From Myxococcota bacterium (GTDB taxonomy: Bacteria; Myxococcota_A; UBA796; CAJQPC01): a stretch of DNA of 64,000 bases. Shown here piece after piece: positions 1 through 64,000 of the stretch. Within the stretch, counting starts at the first letter, position 1; each line of letters begins with the position of its first letter. The notes beneath the pieces were generated by a model. It did no database searches. It saw only the letters and a list, made by a program, of their open reading frames with translations, and was not told the DNA's origin. The DNA lies in the NCBI GenBank assembly GCA_036012755.1, contig DASCPX010000127.1:64001-128000 (forward strand), given 5' to 3'. A program made the translations under genes and the position numbers.

Positions 1-722
1 CAGCCGTGCTCCAGCGCCGAGTAGTCAGTGCCGTCCTCATAGGTGGTGTGGTCCGCGAGCAGGCCCTTGCCTTCGACGTCGTCGTCCAGGTAGTCGTCGG
101 TCCCCTGCGAGTAGGCGATGCCGCCGCGGAGGAACTTGTCGAGGAGCTGGCGGTAGTCCCTCCCCTCCGGGCTCACGAACACGCTGGCGATGGGCTCGCC
201 GTCCGGGTCGAGGGGGATGGCACCGGCCGTCCGATCGGCAGCGAGGGCGTCGATCTCGGTGAACCAGAGCCTCACGAGGCTCTCTGGGGTGGTCACGCCA
301 TCGGCGTCCCAGCCGACGAAGGCGGTGCTCCAGTCCTCGTGCTGACCGGTGGCGTCGTTGCCTGCGAGCTTCCCGACGAGATCCTTGTCACCAGAGATGT
401 CGTCGTAGGTGGTCTGCAGCGTCGCCGGGTCGGTGCTCCGGCCGTGCGTGAGCGAGCCCGAGGTGCTGCTGTCGAACTCGAAGTAGAAGGCCAGGTCTGC
501 CTCGATGTCACCCTGGGCTGGGTAGATCTCGCCGTTGTCGATGCGCTCGGTGAGGCCGTCGAGGTAGAGCTTCGTGTCGTCGATCAACAGCTGGCGGAGG
601 ACCTGGCCGCTGTAGCTCGCGTTGTCGAAGCCGTAGCCCTCGACCTGGGCAATGCCCGTGTCGTCGAGGGTGGCGGAGTCGTCGATGGGGGTCTCACCGA
701 CACACGCCAGAACAAAGAGCAT
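1..722 (-). CDS. DUF4856-like iron-regulated lipoprotein (partial, runs off the left edge; not in the ORF track)
   Basis: Manual translation from ATG 722: MLFVLAC...SYSGQVLRQLLI...DYRQLLDKFLRGGIAYSQGTDDYL...SALEHGW. These motifs resemble DUF4856. GAGAGG SD upstream; frame open to the edge. Confidence 0.7.
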   Translation of the reverse strand, partial: MLFVLACVGETPIDDSATLDDTGIAQVEGYGFDNASYSGQVLRQLLIDDTKLYLDGLTERIDNGEIYPAQGDIEADLAFYFEFDSSTSGSLTHGRSTDPATLQTTYDDISGDKDLVGKLAGNDATGQHEDWSTAFVGWDADGVTTPESLVRLWFTEIDALAADRTAGAIPLDPDGEPIASVFVSPEGRDYRQLLDKFLRGGIAYSQGTDDYLDDDVEGKGLLADHTTYEDGTDYSALEHG

Positions 723-738
723 CGCTGCCTCTCTTGAT

Positions 739-757
739 ATTGATATTCGTTTTCAAT
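739..757. promoter_or_regulatory. Fur-box-like palindrome
   Basis: AT-rich 19-mer ATTGATATTCGTTTTCAAT (TTGA-N9-TCAA dyad) in a high-GC background, 17 bp upstream of the DUF4856-like start. Confidence 0.65.
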
Positions 758-891
758 TAGGGCACGGAACCTATCTCCGTGCGGCCCACCTCGCACGAAA
801 AAAACAAGCAAGGCGCCCGCGTGACGACCTGCGTGTCACCGATAGGCGACACTTTGTGCTCCAAGTGCCTGAGATCCCGTGCACTCGGAGT

Positions 892-907
892 CGGCACGGG
901 CGGTGCA
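892..907 (+). promoter_or_regulatory. sigma54 (-24/-12) promoter
   Basis: cGGCACGggcggtGCa = GG-N10-GC, 40 bp upstream of ATG 947; IHF-like site at 862-874 and dyad at 833-852 further upstream. Confidence 0.55.
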
Positions 908-946
908 ACAGCAGTGGGCAGCCCAACAACGACCCGGAGCCCACAG

Positions 947-1438
947 ATGTCCCTTCTCATCGCAATCCTGTCCGCGAACGACGCCTCCGCCGCAGAGAGC
1001 TCACCCTACGTCTCGACCCGAGCCACCACAGCCGCATCCGCTGGTGGCGAGGGGCTGGCCTTCCTCGGCTCCGTCGGCTTCGGCGCCGAGTGGGACAACG
1101 GCCAGAGCCTGGGCATGCGCTTCATCGGCGTGCCGAATCCCCCTGACACCCTCTGGCTGAAGCCTGGCCCCTATGCCGCCGGGCCCGCCATCGACTGGCG
1201 CTGGTACATCCCGGTCACCGACCACTTCGACATGTACCCGGCTGCGTCCTTCGGAGTGCTCTATGCACCCGAGCGGGGCACGAACCGCAACCTCCTTCTG
1301 CCGGTGGCGGAGGGTGGCTTCGGCACCCGCTTCAAGCTGACTGGCGAGCAAGGCTCCGTGTGGTTCGCCCCCGAGTTCGACATCGTCCCGCTCGCCGCGG
1401 CCGCGGCGGTGAGCGCCAACTTCGGCATGACCTTCTGA
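947..1438 (+). CDS. small outer-membrane beta-barrel-like secreted protein
   Basis: ATG 947 with GGAG SD, signal-like N-terminus, amphipathic beta strands, terminal Phe (NFGMTF). Confidence 0.55.
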   Translation: MSLLIAILSANDASAAESSPYVSTRATTAASAGGEGLAFLGSVGFGAEWDNGQSLGMRFIGVPNPPDTLWLKPGPYAAGPAIDWRWYIPVTDHFDMYPAASFGVLYAPERGTNRNLLLPVAEGGFGTRFKLTGEQGSVWFAPEFDIVPLAAAAAVSANFGMTF

Positions 1439-1460
1439 GGCGCTCGGTTACCCGGGGTCG

Positions 1461-2558
1461 ATGGACCTCCACTCCCTGCGCGAGGAGCTCGACGACCTCG
1501 ACGCCCGGCTGATGGCAACCGCCGCCCGACGCATCGCCGTCGTGCGGCGGATCGGCGCCCTGAAGGCGGGCGAGGACCGGCCCGTCTTCGACCGCGGCCG
1601 CGAACAAGACGTCTACCTGCGGGCTCGAGCCACCGCCGAGACTGTCGGGCTCGACCCCAAGGTCGGCGAGGCGCTGCTCCAGACCCTCGTCGACGCCGGC
1701 CATGGCCTGCAGGAGGAGCTCCAACCAGAGAGCGACAGCCAGCACTTCTGCATCGTCGGCGGGGGCGGCCGCATGGGCTCGCGCATCCGCCGAGAGCTGG
1801 AGGGACGTGGCCACCGGGTGGACTCCGTCGAGCGCGGCGACCCCCTGTCCGACCTCGGCGAGGCGGACATCGTGATGCTCGCCGTGCCCATGTCCGCCGC
1901 CGCGGTGGTGGCTCGCGAGGTCGGCACCTTCATGCGCCCGGACGCCCTGCTCTGCGACATCAACTCGCTGAAGTCCGAGGTCTGCGCGGCGATGTCCGAG
2001 TCCTTCGCCGGCGAGGTGCTCGGGCTCCACCCGATGTTCGGCCCCTCGGTCCACACCTTCCGCCGCCAGAAGGTGGTCGTGTGTCGGGTCCGCACCGGCC
2101 CTCGGGCCCGCTGGCTGATCGCAGAGCTCGGCCGCCTCGGCATGGAGCGCATCGAAGCGGAGCCCACCGAGCACGACCGAATGATGGCGAACGTGCAGGT
2201 GCTGACTCACTTCTCGACGATCGTGATGGGCGATGCGCTGCGGCGCACGGGGGTCTCTGTGCGGCGCTCCCTGGCCTTCACATCGCCGATCTACAGGCTC
2301 GAGCTCGCCTTCGTCGGGCGGCTCTTCGCCCAGAACCCGGACCTCTACGCCGAGATCGAGATGTCGAACCCCCACGGCGACGAGGTCCGCGCCGGATTCC
2401 GGGAGGCCGCAGCCGAGCTGATGGAGATCCTGGCCCGCGGCGACCGCGAGGCCTTCCGAGCGCGCTTCTCCGAGATCGGCGAGCACTTCGAGGGCTTCGA
2501 CGAGGAGGCCATGCGCCTCTCTGATCTGCTGATCGACACCCTGGCCGCCCGCCCCTGA
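1461..2558 (+). CDS. tyrA: bifunctional chorismate mutase/prephenate dehydrogenase
   Basis: N-terminal CM (LREELDDLD...RR...IGALK...DRGRE), GGGGRMG NAD site, DINSLK, LHPMFGP, EHDRMMA. Confidence 0.92.
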   Translation: MDLHSLREELDDLDARLMATAARRIAVVRRIGALKAGEDRPVFDRGREQDVYLRARATAETVGLDPKVGEALLQTLVDAGHGLQEELQPESDSQHFCIVGGGGRMGSRIRRELEGRGHRVDSVERGDPLSDLGEADIVMLAVPMSAAAVVAREVGTFMRPDALLCDINSLKSEVCAAMSESFAGEVLGLHPMFGPSVHTFRRQKVVVCRVRTGPRARWLIAELGRLGMERIEAEPTEHDRMMANVQVLTHFSTIVMGDALRRTGVSVRRSLAFTSPIYRLELAFVGRLFAQNPDLYAEIEMSNPHGDEVRAGFREAAAELMEILARGDREAFRARFSEIGEHFEGFDEEAMRLSDLLIDTLAARP

Positions 2559-2562
2559 ACCC

Positions 2563-3279
2563 CTACGGCTCGTCTTTCTTCTTCCGAGGGATGCGAATGC
2601 GCCCCTCGTCCGCGAAGCCGAAGAGGTCGTCGGGCCCAGCTGCAGGGCCCGGCGGCGTCCTGCGGATGGGCGGCTTCGGCGGGGCCTCGGGCGCCGCCTC
2701 CGGTGTCTCCTCCGGGGGGGTCTCCACCGGCCGGCTCTTGGGACCCGTCGCGCTGGTCCGACGCATGCGAAAGCGACCGCCCTGGCCCCGGGTGCCGGTG
2801 CTCTTCCGCTCTTCGGCTTCCACCCGACCACGCTCTTCGACCGCCTCTTGCGCCTTCTTCTGGGCTTCCAGCCGATGCTGGATGGCCGGGTCGATGGCCG
2901 GCGCGGGCTCGCTCGGAGCAGGTTTCGCTGCGGCCGCTGGCTTAGGAGGCGGCTTGGGCGGCGCCTTTGGCACGCCGCTCGGTTTGAAGCTGCCTGCCCC
3001 CTCTCGCTTGCGATTGGGGTCACGCACCCGCGAGTGCGGCGCCGGACGCCGTCGCTCGGAGAGCTTCAGGGAGACCGGCCCGAGACCGGGACCCGGGTCC
3101 GAGCTTGCCTTTGGTTCGTAGGGATCCGGCAGCCCGAGTCGAGCGAAGAGCCTGCGCCTCCTGGCAGCTCCGGGAGCATCGTCGCGGCGCGCACCTACTC
3201 GCTCCAGCAGGCGCTCGCCGAGCAGCTTGCGGGGGGTGAGCGTTGCGAGGACGTCCTTGGCTTTGTCGTCTTCAGCCAC
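2563..3279 (-). CDS. hypothetical Pro/Lys/Arg-rich low-complexity protein
   Basis: GC3-biased ORF filling the gap between tyrA and the SRPBCC gene; no family recognised. Confidence 0.55.
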   Translation of the reverse strand: MAEDDKAKDVLATLTPRKLLGERLLERVGARRDDAPGAARRRRLFARLGLPDPYEPKASSDPGPGLGPVSLKLSERRRPAPHSRVRDPNRKREGAGSFKPSGVPKAPPKPPPKPAAAAKPAPSEPAPAIDPAIQHRLEAQKKAQEAVEERGRVEAEERKSTGTRGQGGRFRMRRTSATGPKSRPVETPPEETPEAAPEAPPKPPIRRTPPGPAAGPDDLFGFADEGRIRIPRKKKDEP

Positions 3280-3838
3280 CAGGGGAATCTACCGCGCGAG
3301 CCGCCACCAGCCGAACCATTGCGGGGAGCCCGGCATCAGCGGCCTTGCGATGGACGAAGACCGGGATCCACCACGCCGTGTCCGCCTGGGCGCGGTAGAT
3401 CAACAGAACACGGTCCGCGTCCCAGGCCCTCACCTCCCAGCTGCCCGCCGACCGCCGCATCGGCGATGAGCCCTCGGGTTGCATCTCCCAGGTCATCACG
3501 TCGCCGTCGCGCCGAGCGTCCGTGACGTACCGCGTGACGACCCCCTTCGCCGTGAGCTCCATGCCCCAGCGCCACGTGCCCTCGCCGAGCTCGTCGGGAC
3601 TCGCGAGCACGTAGGAGGCCGTGACGTAGGGCAGGAACTCCACGTAGGCCCCGAAGCCCTCGATGACGGCCCAGACCTCCGCGGACGAAGCCTCCACCAG
3701 GATCATGCTCGTGCCCTCCGAGGCGCCGCGAGCGCTCTCCTGGCGAAGGACGACCTCGCCCCGCTCCAGGGCCGCGCGCTCGGTCGACGTCGGCTCGGCG
3801 GAGGCGCTGGCGCCCAGGAGGAGAGCAAGCCAGCGCAT
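3272..3838 (-). CDS. SRPBCC/START-like secreted protein
   Basis: ATGA-coupled start at 3838 (MRWLALLLGASASA); VEASSAEVWAVIEGFGAYVEFLPYV and GSWEV motifs. Confidence 0.75.
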   Translation of the reverse strand: MRWLALLLGASASAEPTSTERAALERGEVVLRQESARGASEGTSMILVEASSAEVWAVIEGFGAYVEFLPYVTASYVLASPDELGEGTWRWGMELTAKGVVTRYVTDARRDGDVMTWEMQPEGSSPMRRSAGSWEVRAWDADRVLLIYRAQADTAWWIPVFVHRKAADAGLPAMVRLVAARAVDSPGG

Positions 3839-6333
3839 CAGGCGACCACGACCTCGACGCCCGCATGCAGGCGCTCCGACAACGCTCGTCGCACGTCCTC
3901 TGCGCTGAGGGCCCGAATCTCGGCGGCGACCTGTTCGCGCGCGGCCACCGCGTCGAGGCCGTAGCGCTCCCAGTACGCCAGCTCCATGGCCCTGCTCTCC
4001 GAGCGCTGGCGGTACATGTCCATGCCGCCGAGGACCACCCTCTTGCTCCGCGCGAGCTCCTCGGCCGTCGGCCCGACCTCGCTGAGCTCGCCGATGACCT
4101 GGCGCAAGCCGCTCACGCCCTCGTCGACACGCCGCGGGTCCAGTCCCATCCCGGCACAGAACAGCCCGGTGTCGATGCCGTCGACCGAGTCGGCGTGGAC
4201 CCCATAGGCGAGCCCGCGCCGATCGCGGAGCTCCAGGAAGAGCCGTCCCCCCTGACCCGCGAGGATCGACGCCGCCAGGTTCAGCGCCGCCGCATCGGGG
4301 GTGCCGAAGCACGCGCCGCGCCAGGCGAGCACGATCGCGGCCTGCTCCCGGTCCGACTCGATGTCTTCTGCCTCGTCCGCGCTCGGCCACACCGGAGCAC
4401 AGCGATCCGGCAGCGCGGCAGGTCCACTCGCCAGCCCCCGCAACCCCTTGTTCAGCAGCCGCATCACCTCGGCCGGCTCTACCGTGCCGACCACCGCGAA
4501 GACGAGGTTCTCCCCCGAGACGAGCTCGCGATGCATGCGCCGGACGCTCGCGACGCCGAGGCGGGCGAGCCCCTCGAGCGAGCCCCCTTCTGGCAGGGCG
4601 TAGGGGTGGCCGCCGAAGAGAAGTCGGCACGCAGCGTGCCAGGCCAGGGTGCCCGGCTCGTCGACGACCAGCGCGGCGGCCTCGCGCAGCTCCGCCCGAG
4701 CCCGAACGACCTCGTCCCGGGGAAACGTCGGAGCCCGGAGCAGCCCACAGCACACCCGCGCGGCGTCATCGAAGCGCTCGGCGGGGAACTCGGTGCGGAG
4801 TCCGAAGCTGTTCATGCCGGCGACTCCACCGAGCGCACCGCCCCGAGCATCGAGGAACGCCGCCAGCTCCGCCACGTCGAGGTCCTCCAGGCCGACGCTG
4901 CGGGCCCAGAGCGAGGTGAGCCCGCAAGTCGTGGGGCCCTCGGCCAGCAGACCTCCGAGCCCGCAGACCCTGAGCGCCACGACCCCGGAGTGCTCCAGCG
5001 GCTCGATGAGCACGGTGGCCCCGCAGTCCAGGGTCTCGCGGAGAATGCTCGGAGGGCGCTTGGGTGGCGCAATGCGGGGGAAGGCGAGCGCCTGCCGGAA
5101 GCTGGCTGCGTCCAGCTCCCCCGATGGCACCAGGCCCCCAGCGACCATCGAGCCAGGCCGGATTCGCTCCGCGGCGACGCGCCGCAGGTCCCGGGTGGTG
5201 ACGGCCTCGAGCTTCGCTTGTGCCCGGGTGTGGCCTTCCGGATCTCCGCTCCGCATCGTGTGCCAGGCCCGTGAGTGGGCGCGGCCATCGACGGTCTCCT
5301 GCACGAAGACGCGCCCGCTCAGGAGCTGGGTCCGGGAACGATGGAGGTTCCCGAAGCCCAGGTGTCGACCCCCGGCGACCTCGGCGAGGACCCTGGCCGC
5401 CTCGCGCAGACAGGCCTCCGTCTGTCCCCTGAGCGGCGAGAAGCCCACCAGGAAGGAGCCATCGTCGGGCTCCTGCTCGCTGGCGCACCAGGTCTCGGTG
5501 GCCAGGCTGGCGAGCTGCAGACGCTGGCCGAGCAGCGACCCCGGCGAGCCGGCCAGGATGCCCACCAGCAGGTCCAGGACCGGTGCGTCCGGGTGATCCC
5601 GCGGGACCCCTCGAAAGGCGAGCTCGATCATCGGCTCGTCGAAGCGGCCGAAGAGCAGGACCGTGCGCCGCCGCCGCTGCTCGGGCTCGACCGGACGAGG
5701 GGGCTTGTCGATCGCGGACACGGCCCCAGGGAACAGGCGCCCGGCGGTCTCCAGGACGTCCTCTTCCGAGACAGGCCCCGCCACGCTCAGGAGCATGTTC
5801 GCGGGGCGGTACCACCGGGCGTGGAAGGCCCGGGCGTCCGCAGAGCGCAGGCGCCTGAGCTCTGCCACCTTGCCGATGACCGGTCGCCCGTATGGATGGA
5901 CCCTGAACAACGCAGCGCTGACCCCATCGGCCAGCGCCCGGGCGGCGTCGTCGTCGCCGCCGCGGATCTCGTCGAGGATCACCTCCCGCTCCAGCTCGAA
6001 CTCGTCGTCGTCGAAGAGCGGCTCGACGGCCATGTCGGCGAGCACATCGATGGTCTCGGCCCAGGCGCTCGCAGGCACCGTCGCGTGGACCACCGTGTGA
6101 TCGTGCCCGGTGTAGGCGTTGACATGCCCCCCGTGGCCCTCGATCTCCAGCGCGACCTCGCCGACGGAACGACGCGCGGTCCCCTTGAAGAGCATGTGCT
6201 CGACGAAGTGCGCAGCGCCACGCTCGTTGTCGCGCTCGTCCGCACTGCCCGCGTCGATCCACAAGTAGATCGCCGCGACCGGCGACGGGACGGTCTCGAC
6301 GAGGACGCGCAAGCCGGAGGGGGTCTCGAGCAC
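3838..6333 (-). CDS. M16 (pitrilysin-family) zinc peptidase, two halves fused
   Basis: GAAHFVEHMLFKGT inverted zincin motif, NAYT, HPYGRP, RLFLELRDRRGLAYGV. Confidence 0.92.
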   Translation of the reverse strand: MLETPSGLRVLVETVPSPVAAIYLWIDAGSADERDNERGAAHFVEHMLFKGTARRSVGEVALEIEGHGGHVNAYTGHDHTVVHATVPASAWAETIDVLADMAVEPLFDDDEFELEREVILDEIRGGDDDAARALADGVSAALFRVHPYGRPVIGKVAELRRLRSADARAFHARWYRPANMLLSVAGPVSEEDVLETAGRLFPGAVSAIDKPPRPVEPEQRRRRTVLLFGRFDEPMIELAFRGVPRDHPDAPVLDLLVGILAGSPGSLLGQRLQLASLATETWCASEQEPDDGSFLVGFSPLRGQTEACLREAARVLAEVAGGRHLGFGNLHRSRTQLLSGRVFVQETVDGRAHSRAWHTMRSGDPEGHTRAQAKLEAVTTRDLRRVAAERIRPGSMVAGGLVPSGELDAASFRQALAFPRIAPPKRPPSILRETLDCGATVLIEPLEHSGVVALRVCGLGGLLAEGPTTCGLTSLWARSVGLEDLDVAELAAFLDARGGALGGVAGMNSFGLRTEFPAERFDDAARVCCGLLRAPTFPRDEVVRARAELREAAALVVDEPGTLAWHAACRLLFGGHPYALPEGGSLEGLARLGVASVRRMHRELVSGENLVFAVVGTVEPAEVMRLLNKGLRGLASGPAALPDRCAPVWPSADEAEDIESDREQAAIVLAWRGACFGTPDAAALNLAASILAGQGGRLFLELRDRRGLAYGVHADSVDGIDTGLFCAGMGLDPRRVDEGVSGLRQVIGELSEVGPTAEELARSKRVVLGGMDMYRQRSESRAMELAYWERYGLDAVAAREQVAAEIRALSAEDVRRALSERLHAGVEVVVA

Positions 6334-6356
6334 AGCCCGCCGCTATAACCAAGCGG

Positions 6357-7424
6357 ATGAGCCGATACGGCGTCTACGTCCACCTCCCCTGGTGCGCTCG
6401 GCGCTGCCACTACTGCAGCTTCAACGTCCACGTCGACCCCAGTAGGGACGAGGAGGCCTACACCGAGGCGGTCCTGAGGCAGTGGGAGACGCTCCGTGAG
6501 CACTTCTCCGGGCCCCCCGAGACCCTCGCCTTCGGTGGGGGAACCCCGAGCCTCCATCCGCCGCGGCTCCTCGGGCGGCTGGTGGACGCCATCGCACCTG
6601 CCGGCGAGATCAGCCTGGAGGCCAACCCCGAGTCGATGAACACCGATGCGTGGCTGGCGCTCGGGATCACGCGGGTCTCGCTGGGGGTGCAGACCTTCGA
6701 CCCGCGGCAGGTGCGCTTCCTGAACCGCCACCGCCCCGAACATGCACAGCGGGCGCTGGAGGCGGTCAAGCGCTTCCCGACCTGGTCGGTGGACCTCATC
6801 TTCGGGCTCCCCGACCAGGAACTCGGCGATCTCGACGTGGAGCTCGACAGGTTGCTGGCGCACGATCCACCGCACGCGAGCCTCTACGGCCTGACGGTGC
6901 ACCCCGGGACCGCGTTCTCCGCCGCCGTCGCCCGGGGCCAGCTCCAGCCGGCCGGAGACGATCGCTACGTCGACCTCTATGAGCGAGCCGCAGAGCGCCT
7001 CGAGGACGCGGGGCTCGCTCGGTACGAGGTCTCCAACTTCGCTCGGGTGGGCCACCGCTCCGCGCACAACCTCCACTACTGGACGATGAGGCCCTACGCG
7101 GGGCTGGGGGCTGGAGCCCACGGTCTCCTCCCAGACGGCAGGCGCACGGTGGGCACGGCGGACCCACGGGCCTTCATCGCGGACCCGTTGGACATGCTCG
7201 TCGAGACGCCCACACCGGACCAGGTCGCCGTCGATCAGCTGCTGTCCTGCATTCGCCTCAGGGAAGGCACCTCGAGCGCAAACTTCGACGAGGCGGTCCT
7301 CGCCGAGCTCGCGGCGGCTGGACTGGTGGCTGTGGACTCCCACGTCCGGCTGGTCGGCCCCGGCTGGGCTCTCGCGGACGCCGTGACGAGGCGATTGGCG
7401 TCCGCAATAGTGGAGCCGTCTTGA
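6357..7424 (+). CDS. hemW: radical SAM heme chaperone HemW (HemN-like)
   Basis: YVHLPWCARRCHYCSFN, FGGGTPS, YEVSNFA, HNLHYW, YAGLGAGAHG. Confidence 0.88.
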   Translation: MSRYGVYVHLPWCARRCHYCSFNVHVDPSRDEEAYTEAVLRQWETLREHFSGPPETLAFGGGTPSLHPPRLLGRLVDAIAPAGEISLEANPESMNTDAWLALGITRVSLGVQTFDPRQVRFLNRHRPEHAQRALEAVKRFPTWSVDLIFGLPDQELGDLDVELDRLLAHDPPHASLYGLTVHPGTAFSAAVARGQLQPAGDDRYVDLYERAAERLEDAGLARYEVSNFARVGHRSAHNLHYWTMRPYAGLGAGAHGLLPDGRRTVGTADPRAFIADPLDMLVETPTPDQVAVDQLLSCIRLREGTSSANFDEAVLAELAAAGLVAVDSHVRLVGPGWALADAVTRRLASAIVEPS

Positions 7425-7477
7425 CCTGATCGTGCCTGCCCGCAATCATTCGGTCTTCGCGGAGAGTTCGACGAGCC

Positions 7478-8557
7478 GTGTCCGGCGACGACAAGCAAGA
7501 AAAGGCGGAGGACTTCTCGCTGAACCTCAGCGAGAACCTGCTCGCAGCAGCTGTGGAAGCCGTCGAGAAACGAATGGGCAAGGAAGGCGACGACGAAGAC
7601 GGGGAGACCCTCGACGTCGAACTCACCGAGAGCGAGGGCGATGACGAAGTCGACATCGACATCGACATCGACGCGGAGGACTCCCTGGATCTGGAGGCCG
7701 CCGTGAGCGCGGCAGCCACGAGCGCAGAGACCTTCGAGGAAGAAGAGGACGAGGACGTCGAGGACGTCGAGGACGAGGACTCCGAGCACCTCGTCGACGC
7801 AGAGCGGCTCCAGATGCTCGCACAGCTGGAGAGCCTCGAGGCCGGAAGGGACAGCGCCGTCGCCGCCCTCGAGCACAAGGAAAAGGAGGTCGAGCACCTC
7901 CGCAGCGTCGCCGAGAAGCTGCAGGCCGAGATCGGCCGCGTCAAGGAGCTCAACCTCAAGATGAGCGTCCGCAGGAAGCGGATGAAGGAGGGCTACGAGC
8001 GCCAACGGATACGCCACGAGGACGCCCTGGCGACGGTCCGAAAGTGGGAGGAGCTGCTGGGAGCCGCCCGCGGGACCATTCGCGCCCAGGAGGACGAGCA
8101 GCATCGAACGCGCCTCAGGCATCAGCGCGAGATCGAGGAGACGAAGATCTTCGGAAACGAGGGCTTCTTCCGCGAGCTCCTGCCCGTGCTCGATCACATG
8201 GACCTCGCGCTGGCCCATGCCGACGACACGCCTCCTCAGAAGATGGTCGAGGGCGTGAACATGATCTACGCCCAACTGAAGGGCATGCTGCACCGAATGG
8301 GCCTCCAGAAGGTCGATCCGAAGCGCGGCGACCCCTTCGATCCGAAGGTGCACGAAGCGATGACGCACCTGGTGTGCGAGGATCTCGAGGCTGGAGCGGT
8401 CGTCGAGGCCCTCCAGACCGGGTTCCTCCTGCGGGACCGACTCATCCGCGCAGCCAGGGTCAGTGTGTCCAGCGGAACCGGTCTGGATGAAGAGCCGGTC
8501 GTACTTCAGAGCGAGGTCTCAGACACGGATGTCGAAGCCCACGCGAACGAGGAGTAG
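7478..8557 (+). CDS. grpE: nucleotide exchange factor GrpE with long acidic/coiled-coil N-terminal extension
   Basis: ELLPVLDHMDLAL, GDPFDPKVHEAM, GFLLRDRLIRAARVSVS; directly upstream of dnaK. Confidence 0.85.
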   Translation: MSGDDKQEKAEDFSLNLSENLLAAAVEAVEKRMGKEGDDEDGETLDVELTESEGDDEVDIDIDIDAEDSLDLEAAVSAAATSAETFEEEEDEDVEDVEDEDSEHLVDAERLQMLAQLESLEAGRDSAVAALEHKEKEVEHLRSVAEKLQAEIGRVKELNLKMSVRRKRMKEGYERQRIRHEDALATVRKWEELLGAARGTIRAQEDEQHRTRLRHQREIEETKIFGNEGFFRELLPVLDHMDLALAHADDTPPQKMVEGVNMIYAQLKGMLHRMGLQKVDPKRGDPFDPKVHEAMTHLVCEDLEAGAVVEALQTGFLLRDRLIRAARVSVSSGTGLDEEPVVLQSEVSDTDVEAHANEE

Positions 8558-8604
8558 GGCCGGGCGATCTGGTAGTCTCCGGGGCGTTTCACATCGGGGA
8601 GAAC

Positions 8605-10500
8605 ATGTCCAAGGTCATCGGGATCGATCTCGGTACCACCAACTCCTGCGTCGCCATCATGGAGGACGGCGAGCCGCTCGTCATCCCGAACGAGGAGGGT
8701 TCCCGGACCACTCCATCGGTGGTGGCGTTCACCCGCGACGGTGAGCGGCTCGTGGGCCAGGTGGCCCGTCGCCAGGCGGTGACCAACCCGGAGCGCACCT
8801 TCTTCGCGGCGAAGCGCCTCATCGGACGACGCTTCGACGACGACAGCATCGCCCACTCATCCGGCCTGGTCCCCTACACCATCGTCGAGGCCGAAAACGG
8901 CGACGCCTGGGTGTCGACGGGTGACCAGAGCCTCTCCCCTCCCCAGATCTCCGCGATCGTGCTGGAGAAGATGAAGGCGACAGCGGAGGCCTACCTCGGA
9001 GAGCGCGTCGAGCGCGCCATCATCACCGTCCCCGCCTACTTCAACGACTCCCAGCGACAGGCCACCAAAGACGCCGGGCGAATCGCCGGCCTGGAGGTCG
9101 AGCGGATCATCAACGAGCCCACAGCCGCAGCGCTGGCCTACGGACTGGACAAGGACCAGGACCTGACCATCGCCGTCTTCGACCTCGGCGGGGGCACATT
9201 CGATATCTCGATCCTGCAGATCGAAGGAGGCGTCTTCGAGGTCAAGGCGACCAACGGCGACACCTTCCTCGGCGGCGAGGACTGGGACAACAACATCGTC
9301 GAGGCCCTGCTGGAGGCTTTCGAAGAGCGCAACGGCATCGACCTGTCAGAGGACGTCGTCGCCATGCAGCGCCTCAAGGAGGCAGCGGAGAAGGCCAAGT
9401 GCGAGCTGTCCTCGTCAGAGGACACAGACGTCAACCTCCCCTTCATCGCGACCGGCCCCAACGGCCCGGTCCACCTCATGTACAACCTCACGAGAGGGAA
9501 GCTGGAGGAGATCTGCGAGCAGCTCGTCGAGCGCCTCGACGCTCCGGTCAAGATGGCGATGCAGGACGCCAACTTCGACACCACCGACCTCGACGCCGTC
9601 GTGCTCGTCGGCGGTATGACGCGGATGCCTCGGGTCCGCAGCAAGGTCGAGGAGCTCCTCGGCAGGCCCCCAGAAGAGGGTGTCAACGCGGACGAAGTCG
9701 TCGCCGTCGGAGCGGCCATCCAGGCCTCCGTGCTCACGGGCGAGGTCAAGGACATCCTGCTCCTCGACGTCACCCCGCTCACGCTGGGCATCGAAGTCGC
9801 CGGCGGCCTGGTCGAGCCGATCATCGAGCGGAACACGACGATCCCATGCCGCAAGTCGAAGATCTTCACGACCGCCATGGACAACCAGGACCTCGTGCGT
9901 GTCCACGTCACCCAGGGCGAGCGCGACATGGCGGAGGACAACCGCTCCCTCGGTCGGATGGAGATGTTCGGCATCCCGCCTTCGCCCCGCGGGCTCCCCG
10001 AGATCGAGGTCAGCTTCGAGATCGACGCCAACGGCATCATGAGTGTGCGCGCCAAGGACCTCGGCACGGGACAAGCCCAGTCGATGCGCATCGTCAGCTC
10101 CTCGGGGCTGTCCGACACCGAGATCCAGAAGACGCTCTCGGAGGCGGACACCTACAGGGAGCAAGACGCCGAGCGGCGCGACATCGCGGAAGCGAAGAAC
10201 ACCCTCGACGGGCTCATCTACACGACCCGCAGATCCCTCGACGAGTACGGTGGCGGCCTCTCTGTCGAGGACCGGGACCACATCAAGGAGACCATCGCAT
10301 ACGCCGAGCAGTGCATAGACGCGAGCGACATCGAGGTCGTGCAGGACGCCCATGACCGCCTGGCTCTCGCGGCCCAGCGCCTCGCGGAGTCCATCTACGA
10401 GGCTGCCCACGAGGGCCTCGACGAGGAGCTCAGCGAATCCTTCGACGAATCCTGGGACGAGGACGAGGACGATCTGTTCGACGAGGACCTCGGCCTGTAG
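8605..10500 (+). CDS. dnaK: molecular chaperone DnaK
   Basis: [35 protein letters not shown]. Confidence 0.97.
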
Positions 10501-10543
10501 TCCCGAAATGGTCGGCCGTGCTCAGGGGTATTAGCTCCAGGAC

Positions 10544-11617
10544 ATGGCCAGATCCGACTACTACAACGTCCTCGGCGTCCGGAAGACCGCCGACCAGGAC
10601 GAGCTGAAGCGGGCGTACCGCGCGCTCGCGATGAAATACCACCCGGACCGCAACCCCGACGACGTCGAGGCGGAGCGGCGCTTCCACCAGATCTCGGAAG
10701 CCTGGGAGGTGCTCGGCGATCCCCAGAAGCGGGCCCAGTACGACCGCTTGGGGCCGTTCTACAAACCCAACGGCCAGCCCCCGACACCCGACGAGCTGGG
10801 CGAGTACCTCTCCGACGCCATCGGCGGGATCTTCGGCCGAAGCAAGAACAACCAGCCTGGCGACGACCTTCGCTTCACGCTCGTCGTAGAGCTCGAAGAG
10901 GTGCTCACCGGCGTCGAGAAAGAGATCAACGTCCCCCGCCAGGCCACCTGCACCCGCTGCGGCGGAGTTGGAGCCGACCCGGACGGCGGGCGTCGGGACT
11001 GCGAGCCCTGCGAGGGCACGGGAAAGGCCACCGGACGCCGGCTGTTCCGCCAGAGCTGCGCCCGCTGCGATGGACGTGGCTGGGTGATCGTGAAGAAGTG
11101 CACGGCCTGTGCCGGGACCTGCCGCGCCGGCAGCGAGGAGCGCCTCAAGGTGAAGGTGCCAAGGGGAGTCGCGACCGGCCAGAAGCTGAAGGTGCGCGCG
11201 AAGGGCAACGATGGCCTCGGGGACGGCGCTCCGGGGGACCTCTACGTGATCGTGAACGTGGCCGATCATCCCCTCTTCGGTCGCCGCGGTCCCGATCTCA
11301 CGTGCGAGCTCCCGATCACCTTCAACGAGGCTGCCCTCGGCGCCGAGGTCAGGGTGCCCACGATCGAGGGCACCACGACCATCCGCATCCCGCCGGGGAC
11401 CTCCAGCGGGAAGATCCTGCGCCTGTCGGGCCAGGGACTCCCGCTGCCGAAGAAGAAGGAGGGGCGCGGGGACCTGCATCTGCAGGTCGTCGTGGAGATC
11501 CCCGCCGCCTTGTCGCCGGAGCAGAAGGCCGCTCTGGAGCGCTTCGCCGAGCTGACCGGCGCAGAGGCCCACCCTCGCCGCGCAGACTTCGACCGAGCCG
11601 TCGACTCGAGGGGTTAG
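10544..11617 (+). CDS. dnaJ: molecular chaperone DnaJ
   Basis: J domain with HPD, four CxxCxGx(G) zinc repeats, C-terminal GDL motifs. Confidence 0.93.
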
Positions 11618-11626
11618 GTCCCCATC

Positions 11627-13555
11627 ATGACGCTGCTATTGCTGGTGTTGTTGTCCGCCCACGCAGGCCTCTTGAAGGGCCGCGACGCGCCCCCGCCGGA
11701 CCCGGCCATCGTGCTCCAGGCGCGCACCCTGGCCCAGGACGACAGGGTCGAGGCCATCGCCATCCTGGAGGACTACCTGGCCCAGGGAGCCGACCCGGCC
11801 ATCCTGCCCAACGTGGCACTGGAAGCTGGCGAGCAGCGTCGCCTCGCCGGGGATCCCAACGCCGCGCGCGAACACTTCGAGCGCATCGGTCGCACCTGGC
11901 CCAACACGCCCTCCCACGAAGGCGCCAGGCTCGGGCTCGCCCTGTTGGCCTACGAGACCGGCAAGGCCAGCGGAAACAGCGCGGCGACGCTGGAGCTGAC
12001 CGCAGACAGCGCAGCCCCGGCCACGATGAACGCGGACCGCTACCGGCTGCGCGCGCTCGCTGCATCGAGCGAAGGCGCCGACCCCGCCCTCGTCGAGGAC
12101 ATGGTGTTCAGGGCGGTCGAGTATGCCCGAGACGACAAGGCGGTGCTGGGGCGGGTGAACCGGACGCTGGCTCACCTGCTGCCGGAGGACACACCGCAGA
12201 TCGAGGGCGCAGACGATGCTGCCGATGTCGCCGCGCTGGACCGAGCCCGGGCGGCGCTCGACGCAGATGACTACGACCTGGCCATCGAGACAGCGGAGGC
12301 CGTGCTCGCGACCTTCCCAGACAGCGAGTTCGTGAAGGACGCGGAGTGGATAGAGAAGCGAGCGCGAGCGCGCGACCCCTACCAGCCGCTGAAGATCGGC
12401 GTCCTGTTGCCCTTGACCGGGACCTACGCCCCCCCAGGAAAGCAGGTCAAGCAGTCGCTCGAGCTCAGCGTGGGCCGTGGCGGAGGAGGCGTCGTCCTCA
12501 TCTTCCGCGACACGGAGGGCGACGCCGAAAAGGCGGTCGAGGGCTTCGAGGACCTGGTCCTACGGGAGGGCTGCGCGGCGGTCATCGGCCCACTGCTGGC
12601 CGACACCAGCTTCCCTGTCGCCATCGAAGCGCAGGCCGCGGGGGTTCCGCTGATCACGATGACCCAGTCCCCCGGGGTCACGGAGACCGGCACCTGGATC
12701 TACCGCGGCATGGTCACGATCGAGCAACAGGTCGACTCCCTGCTCGACGAGGTCATGAGCGAGCAGGGCATGACCAGCTTCGCCATCCTCGCCCCCGACA
12801 GCGACTACGGGCGGCTGGCGCGGGACGAGTTCTTGAAGCAGGCGATGGAGCGAGGCGGGACCGTCCACGTCGTCCAGCTCTACGACCCCGCCGCGACGGA
12901 CTTCCGCAAGGACGCCTCGGCGCTCGGAGCGAAGGACTACGAGGCCCGGAAGGGTGAGCTCTACCGCCTGCGGCGACAGGCCGAGGAGCGAGGCGAGGAT
13001 CCTTCCAAGGTCGTGCTGCCACCGAAGATGGACTACGACGCCATCTTCGTCCCCGACAGCTACGGACGGGTGGCGCTGGTGGCCTCTGCGCTGGCCTACG
13101 AGGAGTTCCCGGTCGGGAACTTCCAGCCCAGACGCGGCATGGAGAACATCCCGCTGTTGGGCCTGTCCGGCTGGCACAACGATGAGCTCTTCACCCGCGG
13201 CGGCCTCTACGTGCAGAGCTCGGTCTTCGTCGACGCCTACACCCTGCGGGATCCGGCGCTCCAGGGTTTCCACCTCGAGTTCCGAGCGGACACGGGTCGC
13301 TCACCCAACGTGCTCGACGCCATCGCCTACGACACCGGCCGGCTCGTGAGCGTGGCGTCTCGAAGCCAGCCCGACAGTCGCGAGGCCTTCCGCAACACGC
13401 TCTCGGGCGCCGCGCTGTCAGCGCCGGTATCCGCCGGGGGCCGCTTCGACGCCAACCGGGAGATCGTGCGTGACCTCTACGTGCTGACGATCAAGCGGGA
13501 CGCGGGCATCCGCCTGGTGCACCCGATCGAGGAGGAGGTCACTCCCCCAGGTTGA
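11627..13555 (+). CDS. LpoA/LppC-like penicillin-binding protein activator (TPR plus periplasmic-binding domain)
   Basis: Signal peptide, TPR-like helices, KIGVLLPLTG, VIGPL, DYDAIFVPD. Confidence 0.75.
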   Translation: MTLLLLVLLSAHAGLLKGRDAPPPDPAIVLQARTLAQDDRVEAIAILEDYLAQGADPAILPNVALEAGEQRRLAGDPNAAREHFERIGRTWPNTPSHEGARLGLALLAYETGKASGNSAATLELTADSAAPATMNADRYRLRALAASSEGADPALVEDMVFRAVEYARDDKAVLGRVNRTLAHLLPEDTPQIEGADDAADVAALDRARAALDADDYDLAIETAEAVLATFPDSEFVKDAEWIEKRARARDPYQPLKIGVLLPLTGTYAPPGKQVKQSLELSVGRGGGGVVLIFRDTEGDAEKAVEGFEDLVLREGCAAVIGPLLADTSFPVAIEAQAAGVPLITMTQSPGVTETGTWIYRGMVTIEQQVDSLLDEVMSEQGMTSFAILAPDSDYGRLARDEFLKQAMERGGTVHVVQLYDPAATDFRKDASALGAKDYEARKGELYRLRRQAEERGEDPSKVVLPPKMDYDAIFVPDSYGRVALVASALAYEEFPVGNFQPRRGMENIPLLGLSGWHNDELFTRGGLYVQSSVFVDAYTLRDPALQGFHLEFRADTGRSPNVLDAIAYDTGRLVSVASRSQPDSREAFRNTLSGAALSAPVSAGGRFDANREIVRDLYVLTIKRDAGIRLVHPIEEEVTPPG

Positions 13556-14472
13556 TTCCCGGTAGAATGGCCCTGCAAATGCCCGACGAAGTAGGCGAAT
13601 CCTCAGCCTTGAGTCCAGAGACCGCCGTCATCCGCGCGCTGACGCGGGCGACCGACCAACACGAAGTGGTCGCCGTGGGTCCCGGCGACGACGCCGCCGT
13701 CCTGCAGGATGGGACGGTGCTCTGCGTCGACGCCATGGTCGAGGGGGTCCACTGGGACGAGCGCTTCTCGGCCTCCGACGTTGGCTGGCGGCTCGTGATG
13801 GTGAACGCCTCCGATGTCGCTGCGATGGGGGCGACTCCGACCTGGGCCCTGCTCGCGATCAGCCTGCCTCGGGTCGAGAGGGCCTGGGTCGAGGGCTTCG
13901 GGGACGGCCTGCACGCTGCCCTGGAGGTGCTCGGAGTCCCCCTGCTCGGCGGGGACACGACTCGAGGCGCGACCCCCACCGTCTCGTTGTCCATGGGCGG
14001 CCGCCTCGTCGGGAAGCCCCTGCTGCGCAGCGCCGCCCGCCCCGGCGACCGCATCTGGGTCAGCGGGCGCCTGGGTGATGCCGCAGGGGGCTTTCACGAC
14101 CTCACGGACAAGGCCGCGCTTCTGCGCCCCTCCCCTCCCCTCCACCTGGGCCCGGCGCTGGCCCGGCGCGGCGTCCGCTGCGCCATGGACATCAGCGACG
14201 GCCTCGTAGAGGACCTTGGCCGCCTCTGCACGGCCAGCGATGTGGGAGCCCACCTCGACGCCGCGGCCATTCCTCGCCGGACAGAGGTGCCCCTGGAGCT
14301 CGCCCTCGGCTTCGGCGACGACTACCAGCTGCTCGCCACGAGCGAGCTCGACCTCTCGGACGAGATGAGGTGCATCGGGGAGATCGTGGCGGAGCCCGGC
14401 ATCCGCATGGACGGCGCGGACTGGCCGAAGCCGGCGTGGACGCACTTCGACCAAGCCGGAGCGGCGCGATGA
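13552..14472 (+). CDS. thiL: thiamine-phosphate kinase (true start may be ATG 13567 or 13579)
   Basis: GPGDDAAV, DAMVEGVH, NASDVAAMGA, GGDT, MDISDGL, GDDYQL. Confidence 0.9.
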   Translation: MIPGRMALQMPDEVGESSALSPETAVIRALTRATDQHEVVAVGPGDDAAVLQDGTVLCVDAMVEGVHWDERFSASDVGWRLVMVNASDVAAMGATPTWALLAISLPRVERAWVEGFGDGLHAALEVLGVPLLGGDTTRGATPTVSLSMGGRLVGKPLLRSAARPGDRIWVSGRLGDAAGGFHDLTDKAALLRPSPPLHLGPALARRGVRCAMDISDGLVEDLGRLCTASDVGAHLDAAAIPRRTEVPLELALGFGDDYQLLATSELDLSDEMRCIGEIVAEPGIRMDGADWPKPAWTHFDQAGAAR

Positions 14473-15731
14473 CGCTCTCCCTGGTTCTGCTGGTGATCCT
14501 CATCCTGCTGTCCGGTTTCTTCTCCGGAAGCGAGACCGCGCTCTTCAGCCTCCAAGCCATCGACAGGGAGCGCCTGAAGGAGGAAGGCGGAGCGGCGCTG
14601 ACGGTGCTCCGACTGCTGGAGCACCCTCGCAGGACCCTCGCCTCGGTCCTCATGGGCAACGAGCTGGTCAACATCAGCCTGTCCATCGTCTGCGCCGGAC
14701 TGGTCATGTCGGTCTTCCCGGAGCGGCCTTACCTGAACCTGCTGGTCGCGACCCCGTTGCTCATCATCTTCGGCGAGGTCACGCCCAAGACCCTCGCGCT
14801 GCGAAACAACCGGCGCTTCGCGATGTCCATCGCCCGACCCCTGGCGTTGTGGGCGCAGCTCATCACGCCGCTGCGCTGGCTGCTCCAGTCCCTGGCCAAC
14901 CTGGCGATCCGGGTGCTCGGCGGGAGCCAGGCCAGGTCAGAGGACCGGATCGAGGAGGAGGAGGTCCAGCGCCTCATCGAAGAAGCCCACCAGGCCGGGC
15001 AGATCAACGCTCACGAGCACGAGCTCCTGCAGTCCGTGTTCGACTTCGGAGACATGTCCGTCGGGCGCCTCATGACCCCCGCTCCGGACATGGTGCGCTT
15101 CTCGGTCCACACCTCGTTCTCGCGCCTGGTCGAGCAGCTCGCGAAGCGCCGGTTCAGCCGCATCCCGATGTACGAGGGCACCCCCGACAACGTGGTCGGC
15201 ATCCTGCTGGTGAAGGACCTGCTGGCCTACAAGGGCAAGACGCCGCCGTCGCCCAGCGAGCTCCGGAAGCACCTCAAGGGCGCCTGGTTCGTGCCCTCGA
15301 GCAAGCCGGCCGACGACATGCTCCGCGAGTTCCAGGGGCGCCGCGAGCACCTCGCGCTGGTCGTGGACGAGCACGGTGGCATCGACGGGCTCATCACCCT
15401 CGACGACCTCCTCGACGAGCTCGTCGGCCCCAACCTCGACGTCCACGACGATCCGGAGATCAGCGTCGTCCAGCCAGGTCAGTGGACCGTCGCCGGGGGC
15501 ATGGACCTCGAGGATCTCGCCGAGCTCACCGGGGTCTCCCTGCAGCGTGAGGAGGTCCACACCGTCGGAGGTTTCGTCATGGCCGAGCTGGGCGAGGTCC
15601 CCCGCGAAGGCCAGGAGCTCGCGCTGGAGGGCATCCGCATCGTGGTGAAGCAGATGGACGGCCGCCGCATCGCCGAGGTCGAGCTCTGGCGTCTCGGCAC
15701 CCAGGGACAAGAGCAGGCGGCGGGCAAGTGA
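14469..15731 (+). CDS. hemolysin/CNNM (DUF21-CBS-CorC) membrane protein
   Basis: SGFFSGSETALFSL, FGEVTPK, FSRIP, VVDEHGG; ATGA-coupled to thiL. Confidence 0.9.
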   Translation: MTLSLVLLVILILLSGFFSGSETALFSLQAIDRERLKEEGGAALTVLRLLEHPRRTLASVLMGNELVNISLSIVCAGLVMSVFPERPYLNLLVATPLLIIFGEVTPKTLALRNNRRFAMSIARPLALWAQLITPLRWLLQSLANLAIRVLGGSQARSEDRIEEEEVQRLIEEAHQAGQINAHEHELLQSVFDFGDMSVGRLMTPAPDMVRFSVHTSFSRLVEQLAKRRFSRIPMYEGTPDNVVGILLVKDLLAYKGKTPPSPSELRKHLKGAWFVPSSKPADDMLREFQGRREHLALVVDEHGGIDGLITLDDLLDELVGPNLDVHDDPEISVVQPGQWTVAGGMDLEDLAELTGVSLQREEVHTVGGFVMAELGEVPREGQELALEGIRIVVKQMDGRRIAEVELWRLGTQGQEQAAGK

Positions 15732-16963
15732 GCATCGGCCTCGCCATCGGCATCGTCCTCTGCTGCCTGGTGTCGGAGGGCTTCTTCTCCGGCTCGGAGA
15801 TCGCGGTGGTCAGCGCGGATCGACTCAAGCTGAAAGCCAAGACCGAGGAGGGCTCCCGGGGCGCCCGGACCGTGCTGGCCCTCCTGGAGCGCCCCGAGTT
15901 CCTCCTCGGGACCTGCCTGATGGGCACCAACCTCTCCACCGTCACGGCCTCTACCGCCGCCGCCGCCGCGCTGGTCACCGTATGGCCAGACGCCGGCCAG
16001 GTCGCGGCAGTCGCGCTGTTGTTCCCGCTCATCCTGCTCTTCGGCGAGCTCATCCCCAAGTCGCTGTTCCAGCACTACGCGGACCGCCTCGCGCCGCTGA
16101 TCGGACCGCCCCTTCGCTTGTTCTCGATCCTGTTCTCGCCGGCCCTGTTCCTGATCGAGCGAGCCACGCGGCTCTTGTTCCAACTCACCGGCGGCGAGGG
16201 CGACATCCACCGCACCGCCAGCCGCGAGGACATCATCCTGCTCCTCGAAGCGAGCGACCAGGTGGCGATCGACGAGGAGGATCGTGAGCTCATCCAGCGT
16301 GTCTTCGAGTTCGGTGAGGCCCGCGTGGAAGAGGTCATGGTGCCGCTGATCGAGGTCCAGTCCGTCAGCGACGAGCTCACGGCGCGGGAGGCGATCGCGA
16401 TGATGGTGGAGAGCGGACACTCCCGCATGCCGGTCTACGCCGAGCGGGTCGACAACGTCATCGGCATCGTCCACCACCACGACCTGCTCTACCTGGAGAA
16501 CCTCGACATCCCCGTGGCCGAGATCGCCAGCGCGCCGGTCTTCGTGCCAGAGAGCAAGCGCATCGAGAGCCTCTTCCACGAGTTCCAGAGGGACCGCATA
16601 GGCATCGCGGTCCCGGTCGACGAGTACGGCGGAGCGGTCGGGCTGATCACGGTCGAGGACATCCTCGAAGAGATCGTGGGGGACATCGCGGACGAGCACG
16701 ACGACGACGAGGCCCTCGTCGTGCAGCTACAGGACCGCGTCTGGCTCGCGAGCGCGCGCATCGAGGCGGACGCCCTCGAGGAGGCCACCGGCTTCGAGAT
16801 CCCAGAGGGCGACTACGAGACCCTGGCGGGCTTCGTGCTGCGAAGGCTGGGCCGGGTGCCGGTGAAGGGAGCGCAGGTGCGTGAGGGTCTCTTCCGCCTG
16901 GTCGTCACCGAAGCCAGCGACCGGGCGGTCCTCGAGGTGCGGATAGAGCGCATCGGCGGATAG
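15728..16963 (+). CDS. second hemolysin/CNNM (DUF21-CBS-CorC) membrane protein
   Basis: GFFSGSEIA, FGELIPK, HSRMPVY, VDEYGG, EDILEEIVGDI. Confidence 0.9.
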   Translation: MSIGLAIGIVLCCLVSEGFFSGSEIAVVSADRLKLKAKTEEGSRGARTVLALLERPEFLLGTCLMGTNLSTVTASTAAAAALVTVWPDAGQVAAVALLFPLILLFGELIPKSLFQHYADRLAPLIGPPLRLFSILFSPALFLIERATRLLFQLTGGEGDIHRTASREDIILLLEASDQVAIDEEDRELIQRVFEFGEARVEEVMVPLIEVQSVSDELTAREAIAMMVESGHSRMPVYAERVDNVIGIVHHHDLLYLENLDIPVAEIASAPVFVPESKRIESLFHEFQRDRIGIAVPVDEYGGAVGLITVEDILEEIVGDIADEHDDDEALVVQLQDRVWLASARIEADALEEATGFEIPEGDYETLAGFVLRRLGRVPVKGAQVREGLFRLVVTEASDRAVLEVRIERIGG

Positions 16964-16971
16964 GAGCCCCA

Positions 16972-18123
16972 ATGCGCGCCATCGTCCTCCAAGCTGACTG
17001 GGCCCCACGCGAGGGCTTCACCCCGAGCGCCGCGGAGCTCGCGGCGAGAAAGGCCACCGGCTCCGCCGTCTGGAGGAACCCGCGCTTTGTAGCCACGACG
17101 CTGGAGGACCCCACGCCGGGGCCGACCGAGGTCGTCGTCGAGGTGCGGGCCTGCGGGGTCTGCGGCTCCGACACCCACTGCTACGAGACCGACGACGAGG
17201 GCTACATCATCTTCTCCGGTCCGGTCTCGCTCCCGGTGGTGCCAGGGCACGAGTACACGGGTGAGATCGTCGCGGTGGGCTCGGAGGTCCGCGCGCTGCG
17301 CGTGGGGGACCTCGTCGCCGCTGAGGGCATGCTCAACTGCGGGGTCTGCGAGTCCTGCCGGGTGGGAAGACCCAACCAGTGCCCGCACCTCGAGATGGTC
17401 GGCTTCTCCGCGCCGGGCGCCTACGCCGGGTACATCGCTGTGCAGGAGCGCTTCTGCTGGAAGCTCGACGGCCTCGCCGAACACTACGGCGACGCCGAGG
17501 CCGCCTTGCAGATCGGCGCCCTCGTGGAGCCAATCGCCTGCTCGTACAACGGCATCTACGTCGCTGGGAGGGGGCTGCGCCCGGGAGACCACGTGGTCGT
17601 ACACGGCGCGGGGCCGATCGGTCTCGGCGCGATCGCCCTCGCTCGGGCGGGCGGAGCGGCCAGCATCACAGCCTTCGACATCGCCCCGGAACGCGTGGCG
17701 CTGGCAAGGGCATGTGGCGCAGACACCGCCTGGGATCCGCGCGAGGTCGACACCGCCGAGGTGGTGCGAGAGGCCACGCGCGGCTGGGGCGCGGACATCC
17801 AGGTCGAGGCCGCGGGCGCCGCACTCCACACGATGCCGTCCATCGAGGACAGCTTCGCGCCTGGTGGCCAGATGATCTACCTCGGGCGCACCGGTGAACG
17901 AGCGCCCGTCATGCTGGATGTCCTGGTCACCGGGGCTGCCTCGATCACGGGCTCGCGCGGCCACGTGGGCGGGGGCTGCTTCCCGCGGGTGATTCGACTG
18001 CTCGAGCGCGGGCTCCTCGTCGCCGATCCCATGATCACCAGTCGCGTACCCTTCTCGGACTTCATGGAGGCGCTGCGGCGGTCCTGCCTGCGCACGGACG
18101 GCAAGATCATGCTCGTCTACTGA
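16972..18123 (+). CDS. iolM: zinc-binding dehydrogenase, scyllo-inosose 3-dehydrogenase (IolM)-like
   Basis: CGVCGSD, GHE, CxxCxxCx7C, GAGPIG; the N-terminal insert (ADWAPR...GSAVWRNP, ETDDEGYI) resembles Thermotoga IolM as I recall it. Confidence 0.7.
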   Translation: MRAIVLQADWAPREGFTPSAAELAARKATGSAVWRNPRFVATTLEDPTPGPTEVVVEVRACGVCGSDTHCYETDDEGYIIFSGPVSLPVVPGHEYTGEIVAVGSEVRALRVGDLVAAEGMLNCGVCESCRVGRPNQCPHLEMVGFSAPGAYAGYIAVQERFCWKLDGLAEHYGDAEAALQIGALVEPIACSYNGIYVAGRGLRPGDHVVVHGAGPIGLGAIALARAGGAASITAFDIAPERVALARACGADTAWDPREVDTAEVVREATRGWGADIQVEAAGAALHTMPSIEDSFAPGGQMIYLGRTGERAPVMLDVLVTGAASITGSRGHVGGGCFPRVIRLLERGLLVADPMITSRVPFSDFMEALRRSCLRTDGKIMLVY

Positions 18124-18201
18124 CTACCCGGTCGCTTTTTCCCAATCAGGGGTAATGCGCGGGCGTGGAGGGTCCGTTGTCTAGAGCAGACGGAGGACTC
18201 G

Positions 18202-18672
18202 ATGTTCACGCTATCCGCCCACCGGCTCGGCCCGGAGGCCCCCATCCCCGATGAACTCCCCGAGTCCTCGCTCGAGTTCATCGACGGCGTGGACCACGGC
18301 ATGGAGCTGCCCAGGTGCGTGCTGAGCGACCACGTCAACCTCCATGGGTGGCGCGAACACCGCGACGCCCTCGCGGGCCCCGCCTTCGATCCTGTCCACC
18401 TCTACCTCCGCAGCACAATCCCGACCGGGGCGATTCGCGGCGAGGAGGAGTGCGTCGCCGCCATCATCAAGGCGCGGCACGACCTCGCCTTCTGGAGCCC
18501 GATGGTCGGACATGGCCTCGGCGGCAGCTTCAGCGGCCACATGCGGGACCTCTACGACGACATCGATCTGCTCGAGCGCTTCCCGCCTCGGCGCCCCATC
18601 CTGCGGGCCCACTGGGAGCAAGCTCGCGCTACCCTGATCGACGCCCTTCCCGCCGCGCACAAGGCCGCCTGA
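18202..18672 (+). CDS. hypothetical protein
   Basis: GGAGG SD, GC3-biased 156-aa ORF; no family recognised. Confidence 0.6.
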   Translation: MFTLSAHRLGPEAPIPDELPESSLEFIDGVDHGMELPRCVLSDHVNLHGWREHRDALAGPAFDPVHLYLRSTIPTGAIRGEEECVAAIIKARHDLAFWSPMVGHGLGGSFSGHMRDLYDDIDLLERFPPRRPILRAHWEQARATLIDALPAAHKAA

Positions 18673-18758
18673 GATCAGTCTCCAGGGGGGGGCACGCGTT
18701 GACGCCCGAAGCCGTCGCGTGGTACCTCTCCCTGAGTTTCCAGTATCCGAGGAAGGCG

Positions 18759-20541
<1,783 letters not shown>

Positions 20542-20555
<14 letters not shown>

Positions 20556-21366
20556 GCCTGGCGCCGTCCTCTCGGACGGCATCGTCATCGTCCTCGTACA
20601 CCCACTCCATCCCGGCAACGTCGGTGCCGTCGCGCGGGCGATGGCCAACCTCGGCCTGTCCCGCCTCGTCCTCGTCGATCCGCCATGCTTCGACATGGAG
20701 AGGGCTCGCTGGATGTCCTCTGGTGGCCGCGACATCTTGGAGTCCGCTCGCTTCGTCTCCACGGTCGAGGAGGCGGTCGAGGGCTGCACGTGGGCGGTCG
20801 GCGCCACCTCTCGCAAGCGCCGCTGGCAGTGGCCCGTGCTGACCCCCAGGACACTCGCGAGCGCTGCCTTCGAGCGCGACGGGCCCCTAGCTCTGCTCTT
20901 CGGACGCGAGGACCACGGCCTGGACAACGAGTCACTGACCTGGTGCCAGGCGGCCCTGCGCATCCCGACCTCGGGCGAGCCCAGCCTGAACCTGGCCCAG
21001 GCCGTGCTGATGACCTGCTCCGCCCTCTTCAACGCTGCCGTGGACCGGGGTCTCGAGCCAGAGGACAGCGTCGTGCGACAAGGGAGACGCTCGGGAGGCG
21101 GGCCGCTCTCTTCCGTGCCCCTGCCACCGCAGCCCAAGGGGGATCTGCGGGTGCAGCGGCATGTCGTCGACACCGCCGTCGAGCTCCTCTCGGAGACGCC
21201 CTATCTGCTCGGGCGCAACCCAGAGCAGGTCACCATCACGCTCGGTCAGCTGCTCGGGCGCGTGGAGCCCACCAAGGTCGAGCTCGAGATCCTGCTGGGG
21301 ATGCTCAAGAAGACCCGGTGGGCGCTGTCCTCAGTCGCGACGGCGGAGGGCGAGGAACCCGAGTAG
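20542..21366 (+). CDS. trmJ: TrmJ/LasT-family SPOUT RNA methyltransferase
   Basis: HPGNVGAVARAMANLG, LFGREDHGL, SLNLAQAV. Confidence 0.85.
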
Positions 21367-22620
21367 GGCCAGGCCCAGGGCCGGGGCGACAGGCACGCCA
21401 CAGCCGTTTCGAGGCTCGGCGGGCTGATCCCAGTCGGTACCACCAGGGTCGTCGGTGCCCGGATCAGTGCCTGGGTCCGTGCCTCCGTCCTCGCAGGTGC
21501 CGGGGTCGGTGGCCCAGCCCAGCCCACAGTTCGGGAAGCGATCCTCTAGCTGGCGGTCGTACTCGATGTACCGGATCTGCGTGGTGCTGTAGAGCCCGCT
21601 GGCGTAGAACACGAGGTCCTGGTCGACCGCCTCGGGCCCGTAGCGCATGTGGATGCGGGAGAAGTACGCGTCCCACGCTTCACCCTCCCAGCCGAGCGCC
21701 TGGACGTCCTCGTCGGCGAGGGGGTCGTCGGCGCAGGGGTCACAGCCGCTCGCTGTCCAGCCGTACTCCAGCGCCCAGCCCGGACGCTCGGCGGTGGCCA
21801 GCGCGTTCTTGAAGCGGTCGTCGACGAAGGCGCCGAGGCTGTCCCACTCGCCGAGATCGACCATGCAGCCGGTCTCCACCTCGACCTCCGGGTAGTTCGA
21901 GATGTGGGTCTGGCCGGAGTCCGACAGCATGTAGAGGATCAGGTCCTGCTCGCCGCCGGAGTTGAGCGTGCCGAGACGAATCGGGAGGCTGAAGACGTCG
22001 CTGTCGTAGCCGAACTGGAGCGGAGAGAGGTAGCTGGCTCCCTCGGGCACGTTCGCCAGGTTCACCTTGGCCGCGAAGAACTTCGAGCCCGAGGCGAGGT
22101 ACTCGCCCAGCAGGTCCTCCGCTTCGGTGCCGACCCCGTAGCCGTTGTCGTTGAGCCAGGTGATGAGCGCCGCGCTCTCCTCTGCGGAGAGGATGACGAT
22201 GTCGTACTCGCCGACCGAGAACTCGGCCTCGACCGTGACGCTGTCGTCAGCGTTGCCGCCACCTCCACCCTCGGAGGTCAATCCGCTGTCCATGGCCTCG
22301 GCGTCGTACTCCCACTGGAAGTCCTCGCACTCGTAGCGCACCAGCCGCGGAGCCGAGTAGGCGTCCACCCTGGTGACGACATCGGGCTCGACCACCGCGA
22401 CGTCTTCTGCGCCAAGGACCTCCGGAACAGGCACCACGATGGCGAACTCCGAGGCGTCTCCCTCGAAGTCGTTGACCAGGGTCAGCGTCGTACGCGTACC
22501 CTGCCGGGCCACGGCGATCTGGCTCGCGTTGTTGTAGAGATCCGCGCCGACCTGGCCCACATAGGTGCCACAGAAGGCCTGCGCGTCGTTCGCTCCGAGG
22601 AGCGAAAGGGTGAGCAGCAT
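21331..22620 (-). CDS. DUF2330 domain protein with MYXO-CTERM-like tail
   Basis: AFCGTYV...LYNNASQ, FAIVVPVP, YSAPRL, LPIRLG, CDPC; C-terminal GCG-hydrophobic-RRR. Confidence 0.85.
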   Translation of the reverse strand: MLLTLSLLGANDAQAFCGTYVGQVGADLYNNASQIAVARQGTRTTLTLVNDFEGDASEFAIVVPVPEVLGAEDVAVVEPDVVTRVDAYSAPRLVRYECEDFQWEYDAEAMDSGLTSEGGGGGNADDSVTVEAEFSVGEYDIVILSAEESAALITWLNDNGYGVGTEAEDLLGEYLASGSKFFAAKVNLANVPEGASYLSPLQFGYDSDVFSLPIRLGTLNSGGEQDLILYMLSDSGQTHISNYPEVEVETGCMVDLGEWDSLGAFVDDRFKNALATAERPGWALEYGWTASGCDPCADDPLADEDVQALGWEGEAWDAYFSRIHMRYGPEAVDQDLVFYASGLYSTTQIRYIEYDRQLEDRFPNCGLGWATDPGTCEDGGTDPGTDPGTDDPGGTDWDQPAEPRNGCGVPVAPALGLALLGFLALRRRD

Positions 22621-22693
22621 GATGGACTCCTCACGCCCTGCGAACGCGAGGGTAGCGGCAACGCGCACGCCGAGCAAGCGGTATGCTCATGGC

Positions 22694-24073
22694 GTGCTGA
22701 CGTCGGTCCTGTTGGCCTGTGGGAATGACGAGCCGCCAGCCCAGGCCAGGCCGGACATCCTCGTGGTCGTGATGGACACGGTACGAGCAGACCACCTCGG
22801 GGCATACGGCAGCGACAACGCGACCCCGATCTTCGACGCCTTCGCACAGAGCGCGGTCGTCTTCGAGGACGTCACGGGCTCCAGCTGGACCTGGCCGTCG
22901 CACGCATCCCTGTTCACGGGGGAGCCGCCGTGGGTCCACGGCGCCCACTTCACCGACGCAGAGGGGATCGACCTCGCGGAGGGCTGGCTCCACGTGAGCC
23001 CGATGCGAGCGGACCTCCCCACCCTCGCCGAGCGCCTGACCGCGGCGGGCTACCGCACCGTGGCGCTCTCCGGGAACAAGCTGCTCAGCCCGGAGTTCGG
23101 CCTCACGCGAGGCTTCGAGACGGTCGAGGTCTTCTACAACCGCGATGACAAGGTGCTCCAGCGCGCCAACGCAGTCCTCGGCGAGGAGGACCCCCGACCC
23201 CTGTTGTTGTTCGTGAACCTCTACGCCGCGCACGCACCCTGGGAGGCCCGCCAGGACACCCAGTACCTGCGCGAGGAGTTGGCCGGAGCCGAGTGGGCCC
23301 ACCCCTGGGTCGTCCAAGACATGGCGATCGCTCCTCACATGGGCCGCGGAGGCAGCGGTGGCGACCTCGCGGAGATGTGGCTGAACGGCGAGCTGGAGAT
23401 CCCTCCGGAGGGCTGGGACCTCGTCAACCAGCTCTACGACGGCGAGGTCCGGCACGTCGACCGCGAGCTCGGCGCCCTCCTGGGCAGCTGGGCGGGCACG
23501 GGCCACACGGGCGTCGTCGCCGTGACGAGCGACCACGGCGAGTACCTCTCCGAGCGAGACATGATCCTCCACTGCCGGACGCTCTACCCGGAGGTCACGC
23601 GAGTCCCCCTGGCGCTCCGAGCTCAGCCGGAGCTGCCCGCGGCGCTGCGGGTCTCCATGCCCGTGAACCTGCGCGAGCTGCACGACGCCCTGTTGTTGCT
23701 CGCCGGAGTGGAAGACCGGAGCCGGCTCATCGCGAGCGTCCACGGTGAGGCCCGACCCGAGCCGATCACAGCGCGCGCCTGGAGGGACCGCACCTGGGCC
23801 GAGCACATCGGCGGCGTCTACGCGCAGGGCTACAGGCTCTTCCGGGACCAGGACGACGTCCTGATCCTGGCCGATGACGGCACCGCCGAGCTCTACGACC
23901 TGGGCTCCGATCCGGGCATGGGCGCCGACCTCGCGGCGGAGCTTCCCCATCGCGTGACGCGCCTGGCGACAGAAGCAACGGGCGCTTTCCCGGAGAGCGA
24001 GACGGGCCTGCTCCAGGTCGACGAAGCGACCAGGAAGCAGCTGCAACAGATGGGCTACCTCTCGGAGGAGTAG
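22694..24073 (+). CDS. sulfatase-like hydrolase lipoprotein
   Basis: MLTSVLLAC, DTVRADHL, SWTWPSHASLFTG, YDGEV..VD, TSDHGE, ELYDL..DP, LQQMGYL. Confidence 0.85.
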   Translation: MLTSVLLACGNDEPPAQARPDILVVVMDTVRADHLGAYGSDNATPIFDAFAQSAVVFEDVTGSSWTWPSHASLFTGEPPWVHGAHFTDAEGIDLAEGWLHVSPMRADLPTLAERLTAAGYRTVALSGNKLLSPEFGLTRGFETVEVFYNRDDKVLQRANAVLGEEDPRPLLLFVNLYAAHAPWEARQDTQYLREELAGAEWAHPWVVQDMAIAPHMGRGGSGGDLAEMWLNGELEIPPEGWDLVNQLYDGEVRHVDRELGALLGSWAGTGHTGVVAVTSDHGEYLSERDMILHCRTLYPEVTRVPLALRAQPELPAALRVSMPVNLRELHDALLLLAGVEDRSRLIASVHGEARPEPITARAWRDRTWAEHIGGVYAQGYRLFRDQDDVLILADDGTAELYDLGSDPGMGADLAAELPHRVTRLATEATGAFPESETGLLQVDEATRKQLQQMGYLSEE

Positions 24074-24074
24074 G

Positions 24075-24607
24075 TCAGCCGACCCAGCCGTCGAAGGTTG
24101 CCTGGGCGGTGAGCAGCTCGCGGTCGATCGCCTCCGTGTCGCAGTCCTCGAAGGCGGGGAGCAGCAGCTGGCGGAGCTCGGCGTTGCCCCCGGCGAGTTG
24201 GCGACTCATGCCCGCGATGAGGACGCGCCGGAAGATGTCGCCGGCGTCACCGACATCTCGCATCAGGGAGTCGAAGCGGTCCCGGGACAGCACGAGCACC
24301 CGGGCCTCGCCCTCGGCCACGCAGGAAGCGCTCCTGAGCCCGCCGCCAGCGAGCGTCATGTGACCGAGCATCGCGGGCGCACGGATCCGCGCCAGGTGGC
24401 GCTCGGCGCCCGAGAGATCGGACTTCTTCACCGCGATGCAGCCCTCACCAGGACCCACATCTCGCCGCCTTCATCGCCCTCTGAGCAGAGGGCCTCGCCA
24501 GGGGCGAAGCCGCGTCCGGGCAGCGCGTCGAGGATCTCGGCGAGGTGACTTGCACCCCCGGAGTCCACGCCTCGCTGGTCAAGCAGGGCCCGAGCCGTCT
24601 CGATCAT
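24075..24607 (-). pseudogene. cNMP-binding domain protein, frameshifted near 24445
   Basis: GEALCSEGDEGGEMWVLV in one frame continues as (E)GCIAVKK...LGHM...RSASCVA in another; adding one G restores the frame. Confidence 0.75.
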
Positions 24608-25100
24608 CGAATGGACTCCAGGATTGCGGCCTTCAGATCCTCCGGATCCTCGGCGTGCTCCTCCCACATGGACCGGAGGTTCGCGTTGGTGCGACGGATG
24701 CGCTCCGCCAGCACGCGCACGGTGTGGGCCTGCATCGCGGCGAGCACCCGAGTGCCGCGAGCGTTGGTGAGGAGCTGCTGCGTGATGACCAGGACCTTCG
24801 TGGGCTCGACCGCGAGGACCTTGACCGTGTGGAGCGCGCCAGTGTCGAAGAAGGCTGCCTCTCCCGCGACCTCACCGACACCGTCCGCCCCACCTCGCGA
24901 GTCTCGGTGGCACCGACGACGTGGACCGACAGGCTGCCGCGCACCACGAGGAGTCCCGAGAAGGCCCAGCTACCAGGCTCGAAGACGATCGCCCCGGCGC
25001 TGTACTCGCGCCCGTAGCCGTGCTCGATGAGGCGTTCGAGGTCTTCGACGGGCACGCCCTGCATGGGCTCGAGGGTCTGGAGTTCGGCGACGGTGACCAC
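24604..25100 (-). pseudogene. cNMP-binding domain protein, frameshifted near 24883
   Basis: YSAGAIVFEPG...VVRGSLSV...EVGR shifts to GVGEVAGEAAFF...VLAERIRRTN; the restored stop overlaps the next ATG (ATGA). Confidence 0.75.
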
Positions 25101-25109
25101 GGCCCGATC

Positions 25110-27074
25110 CTACATGTCGTCTTCGGCGAGGACGACCAGGCCGTCTCCGCGGTTCAACGTGACCGGCGTGTCCTTGAACGGAATGAGCTTCACTCCGAAG
25201 TTCTCGCTGGCTTCCGACTCCAACTCGGCGAGCTTGTACCCGAGGCAGATCTCCGTGTCGCGCTTGCGGACAAGCGCCATCAGATCCCCGAAGTTCACCG
25301 TGACCGGGAACTCGTCGAAGTAGAGCCAGGCAGGCTTCACGTAGATCTCCGAGCCGTCTTCCTGGAACAGATCGTCGTAGACGTCCTGGATGTCCGGCTC
25401 CTCGGAGATCTGGGCGAACATCATCGAGACCATGCGGTTGCTGATGATGAAGTCGTTGACCCCAGCGCGGCTGATGAGCTCCTGGTTCGCCGAGTCCAGG
25501 ACCTCGGTGATGAGGTTCGTGGTGACGTCGCGGCCCGCGCTCCTGGCCGCGCGCTGGAGCTTGCGGAGGTGGAGCAGCACGATGATGGTCTCGGAGTCGA
25601 CCCGCTCGGCGTCGATGTCGTCCATCGACTGCTTGAGGATGATGACGGTGTCGTAGGCGAAGGGGTCGACGCTGGCGAGATCCTCGCTGGCCATCGGGTC
25701 CAGTCGCAGCAACTTCGTGCCGACGTTGTCCAACTCGCCGTTGAGATCGTCCAGCGCCTTGGTGACGTGCTCTGGAGGGTCCTTCAGCATGACGTGGACC
25801 TCTGAGCCCTCCAGCACGTAGTCGCTGTACTCGGAGATCAGGATGGAGACCTTGGGCGACCAGCCGAGGATCAGCATGCGCTCCTTGCCCGGCTCGATGC
25901 GCACGTCCTTTCCGACGAGGTCCTTCGGCGAGTAGACCGGGTCCTTCTGGAAGTCGATCGTGGAGTCGTCGTCCGCCACGATCAGGATCTCGTCGCTGTC
26001 GTTCATCTGGTAGTCGGGATCGGTCCGCATCTCGATGGTGCCGTCAGAGGTCCGGATGCCGAGCGGGACGCCGTCAGGGAAGTGGAACTGGAGCGCGCCG
26101 AAGGTGATCCCGCCCCACGCCGCGTTGTGGAAGTACATCTCGCAACCCTCGAAGGAGAGAAGCTCGGCGTAGACGACGGACAGGCCGCTGGTCCGCGAGG
26201 TCTGGACCATGATCTTGGCGAGGATCTCCTGTGCGTCGATGACGCTGATGCGATCCGGGGCGAGGTCCTGGACGACCCGGCGGTTCCGCGGGTCGAAGAC
26301 CTCTGCGACGATGACGATCTCGCTGTCCTCGCCCACGTGGGCGATGAGGGCCAGGACCGTCTTGATGACCTTCGCGTCGCTGGAGAGCTTCTCCTCGGCG
26401 GTCGCGGCCTCACCGCAGGTCGCCAGCACGATGGCGCTCTTGGCGCGCTCGGCGTTGACCTTGCCGAGGTTCAAAAGCGACGCTGTGGGGCCGGAGCGGG
26501 TCACCAGGCGCAGGTTCCGCCGGTCGGTCCAGACGTTCCGGAGGTACTCGTCCATCTCCTCCTTCTCCTCCTCCGAGAGCACGACGGCGACCGGGTCGTC
26601 GTCGCTCTCCTGGGCCTCGACCAGCTCGCGGAGGATCTCGGGGACGCGCGGGCCCCAGCCGACGATGAGCGTGTGGTCGCTCTCGAGGACCCGGGAGTGT
26701 CCCTTCTTCAGCTGGTCGATGGCCTGGTCGAGCGCGGTCGTGAGGAAGGCGATGAGCGCGGAGAAGATGACCACACCGGTCATGCCGGAGATGATCGCGG
26801 TGACCTTGTAGGCGCCGAAGGTGGTGTTGTCCTGGGCCATGTTGCCGGGGTCGGTCAGCTGGAGCCAGGTGAACCACACGCCCTGGGCCAGCTCGTGGGC
26901 CGTGTCGTTGAAGGCGCCGTCGAGGCCCCAGAGGGCAAGGCGCAGCACGACGATGACCAGGAACGAGACGATGAAGGCGACCGTCAGGGCGATGAAGAGC
27001 GCGCGGCTCCCCTTCGCCAGGAAGGTGTCGACCTGGTAGCGGAGCTTCTCGCCCAAGGTGGCTTCGATGGACAT
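25110..27074 (-). CDS. CASTOR/POLLUX(DMI1)-like ion channel with tandem RCK domains
   Basis: LRYQVDTFLAKG, pore WLQLTDPGNMAQD, KKGHSRVLESDHTLIVGW, ELLSFEGCEMYF, DLFQEDGSEIYVKP. Confidence 0.85.
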   Translation of the reverse strand: MSIEATLGEKLRYQVDTFLAKGSRALFIALTVAFIVSFLVIVVLRLALWGLDGAFNDTAHELAQGVWFTWLQLTDPGNMAQDNTTFGAYKVTAIISGMTGVVIFSALIAFLTTALDQAIDQLKKGHSRVLESDHTLIVGWGPRVPEILRELVEAQESDDDPVAVVLSEEEKEEMDEYLRNVWTDRRNLRLVTRSGPTASLLNLGKVNAERAKSAIVLATCGEAATAEEKLSSDAKVIKTVLALIAHVGEDSEIVIVAEVFDPRNRRVVQDLAPDRISVIDAQEILAKIMVQTSRTSGLSVVYAELLSFEGCEMYFHNAAWGGITFGALQFHFPDGVPLGIRTSDGTIEMRTDPDYQMNDSDEILIVADDDSTIDFQKDPVYSPKDLVGKDVRIEPGKERMLILGWSPKVSILISEYSDYVLEGSEVHVMLKDPPEHVTKALDDLNGELDNVGTKLLRLDPMASEDLASVDPFAYDTVIILKQSMDDIDAERVDSETIIVLLHLRKLQRAARSAGRDVTTNLITEVLDSANQELISRAGVNDFIISNRMVSMMFAQISEEPDIQDVYDDLFQEDGSEIYVKPAWLYFDEFPVTVNFGDLMALVRKRDTEICLGYKLAELESEASENFGVKLIPFKDTPVTLNRGDGLVVLAEDDM

Positions 27075-27136
27075 TGCTTCTCCTCCGGGCGAGGGCGTAT
27101 CACCGGAACGAGGCAGCGTACGTACCCAGCGCCCGC

Positions 27137-27775
27137 TCAGAGCTCAGCGCAGGACTCCGGCTCCCGAGCGCAGCGCTTCATCGAGCCCTGGCAGGACTTC
27201 AGGTTCCTGGGCGAAGGCTGGAGATCCCCCGGGGGATCCTCGCAGCTGCCCTCTCCGAGCCGGTGCAGGGCCACGCCAGCCCAGAACCCGAGCGTGTCCC
27301 CGGCGCTGCTGTCCAGAGCCAGCAGCCGGCCGATGTCCTCTGGCGGCGGGCCCTCGGCGAGCCACCGCTCGGCGGCGTGCCCAGAGCAGTCCGAGGCGTA
27401 GAAGCCCGCGCTGGAGCACAGCTCGATCTGCTGGAACAGGTCGTCTGACGGGCAGAGGTCCAACATGCCGAAGCGACAGGCAGGGCCGCTGCAGAGTGCC
27501 AGCAGATGCTCTATGCCCGCGTCGCAGTGGTCCTCTGCCGCGGCGACCACGCAGGCATCCCGCCAGCGCCCGGCCAGCTCGCAGGTCCGCTCGGCGGCGC
27601 CCATGTCCCCTGCGCTCTCCGCCTGGGAGAAGGCACAGTAGGCGAAGGTCTCCGCGTCGTAGGCGTAGTCCGCGCACTCCGGAAGGGCGGCGACGGCCGT
27701 GGGGTCCGCCGCGGTGACCTCCGGGGTCGACTCCGTGCCACCTGCACAGCCGAGCCCGAGCACCATCAGCGTCAT
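27137..27775 (-). CDS. Cys-rich hypothetical lipoprotein
   Basis: ATGA-coupled start MTLMVLGLGC; repeated Cys pairs. Confidence 0.65.
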   Translation of the reverse strand: MTLMVLGLGCAGGTESTPEVTAADPTAVAALPECADYAYDAETFAYCAFSQAESAGDMGAAERTCELAGRWRDACVVAAAEDHCDAGIEHLLALCSGPACRFGMLDLCPSDDLFQQIELCSSAGFYASDCSGHAAERWLAEGPPPEDIGRLLALDSSAGDTLGFWAGVALHRLGEGSCEDPPGDLQPSPRNLKSCQGSMKRCAREPESCAEL

Positions 27776-28086
27776 CTGTTCAGGTGCGCCGCGTCGATGC
27801 GCTGGATGCACATCCGCCGCGCGTGGCGGTCCAGGACCTCGCAGATCTCCATCCCTCGCTCCCTGGCGATGGCCTGTCCGTGCTCCCGCATCCACCCGTC
27901 GACGGCAGCTCCACGGACCACGGGGTCCTCGATTCCAGCGGTGAGCTCCAGCAACCTCGCTGAGTCCTCTGCGCCCAGGCGCGCGATCTCCCCGGCCCGG
28001 CAGGCGTCCCGCTCCAGCTCCTGCAGCTCCGAGCAGTCGGGCTGCTCCTCTGGGCCGCAAGCGAGTGTCAGGAGCAGTGAGAACAC
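27772..28086 (-). CDS. small Cys-rich hypothetical lipoprotein
   Basis: GTG 28086 gives MFSLLLTLAC; TATCGT -10-like hexamer 7 nt upstream. Confidence 0.6.
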   Translation of the reverse strand: MFSLLLTLACGPEEQPDCSELQELERDACRAGEIARLGAEDSARLLELTAGIEDPVVRGAAVDGWMREHGQAIARERGMEICEVLDRHARRMCIQRIDAAHLNR

Positions 28087-28176
28087 GCCGGAGACGATAC
28101 CGCGGTGGTCGGACACAGGCCTGGATGCGCCCTGGGGGGCTTGCGGTGCCGCCCCGACCGGTGTGGGACTGTGCCC

Positions 28177-28230
28177 ATGAGTCACCTCGTCAGCTGTTGT
28201 TGTTGTCCCACCTCGGCCGAGGTGCGTTGA
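28177..28230 (+). CDS. putative poly-Cys leader peptide MSHLVSCCCCPTSAEVR
   Basis: ATG...TGT TGT TGT TGT...TGA directly upstream of cysH; overlaps hairpin CACCTC-GGCC-GAGGTG. Confidence 0.65.
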   Translation: MSHLVSCCCCPTSAEVR

Positions 28231-28240
28231 CGACTGCTGA

Positions 28241-28930
28241 CTGACGCAGACGACACGCCAACCACAGCTCTGCCGCCCCGGAACCGAGGACGCCCTCGAG
28301 GTCCTCGACTGGGCCACGCGCCGCTTCGCCGGTCGCCTGGTGCTCAGCACGTCCCTGGGACCTCAGAGCATCGTCGTGCTCGACCTGCTCACCCGCCTCG
28401 GGCGCGAGGTCGACACGGTCATGCTCGACACGGGCCTGCTGTTCAACGAGACCTACGCGCTGCGGCAGGAAGTCCAGGAGCGCTTCGGCGGCGAGGTGAA
28501 GCGCGCGACCGGCTGGTCGTTGAGGGAGCAGGAGGCCTCGATGGGCCCGCGGCTGTGGGAGCGCGACCCCGATCGCTGCTGCGCCCTCCGCAAGGTCGCT
28601 CCGCTGCGAGAGCTGCTCGGCGGCTACGAGGCCTGGATCTCCGGCATCCGCCGCGACCAGTCACCCGCCCGCGCCAACGCAGAGGTCGTCGAGTGGGACG
28701 AGAGCTTCGGCCTCGTGAAGATCAACCCGCTGGTGGCCTGGACTCGCGACGAGGTCCAGGCCTACATCCGGCTCCAGGGCCTCCCGGTGAACCCCCTGCT
28801 GTCCCAGGGCTTCGGCAGCGTCGGCTGCTGGCCCTGCACCCACCCGAGCGCCGACGAGCGCGGCGGACGTTGGGTCGGCCGCGCCAAGACCGAGTGCGGC
28901 ATCCATCTCTGCCCGAAGGAGACCACGTGA
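28241..28930 (+). CDS. cysH: APS/PAPS reductase (4Fe-4S APS-reductase type); start uncertain
   Basis: ALEVLDWA, STSLG, LDTGLLFNETY, DPDRCCALRKV, GIRRDQS..R, GCWPCT, ECGIH; frame open back to CTG 28241. Confidence 0.88.
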   Translation: MTQTTRQPQLCRPGTEDALEVLDWATRRFAGRLVLSTSLGPQSIVVLDLLTRLGREVDTVMLDTGLLFNETYALRQEVQERFGGEVKRATGWSLREQEASMGPRLWERDPDRCCALRKVAPLRELLGGYEAWISGIRRDQSPARANAEVVEWDESFGLVKINPLVAWTRDEVQAYIRLQGLPVNPLLSQGFGSVGCWPCTHPSADERGGRWVGRAKTECGIHLCPKETT

Positions 28931-29688
28931 ACCGCTCCCACATCGGAACCCAGCGCCGCATCGCCGGGACGGTCGAGGCCGTCCGCGCCGAGCTCGACAC
29001 CTTCGAGACCGAGATCGCAGCGATCTCGCCAGAGGGACCCCTCCTGGTAGCGATGAAGCTCGACCTGGCGCACGTGCTGGTGGTCGGCGGCGGCGCGGTC
29101 GCCACCCAGCGGGCCCGCTCACTCCTGTACGCCGGCGCCCAGGTGCGGGTGGTCGCTCCGCGGGTGTCGCCAGAGCTTCGCAGGCGCATCGCCTGGGGGG
29201 AGATCGCGTGGTCACAGAGGCGCTTCGAGGACAACGATCTCGACCACATGCAGCTGGTGATGGTGGCCATCGACGACAGGGACGAGAGCCGTCGCGTAGC
29301 CTCGGCGGCCCGGTCGAGGTGCATCGCGGTGAACGTGGCGGATGTGCCCACGTTGTGCGACTTCTACATGCCGGCGAGCCACCGGGAGGGCCCGGTGCAG
29401 GTCGCCGTCTCGACCGGCGGAGTAGGCCCGGCGATCGCCGCGCGGGTCCGCGACCTGGTCGCGGCGGCCTTGCCCCCGGAGCTGGCGGAGGCCACACGGC
29501 GATTCGGCCAACTACGCAAGATCGTTCGCGAGCTCGAGCCATCACGAACCCGTCGCATGGAGCTCCTGGCGAGGATCGGGCGCAAGACGCCCTGGAGCGA
29601 GCTGGCCTGCCTGGAGAGCCGGAGCTCACTCGGAGCGGACGAGGCGCCTGCGGCGGCAGACCAGGAGCACCGCGAGGCCAGCGGCTGA
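28927..29688 (+). CDS. precorrin-2 dehydrogenase/sirohydrochlorin ferrochelatase (SirC/Met8p/CysG N-half)
   Basis: AAGGAG SD, GTGA coupling to cysH; VLVVGGGAVA, VNVADVPTLCDFYMPA, VAVSTGG.GP. Confidence 0.85.
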   Translation: MNRSHIGTQRRIAGTVEAVRAELDTFETEIAAISPEGPLLVAMKLDLAHVLVVGGGAVATQRARSLLYAGAQVRVVAPRVSPELRRRIAWGEIAWSQRRFEDNDLDHMQLVMVAIDDRDESRRVASAARSRCIAVNVADVPTLCDFYMPASHREGPVQVAVSTGGVGPAIAARVRDLVAAALPPELAEATRRFGQLRKIVRELEPSRTRRMELLARIGRKTPWSELACLESRSSLGADEAPAAADQEHREASG

Positions 29689-30426
29689 CAGCGCGCCACC
29701 CGCGGCGGAGTGACAGCCGCAAGCCACGTCGAAGCGCGGCGCGTCGTCGTCAGCATCGCCGAGGAGCTCCGGGAGCACCAGGCAGTCGCCGCCGTAGGTG
29801 GCCTGGACCTCGTGAAAGGGATCGAGGACACGCACGACCGGACAGCTCTGCTCCTTCATCCAGTGCACGTACCAGGTCAGGACGACCTCGCCGCCGAACT
29901 CCGGCATCCCGACCCAGGTCTCGATCTGCTCCCTCTCCACACCCTCGATCAGCCAGCCGTTTCCTGGCGCCTCGGGAGACTCGAGTGTGACCGTGACGAT
30001 GTGCCAGGCCGGCTCACCCTCCTCGGCGCAGAGGTCCGGGTTGAAGTTGGTCGGGCTGATGTCGGTGTTCGTCCAGACGAGGTCACTTGCGAGCTCGCCG
30101 ACCTCTGCGAACTGGAAGACGGTGAAGAGCTCTGTGCCGACGATGTCCGCGCCGTCGTAGACGACGAGGTCGTAGTCGTCGTCGTAGATCTCCTCGGGGA
30201 TCTGGAAGCCGAGCCAGCCCACGGGGTGATCTGTCGCCGGGAGCCGCTCGCTCATCTGGTAGATCCGCTCCGGGTCCTCGACCAGGACCAGCTCGGCGTC
30301 AGGGCTGGACAGGCCCGTCCGGATGCGCACCCAGGAGGTCTTGCGCAGCTCGCCACCAAGGGGGATGAGGTCCTCGACGATGGGGGCCTCGCAGGCGGCC
30401 TGGGCGAGGGAGATCAGGGTCCACAC
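29626..30426 (-). CDS. secreted hypothetical protein with MYXO-CTERM-like tail
   Basis: MWTLISLAQAAC; C-terminal CGC-hydrophobic-RRRR. Confidence 0.7.
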   Translation of the reverse strand: MWTLISLAQAACEAPIVEDLIPLGGELRKTSWVRIRTGLSSPDAELVLVEDPERIYQMSERLPATDHPVGWLGFQIPEEIYDDDYDLVVYDGADIVGTELFTVFQFAEVGELASDLVWTNTDISPTNFNPDLCAEEGEPAWHIVTVTLESPEAPGNGWLIEGVEREQIETWVGMPEFGGEVVLTWYVHWMKEQSCPVVRVLDPFHEVQATYGGDCLVLPELLGDADDDAPRFDVACGCHSAAGGALSAAGLAVLLVCRRRRLVRSE

Positions 30427-30448
30427 ACCAGCAGGATAGAGCCCCGGA

Positions 30449-31228
30449 GTGCAGGGCGTTCACGAGTTCCGGCTCCAGCTGCCGCGTCACGCCTTCGGTC
30501 CGGACCAGTACGCCCGACCGGGAGAGATCTGGCGGCTGTTCCAGGAGGCGGCGGTGCGGGCCTCGACCGAGTGCGGGTGGCCGCCCCAGCGCTACGCCGC
30601 GACCGAGACGGCCTTCGTCGTGACGGCCATGACCACCCGCCACGAGGGACGGATCCGATACGGCGACGATCTGCTCGTCGTCACCTGGCTCCGCGACTTC
30701 CGGCGCCGCATCCTCACGAAGCGGGAGATCCGCCTCTACCGGGGCGACGAGCTGGCCGCCGAGACGACCCAGCAGTGGGCTCATGTCGCGAAGACACCCT
30801 CTGGGATGGCGCCAGCGCCGGCGACGGACGCGCTCATCGACGCCTTCCATGCTCGGGACGATCTCGGGCCGGTCGTCGACCTGCCGGCCCTGGAGACGCG
30901 CGAGGAGCACGAGCCCCACACCTTCTCCTTCCAGTGCTGGCGGACCTGGATGGACCCCCTCGGCCACGCCAACCACCCCGCGTACCTCGACTGGTGCGAC
31001 GAGGCGGTCGCTCGCATGGCCCTGGCCAGGGGCGCATCAGAGGTCATCGCTTATGCGGAGCGCGTGCACTGGAAGGGCGCGGTGGTGGCGGGCGAGCAGG
31101 TGCACATAGAGACGACACCGGTGGGCAAGACCCGGTGCGGGGCATCGGTGCTGCGTCACGTCATCCGCACCGACGCCGAGCTCAAGGCCCGCGCTACGAC
31201 GATTCGGCGCTTCTTGCACGACGGCTGA
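30449..31228 (+). CDS. acyl-ACP thioesterase (double hotdog)
   Basis: LFQEAA, GDDLLVVTW, MDPLGHANHPAYLDW. Confidence 0.8.
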   Translation: MQGVHEFRLQLPRHAFGPDQYARPGEIWRLFQEAAVRASTECGWPPQRYAATETAFVVTAMTTRHEGRIRYGDDLLVVTWLRDFRRRILTKREIRLYRGDELAAETTQQWAHVAKTPSGMAPAPATDALIDAFHARDDLGPVVDLPALETREEHEPHTFSFQCWRTWMDPLGHANHPAYLDWCDEAVARMALARGASEVIAYAERVHWKGAVVAGEQVHIETTPVGKTRCGASVLRHVIRTDAELKARATTIRRFLHDG

Positions 31229-32060
31229 GAGTCGCCAGCCCGACGCCGAGGAGGATCAGCAGGCCGCCCGAGAGCTCGATGACCGTCGGGACCTCTGCCA
31301 GCACGACCAGGGCGAGCAGCGTGGCGCCCACGGGTTCGAGCAACAACAAGGCCGCGACGACAGTGGCCCGCACGTACCTGACAGAGAAGTTGAAGCCGAT
31401 GTGGCCGACGAGCTGTGGCAGCAGGGCCAGGCCGACCAGCGCCCCCCAGACCTTCGGCTCCCAGCCGGACAGCGGCAGCCCACGACAGAGCGCCACGAGC
31501 AAGAGCGCCAGCGCCGCGAAGCCGCAGACCAGGGCGCCATAGGGGGCGAACTCCACGCGCTGGCGCACACTCCGGCCGACGAGCAGGTAGGCGGAGCTGA
31601 GCATGCCGCCGACCAGCGCCAGCCCGTCGCCGAGCAGGGAGCCCGAGCCGGAGGTGTCATGGGCCATCCAGCCGACACCCATCAGCGCGACGAGGATGCC
31701 GAACCAGAAACGCCGAGAGGGCGGCTGGCGGAACACGGCCCACTCGGCGAGGCCGACCCAGATCGGCGCGAGGGTCACGAGCACGACGCTGCGCATCACC
31801 GAGATGTGGTGGAGCGATGCGAACCAGACCCAGAAGTGCAGGGCCAGCGCGACGCCGGCCAGGGCGCTCAGCGCGAGGTCCCTGGCCCCGACGCGCGCCC
31901 GGAAGAGGGTCGGCGCGAGCAGCGCGGCGCAGATCCCCGTGCGCCAGAAGGCGACGACCACCGGGTCGGCCGCGTCGGCGAGGACAGCGAGCACACCACC
32001 GGTGCTGATACCGAGCACCCCGGCGACGAGCGCGGGCACGACCAGGCGGCGGGGTTCCAT
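31194..32060 (-). CDS. DMT/EamA transporter
   Basis: About 10 TM segments; VVAFWR, ALHFWVWFASL, PQLVGH, LLEPV. Confidence 0.88.
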   Translation of the reverse strand: MEPRRLVVPALVAGVLGISTGGVLAVLADAADPVVVAFWRTGICAALLAPTLFRARVGARDLALSALAGVALALHFWVWFASLHHISVMRSVVLVTLAPIWVGLAEWAVFRQPPSRRFWFGILVALMGVGWMAHDTSGSGSLLGDGLALVGGMLSSAYLLVGRSVRQRVEFAPYGALVCGFAALALLLVALCRGLPLSGWEPKVWGALVGLALLPQLVGHIGFNFSVRYVRATVVAALLLLEPVGATLLALVVLAEVPTVIELSGGLLILLGVGLATLSRRARSAESS

Positions 32061-32081
32061 CGGGGGGACTGCTAACCTCGG

Positions 32082-33914
32082 GTGGTGCGCCGCATCCTGG
32101 CACTGAGTCTGCTGGCCGTCCTGCCCGCGGCAGCGCAGGACTCCGACGAACTCCACCTGCTCGCGGTCCATGGACTCCCGGAGATCTCCGGGCTGGCCTT
32201 CTCGCCCGACGGCACGCGCCTCTACGCCGCAGGGACCGACGATCTGGTCCGGGTCTTCGACAGCGCGGGGCTGTCCCTGCAGGACACCTACGGGCGCCGC
32301 GGCGCGCGCATGGATCACCTGAGTGTGTCCCCGGACGGCTACGTCGTCGCGGCTGGAGACCGGGATGGCGCGGTCACGCTCTTCGACGCCTGGACAGGCG
32401 AGGAGCTCTATCGATTCGGCGGGAACGGACGGCCGATCATCGGCCTGGCCTGGTCGGACGACGGCGGGACCCTCGGCATCGCCTCGATGCACGGCCCAAT
32501 CCGCCTGGTCGACGCCGAGTCCGGTCGCCCCATCCAGACCATCCAGACCCCGGGGGAGTGGCTCTCGCGCGTGGCCTTCCACCTCCAGACCGGCGTCGCT
32601 GCCGGCACCGGTCGCGATGGCCACGTGCGCATCTGGGAGCTGCGCTCGGGCATCGTCGTCCAGACCCTGGAGGTCGGCGCGGTCGAGACCACGCAGCTCG
32701 CCTTCTCACCGAGCGGCGAGAGCGTCGCCGGAGGGGACTGGGACGGACGGGTACGGATCTGGAACACGGAGACCGGCAAGCTCCGCGCCCGGATCACAGG
32801 CGCGGGCCGCACCGGCGGCCTGGTCTTCGTCGACGAGGACCGCCTCGTCGGTCGGGGCGCCGACGACGCACCCCTGGCGTGGAACATCACCGCCGGCACG
32901 GTAGTGGACTACGACCCGCCGCCTCGCTGGACTGGACTCCCGCCAGGGGAGCAGCCGGAGCCGGGGGCCGCCGACGGCGTCCACCAGCGCAACGACGCCG
33001 CATACAGCCCGCTCCTGGGCCAGGTCGCCGAGGCCTACGGCGACACCCTTCGCGTCTGGGACCTGGAGAGCCGCCAGGTCCTGGCCTCGAAGGACACCGG
33101 CCACGCGCCGGTCCGCAGCGTCGCGCTGTCCCCGGACGGCGCCCTGCTCGCCGTCGCCGACGCCAGCGGCAGCGTGCGCGTCCACGAGAGCCTCCGCGGC
33201 GGGGTGGTCGCTCACCTGGAGCTCCAGGACGGTCCGGCGCGCAGCGTGGACTTCTCACCAGACGGGACCAGGCTCGCCGTGGCCGGACCGGACCTCCACG
33301 TGCGGGTCTGGACCCCAGGCGCCGGCGAACCGCTCGAGGTGCTCTACGGCCACGAAGCCGAGCCCACCCAGGTGATCTACGGACGCGACCCGCTCTCCAC
33401 CGGACCCGACGGCCAGGTCCTCCGCTGGAAGGACGGAGAGCCCCGCGGCTTCACCGCCCACGAAGACGGCGTCGCCTGGATGGCCCTGGCCCCTGACGGG
33501 CGCATCGCGACCTGGCCGCTGGAGGAGGGCCCGGTTCGCGGATGGTTCGCCAGCGGCGAGGTGAGCTTCGTGAGCCGCCTCGAACACCCTGGCGGCGTCG
33601 GAGACTTCGGCAGCGCGGGCCTCGCGAGCGCCACGGAGGATGACCTGGGGATGCTCGACGGCTGGACCGGTGTCCGGCGACCTCTGTCTCCGAGCTCGAC
33701 CCGGTTGCTGAGCCTGACCTGGTCTCCCGACAACCGCCTCCTCGCCGGAGGGACACGAGGGGGCTCCGTCCACGTGCTCGACGCCAGGACCGGTCAGCTG
33801 GAGGTCAGCCTGCGGGGCCACGCCGGCGGCGTCCGAACCGTCGCCTGGTCCGACGACGGCCAGATCCTCGCATCCGGCTCCGATGACGGAACCGTGCGGG
33901 TCTGGACCCGCTAG
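32082..33914 (+). CDS. secreted WD40-repeat protein
   Basis: Many FSPDG...DG.VRIW repeats, signal peptide. Confidence 0.88.
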   Translation: MVRRILALSLLAVLPAAAQDSDELHLLAVHGLPEISGLAFSPDGTRLYAAGTDDLVRVFDSAGLSLQDTYGRRGARMDHLSVSPDGYVVAAGDRDGAVTLFDAWTGEELYRFGGNGRPIIGLAWSDDGGTLGIASMHGPIRLVDAESGRPIQTIQTPGEWLSRVAFHLQTGVAAGTGRDGHVRIWELRSGIVVQTLEVGAVETTQLAFSPSGESVAGGDWDGRVRIWNTETGKLRARITGAGRTGGLVFVDEDRLVGRGADDAPLAWNITAGTVVDYDPPPRWTGLPPGEQPEPGAADGVHQRNDAAYSPLLGQVAEAYGDTLRVWDLESRQVLASKDTGHAPVRSVALSPDGALLAVADASGSVRVHESLRGGVVAHLELQDGPARSVDFSPDGTRLAVAGPDLHVRVWTPGAGEPLEVLYGHEAEPTQVIYGRDPLSTGPDGQVLRWKDGEPRGFTAHEDGVAWMALAPDGRIATWPLEEGPVRGWFASGEVSFVSRLEHPGGVGDFGSAGLASATEDDLGMLDGWTGVRRPLSPSSTRLLSLTWSPDNRLLAGGTRGGSVHVLDARTGQLEVSLRGHAGGVRTVAWSDDGQILASGSDDGTVRVWTR

Positions 33915-34954
33915 AGATCGTTGATGATGTAGTCGATGTAGGGCAGCCCGTCGTCGCGCTTGGCCTGGGCCGTGTAGCGGAAGCTCGAGAAGACGACCCG
34001 GCCCTTGCCGTCGCTGAAGCTCACCAGCATCGGCGAGGCGGCGATCGTGTAGTCGTCGAAGCCGTCGCGCCAGGTCGCGTCACCCGTCAGGTGGATCGTG
34101 GCGTCGGCGCCCACGGACTCGACGACCGGCCACTCGATGAGGTCATAGACGACGACCACGTCGGCCCCCACGGCCTCGCCCATGTCCTTGTCCGTGACGT
34201 GGGCCGTGACGCCTCCGGTCTCACCACGCTGAGCTTCGTCCGGGACGAGGTCGTCTCCCAGGAACTCTATGCGGTCCGGCCAGAGCCCCTCGACCACGTC
34301 ATAGCTCCAGTCGGTGGCGTAGAGCGTGCCGCCTTGCTGGACGTAGGTGAGCAGGTTGGCCTGGACCTGGGCGATGGTCGCCGCGTCGCCGTCGCCGTCG
34401 GTGTCGTAGAAGACGTCCTCTTCGATGTGGCCGCCGTCGAGGAAGACCTTCTCGTACTCCAGCAGGGAGTCGATGTTGCCGAGGAACTCGACGAGCTCGT
34501 CGCCGGTCTGGCCATTGACGACGTCGTAGGCCGGGATGCCGACCGCCGGGAGGACCTTGTCGAAGTCGTCGTAGTCACCGGTGATGACCACCACTTCGCC
34601 GCCACCGCCGCCGCAGCTCGGCGTGTCGAGCTCCACGCCGCCGGCCTCGGGCAGCTTGATCTCGAACTGGTCGATCATCTCGCTTCCGAACTGGACGTAG
34701 ATCATGTAGGCGCGGTCCACCGGCAGCCCCGTGAGCGCGAACAGCCCGGTCTCGTCGGTGATCGACTGCACCGTGTCGTAGAGCACGTTGTCGCCGTCGA
34801 AGAGGTGGGTGTAGACCGTCGCCCCCTCGAGCCAGGTGTCGGTGTAGGGGCTGCAGATGCGGCCCGAGATGGTCGTGTCGTCGCCCGCGCTGACATCCTC
34901 GATGTTGTGGAGGGTGTTGTCGGGAGCGCAAGCGAGCAGGATGAGGTTGAGCAT
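33911..34954 (-). CDS. lipoprotein with carboxypeptidase-regulatory-like (beta-sandwich) N-domain and GATase-like C-domain
   Basis: [15 protein letters not shown]...GATV...TDETGLFAL, VITGDYD, YVQQGGTLYATDWSY, GKGRVVFSSF. Confidence 0.65.
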   Translation of the reverse strand: MLNLILLACAPDNTLHNIEDVSAGDDTTISGRICSPYTDTWLEGATVYTHLFDGDNVLYDTVQSITDETGLFALTGLPVDRAYMIYVQFGSEMIDQFEIKLPEAGGVELDTPSCGGGGGEVVVITGDYDDFDKVLPAVGIPAYDVVNGQTGDELVEFLGNIDSLLEYEKVFLDGGHIEEDVFYDTDGDGDAATIAQVQANLLTYVQQGGTLYATDWSYDVVEGLWPDRIEFLGDDLVPDEAQRGETGGVTAHVTDKDMGEAVGADVVVVYDLIEWPVVESVGADATIHLTGDATWRDGFDDYTIAASPMLVSFSDGKGRVVFSSFRYTAQAKRDDGLPYIDYIINDL

Positions 34955-36960
34955 CAGTAGCTGCTCCCGGGGACGAGGACGTAGATGTCCATGGTGTCGA
35001 GCAGGACGCTGTCGTCTCCGACGACGTTGAGCGTGAGCTGGAAGACCTGGTCCTCGTCGGTGGCCGCGACGGCGCCGCGGAACTCGAGCTGGAAGTCGAT
35101 CTCCTGGCCCGTGACGGCCCCGGAGAGCTCGTATGACTCCGGCTGGATGTCGGTCACGAAGCCGTAGGGGTCGTTCTCGACCTGCAGGCTGACCGTGGAG
35201 AAGCGCACATCGCTGACAAGGTCCTCGATGGCGTCTGTGATGGTCTTCCGCAGCGTCGAGGAGCCGCCGCTCCAGCTGTAGACCAGCGGCGTGCCGCCGA
35301 TCTTGGAGCCCGTGGCGTTGGCCAGGGTCTTCATCTGGGCCGAGGGCAGCGAGCTGTAGGTGTGGATGCCGATGAGGTAGGCGCCGATGTCGCCGGCGGC
35401 GGCGATCACGTCGCTGGAGCCTGCGTCGAGGGGGCAGCCTCCCGGCGTGCCGTTGTAGCTGTTGTTGCTGCTGTCCGGGTCCCGCAGGTAGTTGTCGGTC
35501 GCGTAGACGATGATCGGCATCGAGTACTCGCGGAAGCCGTAGCCGCCGATGTCACCGCCACCGCTGGTGCTGCCGGACTGGGCGCCGGACTCGCTGCCTC
35601 CGAAGGCGTCGCTGGAGTCCTGGATGAAGCTGCGCACGTCGGTGCTGCTGTCGTAGCGCCCGTTGCAGTTCTGGTCGTAGCCGACGCCGGTCAGGCCCTG
35701 GTAGAGCGCCTCCATGCCGGACTCGGGTCCGTCGACCCCGTAGTGCGTGGGGATGGTGTTCATCTTGCCCTGGAGCGTGCTCACGTCGCTGGTGATCTGC
35801 TGGAGCAGGATGAAGGGCTTGTCCCCGGAGGAGGGGGACCCGTAGCTGCCGTAGGCATAGTCGTCGTAGGTGGCCAGCCCGTACTCGGCCTCTGGGATCG
35901 TCGTGGAGAGCGTGCTGACGATCTGGCTGAACTCGCTGCCCATCGCGTTGATCGTCGAGCCCATCGACCCCGTCGTGTCGATGAGGAAGGCGATGTCCCC
36001 CATCTGGATGTTCAGCACGAAGGCGAAGTCCTCTTCGACGGTCGCGCGCTCTTCGACCTCGACGTAGACCCCCTCGATGATGCTGTCGCTGTCGTTCGGA
36101 TCGGAGCCGGCGCTGACCTCTGCCCCGTCGGCGTAGCCGTCGCCGTCCGTGTCGTCGTTCCAGGGGTCGGTGCCGGTCACGTAGATCTCGTCGAAGTCCG
36201 AGATCCCGTCGCCGTCGTCGTCCGTGTCGGCGAAGTCGTAGATGCCGTCGCCGTCCGTGTCCTTCGGCTCCTCTGTCGGGCCGCCGGTGCCACCCTCGAT
36301 CGAGTCCGGCACCCCGTTTCCGTCACTGTCCTCGTCGAGGTAGTCGGGCACGCCGTCGCCGTCGGAGTCGTTGGGCTCGTCCTCCCACTGGTTGACGCCA
36401 CCCTCCCAGATGTCGCCGATGCCGTCCCCGTCGCTGTCGTTGTCGTGGTAGTCGGGGGTCCCGTCGCCGTCGGTGTCCGGGGCGCCGCAGTCCTCGCCGA
36501 TCTCGATGGAGTCCTTGATGCCGTCGCCGTCGTCGTCGAGGTCCGCGAAGTTGAGGATGCCGTCGCCGTCGGGGTCCTCTCCCCCCTCCTCGGCGTCAGG
36601 AATGCAGTTGTTGTCGCTGTCGCGGTCGCGGAAGTCGGGCGTGCCGTCGGCGTCGGAGTCCCAGGGCAGCGTGAGCACGTCGGTGTCGCCTGCCTCGAGC
36701 GAGTCGTCGACGCCGTCGTCGTCTGAGTCGGTGTCGAGGTGATCAGGGGTGCCGTCGCCGTCGGTGTCTTCTTCGAGGACGATCTCGTCGCCGTCCTCGT
36801 CGATCTCCCCCGTGTTCTCCCAGCCCTCGTGCATGTCGAGGATCGAGTCGTCGTCGCTGTCGACGTAGGAGACTGGAGGTCCTTCACCCGAGTCATCGCT
36901 GGCGGTGTCGCCATTGCAGCCAGCGAGCGCGAGTAGGACCACGACAGAGCGCAAGATCAT
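34954..36960 (-). CDS. lipoprotein adhesin with TSP3-like Ca-binding repeats and vWA domain (CglD/integrin-beta-like)
   Basis: LALAGC lipobox, many DxDxDGxPD repeats, [25 protein letters not shown]. Confidence 0.8.
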
Positions 36961-37034
36961 GACAGCTCCTGGTGGTGCCCGGGCGGCGCGTAGGGTAGCC
37001 GCGTCCGAGGCCCTCCACAATCAGAGTTTGCGAC

Positions 37035-37667
37035 ATGCGCGTGCCGGAAGCACCACACATCGCAGCGCCCTTCGTCCTTGCAGGGCTCCTGGCCTGCGGC
37101 GATGCACAGCCGGAGCCCGACGGCGACGCGGTCTACCTGGTGGCGATGGCACAGGAGTCGGCGGACGCGGCCGGGCTCGTCTGTGACGGCATCCCCTCAC
37201 CTGCGCTACGCGGTGAGTGCGCCTTCTTCGCGGCCAGGGAACAAGGTCACCCAGAGGGCCTGTTCCTCTGCCCGGACGGCGACTGGGGCCGGCTCTGCCG
37301 ATTCGAGCTCTACGACCGGGGCGGCCTGATCGGCGAGGAGGCCCGCGCCGCATGCGCAGGGCTCGGTGACATCGAGGACCAGTGCCGGAGTCACGCGCTC
37401 CAGCGGGAGCTGGAGGCGCTGGCGGAGACGGAGCCACCCTGGGATGTCTCGGTCTTCGCGGACTACGGGATCGAAGAGGACGCAGTGGTGCTGGCCGCTC
37501 TCCACGCCGCGACCGGTGAGCCCTGCTTGGAGAGCTCGGAGGCTTGCGGACTCGTTGACGACGTCCTCGCGACCTGGGCCGGCGAGGACCGGGGACTCGA
37601 CAAGAGGCTCGGCGCCTGGCGGATGCGCCAGCGACCGAGGTGGGAGCGACGCTTCCCGGCGCGCTGA
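37035..37667 (+). CDS. Cys-rich hypothetical lipoprotein
   Basis: LAGLLAC lipobox, repeated Cys pairs. Confidence 0.6.
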   Translation: MRVPEAPHIAAPFVLAGLLACGDAQPEPDGDAVYLVAMAQESADAAGLVCDGIPSPALRGECAFFAAREQGHPEGLFLCPDGDWGRLCRFELYDRGGLIGEEARAACAGLGDIEDQCRSHALQRELEALAETEPPWDVSVFADYGIEEDAVVLAALHAATGEPCLESSEACGLVDDVLATWAGEDRGLDKRLGAWRMRQRPRWERRFPAR

Positions 37668-37734
37668 GGCCGCAGTGCTTGACGCCAGACGGTCATTGGT
37701 GTTGATTCGGTGGCGGCCTCACCAGGGAGCTACG

Positions 37735-38277
37735 GTGGCGGAAGTCGCAGAGCGCCTCGCGCTGACCCTGAAGCAGATGCGGCGGATGCGAGGTCTCACC
37801 CAGCATCGCCTGGCCCTTCTCTCGGGCGTGCCCCGGCCGACCATCGCGAACCTCGAGTCCGGCAGCGCGAACCCCACGCTCCACGTCCTGACACGGGTCG
37901 CAGCTGCCCTCCAGGTCAGCCTCGAGGAACTCGTCGCGGCCCCCCCACCGATGGCGCGGTTCTACGAGGCCGACCAGCTGGCGTCAGAGCTCCGCGGCGA
38001 GGTCCTGATCCGCCAGCTGCTGCCCGACGCCATCCCCGGCGTGGTGATGGAGCGCATGTGGCTGCCCATGGGGAGCGCTGTCACCGGCGTGCCCCATCAG
38101 CCGGGGACTCGGGAGTACCTGACCTGCGAGGTGGGTCGTCTCCGGCTCGAGGCCAGCGGTGAGATCCACAAGCTGGAGCCCGGGGACGTCGTCGTCTTCC
38201 GGGGCGATCAGGAGCACCGCTACGCCAACATCGCCCGCCGGCGGACCGTGGCCTATGCGCTCGTCATGCCGAGCTGA
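37735..38277 (+). CDS. XRE-family HTH-cupin transcriptional regulator
   Basis: LKQMRRMRGLTQ..LA..SGV...IANLESGSANPTL; HQPGTREY, GDVVVFRGDQEHRYAN. Confidence 0.9.
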   Translation: MAEVAERLALTLKQMRRMRGLTQHRLALLSGVPRPTIANLESGSANPTLHVLTRVAAALQVSLEELVAAPPPMARFYEADQLASELRGEVLIRQLLPDAIPGVVMERMWLPMGSAVTGVPHQPGTREYLTCEVGRLRLEASGEIHKLEPGDVVVFRGDQEHRYANIARRRTVAYALVMPS

Positions 38278-38332
38278 TGTAAGGAACCCCAACCCCCGGT
38301 CGTTGTCGTGGTGAGCAGAAACTGGAGCCACC

Positions 38333-38572
38333 ATGATCCTCGCCCTCTTCTTGTCCATCTCCCCCGAGGCCGAAGCATGCGGAATGCCGCACGACTACCA
38401 GATGAGCCTGGCCGCAATGATGGAGGAGGTCGAGGCCGTGCCGGAGCTCATCTTCGAGGCCGCGCCGACGACCCCGGCGGAGGCCTTCGAGCTGCTCGCC
38501 CCTCCAGTCGAGAACGAGCTCGACGTGCCGGAGCAGCAGCAGCAGCCGGCCTCCTCGGCGCCGGTCTCCTAG
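38333..38572 (+). CDS. small secreted acidic protein
   Basis: GGAG SD, signal peptide MILALFLSISPEAEA, strong GC3 codon pattern. Confidence 0.6.
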   Translation: MILALFLSISPEAEACGMPHDYQMSLAAMMEEVEAVPELIFEAAPTTPAEAFELLAPPVENELDVPEQQQQPASSAPVS

Positions 38573-39660
38573 CCTCCTCGGCCCTCGCCGGACCGGCGAC
38601 AGAGGCCTTCGAGCGCGGGAATTGCAACCTCTGCCACACGGGCGTACCGGAGGTCGCGGAGGCCACCCGCGTCGAGAGCTGCACCGAGTGCCACATCTGG
38701 GTCCGCGAGGTCAGCGCAGATCCCGCCATGCGCGAGAGGGCCCTCGCGGCCTTCCCCAACTGGGAGCGCTACGAGCACAACGTCGCCTCCTACCTCGTGG
38801 TGCCGTCCCTGGACGCCGCCATGGTGCGTCTCGACCCGGAGAAGATCGAGAGCTGGCTGGCCGACCCCCACGACCTCCGTCCGGGCCTGCCCGAGACGAT
38901 GCCGCGCTTCGACCTGAGCCCCGAGGAGCTCGCCGCGATCGGAGCCGCCTTCGCCGCCGCCCAGGAGCCGGTGCCCGCGACCCCGGCACCGAGCGAGGAG
39001 AACGTCGCCGCTGGAGCGGCCCTCTTCGTCGAGAAGGCCTGCACCACCTGCCACGCACTGGGCGGGCTTCACACCGGGGGGATCCCGACGGCGCCGGACC
39101 TCGCCCACACCCGTGATCGGATGGACCCCGACCGCACGGTCGCCTGGATCCTGGACCCACGAGGAATGTCAGCTGGGGGCATGATGCCGAGGATGCCGAT
39201 GACGACCGAAGAAGCCGTCGCGATCCGCGACTACATCTTCCTCGTCGATCCGGAGTGGAGCGAGGCGCCGCCGCTGTCCCCAACGGTCGTGGCGTCCACC
39301 GCGCCGACCTCCTGGGACGAGGTGAACGAGCGGGTCTTCGGCAAGATCTGCGCCCACTGCCACATGGACCCCGAACAGAACCAGGGCCGCGCCGGACCGG
39401 GCAACGCCGGGGGCTTCGGCTACGCGGCGACCGGCATCGAGCTCCAGACCTACGAGGGGGTCGTGGCCGCCGCGGATCGCATCACGGCGTCGCTCGACAG
39501 ACGCCGCGCAGAGGCCCACCGCGACGTGGTCGACTACGGGGAGCGACCGGCGACCCTCACGCGACCGGAGGCCCCCGGCATGCCGCTGGGGCTCCCGCCA
39601 CTGAGCGACGAGGACCATGCGCTCGTGCTCGCATGGATCGAACAGGGCTTTCCCAAGTAG
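38377..39660 (+). CDS. tetraheme c-type cytochrome (start uncertain)
   Basis: CNLCH, CTECH, CTTCH, CAHCH; MP axial-ligand motifs; WIEQG end. Confidence 0.8.
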   Translation: MRNAARLPDEPGRNDGGGRGRAGAHLRGRADDPGGGLRAARPSSRERARRAGAAAAAGLLGAGLLASSALAGPATEAFERGNCNLCHTGVPEVAEATRVESCTECHIWVREVSADPAMRERALAAFPNWERYEHNVASYLVVPSLDAAMVRLDPEKIESWLADPHDLRPGLPETMPRFDLSPEELAAIGAAFAAAQEPVPATPAPSEENVAAGAALFVEKACTTCHALGGLHTGGIPTAPDLAHTRDRMDPDRTVAWILDPRGMSAGGMMPRMPMTTEEAVAIRDYIFLVDPEWSEAPPLSPTVVASTAPTSWDEVNERVFGKICAHCHMDPEQNQGRAGPGNAGGFGYAATGIELQTYEGVVAAADRITASLDRRRAEAHRDVVDYGERPATLTRPEAPGMPLGLPPLSDEDHALVLAWIEQGFPK

Positions 39661-39664
39661 CGGA

Positions 39665-40654
39665 TCAGGCGGCGGAGGCCTTGCGCACGGCCTCGCCCAG
39701 GACCCTCGGGAGGAGCTCGCGTGTCTCGGCGAGCGTCTTCTTGAGCAGGACTCCGGCGGCCCGCTCGTGGCCACCCCCAGATGGGTGCAGGACCTGAGCC
39801 AAGCGGGCGACGTCGACCTTGCCGCGGCTCCGGAGGCTCAGCTTGACGAGTCCGGGGCCGCGCTCGACCAGGAGCACGGAGATCTGCACGCCCTCGGTGT
39901 AGAGCAGGGTCTCGACGATGCCCTCGACGTCGCTCAGCCTGCTGCCGAGCTCCTCGATGAGCTCGGCAGAGACGATGCCCTGAACGACCGCTCCGTCCTC
40001 GTGGTAGGTGCAGGTGTCGAGGACGCGAGCCTTCAGCGCCATGCCCGGGCGACGGCGCTCCATGAGCACGCGGATGGCGATCGCGCTGTGGTCGATGCCC
40101 TCGTCGAGCAGGCGGGCGGCCATGCGGTGGGTGGACGCCGAGGCGTTGCTGTACCGGAAGCCGCCGGTGTCGAAGATGATGCCCGCGTAGAGCAGCTGGG
40201 CGAAGACCTCGTCGAGCTGGACTCCCCAGGCGTCCATCATCTCGAGCACCATCTCGCAGGTCGAGGCCGCGTCGCGGTCGATCACGGCGAGGGTGTAGCC
40301 GTCCCCTCTAGTCGTGTCGTGGTGGTCGACGATGGCGGTCGTGGCCGAGGTTCGGAAGGCGAGGTCGACGCTCGGAGAGAGCCGGGTCTTGTCTCCGTCG
40401 AGCACCACCACGAGGTCGTAGGGCCCGGCGACGCGCCGATCCGGGATCATCCGGTCGGATCCGGGCATCCAGGCGTAGCGGAAGGACGCGACCCCAGCCA
40501 CGTCGACCTGGGCGCCCGCGATCTCGCGGATGGCCCGCTGAAGGGCAAGGCACGCGCCGATACTGTCACCGTCCGGGTCCTCTGGCCCCGTGAGCAGGAC
40601 GCGCTCCGCTCCCTCGATCAGTCGGCGCATCGCGGCGGTGTCGAGCGTGGCCAT
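39665..40654 (-). CDS. nrnA: DHH-family oligoribonuclease/pAp phosphatase NrnA
   Basis: PDGDSIG, VDHH, DTGGFRY, KLSLRS, GGGHERAAG. Confidence 0.88.
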   Translation of the reverse strand: MATLDTAAMRRLIEGAERVLLTGPEDPDGDSIGACLALQRAIREIAGAQVDVAGVASFRYAWMPGSDRMIPDRRVAGPYDLVVVLDGDKTRLSPSVDLAFRTSATTAIVDHHDTTRGDGYTLAVIDRDAASTCEMVLEMMDAWGVQLDEVFAQLLYAGIIFDTGGFRYSNASASTHRMAARLLDEGIDHSAIAIRVLMERRRPGMALKARVLDTCTYHEDGAVVQGIVSAELIEELGSRLSDVEGIVETLLYTEGVQISVLLVERGPGLVKLSLRSRGKVDVARLAQVLHPSGGGHERAAGVLLKKTLAETRELLPRVLGEAVRKASAA

Positions 40655-40726
40655 CCCTGGCTCCGACCCAGAAAAGAAGCCAGTCTAACGGTGGCCCGTA
40701 CCCATGCCAACCGATACGGGGCGCGG

Positions 40727-42352
40727 ATGCAAGAGAAGAACGAAACAACCGAACCGCCTGGCGGTCGCCGCGTCGACGACTACAAGAGCGGCCGCCGCTT
40801 CGCCGACTTCCCCCTGTCGGCAGAGGTCCTCAAGGGCCTCGAGGAGCTGGGCTACGAAGAAGCCACGAGCGTCCAGGCCGCCTCCATCGAGCCGGGACTC
40901 GCCGGCCGCGACCTCATCGTCCGGGCAAAGACCGGCACGGGCAAGACCGCCGCCTTCGGGATCCCCATCGTCGAGCGCATCGACGCCGGCTGCCGCAAGG
41001 TCCAGGCCATCGTGCTCTCACCCACACGCGAACTTGCCAACCAGATCGCGAAGGAGCTGGCAGGGGTCGCGAAGTACAAGGACATCCGCATCCTCCCCAT
41101 CTACGGCGGCGTCTCGATGGGTCCCCAGGAGACCGCCCTGCAGGAGGGCGTCGAGCTCGTCGTCGGCACGCCTGGGCGGGTGAGCGACCACATCCGGCGC
41201 GGAAACCTCGACCTGTCCGATGTCATCGTCAGCTGCCTCGACGAGGCAGACGAGATGCTCTCGATGGGCTTCTACAAGGACGTCACCGCGATCCTCAAGA
41301 AGGTGCCGACCACGGCCCAGACCTTCCTGTTCTCGGCGACGGTCGAGGCCGACGTGAAGCGCCTGGTCTCCAAGTTCCTCAAGGATCCCGAGGACATCAT
41401 GCTCTCGACCGACACCGATCGGATCGACGGCATCACCCACGTGCTCTACGAGTCGAGCCCGGACTTCCACAAGGCGCGCGCGCTGTTGGCCGTCATCGAC
41501 CAGGAGCAGCCCGGCTCGACGATCGTGTTCTGCAACACGCGCGAGGACACCGCGACCGTCGCGACCTTCCTGGACCGCCAGGGTCTCGACGCCCAGCTCA
41601 TCTCGGGCGAGCTCCCCCAGCGCAAGCGGGAAGCCGTCATGGCAAAGGTCAAGAGCGGCGAGGTGCAGTTCCTCATCGCCACGGACGTCGCCGCCCGCGG
41701 CATCGACATCAGCGACCTCACCCACGTCATCAACTACGCCCTGCCGCAGGATCCGGCGGTGTACATGCACCGCATCGGTCGAACCGGCCGCATCGGCAAG
41801 GAGGGCATGGCGATCACGCTGGCGGGTGGGGCGGACCTCGCTACACGCCTGGTGCTCGAGCGACAGTTCGAGATCGACTTCACCAAGCGGGAGATGCCAA
41901 CGCCCGACGAGGCGCAGAGGCTCCGCGTCGAGCGCCAGGTCGCGATCATCAAGGGGACCATGGGCACGACGGCCTTCGAGGGCTTCCTCGGTCTCGTCCG
42001 CGCGCTCAAGGAGCGTCCCGACGGCGACATGCTGCTGGCGACCGCGATGAAGGGGTTCTTCCTCTGGGACCGCGAGCGCCGGATCAGCGGCGGTCTCGAC
42101 ACGGTCACGGCGGTCCAGGAAGCCCGTGGAGAGAAGCGGGAGCGCCGCGGCGGTGGCGGCGGTGGCGGAGGAAGAGGCGGGTCGGGCGGACGCCGAGGCG
42201 GCGGTCGCGGGCGCGGCGACAAGCCTCGGTCCTCTCACGACTCGAAGCCCAAGAGCCAGAAGGACGACAGGGGCCCGAAGACCGACAAGGGCAACAAGGG
42301 TGAGGGCGCGCCGAAGCGTCGTCGTCGCCGTCGTCGTCCCTCCTCCGACTGA
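40727..42352 (+). CDS. DEAD-box RNA helicase
   Basis: AKTGTGKT, PTRELA, DEAD, SAT, ARGID, HRIGRTGR, basic RGG tail. Confidence 0.95.
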   Translation: MQEKNETTEPPGGRRVDDYKSGRRFADFPLSAEVLKGLEELGYEEATSVQAASIEPGLAGRDLIVRAKTGTGKTAAFGIPIVERIDAGCRKVQAIVLSPTRELANQIAKELAGVAKYKDIRILPIYGGVSMGPQETALQEGVELVVGTPGRVSDHIRRGNLDLSDVIVSCLDEADEMLSMGFYKDVTAILKKVPTTAQTFLFSATVEADVKRLVSKFLKDPEDIMLSTDTDRIDGITHVLYESSPDFHKARALLAVIDQEQPGSTIVFCNTREDTATVATFLDRQGLDAQLISGELPQRKREAVMAKVKSGEVQFLIATDVAARGIDISDLTHVINYALPQDPAVYMHRIGRTGRIGKEGMAITLAGGADLATRLVLERQFEIDFTKREMPTPDEAQRLRVERQVAIIKGTMGTTAFEGFLGLVRALKERPDGDMLLATAMKGFFLWDRERRISGGLDTVTAVQEARGEKRERRGGGGGGGGRGGSGGRRGGGRGRGDKPRSSHDSKPKSQKDDRGPKTDKGNKGEGAPKRRRRRRRPSSD

Positions 42353-42361
42353 GATCCCAGC

Positions 42362-43183
42362 TCAGGGACTGGTGATCTCGACCATCTCCTTGCCGTAGAC
42401 CTTGAGCAGCGGGCCACCGTTGCCGATGTTGCCGCTGACGTTGGTGCCGGAGTTGGTGCCCTCGACGGTGTGGAGCACGCTCACGCTCCCGCCGGTGGCC
42501 TGGAGCCTGACGTCCGCCGACAGGGGGAGGACCAGCGTGGCGCCGCCCTTGCTCGCGGTGATGCCAGAGGACTTCGTGACGCTGCTGTCCGCTGACAGAT
42601 CGACCTTCACGTCGCCGTCCGGGGCGCGGACGTTGAACTGGCTGTAGCTGCCAGACACCATGATGTCCCCGCTGGTGTTGGCGGCCTTGACGGTCCCATT
42701 GCAGTTGCTGACGGAGATCCAGCCCTTTCGAGCAGTCACCGTGATCCGGGTCTGCTTCGGCAGGGACACCACGAGCGGGACGGTGATGCTCTCGACTCCG
42801 CTGCGGCTCCCCGGGACGATCGTGCTGACCTTGCCCCAGGTCCCCTTGCCCTGGGCCTGGAGCCGGATTCCGTCGCCCACCGCCTGCATGGGCGCTTCCT
42901 TGGTGCCTTCGATGACGAAGTCGATGCGGGCGTTGACCTCCTCTGTGTCCGTGCAGCGCACCGTGATCGGGCCGCCGTAGTGCGTGATGGTCACAGCGGC
43001 GTTGTCGTCGAGCTTCTCGCTGCGCTCCGTGTGGCCGCCGGAGTAGGTCATCGTCGAGGCGGCTGTCTCGCCGCCCAGATCGATGTCGTCGAGATCGATG
43101 TCGAAGTCACCGAACCCGTAGTCTTCTTCGTCATCCTCGGCGAAGGCCGCTCCAGCGAGCGCGATCAACATTGCGAGTGGCAT
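42362..43183 (-). CDS. DUF4097-like beta-strand repeat secreted protein
   Basis: Signal peptide, repeated T.sG.I.V units, GNIGNGGPLL end. Confidence 0.7.
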   Translation of the reverse strand: MPLAMLIALAGAAFAEDDEEDYGFGDFDIDLDDIDLGGETAASTMTYSGGHTERSEKLDDNAAVTITHYGGPITVRCTDTEEVNARIDFVIEGTKEAPMQAVGDGIRLQAQGKGTWGKVSTIVPGSRSGVESITVPLVVSLPKQTRITVTARKGWISVSNCNGTVKAANTSGDIMVSGSYSQFNVRAPDGDVKVDLSADSSVTKSSGITASKGGATLVLPLSADVRLQATGGSVSVLHTVEGTNSGTNVSGNIGNGGPLLKVYGKEMVEITSP

Positions 43184-43268
43184 TGGTTTTCCAGTTTGAA
43201 GTCTGCACTTGGCAGTTTGCCGTGGATCGGGTGCCGCCTGCCGGGAGCTGGCGAGGTTATGTCCCGTG

Positions 43269-44261
43269 ATGCTGCCTGCGATCCCTTACTGCGATCTCCA
43301 CATCCACGTCGGCGCGAGCGTCGCCCCCCACGTCATGTGGTCCATCGCCCACCAGCAAGGCTTCAAGCTCCCCGTCAACAACTACTGGGAGTTCGTCGAC
43401 CTGATCACGGCCAACCCGCGCAAGGTCAAGAGCCTCGATGACTACCTGAAGATCCTCCATGAGTGGACGGAGAAGATCCAGTCTTCGCCGCTGGCGCTCG
43501 AGCGCGCCATCTACGAGATCATCGGCAAGGAGTACCGCGGCTCACGGGTCGAGAAGATCGAGCTCCGCTTCAACCCGATGAAGCGCAACCTGGAAGGCCA
43601 GCGGGACCTCGACCACATCATCCACGCGGCCTTGCGCGGCATGGATCGCGCCTCCTTGGAGTACGGCGTCGAGGCTGGGCTCATCTTCTGCCTCGCGCGC
43701 GAGTTCCCGCCAGAGCAGAACGAGGTCATCCTCGACAAGGCCATCAAGTACCAGGCGCGCGGCGTCGTGGGCATCGACCTCGCCGGCACGGAGACCCACA
43801 CGATCGAGCTGTCGGAGGCCGTCGGGAAGTACGCCGCCATCTTCCAGCGGGCCCGGGAGGCCGACCTCGGCACCACCGTCCACACGGGAGAGACGATCTC
43901 GACCTCGGGCGAGGGCGTCATCGCGGTGCTGAAGCACCTCAAGCCGAACCGCATCGGCCACGGCGTGCGGGCCGCCTACAACGAGGACGCCACGAAGATG
44001 CTCGCTGACACGGGCTGCGTGCTCGAGATCTGCCCGACCTCGAACCTGAACACCCGCGCCATTCGCCACCTCGAGGAGTTCAAGTACATCATCGGCACCT
44101 TCCAGGACGCCGGCGTGCTGTTCACCATCAACACCGACGGCACCTACCTCTGCGAGACGAACATCCAGCGCGAGTTCGCGCTGATGACGGACAGCGGCGT
44201 CTTCGACGTGGCCGCCAGCGAGCGTGCCCGGATGCTCGCGTTCGAGGCGAGCTTCATCTGA
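43269..44261 (+). CDS. adenosine deaminase family protein
   Basis: DLHIH, GIDLAG, TVHTGE, RIGHG, EICPTSN, INTD. Confidence 0.9.
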   Translation: MLPAIPYCDLHIHVGASVAPHVMWSIAHQQGFKLPVNNYWEFVDLITANPRKVKSLDDYLKILHEWTEKIQSSPLALERAIYEIIGKEYRGSRVEKIELRFNPMKRNLEGQRDLDHIIHAALRGMDRASLEYGVEAGLIFCLAREFPPEQNEVILDKAIKYQARGVVGIDLAGTETHTIELSEAVGKYAAIFQRAREADLGTTVHTGETISTSGEGVIAVLKHLKPNRIGHGVRAAYNEDATKMLADTGCVLEICPTSNLNTRAIRHLEEFKYIIGTFQDAGVLFTINTDGTYLCETNIQREFALMTDSGVFDVAASERARMLAFEASFI

Positions 44262-44701
44262 TCCTCCTCGGCGCCGCGCTGGCAGCGACGGCCGAGGTCA
44301 GCCAGGAGCGCGTGATCTCCGCGCCATTGGAGGAGGTCCGCGCCTTTCTGCTGGACCCGGAGGAGGCAGCCTCGCTGACCCCGGACGTAGAGAGCGTGGA
44401 GGTGCTCACCAGCGACACCTGCGATCTGGTCCGCACCACGAACAAGGGGCTGCTCTCCAGCGTCGAGTACGTGGTGAAGCGCTGCTATGCCGACGACGGC
44501 GTACAGGAGACGCTGGTCGAGAGCGAGGACTTCACGGCCTACGAGGCCAGCTACACCCTCACGGCGGTCGACGGCGGCACCAAGGTCGTCTACGACGTGA
44601 CTGTCGGTGTCGACATGCCAGTGCCCGACTGGGCGATCCGCATGGGAGTCGAGCGCTCGACCGCGGCCACGATGGAGGCCCTGGCGGCGCACTTCGATTA
44701 G
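44258..44701 (+). CDS. SRPBCC-family secreted protein (probable CTG start; first canonical start GTG 44312)
   Basis: ISAPLEEVRAFLLDPE...PDVESVE; signal-like ILLGAALA lies upstream of GTG 44312. Confidence 0.7.
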   Translation: MILLGAALAATAEVSQERVISAPLEEVRAFLLDPEEAASLTPDVESVEVLTSDTCDLVRTTNKGLLSSVEYVVKRCYADDGVQETLVESEDFTAYEASYTLTAVDGGTKVVYDVTVGVDMPVPDWAIRMGVERSTAATMEALAAHFD

Positions 44702-44709
44702 GCCCCCCC

Positions 44710-47700
44710 ATGGCACGCCTTGCTTGTGGACTGGATCTTGGAGGGAGCGGCGTCCGCTGCCTCGTCGTCGACCTCGAGACCGGACGACGCTGGAGCGCGC
44801 GACGCCCGCTGAGACTCGTCCCGGCGGGGCCCTGGTCCTGGGATCTGGACCTGGAGGCGACCTGGAGCGCTGCGCTGGCTGTCCTGCGCGGGGCCCTGGA
44901 GGCAGCGGGCAGCGGCGAGGTCGTCGGCATCTCGTCCTCTTGCATGCGCCAGGCGATGGTGGTCCTGGGCTCCGAAGTGGTGCTCCTGGCGACCCCGAAC
45001 ATCGACGCGCGGGGAGCCGGCCAGGCCGAGCAGCTGGCGGAGACCGGCGAGAATCGCCTGCGTCGCACGGGTCGCTGGCCGGACCCTGCCTCCGCCGCCG
45101 CCCGCCTGGTCTGGCTCCGTGACGAGGGCCGCATCGGCCTGGCGCGTCACTTCCTGTCCCTCGGTGACTGGCTCTCCTGGAAGCTCTGCGGGGCGCTGGC
45201 CGCCGAGCGCTCCCAGGCCGGAGAGTCGGGGCTGCTCACCCTCACCGGACGCTGGGACCGAAACGCCATCGAGCAGCTCGAGCTGCCAGTGGACATCTTC
45301 CCCGAGCTCGTCCAGGCCGGCGCCGAGCTCGGTGGCCTGAGCGCCGAGGCGGCCTCGCTCGTCGGGCTCCCGGCCGGAACACCCGTCCACGCAGGAGGTG
45401 GTGACACCCCCTGCGCCCTGCTCGGAGCCGGGGTCGCCCAGCCCGGGCAGGCCGGCATCGTCGCCGGGACCACCTGCCCGATCCAGCACGTGGTCGGCGT
45501 ACCGAAGCCCGAACGACAGCTGCGCCTCGGCCACCACGTCGTCGCCGGACGCTGGCTGCTCGAGAAGAACCAGGTGCTCGCGGGGCAGGTGCTCGGGCAG
45601 CTCGCCGCAGCCTTCTTCGAGGACCACCCGGCCCCGGTCGCTCGACTAATGGAGGTCGCCAAGGACGGGCGGTCCGCCGCGGTCGCCTCCATGGGCGCGA
45701 CCCCCTTCCGCGCGGACCAGCTGAGCCTGCCCGTGATGGGACTGCACCTCTCTCCGTTCCAGACCAGCGACGCCCGGGCGGACCTCGCCCGCGCGGCCGT
45801 CGACGCCGTCTGTCGTGGCATCGCGCAGAACATCCCGGGGGAGCCCGAACAGCTGCGGGTCACCGGGGGGCTCTCACAGAGCCGCTGGTTCGTCGAGCAG
45901 CTCGCCGGACACCTGGGCACGCCCGTGCTCAGGACACTCCGACCCGAGTCCTCGGCCCTGGGCGCCGCGATGCTCGCGTGTCCGGACGGGGTGGCGGCCT
46001 GCGAACACCTCGTCGAGCTGGAGAGCGTGTCTCCCGCCTCTGTGCGCGAGCCCTCCCCGACTCTCCTGAGGGCCTTCGCAGACCTGGAGCCAGAGGTCGC
46101 CGGGGAGCTGGTCAGTGCCTCCTTCGACGACCAGCCGCAGGACATTCCCCACCTGCCAGAGGCGCTGCGCATCTACGTGTCCGCGTCAGTCGACGAGGAC
46201 AGCCTCGCCCGACTGCGCAGCCTGGGAGAGGTGGTCTATGCCCCCTACCGCGAGGTCCAGACCCTGCTGACCGGAGAGGCGCTCGTCGAGGCGCTGCAGG
46301 GGGTCCACGTGTTCGTGACCGAGGTCGACGTGGTCGACCTGGAGGCCCTGGAGGAGCTCCCGCAGCTCCGCGTCATCGCATGCTGCCGCGGTCGCGTCGT
46401 GAACGTCGACGTTGCCTCGTGCACCGCCCTCGGCATCCCGGTCCTGGGTGCGCCTGGGAGAAACGCAGAGGCTGTCGCAGACTTCACCGTCGCTGCCTCG
46501 TTGGCGCTGCTGCGCAAGCTCGTCCCCGCGGATCGCTTCCTTCGAAGCGGTGTCGAGGCCGGCGACATGGGACGCATGGGCATGGCGCACGAGGCCTTCC
46601 AGGGCTTCGAGCTGGGGGGGCGCACGGTGGGCCTGATCGGCTTCGGAGCCGTGGCGCGCGCGGTCGCCAGGCGGCTGAGGTCCTTCGGCTCGCGGGTGAT
46701 CGCTTTCGATCCCTTCGTCCCTGACCAGGTGATCTGGGCAGGAGGTGCGGAGCCCGTCTCGCTGGAGGCGCTCCTTCAGCGGTCGGATGTCGTGTCCCTC
46801 CACGCCGCCGCCACGGACGAGACCCGCGGGATCATCGGCCGCCAGGCCCTCTCGGCGATGAAGGAGAGCGCCCTCTTGATCAACACCGCCCGCGCGGCCC
46901 TCGTCGACCAGGACGCCCTCGTCGATGCCCTGCGCTCCGGTGGGATCGCGGGGGCATGCCTCGATGTGTTCGCGGTAGAGCCGCCAGGCTCCGACGAGCC
47001 CCTGCTGCAGCTCGACAACGTGCTCGCGCTGCCCCACATCGCCGGCAACACCCACGACGTCGGGCGCCACCAGGGCCGCATCGTCGTCGAGGGGCTCGAG
47101 GCGCTGCTTCGCGGGGAGCGCCCGCGGACCCTGCTCAACGACGTCCTCGAGGGCTTCTCCTGGGATCAGAGGCCAGAAGCGGACGCAGAGGAGCTGGAAG
47201 CGCTGCGGGCCGGGCCCGGACCCGGGGTCACCGACCTCGAGATCGCCGCGACAGCGAGCCTGCCCGAGATCTCGATGCCGACCCCGGAGCTCATGACGGA
47301 GCCCGCGCCAGAGTCCGGCTTCGCGGCCCTGGTGGCTGCCTTCTGCGGCCTCGCAGAGTCCGACCCGGACATCCAGGCCTTCGCGACTGGCCGGGACATC
47401 ACGGCGCAGTACCTCGCCCCCGACGCCGACGTCGGCTTCCACATGGTCTTCCGTGACGGCCGGGCGGTGGTGCGGCCGGCCCCCTACGCCGGCAAGCCGG
47501 ACGTGACGGTGAAGATGAACGCAGAGGTCATGGACGGCGTCTTCGGCGGCGAGGTCAACGGCATGAAGGCGGCCATGACCGGGAAGCTCTCGTTCATGGG
47601 CAACACCGTCAAGGCGATGACGATGCAGCGGGTGCAGCCACAGATGACCAGGCAGTGGCTGGCTGCGCGCGAGCGCGTGGGCGAGCTCGACTTCTCGCGC

Positions 47701-48372
47701 CCCGAACCCACCAGGTCCCAGATAAGTCCGATCGAAGGCGACGACGGCATCCTGAGAGGTGCCCTCGCGGCGGGCGTCGGCGAGCTGGTGGAGGCCGGGC
47801 TGATCACCTCCACCGGCGGCAACGTGAGCATCCGGGTCGGACCCGAACGAGCGCTGCTCACTCCGAGCCAGCTCTTCAAGGGCGACCTGCGGCCAGAGCT
47901 GATGGTGCTGGTCGACCTCGACGGGGAGCCCCTGCAGCAGGTGGGCGCAGCGCCGACGAGCGAGCGCATGATCCACTGCTCGATCCTGAAGGCGAGGCCG
48001 GACGTCGGAGCGGTCGTCCACAGCCACGCGCCGATGGCCACGACGCTGGACCTCGCCGGCCTGCCCTTCCTGCCGATCTCGACCGAGGCAGCCTTCGTCG
48101 GAGAGATCCCACGGGTCTGTTTCACGATGCCCGGCACCGACGAGCTCGCAGGGGCGATCGTCCAGGCCCTCGGCAGCGGCAGCGCCGTGATCATGAGCAA
48201 CCACGGCCTCGTCGTCGCGGGCAGCTCGCTTCGGCGCGCCCTGGACCTGACTCACATCATCGAGGACACGGCGGCGAAGCTCATCGACTGCCAGAAGATG
48301 GGCAGGGTCCCTCCGGTGTTGCCCCCCGAGACCGTCGAGATGCTTCAGTCGATCGGCGAACTCATCGCCTGA
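44710..48372 (+). CDS. four-domain fusion: FGGY sugar kinase, D-2-hydroxyacid dehydrogenase, SCP2, class II aldolase
   Basis: GLDLGGSGVR/GGGD/TGGLSQS; GFGAVA/INTAR/LDVF..EP/PHIAG; AAMTGKLSFMGN; GGNVS/PTSE..IH/VHSH/NHG, all in one frame. Confidence 0.88.
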   Translation: MARLACGLDLGGSGVRCLVVDLETGRRWSARRPLRLVPAGPWSWDLDLEATWSAALAVLRGALEAAGSGEVVGISSSCMRQAMVVLGSEVVLLATPNIDARGAGQAEQLAETGENRLRRTGRWPDPASAAARLVWLRDEGRIGLARHFLSLGDWLSWKLCGALAAERSQAGESGLLTLTGRWDRNAIEQLELPVDIFPELVQAGAELGGLSAEAASLVGLPAGTPVHAGGGDTPCALLGAGVAQPGQAGIVAGTTCPIQHVVGVPKPERQLRLGHHVVAGRWLLEKNQVLAGQVLGQLAAAFFEDHPAPVARLMEVAKDGRSAAVASMGATPFRADQLSLPVMGLHLSPFQTSDARADLARAAVDAVCRGIAQNIPGEPEQLRVTGGLSQSRWFVEQLAGHLGTPVLRTLRPESSALGAAMLACPDGVAACEHLVELESVSPASVREPSPTLLRAFADLEPEVAGELVSASFDDQPQDIPHLPEALRIYVSASVDEDSLARLRSLGEVVYAPYREVQTLLTGEALVEALQGVHVFVTEVDVVDLEALEELPQLRVIACCRGRVVNVDVASCTALGIPVLGAPGRNAEAVADFTVAASLALLRKLVPADRFLRSGVEAGDMGRMGMAHEAFQGFELGGRTVGLIGFGAVARAVARRLRSFGSRVIAFDPFVPDQVIWAGGAEPVSLEALLQRSDVVSLHAAATDETRGIIGRQALSAMKESALLINTARAALVDQDALVDALRSGGIAGACLDVFAVEPPGSDEPLLQLDNVLALPHIAGNTHDVGRHQGRIVVEGLEALLRGERPRTLLNDVLEGFSWDQRPEADAEELEALRAGPGPGVTDLEIAATASLPEISMPTPELMTEPAPESGFAALVAAFCGLAESDPDIQAFATGRDITAQYLAPDADVGFHMVFRDGRAVVRPAPYAGKPDVTVKMNAEVMDGVFGGEVNGMKAAMTGKLSFMGNTVKAMTMQRVQPQMTRQWLAARERVGELDFSRPEPTRSQISPIEGDDGILRGALAAGVGELVEAGLITSTGGNVSIRVGPERALLTPSQLFKGDLRPELMVLVDLDGEPLQQVGAAPTSERMIHCSILKARPDVGAVVHSHAPMATTLDLAGLPFLPISTEAAFVGEIPRVCFTMPGTDELAGAIVQALGSGSAVIMSNHGLVVAGSSLRRALDLTHIIEDTAAKLIDCQKMGRVPPVLPPETVEMLQSIGELIA

Positions 48373-48376
48373 GCCC

Positions 48377-49348
48377 TCAGAAGCGCATCGACCAGGTCAG
48401 GCCAGGTCCCTCGTCGGCGAGGAGGATGCCGACACCACCCACCCCGAGACCGACTACCGCCACGCCGGCGCCGGCGAGCACCAGGGTGTTGGTGAGGGTT
48501 CGTGCGGCGTCGAGCTCCGCGACCGTGGAGGCGTCGTCGAAGCCTTGACGCGCCGTGTAGCTGGCGCCGTAGACACCCCCGGCGGCAGCGAGCCCCGCGA
48601 CGCTGGCGACCAGCAGGGGTGTCTTCATCGGCGGACGCTCGCGGGTGACCGTGACGACCTCGTCGGTGGTGTAGCCCCCCGCGAGGACCTCTGGATCGCC
48701 TCGCTTCTTCTTCTTGTTGTCTTCCTTTGCCGCGGCGTCGACGTCCTTCTGCTCGTTGAGGGTCAGGGTCGCGTCCTCGACCAGGTTCGCAGGAAACTCG
48801 TTGCCGACGACGAGCCAGCTGGCGCGCACGGCCCCGTCGCTGCCCACCTGCTGCACGACGTGGTAGCGGCCGGTCGTCGCCTTGGGCTCGTCCAGCAGGC
48901 GGCCGTCGATGACGAGCTTGGAGCCGGAAGGGACGACCAGGCGCATGCCATCGACCGGGTCGCCCGGGAGACCCTCGTAGGCCTTCGCGGCGTCGTAGGT
49001 CTTGTAGAGCGCACTGCCCAGATCCATCGACTCGATGTCGAACTGGTAGGTCGGCTCCAGCTCCCTGGCGACGCGGAACCAGAGGGATGCCTTGTCCGGG
49101 TCACCGCTGTTGAAGCTGTAGACGCCCAGCGCCCTGTAGGTCGCCGCGTACAACGACGGCGTCATGGGCTCGGCCATGCAGAGGATGCCCCCCTCCATGC
49201 GAGTCCCTGCCTGGGTCATCTCGCCGCCGCCTTCGTCGCGCATGCCGTCGGTGATCGCCGTGAGATCCTCGAACAGCAGGTCGGTCGTGTAGACGCCCTC
49301 GCAAGCGCTGGAGGGGGCGGTCAGAGATAGAAGCAGGCCCATGGTCAC
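48377..49348 (-). CDS. secreted/membrane hypothetical protein (TPR-like N-part, C-terminal hydrophobic hairpin)
   Basis: AGGAG SD, signal peptide, FRVARELEP helix, LVIDG, two C-terminal hydrophobic segments. Confidence 0.65.
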   Translation of the reverse strand: MTMGLLLSLTAPSSACEGVYTTDLLFEDLTAITDGMRDEGGGEMTQAGTRMEGGILCMAEPMTPSLYAATYRALGVYSFNSGDPDKASLWFRVARELEPTYQFDIESMDLGSALYKTYDAAKAYEGLPGDPVDGMRLVVPSGSKLVIDGRLLDEPKATTGRYHVVQQVGSDGAVRASWLVVGNEFPANLVEDATLTLNEQKDVDAAAKEDNKKKKRGDPEVLAGGYTTDEVVTVTRERPPMKTPLLVASVAGLAAAGGVYGASYTARQGFDDASTVAELDAARTLTNTLVLAGAGVAVVGLGVGGVGILLADEGPGLTWSMRF

Positions 49349-49363
49349 TCCTGACGGACCAGT

Positions 49364-49879
49364 CTACCCCGGACGAATCCAGGCCACCGGCGTCTCGGCC
49401 TCGACGCTGCCGCCATCGTCCACGCCCCAGCGCTCCAGGGTCCCGGCCTGGTCCGCCTTGATCGGCGTGAAGGTCTTCATGACCTCCATGAGCGCCAGGG
49501 TCTGCAGTCGCTTCACGACAGCTCCGACCTCGACGAAGGGTGGGTCTGCCGGGGTCGGGCGCTGGTAGATCGTCCCGGCCATCGGCGCACGGACGGCGAC
49601 GAGGCCCTCGTGCCCCTCTTGTTCCTCGAGCACGGTCGGGACGTCGGCGCCGAGGAGCCCGATCTCGACGAGCACCTCGCCGTACTGCAGCCAGCCAGCG
49701 GGGAGCACCTCGACGACCTGCCCACCCCCTGCGGGAGCGACGATCTCCAAAGGGCGCCCGAGCCGGACGATCACCCCCAGCACCAGGCCTTCGCGCAGCT
49801 GCGCGCCTCGCTGCACCCGGGGGTCCCAGCGCCCGACCGTGGGGCTGGCGAGGGCCGCGTTCCCCTTCACCGCCTTCAC
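49364..49879 (-). CDS. accB: biotin carboxyl carrier protein
   Basis: [31 protein letters not shown]-coupled. Confidence 0.85.
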
Positions 49880-51594
49880 AGGACCTCCAGATCGTGGATG
49901 GACCAGATGCGAGGGTTCTTGATGGTGCGGTAGCCGATGGACTGGTAGCAACAGGCCACGGCCACCTCGAGCCAGGCCCGCAGCTCGGACAGCGGGACCA
50001 CCTCGTCGGTGTCCATGCGGGCGGCGGCGGCCACCGGGTCCATGTCGGCCTCGATCCGGGCGGCGGTGCGATCCATGCCGGCTTGGATGGCTGCCCGCTC
50101 TACCGGGTCCTGCGTCTCGATCTCGAAGTCGTCGTCGAGCTTGGTGTTGAAGGCGGCGATCGACAGGGTCCGTCCCTCCATGACCGCTTGCCGCGTCAGC
50201 GGCGTGGAGAGCTGCAGCACCGGGTCATAGGGGTGGCCGGCCATCGCGTAGTAGCCGGCGCCCGAGGCCTTGCGCAGCAGCACCGTGATCATCGGCGTCC
50301 GGTTCGTCGAGTTGGCGTAGATGAGCGAGCTCCCGTAGCCCAGCAGGCCCTGGGCCTCGGCCTCCGTCCCGATGTCGAAGCCAGCGACGTCCTGCAGCCA
50401 CACCAGCGGGATGCCGTCGGTGTTGCAGGCGCGGCTGAAGGTCGCCAGCTTGGCGATGCCCTGGCGGTACAAGATGCCGCCAGCGCGCCTCTCGCCGGCA
50501 CGCCCGGGGTGCTCGGTGAGCTCTGGGTTGTTCGCGAGGATGCCGACCCAGAGACCGTCGATGCGGGCGAGGCCGACGACGACCTCCTTGCCGGTGTCGG
50601 GGAGCACCTCGTGGAAGAGCGAGCCGTCCACGAGCCGCGCGATGACCTCGCGCACGTCGTAGACCTCTCGATAGTCGACCGGGAAGAGCGAGGAGAGCTC
50701 CTCCGTTGCGTGCAGCGGAGCCATCGGGTCAGCGCCGTGGCGGTAGTAGTCGGCCCCGGAGGAGGGCAACCTCGCCACGTCGTCGCGGATTCGGCGGAGG
50801 CAGATTTCGTCGCCCGGGACGCGCACGTCAGCGCAGCCGGAGCGTCCGACGTGGACCTCTGGCCCGCCGATGTCGAGGCTCGTGAGCTTGAGTGACTTCG
50901 CGCCCTTGATGAGCGCCGCGCCGGCGATGACCATGTAGGCCCGCTCGGTCATGTAGACGCGGTCGCTGATGATGGGCATGTACCCGCCACCGGCGATGCA
51001 GTCTCCGAAGACACCGGCGATCTGCGGCACCCCCGCCGCCGAGAGTCGGGCGTTCTTCGTGAAGATGTGGCCGGCTCCCCTCCGACCCGGGAAGGAGTTC
51101 GCCTGCTCCGGCAGGAACAGGCCCGAGCAGTCGACGAGGTAGATCATCGGCAGGCGCAGGCGCAGGCCGATCTCCTGGGCTCGCTGGATCTTCTCCGGTG
51201 TGCGCGGCCACCACGAGCCGCTGGCGACGGTGTTGTCGTTCGCGACGAGCACGGTCCAGCGGCCGTGGACCTTCACGAAGGCGGTCACGACACCGGCTCC
51301 CGGGGCGACTCGGCGGCTGCCCGCGAACTCACGACCCCAGTTCACGAGGCTGCCGAAGGGGAAGACGCGGGTCCCCTCGTCCTTGAGGAGGTCGATGCGC
51401 TCCCAGGTCGTCAGCTTCCCCTTGTCGTGCACACGCTCGACGTACTTCGGGCCCCAGCCGGCCCGCACGACCGCGAGCTTGTCCGCCAGGGCTCCGTCGA
51501 GCTCCGCCATGCGGGCTGCCTTGGCCCGCACATCGGCGTCACCGAGCAGCTCGTCCAGCGGTCGACCGATGGGCGACAGGGGCGTGCGGGCCAT
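49876..51594 (-). CDS. acyl-CoA carboxylase carboxyltransferase subunit (MCC/PCC-beta-like)
   Basis: [40 protein letters not shown]. Confidence 0.9.
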
Positions 51595-52926
51595 CTACAG
51601 CATCTCCTCCAGCGTGCTCGTGTCGTAGTCGCCCGAGACGAAGGGCGGGTGGGACAGCAGTCGCTGGTGCAGCGGGATCGTGGTGTCGACGCCCTCGATG
51701 GTGGTCTCCGCCAGGGCCTCGCCGAGGCGGTCGAGGGCCTCTGGACGGGTCGGGGCGTGCACGATGAGCTTGGCGATCATCGAGTCGTAGTGGGGTGAGA
51801 TCGTGTCGCCGACGCGCAGGTGGGTGTCGACCCGAATCCCCTCGCCCGTCGGCCACTGCAGCTTCGTGATGGTCCCGGGACATGGCCGGAAGGTCTCGGG
51901 GTCCTCTGCGTTGATGCGGACCTCGATGGCGTGCCCGTCTGCCTTCACCTGGTCCTGGGTCAACGGCAGGGGCTGGTTGGCAGCGACCCGGAGCTGCAGC
52001 TCCACGAGGTCGAGGCCGCAGACGGCCTCGCTCACCGGGTGCTCGACCTGGAGCCGGGTGTTCATCTCCATGAACCAGAGGTGCCCGTCCTGCCCGCGCA
52101 GCATCTCGATGGTGCCGGCGTTGCGGTAGCCGGCGCGCGCGGCGATGCCGGCGACGAGCCCACCGATCTCCGCGCGCTCGTCCGGGCTCAGGGCGACCGA
52201 CGGCGACTCTTCGAGCAGCTTCTGGTGCCGCCGCTGGATCGAACACTCTCGCTCACCCAGGTGGATGCCCCGACCCTCTGAGTCGACGATCACCTGGAAC
52301 TCGATGTGGCGTCCGCCGGTGATCAGCTTCTCCAGGTAGAGGCGCCCGTCGCCGAAAGCGGCGGTGGACTCGGCGGTGGCGCTGTCGAAGGCGGCTTCGA
52401 GCTCTTCAGGGGCGTAGACACGCCGCATGCCACGTCCCCCTCCCCCGGAGGCCGCCTTCAGCAAGACCGGGTACCCGGCCTGCGCTGCAAAGGACCTGGC
52501 CTCGTCGAGTCCGACCGGGCCGGGAGAGCCGGGGATCAGCGGCATGCCGAGCTCCGCCATCGTCGAGCGCGCCGCGACCTTGTCTCCCATCAACCGGATC
52601 AGCGAGCTCGTCGGGCCGACGAAGGAGATGCCCAGGGCTTCGCAGCGGGCGGCGAAGGTGGCGTTCTCGGCGAGGAAGCCCCAGCCCGGGTGCACCGCCG
52701 TACAGCCCGTGTGGCGAGCCACCTCGAGCACGGCGTCCTGGTCCAGGTAGCTCAGCGCCGAGCGCGGAGGCCCGATGACGACGACATCGTCAGCTTCCTC
52801 GAGCCAGCCGAGGTCTCGGTCCGCCGTGGATGCCACCACGACGACCTCGACCCCCATGCGCTTGCAGGTGCGCGTGACCCGCGCGGCGACCTCGCCGCGA
52901 TTGGCGATGAGCAGACGCCGGAACAC
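51595..52926 (-). CDS. accC: biotin carboxylase
   Basis: [55 protein letters not shown]. Confidence 0.93.
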
Positions 52927-53375
52927 TAGGAGCCCTGCAGTTCCTGCTGGAGCAGCGTGCGGGCGAGTCCCCCGTCGATGTCGGCCCGATGCGCCTTCAT
53001 CAGTGAGCCCATGGCGCGACCGAGGTGCTTCGGCTCGGTGGCCCCGGAGGAGGCGATGGCCTCTCTGACCCAGGCGAGGGTCTGGGCCTCGTCGGCGAGC
53101 TTCGGAAGGAAGCCCTCGATGACCGCGAGCTCCGCGCGCTCGCCGCTGGCAAGGTCGTCACGGCCCGCCTGGTCGTAGGTCTGGGCGGCGTCGATGCGCT
53201 GCTTCTTCAGCTTGCGCAACAGGGCGAGCACCGCGTCGTCCGTGACCTCGCCCTTGCCGGCCTTCTGCAGCTCGATGATGCCCGCGCGGATCATCCGCAG
53301 CGCGCCGAGGCGCTCCTTGTCGCGAGCCCGCATCGCGGTCTTCATGTCCGCGTTCACCTGCTCGGAAATACTCAT
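52926..53375 (-). CDS. GatB/YqeY domain protein
   Basis: DMKTAMRARDKERLGALRM, KQR..AA..Y..AGRDDLA..E..E...I..FLP. Confidence 0.9.
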   Translation of the reverse strand: MSISEQVNADMKTAMRARDKERLGALRMIRAGIIELQKAGKGEVTDDAVLALLRKLKKQRIDAAQTYDQAGRDDLASGERAELAVIEGFLPKLADEAQTLAWVREAIASSGATEPKHLGRAMGSLMKAHRADIDGGLARTLLQQELQGS

Positions 53376-53412
53376 GAGCCCTCCGAAGGCCACGGGGACC
53401 TCCGCGAAGGCG

Positions 53413-55278
53413 CTATCCCGGTGCCGGTTGGTTCTCACCCTCCCGGCGAAGCAACTGCGCACAGAGGAGGACGAGGGCAATGGCCAGCCCACCGATGGCG
53501 ATGAGGGCGACCCAGCGATCGCTCGCGTCGGAGACGCTGTGGCCGAGAGGGGGGCCCAGGCTCCCCTCGCGCACGACGCCGTCGACGAGCAGGTCCCCAT
53601 AGAGCCGGAGGTCGTAGTCGGGGCGACCGACGTCGGGGTTGCCGTAGTAGAGGGTCGCGCCGCCCGCCGGCGCCACCGCCACGACCGAGGGTCCCTTGCC
53701 CCAGGCCCGGACGCGGATCTCGTCGAGGGGGAGATCGTCTCCGTTGTCGATGTAGATCTCGAGCTCCTCGGTCCTCTGCTGCACGCCCATGGACAGACGG
53801 GCGGTGCCGTCCTTTGGCAGGACGGTCCAGCCCGCGCTCCGCCCCCCCACGATCACGACGCCCCGCGAGAAGGCCCGGCTGTCGGTCGTCAGCTCGATGT
53901 GGTCGAGGTAGGCGGCCTCCTCCAGCTCCACCACCAGGCGCGTCCGACCCGGCTCCTCGTACCTCGTCAGGGCGGTCCCGACAGGCCGAGGCGAGCCCGG
54001 GTCGAGCAGGTAGGGGATCTGGTGACCCTCCTGGTCGACGATGCGTAGGTCGCTCAGGTCCTGCCTGGCCGAGATGAGCACCTCCTGGGGAAGGACCCAC
54101 CGGGTCGGAAGCCCCGGATCGTCGCCGCGGAGCTCGCGGGTCAGGGGGTGGTGGCGCACGAGCGCCTCGGATCCCCGGACGAGGGCATCCGGGACGAGCT
54201 GGGCGGGGTTGTGGCCGGGGTTGTCCGCCCACGCCGCGACCACGAGTGCAGGGTCGGACTCCAGCAGCTCGACGAGCGCATGGTCGAGGTCGTGCTCACC
54301 GGGTTGCTGGAGCACGGGGGCAGCGTAGAGCTGCTGAGGCCCCGGACCGCCGTCGAGCAGCAGCAGCCGACGCCCGGTGGCCTCGAGGTGAGCGCCGCTG
54401 ATGTGCAGCGGAGCGTCGCGCCCGTCCGCGACGTGGATCTCCAGCTCCGAGCCCACCTCGCCGTCGAGGGGGATCACCAGGTGCTCCACGTTCGCTCCGC
54501 CCAGCTGGAGCCTCTCGATGCGGCCCCGCCCGAGGTGGTGCTGTCGAAGGTCGGTGCCGTCGAAGCGCCGCGTCCAGACCTGGACCTCGCGGTCGAAGCG
54601 GCGGTCCTCGATGTCCAGGACCAGCTCCCGCGCGTCCAGTCCCGGCCCGGGCAGGGACACGCGGTACACGGAGGTCTGGGGCAGCTCGGGCGAAGCCTCC
54701 TCGACGTCGAGGTCCAGCTCCACGGGGGGCACTCCAATCTCGGCGCCCCACCTGACCCTGACGCCCTGCCACCGCACGGGCACAGTAGCGTGAACGGTGT
54801 ACAGGCCGGGAGGCAGCTCCGGCAGCTCCACGCTGAGGTTCTGGCGGTCCTCGTGAGCGATGCGAGCGTTCCAGAGCAGGCCCTCCGCCACGCGCCGCCC
54901 GTCGACGTCCTTCACGACCAAGGGCAGCACCCACTGGCTGCCGAGCCCGGCGACGTCGACCTGGAGTTCGTCGACCGGATGCCCGACGCCCCGCGTGTCG
55001 AAAGCGAAGGCCGAGCTCAGGGGCGGACCGAGGTCCCAAAGCGGCCACCAGTCCGGCTGGGCATAGCGCCGATCCGTGTGCTGGTCGGAGTCGAGCACCA
55101 GGCTGGCGACGGCGTGTCCTTCCGCATCGAGGACCAGGAGGTCCTCTGGGTTGGGCCACGCGGCGGCCTCGCCGAGATCGACCAGCACGGCGCCCTCGGC
55201 AGGCAGCTCCAGGGTGGCGCGCTTCGCATAGACCGCAGGCTCGACGGCCCACGCCGTGGCCAGGAGGACCATGATCAT
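53413..55278 (-). CDS. DUF3999-like exported protein with C-terminal TM
   Basis: DLSDLRIVDQEG..IPY, IDNGDDLPL, LYYGNP...PDYDL; ATGA-coupled to DUF2339. Confidence 0.65.
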   Translation of the reverse strand: MIMVLLATAWAVEPAVYAKRATLELPAEGAVLVDLGEAAAWPNPEDLLVLDAEGHAVASLVLDSDQHTDRRYAQPDWWPLWDLGPPLSSAFAFDTRGVGHPVDELQVDVAGLGSQWVLPLVVKDVDGRRVAEGLLWNARIAHEDRQNLSVELPELPPGLYTVHATVPVRWQGVRVRWGAEIGVPPVELDLDVEEASPELPQTSVYRVSLPGPGLDARELVLDIEDRRFDREVQVWTRRFDGTDLRQHHLGRGRIERLQLGGANVEHLVIPLDGEVGSELEIHVADGRDAPLHISGAHLEATGRRLLLLDGGPGPQQLYAAPVLQQPGEHDLDHALVELLESDPALVVAAWADNPGHNPAQLVPDALVRGSEALVRHHPLTRELRGDDPGLPTRWVLPQEVLISARQDLSDLRIVDQEGHQIPYLLDPGSPRPVGTALTRYEEPGRTRLVVELEEAAYLDHIELTTDSRAFSRGVVIVGGRSAGWTVLPKDGTARLSMGVQQRTEELEIYIDNGDDLPLDEIRVRAWGKGPSVVAVAPAGGATLYYGNPDVGRPDYDLRLYGDLLVDGVVREGSLGPPLGHSVSDASDRWVALIAIGGLAIALVLLCAQLLRREGENQPAPG

Positions 55279-57863
55279 GCCGACACCTCCTCGCGCGACA
55301 GCACGACCTTCTGGAGCAGCACCGCCGCCCCCAGGAGGGTGATCGCAGCGCCGACGACCGAGCCGACCCGCCACATTCCGGCGAGGTCCCAGAGGTCCAC
55401 GAAGAAGACCTTGCCCGCCGCCAGCAGCAAGATGCCCATGGCCAGCAAGCGCGTGTACTTCGAGTCGCCTCGCACACCGATCGCCAGCAGCATCGCGCCG
55501 AAGCCAGCCCAGCCGAGGCTGCGGGTCATCTCGTTCGCGAAGTCACCCCGCCCCCAGTCCGGAGCTCCGTCGGTGGCGAAGGCGATGTCGACCTCGAGGT
55601 TGAGCAGCATGAAGAACGCGACCACCGCGGCGAAGCGCAGGACCCGCGTGATGGGGAAGTCCGTGAAGGCACCGACGCGGTCGAGCAGACGGGCAGACAA
55701 CAGGAGGCTCCCGCCGAGGACCACGTAGGTGAGCGTCAGCTCGTTGAACCCCGGCACGACATAGGCAGGCCAGTCGATGACGAGCGGGTCCATCAGCAGG
55801 CGTCCACATGCGAGCGCGACGAGCGCCACGCTGAAGAGCTTGACGCCGGGATGCCTGATGCGGCTGGAGAGCCAGGCCAGGACCACCGCCTCGGCGGACC
55901 AGCCGAGCACCACCCACTGCCCGTCGAGCTGCACCGGGACGGCGATGCAGGCGAAGAGCGTCGCGGCGATGACGTAGGCAGCCAGCTTGCGTTCGTCACC
56001 TTCGAGTGTCCGCTTCACCTGCGCGGCAGCGGCGAGGCTGACCAGGCCGAGCACCAGGGGCAACAGCCCGATGGCCTCTGCTCCGAGGCCCTCCTCCCAT
56101 GCCAGCTGCAGGGGGTAGTAGAGCACCGGTCCCGCGAGCGCGGAGGTCAGCCAGGGCAAGGTGCGGCTGGAGTCTCGGCGCAGGAAGGGCCAGAGGGTCA
56201 GGCCCGTGACGACGAGCAGGACAGCCGGCGCGATCCATGCAACGCGCAGGTCGTCCGCCATCGGACCGAGAGCCGGATAGGCCACGGCGGCCGCTCCAGC
56301 GAGCCCGGCGATGCCCGCGATCCCCCGCCCTCGCGCAGAGGCCACCATGCCGATGAGGCCCAGCGATGCCACGCCCAGGGTCACGAGCACCCGCGGCCCA
56401 TCGCCCTCGGCGGCGCAGACACCCATGGTCAGTCCGGTGACGCCGAGCAGCGCCGGCAACAGGAGCTCCCTCTGGAGACCCTGGCCCCATGGCCGCCGGA
56501 GTCCGGCCAGCCACCACCCCGCCGTGGGCGCCAGCAGCACCGCCGTGACCAGCGCGTGCAGGAGGTGGCTCGGCCTCCCGAGGCTGTCCAGGTGTGACTC
56601 CCAGCCGATACCGGTCACCAGGCCCGCGAGCGCCAGCCCGCCGAGGCCGACCCAGGCCAACAGCGGCCAGTCCCTGCGGTGGCTGACCAGGCGCAGCGCC
56701 GCGGCGAGGCCCAGGAAGAAGATGGGGAGGAGCCACACGACCGGGCCGGGATCGTGGAGGACGGCCTGGACGGTGGCTCCTTCCCAAGTCACGAGATGGC
56801 GTGGGACGACCAGGGGCAGGACCGCCAGCGACTGGGCGGCGAGGGTCCCGGAGGCGACCATGGCCACGAGGGAATCGGTCTTGTCGCGCATCGCCACGGC
56901 GGCGGCCATGGCCGCGAACAGTGCCGCAGCACCCAGGCCGAAGGGGAGCTGGTCCGCGTCGCCGTACTCCACGCCCCAGGCCAGCTGGAGCACGAGGGTG
57001 CCCAGACCCGCCATGCCGACGATCGCCGGCCACTTGCGGAGCACGGCGGTGCTCAGCACGCCAGCGTTGAGGACGGCGAGGTAGGCGAAGAGCGCCAAGG
57101 CGCGATTGTCTCCGGTGAAGAGCAGGACGGGGGTCATCAGCCCGCCGGCGAGGCCCAGGACCGCCAGGAACTGGGAGTCACGGCGCCAGGCGAGCAGCAC
57201 GCTGGCGATCGTCACGCCACTCATCAGCGCGAAGGCAGCCGTGTTGGGGAAGAGCTCGTAGAGGGAGTGCCCGGCGTAGAGCGCACCGTAGAGGATGCCG
57301 ATTCCAGCGCCACCGAGCCCGGCAGCCGCGAGGCCGTATTCACGTCGATACAAGCGCTCCGAGCCGATCAGGGCCGCGACACCGGCGAGGACGCCCGTCG
57401 CGAAGCGGGCCCCGGGGCCGAAGAAGGCGAGCCAGCCCTGGTCCAGCGCGTAGTTGAAGAAGAGCAGACCGCCGATGAGCAGGCCGAGGCCACCGGCAGC
57501 GGCGAAGACCCAGGCGCCGACGTGCTCCGCGGTCTTCGCGGGTCTGGGTGGCTCGAATACCGGTGGCGGCTCGGTGGCCTTCGGAGGCTCGGCGGCTTCC
57601 GGCGGCTCGGCGGCCTCCGGCGGGGCCTCGGCAGGCACGGTCGCCGCGATGGGAGTCTCGGCCACTCGGGTGACCGGGCTGAGCTCCTGCCTGGACTCGA
57701 CGCCCCGACGACGAAGCACCGCGACCTGCTGCTCGAGGGTCCGCATGCCGTTTTGCAGCCTTCGGAGCTTCGAGTGAGCCGTCAACGCGAGGATGAGGGC
57801 CAACAAGGGCAGAGCCCCGATGACCAGCAGCAACAGGACAACGAGACCGACCAGATCATCCAT
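55275..57863 (-). CDS. DUF2339 polytopic membrane protein
   Basis: E..VG...F..GG, GLAGGLMTPVL, W..EA..L.W, K.FFVDL..L....RVGS. Confidence 0.85.
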   Translation of the reverse strand: MDDLVGLVVLLLLVIGALPLLALILALTAHSKLRRLQNGMRTLEQQVAVLRRRGVESRQELSPVTRVAETPIAATVPAEAPPEAAEPPEAAEPPKATEPPPVFEPPRPAKTAEHVGAWVFAAAGGLGLLIGGLLFFNYALDQGWLAFFGPGARFATGVLAGVAALIGSERLYRREYGLAAAGLGGAGIGILYGALYAGHSLYELFPNTAAFALMSGVTIASVLLAWRRDSQFLAVLGLAGGLMTPVLLFTGDNRALALFAYLAVLNAGVLSTAVLRKWPAIVGMAGLGTLVLQLAWGVEYGDADQLPFGLGAAALFAAMAAAVAMRDKTDSLVAMVASGTLAAQSLAVLPLVVPRHLVTWEGATVQAVLHDPGPVVWLLPIFFLGLAAALRLVSHRRDWPLLAWVGLGGLALAGLVTGIGWESHLDSLGRPSHLLHALVTAVLLAPTAGWWLAGLRRPWGQGLQRELLLPALLGVTGLTMGVCAAEGDGPRVLVTLGVASLGLIGMVASARGRGIAGIAGLAGAAAVAYPALGPMADDLRVAWIAPAVLLVVTGLTLWPFLRRDSSRTLPWLTSALAGPVLYYPLQLAWEEGLGAEAIGLLPLVLGLVSLAAAAQVKRTLEGDERKLAAYVIAATLFACIAVPVQLDGQWVVLGWSAEAVVLAWLSSRIRHPGVKLFSVALVALACGRLLMDPLVIDWPAYVVPGFNELTLTYVVLGGSLLLSARLLDRVGAFTDFPITRVLRFAAVVAFFMLLNLEVDIAFATDGAPDWGRGDFANEMTRSLGWAGFGAMLLAIGVRGDSKYTRLLAMGILLLAAGKVFFVDLWDLAGMWRVGSVVGAAITLLGAAVLLQKVVLSREEVSA

Positions 57864-57921
57864 GACTGACCTCCACGACCTGGAGAGTCACCGGGCGATG
57901 TCAGCCTCCCTTCGACCTGCG

Positions 57922-57959
57922 GTGAAAGGTCCGCCAAGCGCGCATGAAAGCCGCGTGAA
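57922..57959 (-). promoter_or_regulatory. cre-tag-like direct repeats (TTCAC-N6-TTCAT plus a third in-phase TTCAC)
   Basis: Half-sites at 57955-59, 57944-48 and 57922-26 (11/22-bp phasing) upstream of DUF2339. Confidence 0.45.
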
Positions 57960-58409
57960 TCAGGCCAGGTCCTGGCAGAGCTCGCGCTCGAGGTTCTGGA
58001 GCATGGCGCGCATGCCGCCCTCGAGACCCTCGCGAAGACCGGCGCCGTCGAGGACCGCGCCGAGAACGCTGCCGGGGTCGTAGTCCAGGTGCAGGGTCAC
58101 CATCGTGTGGCGCGAGGCGCGCGGGGTGCGCAGCGAGTAGCTGAGCGTTCCGCTCGTGCGCTTGCCGCCGGTGCTGCAGAGGACCCGGCGACCGCCGTGG
58201 GCGTCGTCCACGCGCTCGAAGGTGTAGGGCATCGTCCGCTTCTTCGGGAATGCCGAGAACGTGAGGTCCCAGGTCCGGTCCCCCGTGCGGCTCGTCCCGC
58301 TCCAGGCGCCCTGCAGGATGCGGTCATGGTTGTCGGCCTTCGACAGCCACTCCAGGACTTCGTTGCGCTTGGTGTTCTCGACGAGGATGTCGGTGGTGAG
58401 GACGGCCAT
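57960..58409 (-). CDS. SRPBCC-family protein
   Basis: EVLEWLSKADNH, T.VTLHLDYDPGSVLG, MLQNL; GGAG SD. Confidence 0.7.
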   Translation of the reverse strand: MAVLTTDILVENTKRNEVLEWLSKADNHDRILQGAWSGTSRTGDRTWDLTFSAFPKKRTMPYTFERVDDAHGGRRVLCSTGGKRTSGTLSYSLRTPRASRHTMVTLHLDYDPGSVLGAVLDGAGLREGLEGGMRAMLQNLERELCQDLA

Positions 58410-58448
58410 CGTGCGCTCCAGCGGCGGCGAGGATAACGCGCCGCGACG

Positions 58449-59285
58449 ATGCTGCCGGCAACGCTACCCGTGCTGATTCCGTGGTGGGAGCCCGCGGTCT
58501 ACCACCTCGGCCCGATCCCGATCGATCCGTGGGCCGTGTTGGTGTGCATCGGCTTCGTCGTCGGCATGGAGGTGGCCCGCGCCAGGGGCATCTCGATCGG
58601 CCTCGACACCCGCGACGTGGTCGATGGCGCCGTGTTCATCGTGCTGCTGGGATTCGTGGTCGCCCACTGGGTCCACGTCGTCGCCTACAACCCCGAGCTC
58701 ATGGAGCTCGACGGCCAGTTCGACATGATGACGGCCGGCAAGGAGCTCCTGAACCCATTCGGCGGCGTATCCAGCAACGGCGGCTTCCTCGGGGCCGTCA
58801 TCGGCACCATCCTCTTCTACACGCTCATCAGGAAGCGGGACTTCTGGATCCACGCCGACAACGGCATGTACGGCTTCGTCTTCGGCTACGTCTTCGGGCG
58901 ACTCGGCTGCTTCTCCGTGCACGACCACCCTGGCGCGACCATCGAAGAAGTGCCCTGGCTGTCCTTCATGATGGTCGACTGGCAGCCGGGCCCCGCCCGC
59001 CTGGACATGGCGCTGGTCGAGGCCTGCTGGCTGGCCCTGATCGCGCTGGTCTTCTTCGCCGTCAACCGGAAGTGGAAGGGCTCCCACGGCAAGTTCATCG
59101 CGCTCTGGTGCATGCTCTACGCGCCGGTCCGCTTCGGCCTCGACTTCCTCCGCGCCGTCGATCGCCGCCTCTGGCTCGGCCTGACCCCGGCGCAGTACGG
59201 CTCGATCCTGATGTTCGTCGCCGGCGCCGTGATCATCGTCCGCCTGTGGAAAAAGCGATCCGAGGGCGAAGAGCCGAGTCCGTGA
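58449..59285 (+). CDS. lgt: prolipoprotein diacylglyceryl transferase (divergent)
   Basis: LGPIPI..W, GG.S..GGFLG, GRLGCF..HDHPG, YAPVRFGLDFLR, LTPAQY. Confidence 0.82.
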   Translation: MLPATLPVLIPWWEPAVYHLGPIPIDPWAVLVCIGFVVGMEVARARGISIGLDTRDVVDGAVFIVLLGFVVAHWVHVVAYNPELMELDGQFDMMTAGKELLNPFGGVSSNGGFLGAVIGTILFYTLIRKRDFWIHADNGMYGFVFGYVFGRLGCFSVHDHPGATIEEVPWLSFMMVDWQPGPARLDMALVEACWLALIALVFFAVNRKWKGSHGKFIALWCMLYAPVRFGLDFLRAVDRRLWLGLTPAQYGSILMFVAGAVIIVRLWKKRSEGEEPSP

Positions 59286-59292
59286 CGGGCGC

Positions 59293-60057
59293 TCAGGGTG
59301 TGAGCAGGTCTCCGGCCGCCAGCGGCACCCAGTACTTGCCGCCGTCGACCAGCACCGGAGCTTGGGACAGGCGGATCTCGTCACCGGACTCCAGCGCACA
59401 GAGGATCTCCTCTTCGGCGCTCCAGGAGTTGGCCTTGCGGGGATAGTCGGCCCTGACGTACTTGCCGAACTTCAGGGTGTAGACCTGTCCGATGTCGGCG
59501 TCGAAGGGGAAGCCCGCGTACCAGTAGCCGACGACGGTCCCCGTCGTCCCGCCGCAGCGTCCGTCCGTGATCGCAGGCGCCTCGAGGGCTGGCGGCTCGA
59601 CGACGATCGGATCCTCCGCAACCTCTGGGGGCTGCGAGACAACGGGTTCCACCTGTGGGGACTTTGAGGCTTCCGGCATCTCCGGAGAGGGCGCCAGCGC
59701 CTGCGCCGGGACATCAGGCTGCCGCTTCTCGATGTGCTCGTCTGCCGTCCCGTACCAGGCCGCGGCCCCGATCGCGATGACCAACAAGACGCCCCCGGCA
59801 GCGATCGCAGCCCGCAACGGCACGTTCGGGGGATCCAGGGTCTCGGCCAGCTGCGCCAGGTTCGGGTCCTTCGGACGCCTCGCGGCGGCAGCCTTCGCGA
59901 GGGCCGGCAGCCTGGCGCCGGCTGCCTGGATGGCCGAGGCCCACTCCGCGTCCTGGAGGCCGACATCAGCTAGGAGCGCGGCTCGCTCCTCGGGATCCGA
60001 GAAGCGCTTGGCGAAGAAGCTCACGAGTTCGTCGAGCTCGGCACGATCCAGGTGCAT
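59293..60057 (-). CDS. membrane protein with N-terminal EAD1-like helical domain, TM, Pro-rich linker and periplasmic domain
   Basis: MHLDRAELDELVSFFAKRF...LPALAKAAAARRPKDPNLAQL, then a TM segment. Confidence 0.6.
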   Translation of the reverse strand: MHLDRAELDELVSFFAKRFSDPEERAALLADVGLQDAEWASAIQAAGARLPALAKAAAARRPKDPNLAQLAETLDPPNVPLRAAIAAGGVLLVIAIGAAAWYGTADEHIEKRQPDVPAQALAPSPEMPEASKSPQVEPVVSQPPEVAEDPIVVEPPALEAPAITDGRCGGTTGTVVGYWYAGFPFDADIGQVYTLKFGKYVRADYPRKANSWSAEEEILCALESGDEIRLSQAPVLVDGGKYWVPLAAGDLLTP

Positions 60058-60111
60058 GCCGACCCTTACCCCAAAGTTGGGCTCGCGTCAGTTGCTGACT
60101 ACGTTGTCGAC

Positions 60112-62127
60112 ATGCTCCTTGCGCTCCTCGCCTGCACGCCGAAGACCCCGATCGCCGATCCGAAGCTGAGTGCTCCTCCCGAGGGCCTCGACCACGCCCA
60201 GCTTCCGCTGGTCCGAGCCGCCCCCGGAGCAGCCAAGATCTACGTGGAGGCCACGCTGCCGGATGGAAGCAAGGGCATCTTCCTCGTCGACACGGGAGCG
60301 TCGGTGACGGCCATCGACCAGGAGGTCGCGGACCGCCTGGGCCTGGTGGTCGACGACCCGATGGGGGTGATCCAGGGCTTCGGCGGCCAGACGGCGTGGC
60401 GACGTTCGGAGCTCCCCTACGTCGAGCTCGGCGGCGTCATCGTGCCGAACATCGAGGTCGCGGTCGGCCTGCCGGGGGTGCCCGAGTACACCGGCGCCAT
60501 AGAGGTCGACGGCATCTTCGGGAACAACGTCTGGAGCGACTTCGTGGTGGCCCTCGACTATCCGGCCGACCTGCTGGAGATCGGACGGCCAGGCACGATC
60601 GAAGTCCCCGCCACGGCGGTCCCCATGGTCTTCGACGGCAGCCACATCCACACGATCGTGCGCCTCGTCGCAGAGGGCGCGGATGGCGAGGAGATCGCTC
60701 GCGACCTGCTCCTGGAGGTCGACACCGGAGCCCGGAGGATCCTGCTGTCCGGCGCCACGGGGGACGGCCTCGGAGACATCGCGACAGAGGGAGAAGAGCC
60801 CATCTTCGGCCTCGGCGCGTCAGAGAAGATGCCGGTCTCGGCCTTCTACCGGCAGACCCGGCACGTGGACCTCGTTCGCGCCGAGCTGGGAGGTGTCTCC
60901 ATCGACGACCCGGGCCACGCCACCTGGATCAACTACGACGCCAGCCTTCCTGTCGGCCCGGATCTGCTCGGACTCGTCGGCCATCACGTCCTGGCGGACC
61001 ACCGCGCTGTCTTCGACTACCCGAACGGTCGCTTCGCCCTCACCGAGTCGATCCACGAGCCTCGCCAGCTCGACGGCCACCAGCTGATGCTGGACCGCGA
61101 GCTCGAGGACAACGGAGACGATCCCGACCGCGCGCTGCTGCGTGCCCGCTACCGCGCCGCCCTAGAGGACGTCGAGGGCGCGCTCGGCGAGGTCGACGTC
61201 TACCTCGGTGAGCACGCGGACGACCTCGACGCCACCGTGCTCCGCGCCAGGCTCCTCCGCTACGACGGCGACCTCGCCGGCTACGCGGACATCGTCGCCG
61301 GCCTGGATCCCGGGGACCTCGTCGACCAGGGTGAGATCGTCGCCACGGTCAACGGGCTCCTGCTGGAAGACCGGAACCAGGACGCTGTCGACCTCGCCAC
61401 CGCAGCCGTCGCCCTCCGTCCTGACGACTCCGCCGCTCATGTCGCCTCCGCCGACGCACTCCTGAACGTCGGGAACGCTGCTGGGGCACGAACCGCGATC
61501 GCCAACGCGGCGAGGCTCGAGGAGAACCCCGACGCCTACCTGAAGCGCCGAGCCCGCATCGCCCTCGCGGAAGAGGACGTCTTCGCGGCCCTCGCCCACC
61601 TCCGGACGCGCCTGGCGCTGTACCCCTCCGATGGCGAAGCCCTGTGGTTCTACGCGATGCTCGTCGCCGAGCGGGAGGAGTTGGACGCAGCTGCGACCTT
61701 CGAGCGAGACGCGGCGGCCGCGATGCGCCGACTCCACCGCGAGAGCCGCCCCCTCGACTTCCTGATGGCCTCGCTGGCCCTGGTGGGTGCGGACGTAGAA
61801 GGCCTCCACGACGAAGGCGTCGAGCGCGACTGCCAGCCGATAGAAGAGGGTCCCAGCCAGGACAACTGCCTCGCCTGGTACGCCGCGATGTCCGGTCTCC
61901 GTGACGACGACTCCCTCGCCCTCATCGAGTCAGCGGTCGCCGAAGAGGCCAACCGCAGCGACTTCCTCGACACCCTGGCGATGGTCCACCTGGCCAGGGG
62001 AGAGCACCAGGAGGCTGCGGACGCGGCCCTCCTGGCGGCGCGCATCACGCCGGACCGCTTCTACCACCTCTGGCAGGCAGAGCGCATAGCTGCCCTCGCC
62101 GCGGGAGCCGCGGAGCCCACCGAGTAG
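60112..62127 (+). CDS. lipoprotein aspartyl protease (two retropepsin-like domains) with TPRs
   Basis: MLLALLAC; FLVDTGAS...DGIFG; LEVDTGAR...LGLVG; C-terminal TPR incl. FLDTLA. Confidence 0.82.
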   Translation: MLLALLACTPKTPIADPKLSAPPEGLDHAQLPLVRAAPGAAKIYVEATLPDGSKGIFLVDTGASVTAIDQEVADRLGLVVDDPMGVIQGFGGQTAWRRSELPYVELGGVIVPNIEVAVGLPGVPEYTGAIEVDGIFGNNVWSDFVVALDYPADLLEIGRPGTIEVPATAVPMVFDGSHIHTIVRLVAEGADGEEIARDLLLEVDTGARRILLSGATGDGLGDIATEGEEPIFGLGASEKMPVSAFYRQTRHVDLVRAELGGVSIDDPGHATWINYDASLPVGPDLLGLVGHHVLADHRAVFDYPNGRFALTESIHEPRQLDGHQLMLDRELEDNGDDPDRALLRARYRAALEDVEGALGEVDVYLGEHADDLDATVLRARLLRYDGDLAGYADIVAGLDPGDLVDQGEIVATVNGLLLEDRNQDAVDLATAAVALRPDDSAAHVASADALLNVGNAAGARTAIANAARLEENPDAYLKRRARIALAEEDVFAALAHLRTRLALYPSDGEALWFYAMLVAEREELDAAATFERDAAAAMRRLHRESRPLDFLMASLALVGADVEGLHDEGVERDCQPIEEGPSQDNCLAWYAAMSGLRDDDSLALIESAVAEEANRSDFLDTLAMVHLARGEHQEAADAALLAARITPDRFYHLWQAERIAALAAGAAEPTE

Positions 62128-62130
62128 GCC

Positions 62131-62934
62131 TCAGGGAGTGGCCTTCTTCACGGCGTGCTCACGCCGATCGACGATCTCGCCGAGAGGATCGAAGATGGTC
62201 GCGACGTCGGCCTTGTTGTTCCAGATGGGCTCCGGACTGCCCAGGTAGATGAGCAGCTGCGAGCCGGGATCGGTCTGGTGTTCTCCGACGCCGCTGTGGA
62301 CCTCGACCGTGTGCCCGGCTGGCACCACCAGGTCCGGGAAGGTCCAGCTGTTGTCGCGGGCGTCGGTGATCCTGTAGCCCTCGACGTTCAGGGCCTCCGT
62401 GGTGATGTTGCAGACGCGCAGGTACTCGCCGTTGACGTTCTCGCGATCGTCTCCGGCGGCGTTGGCGTGGAAGGAGGTCATGTGCAGCGTGCTCTCGTAG
62501 CCCTCCGTCACCCAGATGCCGCGGTCGCTCTCGCGCGCCTCGGCCTGCGCCGCCAACAAGGCGTCCACGTCGCCGAGTCCGAGCGGAGGGATGAGGAAGA
62601 CGTGAGCGACGCCGAGGGACACGAGGTAGTCCGCCAGCGGCTCCCCCTCGACCTCGACCCAGGCGATGAGGCGGCCGTAGGAGTCGCGCTCGAGAGAGCC
62701 GTAGGTCAGCGTCACGTCCTTGCCCTTGACGAAGCGCTCCGTGGCCACGCGGGCCTCGTCTCCGAAGACCTCCGCCGGCCGGAGCTCGGGGGTGTTCACG
62801 CCGGCTACGCGGACCTTGTCGCCGGTGTCGAGGGTGAAGGTGTCGCCATCGTAGACGCTGGAGACCGTGGCCTTGGTGGGGCCAGGACCGAACTCGTCTG
62901 CGAGGAGGGGAGAGATGAAGAGGGCGATGAGCAT
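62131..62934 (-). CDS. thermonuclease (SNase) plus lamin-tail domain, secreted
   Basis: VYDGDT, VRVAGVNTPE, RDSYGRL, AR...RGIW; NGEYL, IWNNKAD.A. Confidence 0.88.
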   Translation of the reverse strand: MLIALFISPLLADEFGPGPTKATVSSVYDGDTFTLDTGDKVRVAGVNTPELRPAEVFGDEARVATERFVKGKDVTLTYGSLERDSYGRLIAWVEVEGEPLADYLVSLGVAHVFLIPPLGLGDVDALLAAQAEARESDRGIWVTEGYESTLHMTSFHANAAGDDRENVNGEYLRVCNITTEALNVEGYRITDARDNSWTFPDLVVPAGHTVEVHSGVGEHQTDPGSQLLIYLGSPEPIWNNKADVATIFDPLGEIVDRREHAVKKATP

Positions 62935-62942
62935 GGAGCCCG

Positions 62943-63719
62943 CTAACCCCCGCTCGGCCTGTTCGCTTCCGGACGGGGGGGCTCGCAGAACATGCGGCGA
63001 AGCTGGCGCATGAGTGGCTTGAGCGATGTGTGGCGCACGACGCCGCAGGCATCCTGCACGGAGAACCACTGCACCTCGCCGATCCCCTCGTCTTCTGCGG
63101 GACAGAAGCGCTCCGGCGGGCTGTCGACCTCGATGAGGTAGACATGCATCGACTTCAGTCGCGGCTCCCCCTCCGGCGTGTGGAAGCCGTATCGGACGAC
63201 CCCCAGGTCGCAGCCGATGCGCAGCGGCGCCTCGAAACCCATCTCCTCCTGGAGCTCCCTGCATGCCGCCTGCTCGGGAGTCTCGCCGACCTCCAGCTTG
63301 CCCTTGGCGATCTCCCAGGTCGTGCCCCAGCGCCTCGTGCAGCTCACCAGCGCCAGCTCTACCTCGCCTCGGTCGCGGCGTACCAGGAAGCCACCCGCGC
63401 TGACCTGCTCGCGAAAGCCGTCCTTGAGGTTGAGCACGTGGCGGACGCCGATCCGTGGGGCCGTCCAGAGCCCGGAGCGGGTCCGCGAAAAGCGCGTGCC
63501 GGATCTGCGCGCCCGTCCGGCGTCGACGTAGAGCACGACAGGCCCTGCAGAGGAGCGGTGTGCGACCGCCCAGGCATCCGACTCGACGGCGGACAGGAAG
63601 ACCCGCCGCCCGGGACCCGCGTCGAGGACGCCGGCGCGCCTGTACCGCTCCAGCCGCGAGACGTTGCTCGCGTGGTACAGGATGTCCGGGACGAAGTGGC
63701 GTCGACGACGACCGCTCAT
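62943..63719 (-). CDS. Tpt1/KptA C-lobe-like domain fused to a Nudix hydrolase
   Basis: PDILYHAS...RRVFLS...PVVLYVDA...G.RF....GLW; Nudix box KGKLEVGETPEQAACRELQEEMG. Confidence 0.8.
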   Translation of the reverse strand: MSGRRRRHFVPDILYHASNVSRLERYRRAGVLDAGPGRRVFLSAVESDAWAVAHRSSAGPVVLYVDAGRARRSGTRFSRTRSGLWTAPRIGVRHVLNLKDGFREQVSAGGFLVRRDRGEVELALVSCTRRWGTTWEIAKGKLEVGETPEQAACRELQEEMGFEAPLRIGCDLGVVRYGFHTPEGEPRLKSMHVYLIEVDSPPERFCPAEDEGIGEVQWFSVQDACGVVRHTSLKPLMRQLRRMFCEPPRPEANRPSGG

Positions 63720-64000
63720 TCGTGGATGATCGCACAGGGCCGCTCGGCGAAGTGGCGGTAGGCGCGCTCGGTGCCTTCGACCATGGCCTCTACCGAGAAC
63801 TCCCGGGCCCGCGCTCGACCCGCCTCGATCGGGGGATGGGCTCCGGCGAGGGCTCCTCTCAGCGCGGTCCGAAGGGCATCGGGGTCCTCGGGAGGTACGA
63901 GCAAGCCCACCCCGGCGAGCACCTCTGGCAGCCCGCCGGCGGTGGTGGCGACGACCGGGACACCCGCGTGCAGCGCCTCCACGACCACCTGGCCGAGGCC
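63716..64000 (-). CDS. GT4 glycosyltransferase, C-terminal part
   Basis: GLGQVVVEALHAGVPVVATTAGGLPEV...GLLVPPEDPDAL. Confidence 0.88.
   Translation of the reverse strand, partial: GLGQVVVEALHAGVPVVATTAGGLPEVLAGVGLLVPPEDPDALRTALRGALAGAHPPIEAGRARAREFSVEAMVEGTERAYRHFAERPCAIIHE

Follow-up and report, generated by a model that had tools for sequence, protein, structure and literature searches.

The DNA analysed here, a stretch of 64,000 nucleotides referred to as the window, contains a short open reading frame with a run of cysteine codons directly ahead of a cysH frame and a siroheme-related gene. This arrangement raises the question of whether the short frame senses cysteine on behalf of the genes behind it, by which output, and whether it still does so. 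The preliminary description had proposed an attenuator of the cysH operon in which a ribosome stalled on the Cys codons frees a buried Shine-Dalgarno (SD)-like motif, GAGGTG. Conservation of the poly-Cys leader in related loci upholds the first half of this proposal; the SD mechanism was not upheld, as GAGGTG is better read as part of an antiterminator strand. In our estimate the element in the window is, with good though not full confidence, a broken cysteine transcription attenuator, and comparison with related loci makes a recent break within a decaying operon the most likely reading.

The leader was found as initially described, with a start codon at ATG 28177, four TGT codons, a 16-base palindrome CACCTC-GGCC-GAGGTG at 28209-28224 and a second CACCTCG at 28183-28189 (Table 1). 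The source genome (G000) comprises 6.7 Mb at 68% G+C and contains 21 MYXO-CTERM matches, compared to none in 14 control genomes, from which a myxobacterial (Myxococcota) lineage may be presumed. The TGT run, noted beforehand as unusual, is indeed so: of the 13903 Cys codons counted over 2357 long ORFs of this genome, 1886 (13.6%) are TGT. Short ORFs in which seven residues include at least four Cys lie upstream of only 10 of its 4021 long ORFs (0.25%), and the window leader is one of them. The window leader is more than a chance occurrence. In the leaders of relatives the TGT share was 69 of 140 Cys codons (49%, 26 leaders). Folding of 28177-28290 was no better than that of shuffled sequences (z -0.40).

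Table 1. Features of the leader region and the genes behind it, in window coordinates.
Feature	Position	Strand	Evidence
Candidate promoter region; also the residual 3' end of a tetR-family gene (gene whole in L121)	28139..28176	+	Block shared with L121 begins here
Leader ORF, 17 codons, MSHLVSCCCCPTSAEVR*	28177..28230	+	Sequence; orthologous L121 leader
Four TGT codons, putative sensor, leader positions 7-10	28195..28206	+	Sequence
Region 1, 5' arm of palindrome; presumed to hold region 2 while the leader is untranslated	28209..28216	+	Identical in L121; 1:2 hairpin in no-ribosome folds
Region 2, putative antiterminator strand, contains GAGGTG; partner deleted in window	28215..28229	+	Pairing in L121
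cysH (APS/PAPS reductase) frame, internally intact; first possible start CTG 28241	28241..28930	+	Family matches; 80% identity to L121
Deletion scar, single CCAACC versus two copies 89 nt apart in L121	28258..28263	+	Comparison with L121
sir (sulfite/nitrite-reductase-family) stub, first 30 codons	28927..29016	+	57% identical to L121 residues 1-30, E 1e-7
SirC, matching the siroheme synthase N-terminal domain; continues the stub in frame	29017..29688	+	Domain match; 51% identical to L228 SirC

An intact counterpart was identified in L121, a metagenome locus known from a single contig and syntenic with the window (Castor-like gene 84%, CysH 80% identical). The L121 leader, at 2826-2882, has 18 codons of which five encode Cys and follows the same promoter-like stretch. 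Between two CCAACC repeats L121 has 89 extra bases that are missing from the window, and this piece carries a GC-rich hairpin (-17.6 kcal/mol), a U-tract, an AGGAG SD and, 5 nt further, the TTG start codon of cysH. The window, which retains one of the two repeats, is left with no intrinsic terminator between leader and cysH, no ATG, GTG or TTG ahead of the conserved N-terminal part of cysH (an in-frame stop lies at 28238) and no SD pairing before CTG 28241 (-0.7 kcal/mol). Loss from the window, rather than insertion in L121, is the simpler assumption: the window has kept an antiterminator strand without partner, and the spacer is present in all 19 modules of relatives in which the cysH start was located, where at least 76 bases separate the leader stop from that start and both an SD-like motif and the start codon follow the leader. 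Judged by its sequence, the window leader is most likely a remnant and not a functioning transcription attenuator. G000 gave no convincing occurrence of the 89 bases elsewhere and no other convincing poly-Cys leader-terminator.

Two other accounts of the junction were considered. A frameshift after TTG 28227 was dropped as the lesion, since L121 shows the true cysH start to lie within the 89 absent bases. An assembly error between leader and cysH was rejected on the agreement of the window with contigs from X8, X9 and X2 and with L120: contigs of the X8 and X9 runs match 27787-28408 without difference or gap, X2 matches the whole stretch and L120 shows 1 mismatch in 6687 bases. X2 and L120 are possibly the source itself, the X8 and X9 contigs are near-equal and maybe of one population, and contigs, on which this check was made, drop rare variants.

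Upstream of the leader, the hexamers TTGCGG (28141) and GGGACT (28165), previously taken to suggest a leaderless transcript, are in place, yet no site in 27700-30000 matched a promoter consensus. Promoter function of 28139..28176 may be supposed from the position of the -35-like TTGCGG, which lies at -36 from the leader start in both the window and L121. At 28164-28165 the window reads TG and L121 reads TA, the TAG in the latter being the stop codon of a tetR-family gene. As the L121 leader begins 10 nt past this stop codon, re-initiation after tetR is also possible there. In 14 of 21 loci a TAnnnT hexamer was observed whose end precedes the start of the first leader by 2-9 nt; the window and L121 are among the seven without it. 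Judged by this spacing, leaderless transcription is plausible for the group of loci. Only the last codons of the tetR-family gene are left in the window, overlapping the candidate promoter; the gene itself (L121 2228-2815) is replaced by two genes without family matches on the minus strand (27137-28100). Further upstream, also on the minus strand, lies the gene for an ion-channel-like protein of 654 residues (25110-27074), which matches Castor/Pollux and RCK and is kept in L121.

Attenuation by leader peptides is a textbook principle. Under it, what the window retains would be the 5' half of a transcription attenuator that is operated by ribosomes and responds to charged tRNA-Cys. In L121, which represents the intact form, a ribosome supplied with plentiful cysteine would reach the leader stop and cover region 2, upon which the terminator would form and transcription would stop before cysH. 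When cysteine is short the ribosome would stall on the Cys run and cover region 1, so that region 2 would be free to capture the 5' arm of the terminator before the 3' arm is made, resulting in read-through into cysH-sir-sirC. The pairings predicted for L121 correspond to the 1:2, 2:3 and 3:4 pairings known from classical transcription attenuators. Without a ribosome the 1:2 hairpin is predicted in both the L121 and the window folds, and in L121 the palindrome then forms instead of the pairing between leader and terminator arm. The strand retained at 28215-28229 in the window was predicted by folding to pair as antiterminator in L121 and 10 further modules.

The energetics of the switch were evaluated by folding. 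Region 2 and the terminator 5' arm of L121 pair with -20.7 kcal/mol, a value reached by 3 of 500 shuffles. On transcripts ending just past the terminator 5' arm, the cost of freeing this arm in L121 was 7.2-14.0 kcal/mol with the ribosome on a Cys codon, 2.6 kcal/mol with the ribosome at the stop and 3.7 kcal/mol with no ribosome. Release was costlier on stalling than at the stop in all 11 terminator modules run (L203, near-identical to L002, was left out), the lower cost at the stop being partly built in as more bases are blocked there. For the duplex between leader and arm, 8 of the 11 modules had no more than 8 shuffles in 500 that matched it, and the other three had 24, 37 and 66 of 500. 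At equilibrium on full-length transcripts, 7 of 10 modules, L121 included, formed the terminator irrespective of where the ribosome was placed, and the switch would therefore have to be kinetic. Pairing was kept in 77% of cases for the antiterminator and 91% for the terminator, compared to 34-56% in slid registers; covariation across the 11 modules was not above shuffles (antiterminator 67/500, terminator 101/500) in an alignment to which L003, L004 and L121 align poorly.

Related loci were surveyed for the same element, as had been suggested at the outset, and Cys-run short ORFs were found ahead of cys genes as expected. The cysH type of the window occurs in 18 of the 154 genomes of the order and in none of the 21 other members of the family. 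A Cys-rich short ORF lies within ~430 bases upstream of 15 of the 17 other cysH loci of the order, with at least four Cys in seven residues in 14 of the 17, and of all four loci from another order of the same class; these genomes are kin and do not constitute independent tests. In other classes none of nine loci had a leader with at least four Cys in seven residues (one has three). Conservation across relatives is limited to the Cys run and to nucleotides involved in pairing downstream, and the leader always stands before cysH or sir. Where sir regions stand apart from these cysH loci, Cys-rich leaders were found in 5 of 7: before sir in L238-L241 and before divergent cysH and sir in L243. The L242 sir region has no leader and that of L244 is incomplete. 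In G092, cysH is without a Cys-rich leader and sir has one.

Three layouts were observed. A leader with a terminator is found in L121, L215, L217 and L218; a leader with hairpins but no U-tract in 8 loci; and both in series in L002, L203, L003, L004, L201, L211, L214 and L216, where the first Cys-rich leader is followed by an intrinsic terminator and the second by a probable hairpin relay ending on the SD. In total, L121 and 11 other loci have an intrinsic terminator between leader and cysH. Modules that have no U-tract share complementary CCGG boxes, found in the leader, the first hairpin and the SD hairpin. In 11 of 15 second modules a stalled ribosome was predicted to lower the cost of opening the SD (range -3.0 to +7.5 kcal/mol) by an 8-base SD measure, which was a second try adopted after a measure over the whole -16..+3 region; by the latter, no consistent switch was seen among the second modules listed. 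On these models the second modules are probably SD relays. Rho-dependent termination on the C-rich spacer is a candidate alternative for the modules without a U-tract.

The search was extended to 158 more distant loci, in a scan that is not fully sensitive and from which several other hits were judged chance; an earlier scan, limited to 80 named loci and filtered on ORF overlap, had been too strict. Candidates for a leader with a terminator were found in L034 (labelled Acidobacteriota), L101 (Chloroflexota; two) and the unlabelled L123, L126, L133, L136 and L137. The antiterminators of L034 and of the two L101 modules were not beyond chance (94, 85 and 277 of 500). The tandem Cys leaders of L101 (5506-5806) have identical terminators and stand before cysH, while L034 (3532-3720) has a single Cys leader-terminator before a cysD-like gene. 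None of seven loci matched an Rfam family at gathering score.

Behind cysH the window departs from its relatives a second time. The gene at 28927 was previously counted among siroheme genes following an APS reductase; the family matches confirm APS/PAPS reductase and the siroheme-synthase N-terminal domain, the latter as part of a fusion between a sir stub and SirC. The junction lies at ~29017-29030 and is bridged by X2 and L120 only, either of which is possibly the source. In L228, SirC is a separate gene after sir, and the gene after cysH in L121 belongs to the sulfite/nitrite-reductase family, with NirA/Sir matches and 172 residues preceding the contig end. No sulfite reductase was found in G000 (NIR_SIR, NIR_SIR_ferr and tblastn; genome 95.95% complete), and elsewhere in the family one is found only in G013 and G017 (2 of 21 other genomes). 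Strong SirC matches are likewise restricted to G000, G013 and G017 among the 22 family genomes, and the fusion is the only one in G000.

The events most consistent with these comparisons are a deletion between two 6-base repeats, which would have taken the terminator, the SD and the cysH start codon, and a second deletion that would have taken nearly all of sir. Both together would leave a leader with nothing to switch and an operon unable to reduce sulfate to sulfide. G000 retains sat, cobA, two cysK-like genes and a second cysH-like gene; cysD was not found, and no Cys-rich leader precedes cobA or either cysK-like gene. The second cysH-like gene (G000:C14:108824-109474) is of a type common in the family, which is mostly without sulfite reductase; it has no Cys leader and directly follows a radical-SAM-like gene. 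The lone cobA (uroporphyrinogen-III methyltransferase, G000:C9:5018-5722) lies away from the operon and is possibly another piece of it.

An operon that is deregulated yet still expressed is the strongest competitor, although we regard it as improbable. With the terminator lost, transcription would be constitutive, and ribosomes coming off the leader or off the 5-codon frame at 28227 would restart at CTG 28241, giving low levels of CysH and of the stub-SirC protein. The CTG lies in the cysH frame and shares bases with the stop codon that ends the 5-codon frame, which in turn overlaps the leader stop. Both the cysH and the stub-SirC frames are open, the catalytic motifs of CysH are kept, and the in-frame fusion is the sole strong SirC match of the genome. 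The overlap of stops is a weak argument as every TGA gives an NTG in the -1 frame, and the CTG has no SD. Low-level CysH and SirC would moreover find no sulfite reductase for their products, and CysH has a possible stand-in in the second cysH-like gene. A need for siroheme in heme synthesis, considered as a use for SirC, received no support: G000 has no AhbAB-type match and a ferrochelatase is present. Selection on cysH argues against a long-dead gene. Between the window and L121 its dN/dS was 0.249, compared to 0.234 for the neighbouring gene, with 19 changes on the window branch and 21 on the L121 branch, and hence no relaxed selection was seen in the window. Either the deletion or deletions are recent, as the reading of a broken attenuator would have it, or cysH is still read from CTG.

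The switch proposed originally would be a functional attenuator of translation, the cysH SD being masked by the palindrome until a stalled ribosome frees GAGGTG; for the window this is very unlikely. GAGGTG can pair with the 16S tail of G000 (-6.8 kcal/mol) and is fully paired without a ribosome, and SD-type output is proven in mycobacteria, according to the part of the source covered (10.1101/834739), and likely in the second modules of the relatives. As an SD in the window, however, it has no cysH start at a usable distance: it sits 2 nt before TTG 28227, which opens the 5-codon frame only, and 16 nt before CTG 28241. Nor would stalling free it, as it stays 85-87% paired in folds with the ribosome on any Cys codon. 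In L121 its counterpart bases are predicted to pair with the terminator arm, and the real SD follows ~100 nt further downstream.

Poly-Cys peptides are able to bind metals. A small metal- or thiol-binding peptide as the product itself, or a TGT run that is a chance repeat ((TGT)4 occurs at 5 places in G000), is nonetheless hardly credible, given that relatives keep just the Cys run and the pairing nucleotides in front of cysH or sir and that the background of such short ORFs is as low as stated above.

A broken transcription attenuator thus remains the preferred reading, and its intact form can be set beside known systems. Like L121, E. coli trpL and Salmonella hisL combine, in a short leader, a run of codons for the amino acid of their own pathway with 1:2, 2:3 and 3:4 pairings and an intrinsic terminator before biosynthetic genes (10.1101/834739, as far as covered); the present group differs in that it would sense cysteine and control sulfate assimilation, its leaders look leaderless or nearly so, and in the window the terminator has been deleted. 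In mycobacteria (Ms5788A and others) a poly-Cys short ORF likewise comes first in cysteine-operon transcripts, at several loci per genome, and Canestrari et al. (10.1101/834739) describe, in the part covered, an output by SD control and not by termination. Compared to these, L121 has a terminator, while the second modules of the tandem relatives resemble the SD output and add a longer hairpin relay. The mycobacterial loci are also treated as translation attenuators in the part of PMC13236596 covered. Cys-codon runs precede actinobacterial cys operons as they do in the window, and for these Seliverstov et al. 2005 (PMC1262725, part covered) report no conserved terminator hairpins and propose Rho-dependent control.

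Cysteine attenuation of the termination type has already been proposed. Brewer et al. 2021 (PMC8632094), in the part covered, predict an intrinsic terminator with the two-Cys uORF uORFC-8-2 before cysS, in Rhodobacterales only, which is the mechanism predicted here for L121. Compared by description, uORFC-8-2 has two tandem Cys at positions 14-15 before cysS, whereas the window leader has four at 7-10 before cysH. Two short ORFs in series within one leader are known from the tandem attenuators of Salmonella mgtCBR (PMC3641672, part covered), where other signals and genes are involved; in the relatives both leaders are Cys runs with apparently different outputs. The parts covered of PMC11109978, PMC2965389 and PMC4833913 contain no cysteine attenuator. 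In the main texts of literature mostly outside subscription journals, we found no paper on such elements in Myxococcota, as the preliminary description had supposed, or on stacked Cys modules.

With about even chances, the leaders of the myxobacterial class make up a cysteine 'ribulon', in which one poly-Cys leader module is combined with exchangeable outputs and stacked in 8 loci, and of which the window would be a switch being lost along with its pathway. The output would be either a terminator/antiterminator or a five-segment hairpin relay ending on the SD. Stacked loci would act as a two-stage gate, reading the same charged-tRNA signal for transcription and then for translation, and separated cysH and sir genes would each have their own copy of the leader.

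For G000 this means that an element resembling a working SD switch is most likely a remnant, and that annotation would report a complete cysH-siroheme operon although the pathway seems to be broken. More broadly, the loci would extend cysteine attenuation to sulfate assimilation in myxobacteria-like lineages, with terminator, SD and stacked forms side by side; in the parts of the earlier work covered, SD control was tested in mycobacteria and a terminator predicted for cysS in Rhodobacterales. To this the locus adds a natural deletion, the lineage and, in its relatives, the stacked layout with two outputs. The natural deletion and the intact L121 form a ready pair for comparison by reporter constructs.

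A further variation of gene order was observed in L033 (6052-9597) and L032 (G039, G059), where a cysteine-synthase-like gene lies between cysH and the sulfite-reductase-family gene. In G039 and G059 the latter carries a C-terminal YedF/TusA-like match.

Follow-up and report, generated by a model that had tools for sequence, protein, structure and literature searches.

In the 5-deoxyribose disposal route, or DHAP shunt (DrdK-DrdI-DrdA; PMC6079011), phosphorylation takes place at C1, and a class II aldolase then splits a 5-substituted (3R,4R) ribulose 1-phosphate into DHAP and an aldehyde. In the L-fucose/D-arabinose route (FucI, FucK, FucA), an FGGY kinase and a class II aldolase also lead to DHAP, and AI-2 catabolism involves LsrK, LsrG and LsrF. 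Mycobacteria possess a xylB/serA2/fucA cluster, which we take to be Rv0727c-Rv0729; our literature search brought up no paper naming two of these locus tags. The remaining system of interest is hopanoid side-chain biosynthesis (HpnH, HpnG, HpnO, HpnA), for which the enzyme leading from ribosylhopane to bacteriohopanetetrol (BHT) and the role of HpnA are described as still open in the accessible part of PMC12583986.

We analysed a stretch of 64,000 nucleotides of Myxococcota DNA, called the window below. The whole stretch is spanned by one public contig, possibly the source of the same DNA. It encodes a fusion of a kinase (K), a dehydrogenase (D), an SCP2 domain (S) and an aldolase (A), Table 1. 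The proposed phosphorylation at C1 followed by aldol cleavage recalls the DHAP shunt, but the kinase is FGGY/LsrK-like rather than MTR-kinase-like, an NAD oxidoreductase takes the place of the isomerase, SCP2 is added, and the window has Thr and Pro at two aromatic positions of the aldehyde pocket and misses the DrdA and FucA cut-offs. FucA shares with A its catalytic Glu, metal His triad and phosphate site; however, the FucK and fucA cut-offs are missed, there is no isomerase, and the fusion carries a lipid-binding domain. The kinase is nearest to LsrK, and an LsrR-like regulator is found at 5 of 160 family loci, yet the LsrK cut-off is missed and the partners are an aldolase and a dehydrogenase, not LsrG and LsrF. 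The mycobacterial locus L079 has K, D (43% to the window's) and an aldolase over PRK05874 (444 bits, cut-off 308), but its genes are split, SCP2 is missing and the kinase is divergent. Finally, some family loci contain HpnO-clade and above-cut-off HpnA genes, as in hopanoid biosynthesis, except that these lie in genomes free of squalene-hopene cyclase, next to the kinase, the aldolase and an aldehyde oxidiser, so that the direction appears reversed.

Table 1. Features of the fusion locus (positions in the window).
Feature	Position	Strand	Basis
Adenosine-deaminase-family gene	43269..44261	+	Pfam A_deaminase, relatives' loci
SRPBCC gene (Polyketide_cyc2)	44258 or 44312 to 44701	+	Pfam
Four-domain fusion gene K-D-S-A, 1220 aa	44710..48372	+	ORF translation, Pfam, alignment
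K: FGGY kinase, closest to LsrK	44722..45981	+	Pfam, NCBIfam, PDB comparison, alignment
D: D-2-hydroxyacid-dehydrogenase-fold oxidoreductase	46168..47142	+	triad, Rossmann motif, alignment
S: SCP2 lipid-binding domain	47323..47664	+	Pfam 909-975, weak PDB matches, split operons
A: class II aldolase	47755..48372	+	PDB match, alignment, NCBIfam

The fusion gene and its domains

The preliminary description had read a kinase-dehydrogenase-SCP2-aldolase frame of about 1220 aa, and translation (no internal stop), Pfam and 119 homologues confirmed it. Pfam placed FGGY_N at residues 5-239, FGGY_C at 250-424, 2-Hacid_dh at 493-806, 2-Hacid_dh_C at 595-778, SCP2 at 909-975 and Aldolase_II at 1020-1189. 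The order K-D-S-A was found in 119 of the 120 aligned proteins (the window's and 119 other top homologues), the single exception being K-D-S-S-A. Compared with a 75%-identical relative (L092), dN/dS was 0.21 for D, 0.31 for S and 0.16 for A, K not being covered. The conserved order, the public contig and these ratios rule out an assembly artefact, which had been named as a possible refutation. Split S-D-K-A operons also exist, with all four parts as separate genes; because SCP2 is kept there as a gene of its own, the fusion is optional, the channelling initially proposed is not needed, and S, first listed as unexplained, is not a stray domain. Searches of 30 relatives of the window's genome found single-domain paralogues only and no fusion. 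No clear composition shift marking transfer was seen at the locus, and a scan for promoters and terminators between 43000 and 48600 found none.

K belongs to the FGGY kinases, both FGGY_N and FGGY_C exceeding their Pfam cut-offs, and keeps D9, G11, R80, D99, R101 and D232 (D9 and D232 being the catalytic Asp). It reached 133 bits with the NCBIfam LsrK model (cut-off 528), too few to be assigned as LsrK, and 58 bits with FucK (cut-off 471). The K domain of another member, L001, matched LsrK in the PDB with 236 bits and glycerol kinase with 126. In the window, 17 of 86 family-conserved sites are changed, the C-terminal linker helix is shortened, and the score on the family profile (499 bits) is below that of all 118 non-kin members (minimum 558). 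The window's kinase may be impaired or re-specified.

As first described, the R/E/H triad of D is intact: R728, E757 and H776 are present and, like G644, G646 and D667, invariant in 119/119 other family proteins, which places D in its fold with a Rossmann NAD site, D667 being an NAD-type residue. The best solved relatives are glyoxylate/hydroxypyruvate reductases. In 2-hydroxyacid dehydrogenases, the carboxylate nest consists of the Val72-Gly73 amides, and Gly231 follows the Arg, according to the accessible part of PMC6303947, which gives no precedent for such an enzyme acting on a non-acid polyol. The carboxylate loop of D appears altered: C559-R560 is invariant, R560 being an addition, and the Gly73 position falls, by ungapped alignment only, on residue 562, never Gly, or after a one-residue shift on G561 (108/119). 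The position of Gly231, after the catalytic Arg, is Ala or Ser in 119/119.

A keeps the catalytic E1085 and the metal ligands H1104, H1106 and H1165, all invariant in 119/119 other family proteins, as well as the phosphate-site residues T1035, N1038, T1051 and S1084, which makes it a FucA/DrdA-type class II aldolase. Its best PDB match was DrdA, with 81 bits (structure 6BTD, PMC6079011). None of the 25 NCBIfam models listed reached its orthologue cut-off, FucA, DrdA, OtnC, MtnB and AraD included (fucA, 74 bits against 400). By alignment only, the positions of FucA Tyr113 and Phe131 are T1125 and P1141 in the window, and residues smaller than the two aromatics occur there in 116 and 119 of 119 proteins. 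S scored 42.7 bits with Pfam SCP2 (cut-off 21.3), which assigns it to that family; its PDB matches were weak, all of them SCP2 domains, and its atlas lead was 0.88. SCP2 was detected in only 91 of the 160 family loci, and SCP2-free K-D, K-D+A and D-K(-A) forms were common, even when only the 101 loci with both flanks present are counted.

Gene neighbourhoods and co-occurrence across genomes

Upstream, the same-strand, tight arrangement behind the deaminase and SRPBCC genes was found as described, with 8 nt between the SRPBCC frame and the fusion. The claimed link to the deaminase was not conserved: the deaminase occurred in 0/160 family loci, and neither SRPBCC nor fusion stood behind it in 13 relatives (1.5 kb downstream read, one being without downstream DNA), and it was rejected as a pathway partner. 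It scored 197 bits with TIGR01430, under the cut-off of 216.55, and was present in 15 of 21 genomes searched, with 69-86% identity in full-length relatives; a divergent DUF4097 gene accompanied it in 6 of the 13 relatives' loci. The deaminase, ancestral in these relatives, is a vertically inherited neighbour and a bystander to the system. Read from a CTG overlapping the deaminase stop (44258), the SRPBCC protein has a signal-peptide-like hydrophobic start, by eye only. It had no match in the 160 family loci; other SRPBCC genes, not detectably similar to it, directly precede D in 6 of them, and the SRPBCC protein of L046 gave no significant match to the window's.

Aldehyde oxidisers and lipid-catabolic genes recur as neighbours in the family, joined in four branches by genes of the HpnO and HpnA families of hopanoid side-chain biosynthesis. 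Among the 160 loci, we counted AOR at 17, P450 at 24, CoA ligase at 20 and Rieske at 12; ALDH lies directly upstream at L198 and L199. HpnO, M28 and HpnA genes stand beside the pathway in 6/160 loci, and also at L191 and L192; in the D tree these loci fall into four separate branches, of which one is the sister group (0.97) of the window's gene. Hopanoid-family genes are near 7 of the 160 loci only. The HpnA neighbours scanned (6/6) passed TIGR03466 with 419-446 bits (cut-off 368). HpnO is hard to tell from other aminotransferases (PMC12583986, accessible part), and no curated HpnO model was among the matches of the neighbour aminotransferase. Its best plasmid match was 50% identical, and the plasmid match whose region was read sits in a Streptomyces hpnCDE-shc-hpnH operon. 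A tree of 61 sequences placed it in one clade with cyclase-linked HpnO (support 0.90), the Streptomyces operon copy being its sister (0.72). An M28 gene also accompanies an aminotransferase of 41% identity in a phosphonate cluster of Rhizobium. The aminotransferases of L031 and L041 were dropped as HpnO candidates (28% identity, omega-transaminase models). M28 neighbours matched generic aminopeptidases only, and the P450, whose best PDB matches were mixed, could be assigned to no steroid family. At L038, the fusion and a cyclase gene are 2.7 kb apart. No nucleoside phosphorylase, MTR kinase or MtnA-type isomerase was found among the annotated recurring neighbours, so the clustering of the DHAP shunt is not seen here.

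Among 251 Anaerolineae genomes, 9 had an HpnO-like gene; 8 of these had the pathway and none the cyclase. The cyclase was found in 11 genomes, none with the pathway, and of the 16 genomes with HpnA above its cut-off, 7 had the cyclase, 7 the pathway and 2 neither. The pathway count, 21, leaves out six D matches at E ~1e-71 to 1e-73; the only one of them that was read, in G301, belongs to another family, and the 8/9 overlap is unchanged with all 27 D matches. Among 201 Thermoleophilia genomes, pathway-type HpnO occurred in 4, of which 3 had K, D and A and lacked the cyclase; other HpnO copies were with the cyclase in 25 of 31 genomes, versus 47 of 201 overall. Fisher tests gave p values of 5e-9 to 5e-8, which overstate the co-occurrence because the counts include kin and the chosen centre genome. 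The window's genome (96% complete) gave no cyclase match, which fits a consumer. It contained no HpnO orthologue (best 33-34%), no HpnA over the cut-off (260 bits), and no M28, Zn-reductase or P450 of the family-locus types.

A proposed cleavage of hopanoid side chains, and its alternatives

From domains, catalytic residues, neighbourhoods and co-occurrence, we propose that the fusion family, which many scavenging bacteria share, probably removes a three-carbon sugar-phosphate from the polar tail of a membrane lipid. The phosphorylate, oxidise and cleave logic of the preliminary description is supported, as is its lipid-linked sugar, the best solved relative of A being DrdA; its nucleoside-derived one is not. 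At about even chances, the substrate is a lipid-linked D-ribitol head group, most likely C35 bacteriohopanepolyol, BHT being phosphorylated, oxidised and aldol-cleaved to DHAP and a C32 hopanoid aldehyde. BHT is a 5-deoxy-pentitol with hopane on C5, as its origin in a 5'-deoxyadenosyl radical implies (PMC12583986, accessible part). S would hold the hopane ring system, K would phosphorylate the terminal C35 hydroxyl, and D, before or after that step, would turn C34 into a ketone, giving 5-hopanyl-5-deoxyribulose 1-phosphate; by analogy with DrdA, A would then cleave C32-C33, releasing DHAP and bishomohopan-32-al. A neighbouring aldehyde:ferredoxin oxidoreductase or ALDH could yield the C32 acid, which CoA ligases, P450 and acyl-CoA dehydrogenases would degrade further in aerobes. 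In Anaerolineae and Thermoleophilia, an M28 hydrolase, an HpnO-family aminotransferase, and HpnA-family and Zn-dependent reductases would form a feeder module running side-chain biosynthesis backwards, from (N-acyl) aminotriol to BHT.

We favour this hopanoid reading because SCP2 persists as a gene of its own where the operon is split, and because of the HpnO/M28/HpnA neighbours, the cyclase tracking, the AOR, ALDH and lipid-catabolic neighbours, and the DrdA-like A with its smaller pocket residues. It is weakened by the small number of loci with hopanoid genes (7/160), the absence of HpnO and HpnA from the window's genome, the drifted kinase of the window, the SCP2-free forms, the sugar-type regulators and permease at a few loci, the want of a polyol precedent among 2-hydroxyacid dehydrogenases in the passages of PMC6303947, the resemblance of HpnO to other aminotransferases and the Rhizobium M28 pair.

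The same chemistry on another lipid-linked polyol, hopanoids not being the main substrate, appears somewhat unlikely. Candidates would be alkyl-tetrols, a broad range, or a phytosphingosine-type base (which is D-ribo) after M28 deacylation and deamination. SCP2, CoA ligases, acyl-CoA dehydrogenases and aldehyde oxidisers suit any long-chain aldehyde, the carriers include Syntrophaceae/Smithellaceae, Halioglobus and predators, and 153/160 loci are without a hopanoid gene. However, transamination of a sphingoid base already yields a 2-ketone, which would leave D, the most constant part, idle, and two separate neighbour genes belong to hopanoid families and go with the cyclase elsewhere. It is quite improbable that a hopanoid-type substrate is handled with the steps or the direction changed. 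In such schemes, cleavage of a 34-oxo-35-oic acid would release hydroxypyruvate, to be reduced to glycerate by D and phosphorylated by K; or A would act as an MtnB-like dehydratase; or the module would use DHAP and a fatty aldehyde to build an amino-polyol lipid. The reductase relatives of D, an acidic residue at 1126 of A (E/D in 119/119) and a LuxC-family acyl-CoA reductase divergent from the fusion at L018 and L244 would fit; yet the DHAP phosphate site is kept, MtnB matches only the first half of A (68 bits) when aldolase models match its full length, and the kinase with GntR, TetR and SorC regulators indicates catabolism.

A soluble substrate is unlikely for the family. It could be AI-2/DPD or a pentitol substituted at C5 (5-deoxy-, methylthio- or ribityl-type), which K would phosphorylate and D would reduce or oxidise before cleavage into DHAP and a small aldehyde, SCP2 being structural or regulatory. 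The kinase is closest to LsrK, which accepts C1-alkyl DPD analogues (PMC3794749, accessible part), but it misses the LsrK cut-off, no lsrB/F/G-type cluster is among the recurring neighbours, SCP2 is under purifying selection and kept as a free gene, and HpnO and HpnA would be unexplained. SorC/LsrR-type regulators at 5 loci and a sugar ABC permease at 1 suggest that some members use soluble sugars; RpiB occurs at 1 locus, and many operons, the mycobacterial K/D/A cluster included, are SCP2-free. This reading may still hold for SCP2-free branches. Nucleoside salvage fed by the adjacent deaminase is very improbable: spacing and strand in the window's genome and a DrdA-like aldolase would agree with it, but not the family loci, the 30 relatives searched, where the deaminase is ancestral and no fusion was found, or the missing phosphorylase and isomerase.

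Returning to the hopanoid reading, we suggest tentatively, and as a single claim, that scavengers and predators which make no hopanoids of their own (Anaerolineae, myxobacteria, Halioglobus, Spirochaetales, Thorarchaeota) use this family to remove bacteriohopanepolyol side chains, with DHAP and C32 hopanoid aldehyde or acid as products, that sedimentary C32 geohopanoids are partly gene-encoded microbial waste, and that D has the fold of a 2-hydroxyacid dehydrogenase but has been re-purposed to act on a polyol phosphate. According to the accessible parts of two papers, one anoxic deposit contains more of the C32 acid than of any other hopanoic acid (PMC11884234), and hopanoic acids are attributed to vicinal diols being cleaved oxidatively, the enzyme being unnamed (PMC4339782). 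A literature search, with subscription journals and supplements outside it, found neither the K-D-S-A architecture nor genes for the catabolism of hopanoid side chains described. As lipid biomarkers, hopanoids are among those in widest use; if true, this would be a first gene-level route to the shortened hopanoids of sediments, and could assign a reaction to HpnA and provide an aldolase for bulky lipid aldehydes. Bellilinea caldifistulae, Halioglobus japonicus and Ornatilinea apprima are cultured, non-pathogenic carriers of the family, and a named gene set in cultured species makes biological side-chain shortening testable.

The fusion gene and its family

The single open reading frame described earlier was confirmed: it runs uninterrupted through an FGGY kinase (K), a D-2-hydroxyacid dehydrogenase (D), an SCP2 domain (S) and a class II aldolase (A), in this order. 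Among 8000 candidates of a homologue search, 376 proteins scored at E ≤ 0.001; the best 120 of these all had the same Pfam set, and 119 of the 120 aligned proteins kept the order K-D-S-A, the remaining one being K-D-S-S-A. Compared with the nearest relative's locus, purifying selection acts on D, S and A (dN/dS of 0.21, 0.31 and 0.16 respectively). The whole stretch is covered by one public contig, possibly the window's own source, and short exact pieces came from two other studies; the data sets holding large shares of the sequence were marine metagenomes. Each of the four marine runs also holds contigs from a different organism with deeper coverage that match short stretches of the fusion with the same spacing, indicating a second family member in the same samples. 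The gene order of the acyl-CoA carboxylase downstream is kept in family locus L092.

Coordinates of the features discussed
Feature	Location	Strand	Remark
Deaminase gene	window 43269-44261		same strand as fusion
SRPBCC gene	window 44258 or 44312 to 44701		same strand as fusion
Possible CTG start of SRPBCC gene	window 44258-44261		overlaps deaminase stop
Fusion gene	window 44710-48372		1220 residues, K-D-S-A
Short stretches matched in marine runs	window 46557-48095		
Biotin carrier, carboxyltransferase, biotin carboxylase genes	window 49364-52926	-	acyl-CoA carboxylase, by eye
HpnA-Zn-dependent dehydrogenase fusions	L018:16820-19122; L244:13227-15530; L245:11329-13635		
Mycobacterial K, D, A genes	L079:8639-11622		split, SCP2-free
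Cyclase and dxr genes with fusion	L038:8123-11021		
HpnA genes	G117:C33:34751-35731; G074:C18:48758-49741		Anaerolineae; over cut-off

Architectures were scored by custom ORF picking and family profiles in 160 loci, 80 among the genome matches listed and 80 among the metagenome matches listed. Carriers among the matches listed include Anaerolineae, Myxococcota, Halioglobus, Syntrophaceae/Smithellaceae, Spirochaetales, Actinomycetota, Binatia, Thorarchaeota and Thermofilaceae. Exactly one K-D-S-A gene was found in 59 of the 160 loci listed, the others having K-D, K-D plus A, D-K(-A), or fully split S-D-K-A and D-S-K-A operons. S was detected in 91 of the 160, and its persistence as a free gene within split operons marks it as a functional component and argues for a lipid substrate. 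Judged from sequence, the family represents a widespread and so far unstudied version of the kinase-to-aldolase DHAP logic, apparently fitted for a lipid; no description of it was found in the literature searched. Members lacking SCP2, together with SorC-type regulators and a sugar transporter, suggest soluble sugars as the substrates in part of the family. The K-D genes of anaerobic Actinomycetota (L014, L015, L122) adjoin corrinoid methyltransferase genes (MtaA-like plus corrinoid protein), which hints that the substrate of this SCP2-free branch is methylated. The mycobacterial cluster L079 resembles the xylB/serA2/fucA cluster of M. tuberculosis.

Neighbours were counted by tblastn with one representative per family; the counts over the 160 loci listed are raw, include kin and are uncorrected for a background rate of lipid genes: P450 24, acyl-CoA ligase 20, aldehyde:ferredoxin oxidoreductase (AOR) 17, acyl-CoA dehydrogenase 17, Rieske oxygenase 12, Ltp2-like thiolase 9, Zn-dependent dehydrogenase 9. 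Genes for a class III aminotransferase, an M28 hydrolase and HpnA stood together as a block in 6. In Halioglobus-type loci (L035, L039, L040, L051, L054, L115, L120) a glyoxalase-fold gene directly follows the fusion, and most of them have Rieske oxygenase and amidohydrolase genes divergently upstream.

The deaminase and SRPBCC neighbours

The preliminary description saw a channelled pathway in an operon with adenosine deaminase, serving a nucleoside-derived or lipid-linked sugar. The operon link did not hold: neither the window's deaminase nor its SRPBCC gene had a match in the 160 family loci listed, although 121 of these include 1.5 kb or more of upstream sequence. The deaminase was found in 15 of 21 genomes searched, and in none of 13 relatives' loci did the SRPBCC gene or the fusion follow within 1.5 kb (one locus stops at the deaminase); a divergent DUF4097 gene adjoined it in 6 of the 13. 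A search of 30 relatives did not find the fusion. We conclude that the deaminase is a bystander, behind whose ancestral gene the fusion looks to have been inserted. The lipid half of the proposal fits the retention of S; feeding by the deaminase does not stand. The SRPBCC gene's status is less clear: SRPBCC genes unrelated to it stand directly before D in 6 of the 160 loci listed, but with the CTG start its own N-terminus would, judged by eye, resemble a signal peptide, as that of a paralogue on contig C9 seems to.

Domain chemistry and a candidate substrate

Hopanoid side chains are the best-supported candidate substrate, a reading we rate about as likely as not. The side chain of bacteriohopanetetrol (BHT) derives from the 5'-deoxyadenosyl radical via ribosylhopane (PMC12583986, in excerpt), which would make BHT a 5-substituted 5-deoxy-ribitol. 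The closest relative of K is LsrK, a kinase that adds phosphate to a terminal CH2OH and accepts substrates with alkyl extensions (PMC3794749, in excerpt). The best solved relative of A is DrdA (6BTD), which splits 5-deoxyribulose 1-phosphate into DHAP and acetaldehyde (PMC6079011, in excerpt). A retains the catalytic Glu, the three metal His and the phosphate site. The positions of FucA Tyr113 and Phe131, which we take to line the aldehyde pocket, are aromatic in DrdA too but Thr in 116 and Pro in 119 of 119 family A domains. D keeps its triad. Its counterpart of the usual carboxylate-binding loop carries an invariant Cys-Arg, and Ala/Ser replaces the Gly after the triad Arg; in some SerA types an Arg of that loop contacts the substrate (PMC6303947, in excerpt), and as a guess R560, the Arg of the Cys-Arg pair, might bind phosphate.

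In the proposed route, K would phosphorylate the side chain at C35, D would oxidise C34, A would release DHAP and a C32 aldehyde, and AOR or ALDH would turn the latter into the C32 acid. Among the hopanoic acids of one anoxic deposit, this acid is the most abundant (PMC11884234, in excerpt). A fermenter would thereby gain DHAP, ammonium and reducing power, leaving the rings behind.

Hopanoid-family genes beside the pathway

Locus L191 is a single run of GntR, S, D, K, A, AOR, HpnO, M28 and HpnA, the latter a hopanoid side-chain family like HpnO; all 6 HpnA neighbours scanned exceed the TIGR03466 cut-off. The three best plasmid matches of the pathway-linked aminotransferase are Streptomyces genes (50%); the one whose surroundings were examined is the last gene of an hpnC-hpnD-hpnE-shc-hpnH operon. 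The pathway-linked copies group together in a tree of 61 sequences (1.0), with this operon gene as their sister (0.72); a wider clade (0.90) adds Thermoleophilia copies, one behind an shc-hpnCDEGH operon, and leaves out PigE-like and Rhizobium enzymes. The aminotransferase/M28/HpnA block is spread over four branches of the D tree (170 sequences), where the window's D is sister (0.97) to an Anaerolineae branch holding L093, L192, L001 and L021.

Among 251 Anaerolineae genomes, D matched in 27 (21 counted as members), an HpnO-like gene (62% or more) in 9, squalene-hopene cyclase in 11 and HpnA over the cut-off in 16. The pathway is present in 8 of the 9 HpnO genomes and in none of the 11 cyclase genomes, which also lack HpnO-like genes; the ninth HpnO genome has its copy together with AOR and M28 on a contig of 4.3 kb. 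Seven HpnA genes lie in cyclase genomes (6 adjoining shc), 7 in pathway genomes and 2, listed in the table, in genomes with no match to either. Among 201 Thermoleophilia genomes the cyclase accompanies 25 of 31 ordinary HpnO copies, against 47 of 201 genomes overall; of four pathway-type copies, three occur with K/D/A and without cyclase, the fourth with cyclase and no D match. Neighbourhoods and cyclase absence together show side-chain-type enzymes, in organisms seemingly unable to make hopanoids, next to a kinase, an aldolase and an aldehyde oxidiser, a pattern weakened, yet not removed, by MAG incompleteness and shared ancestry.

Against this reading, hopanoid-family genes stand at only 7 of the 160 loci listed, and an aminotransferase gene is paired with an M28 gene in an unrelated cluster from Rhizobium too. 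No cyclase match was found in the window's genome, as fits a consumer; it also has no HpnO orthologue, no HpnA over the cut-off and no linked M28, Zn-dehydrogenase or P450 types, so that free BHT at most would be usable. Its kinase is altered at 17 of 86 conserved sites, against 10/133 in D, 5/24 in S and 5/67 in A, and scores below all non-kin family members.

The Zn-dependent dehydrogenase fused to HpnA in three loci elsewhere directly precedes the fusion gene, and may offer a lead on the missing ribosylhopane/BHT oxidoreductase. In L038, whose contig is labelled Spirochaetales, cyclase and dxr genes are convergent with the fusion; this group is not usually known for a link to hopanoids.
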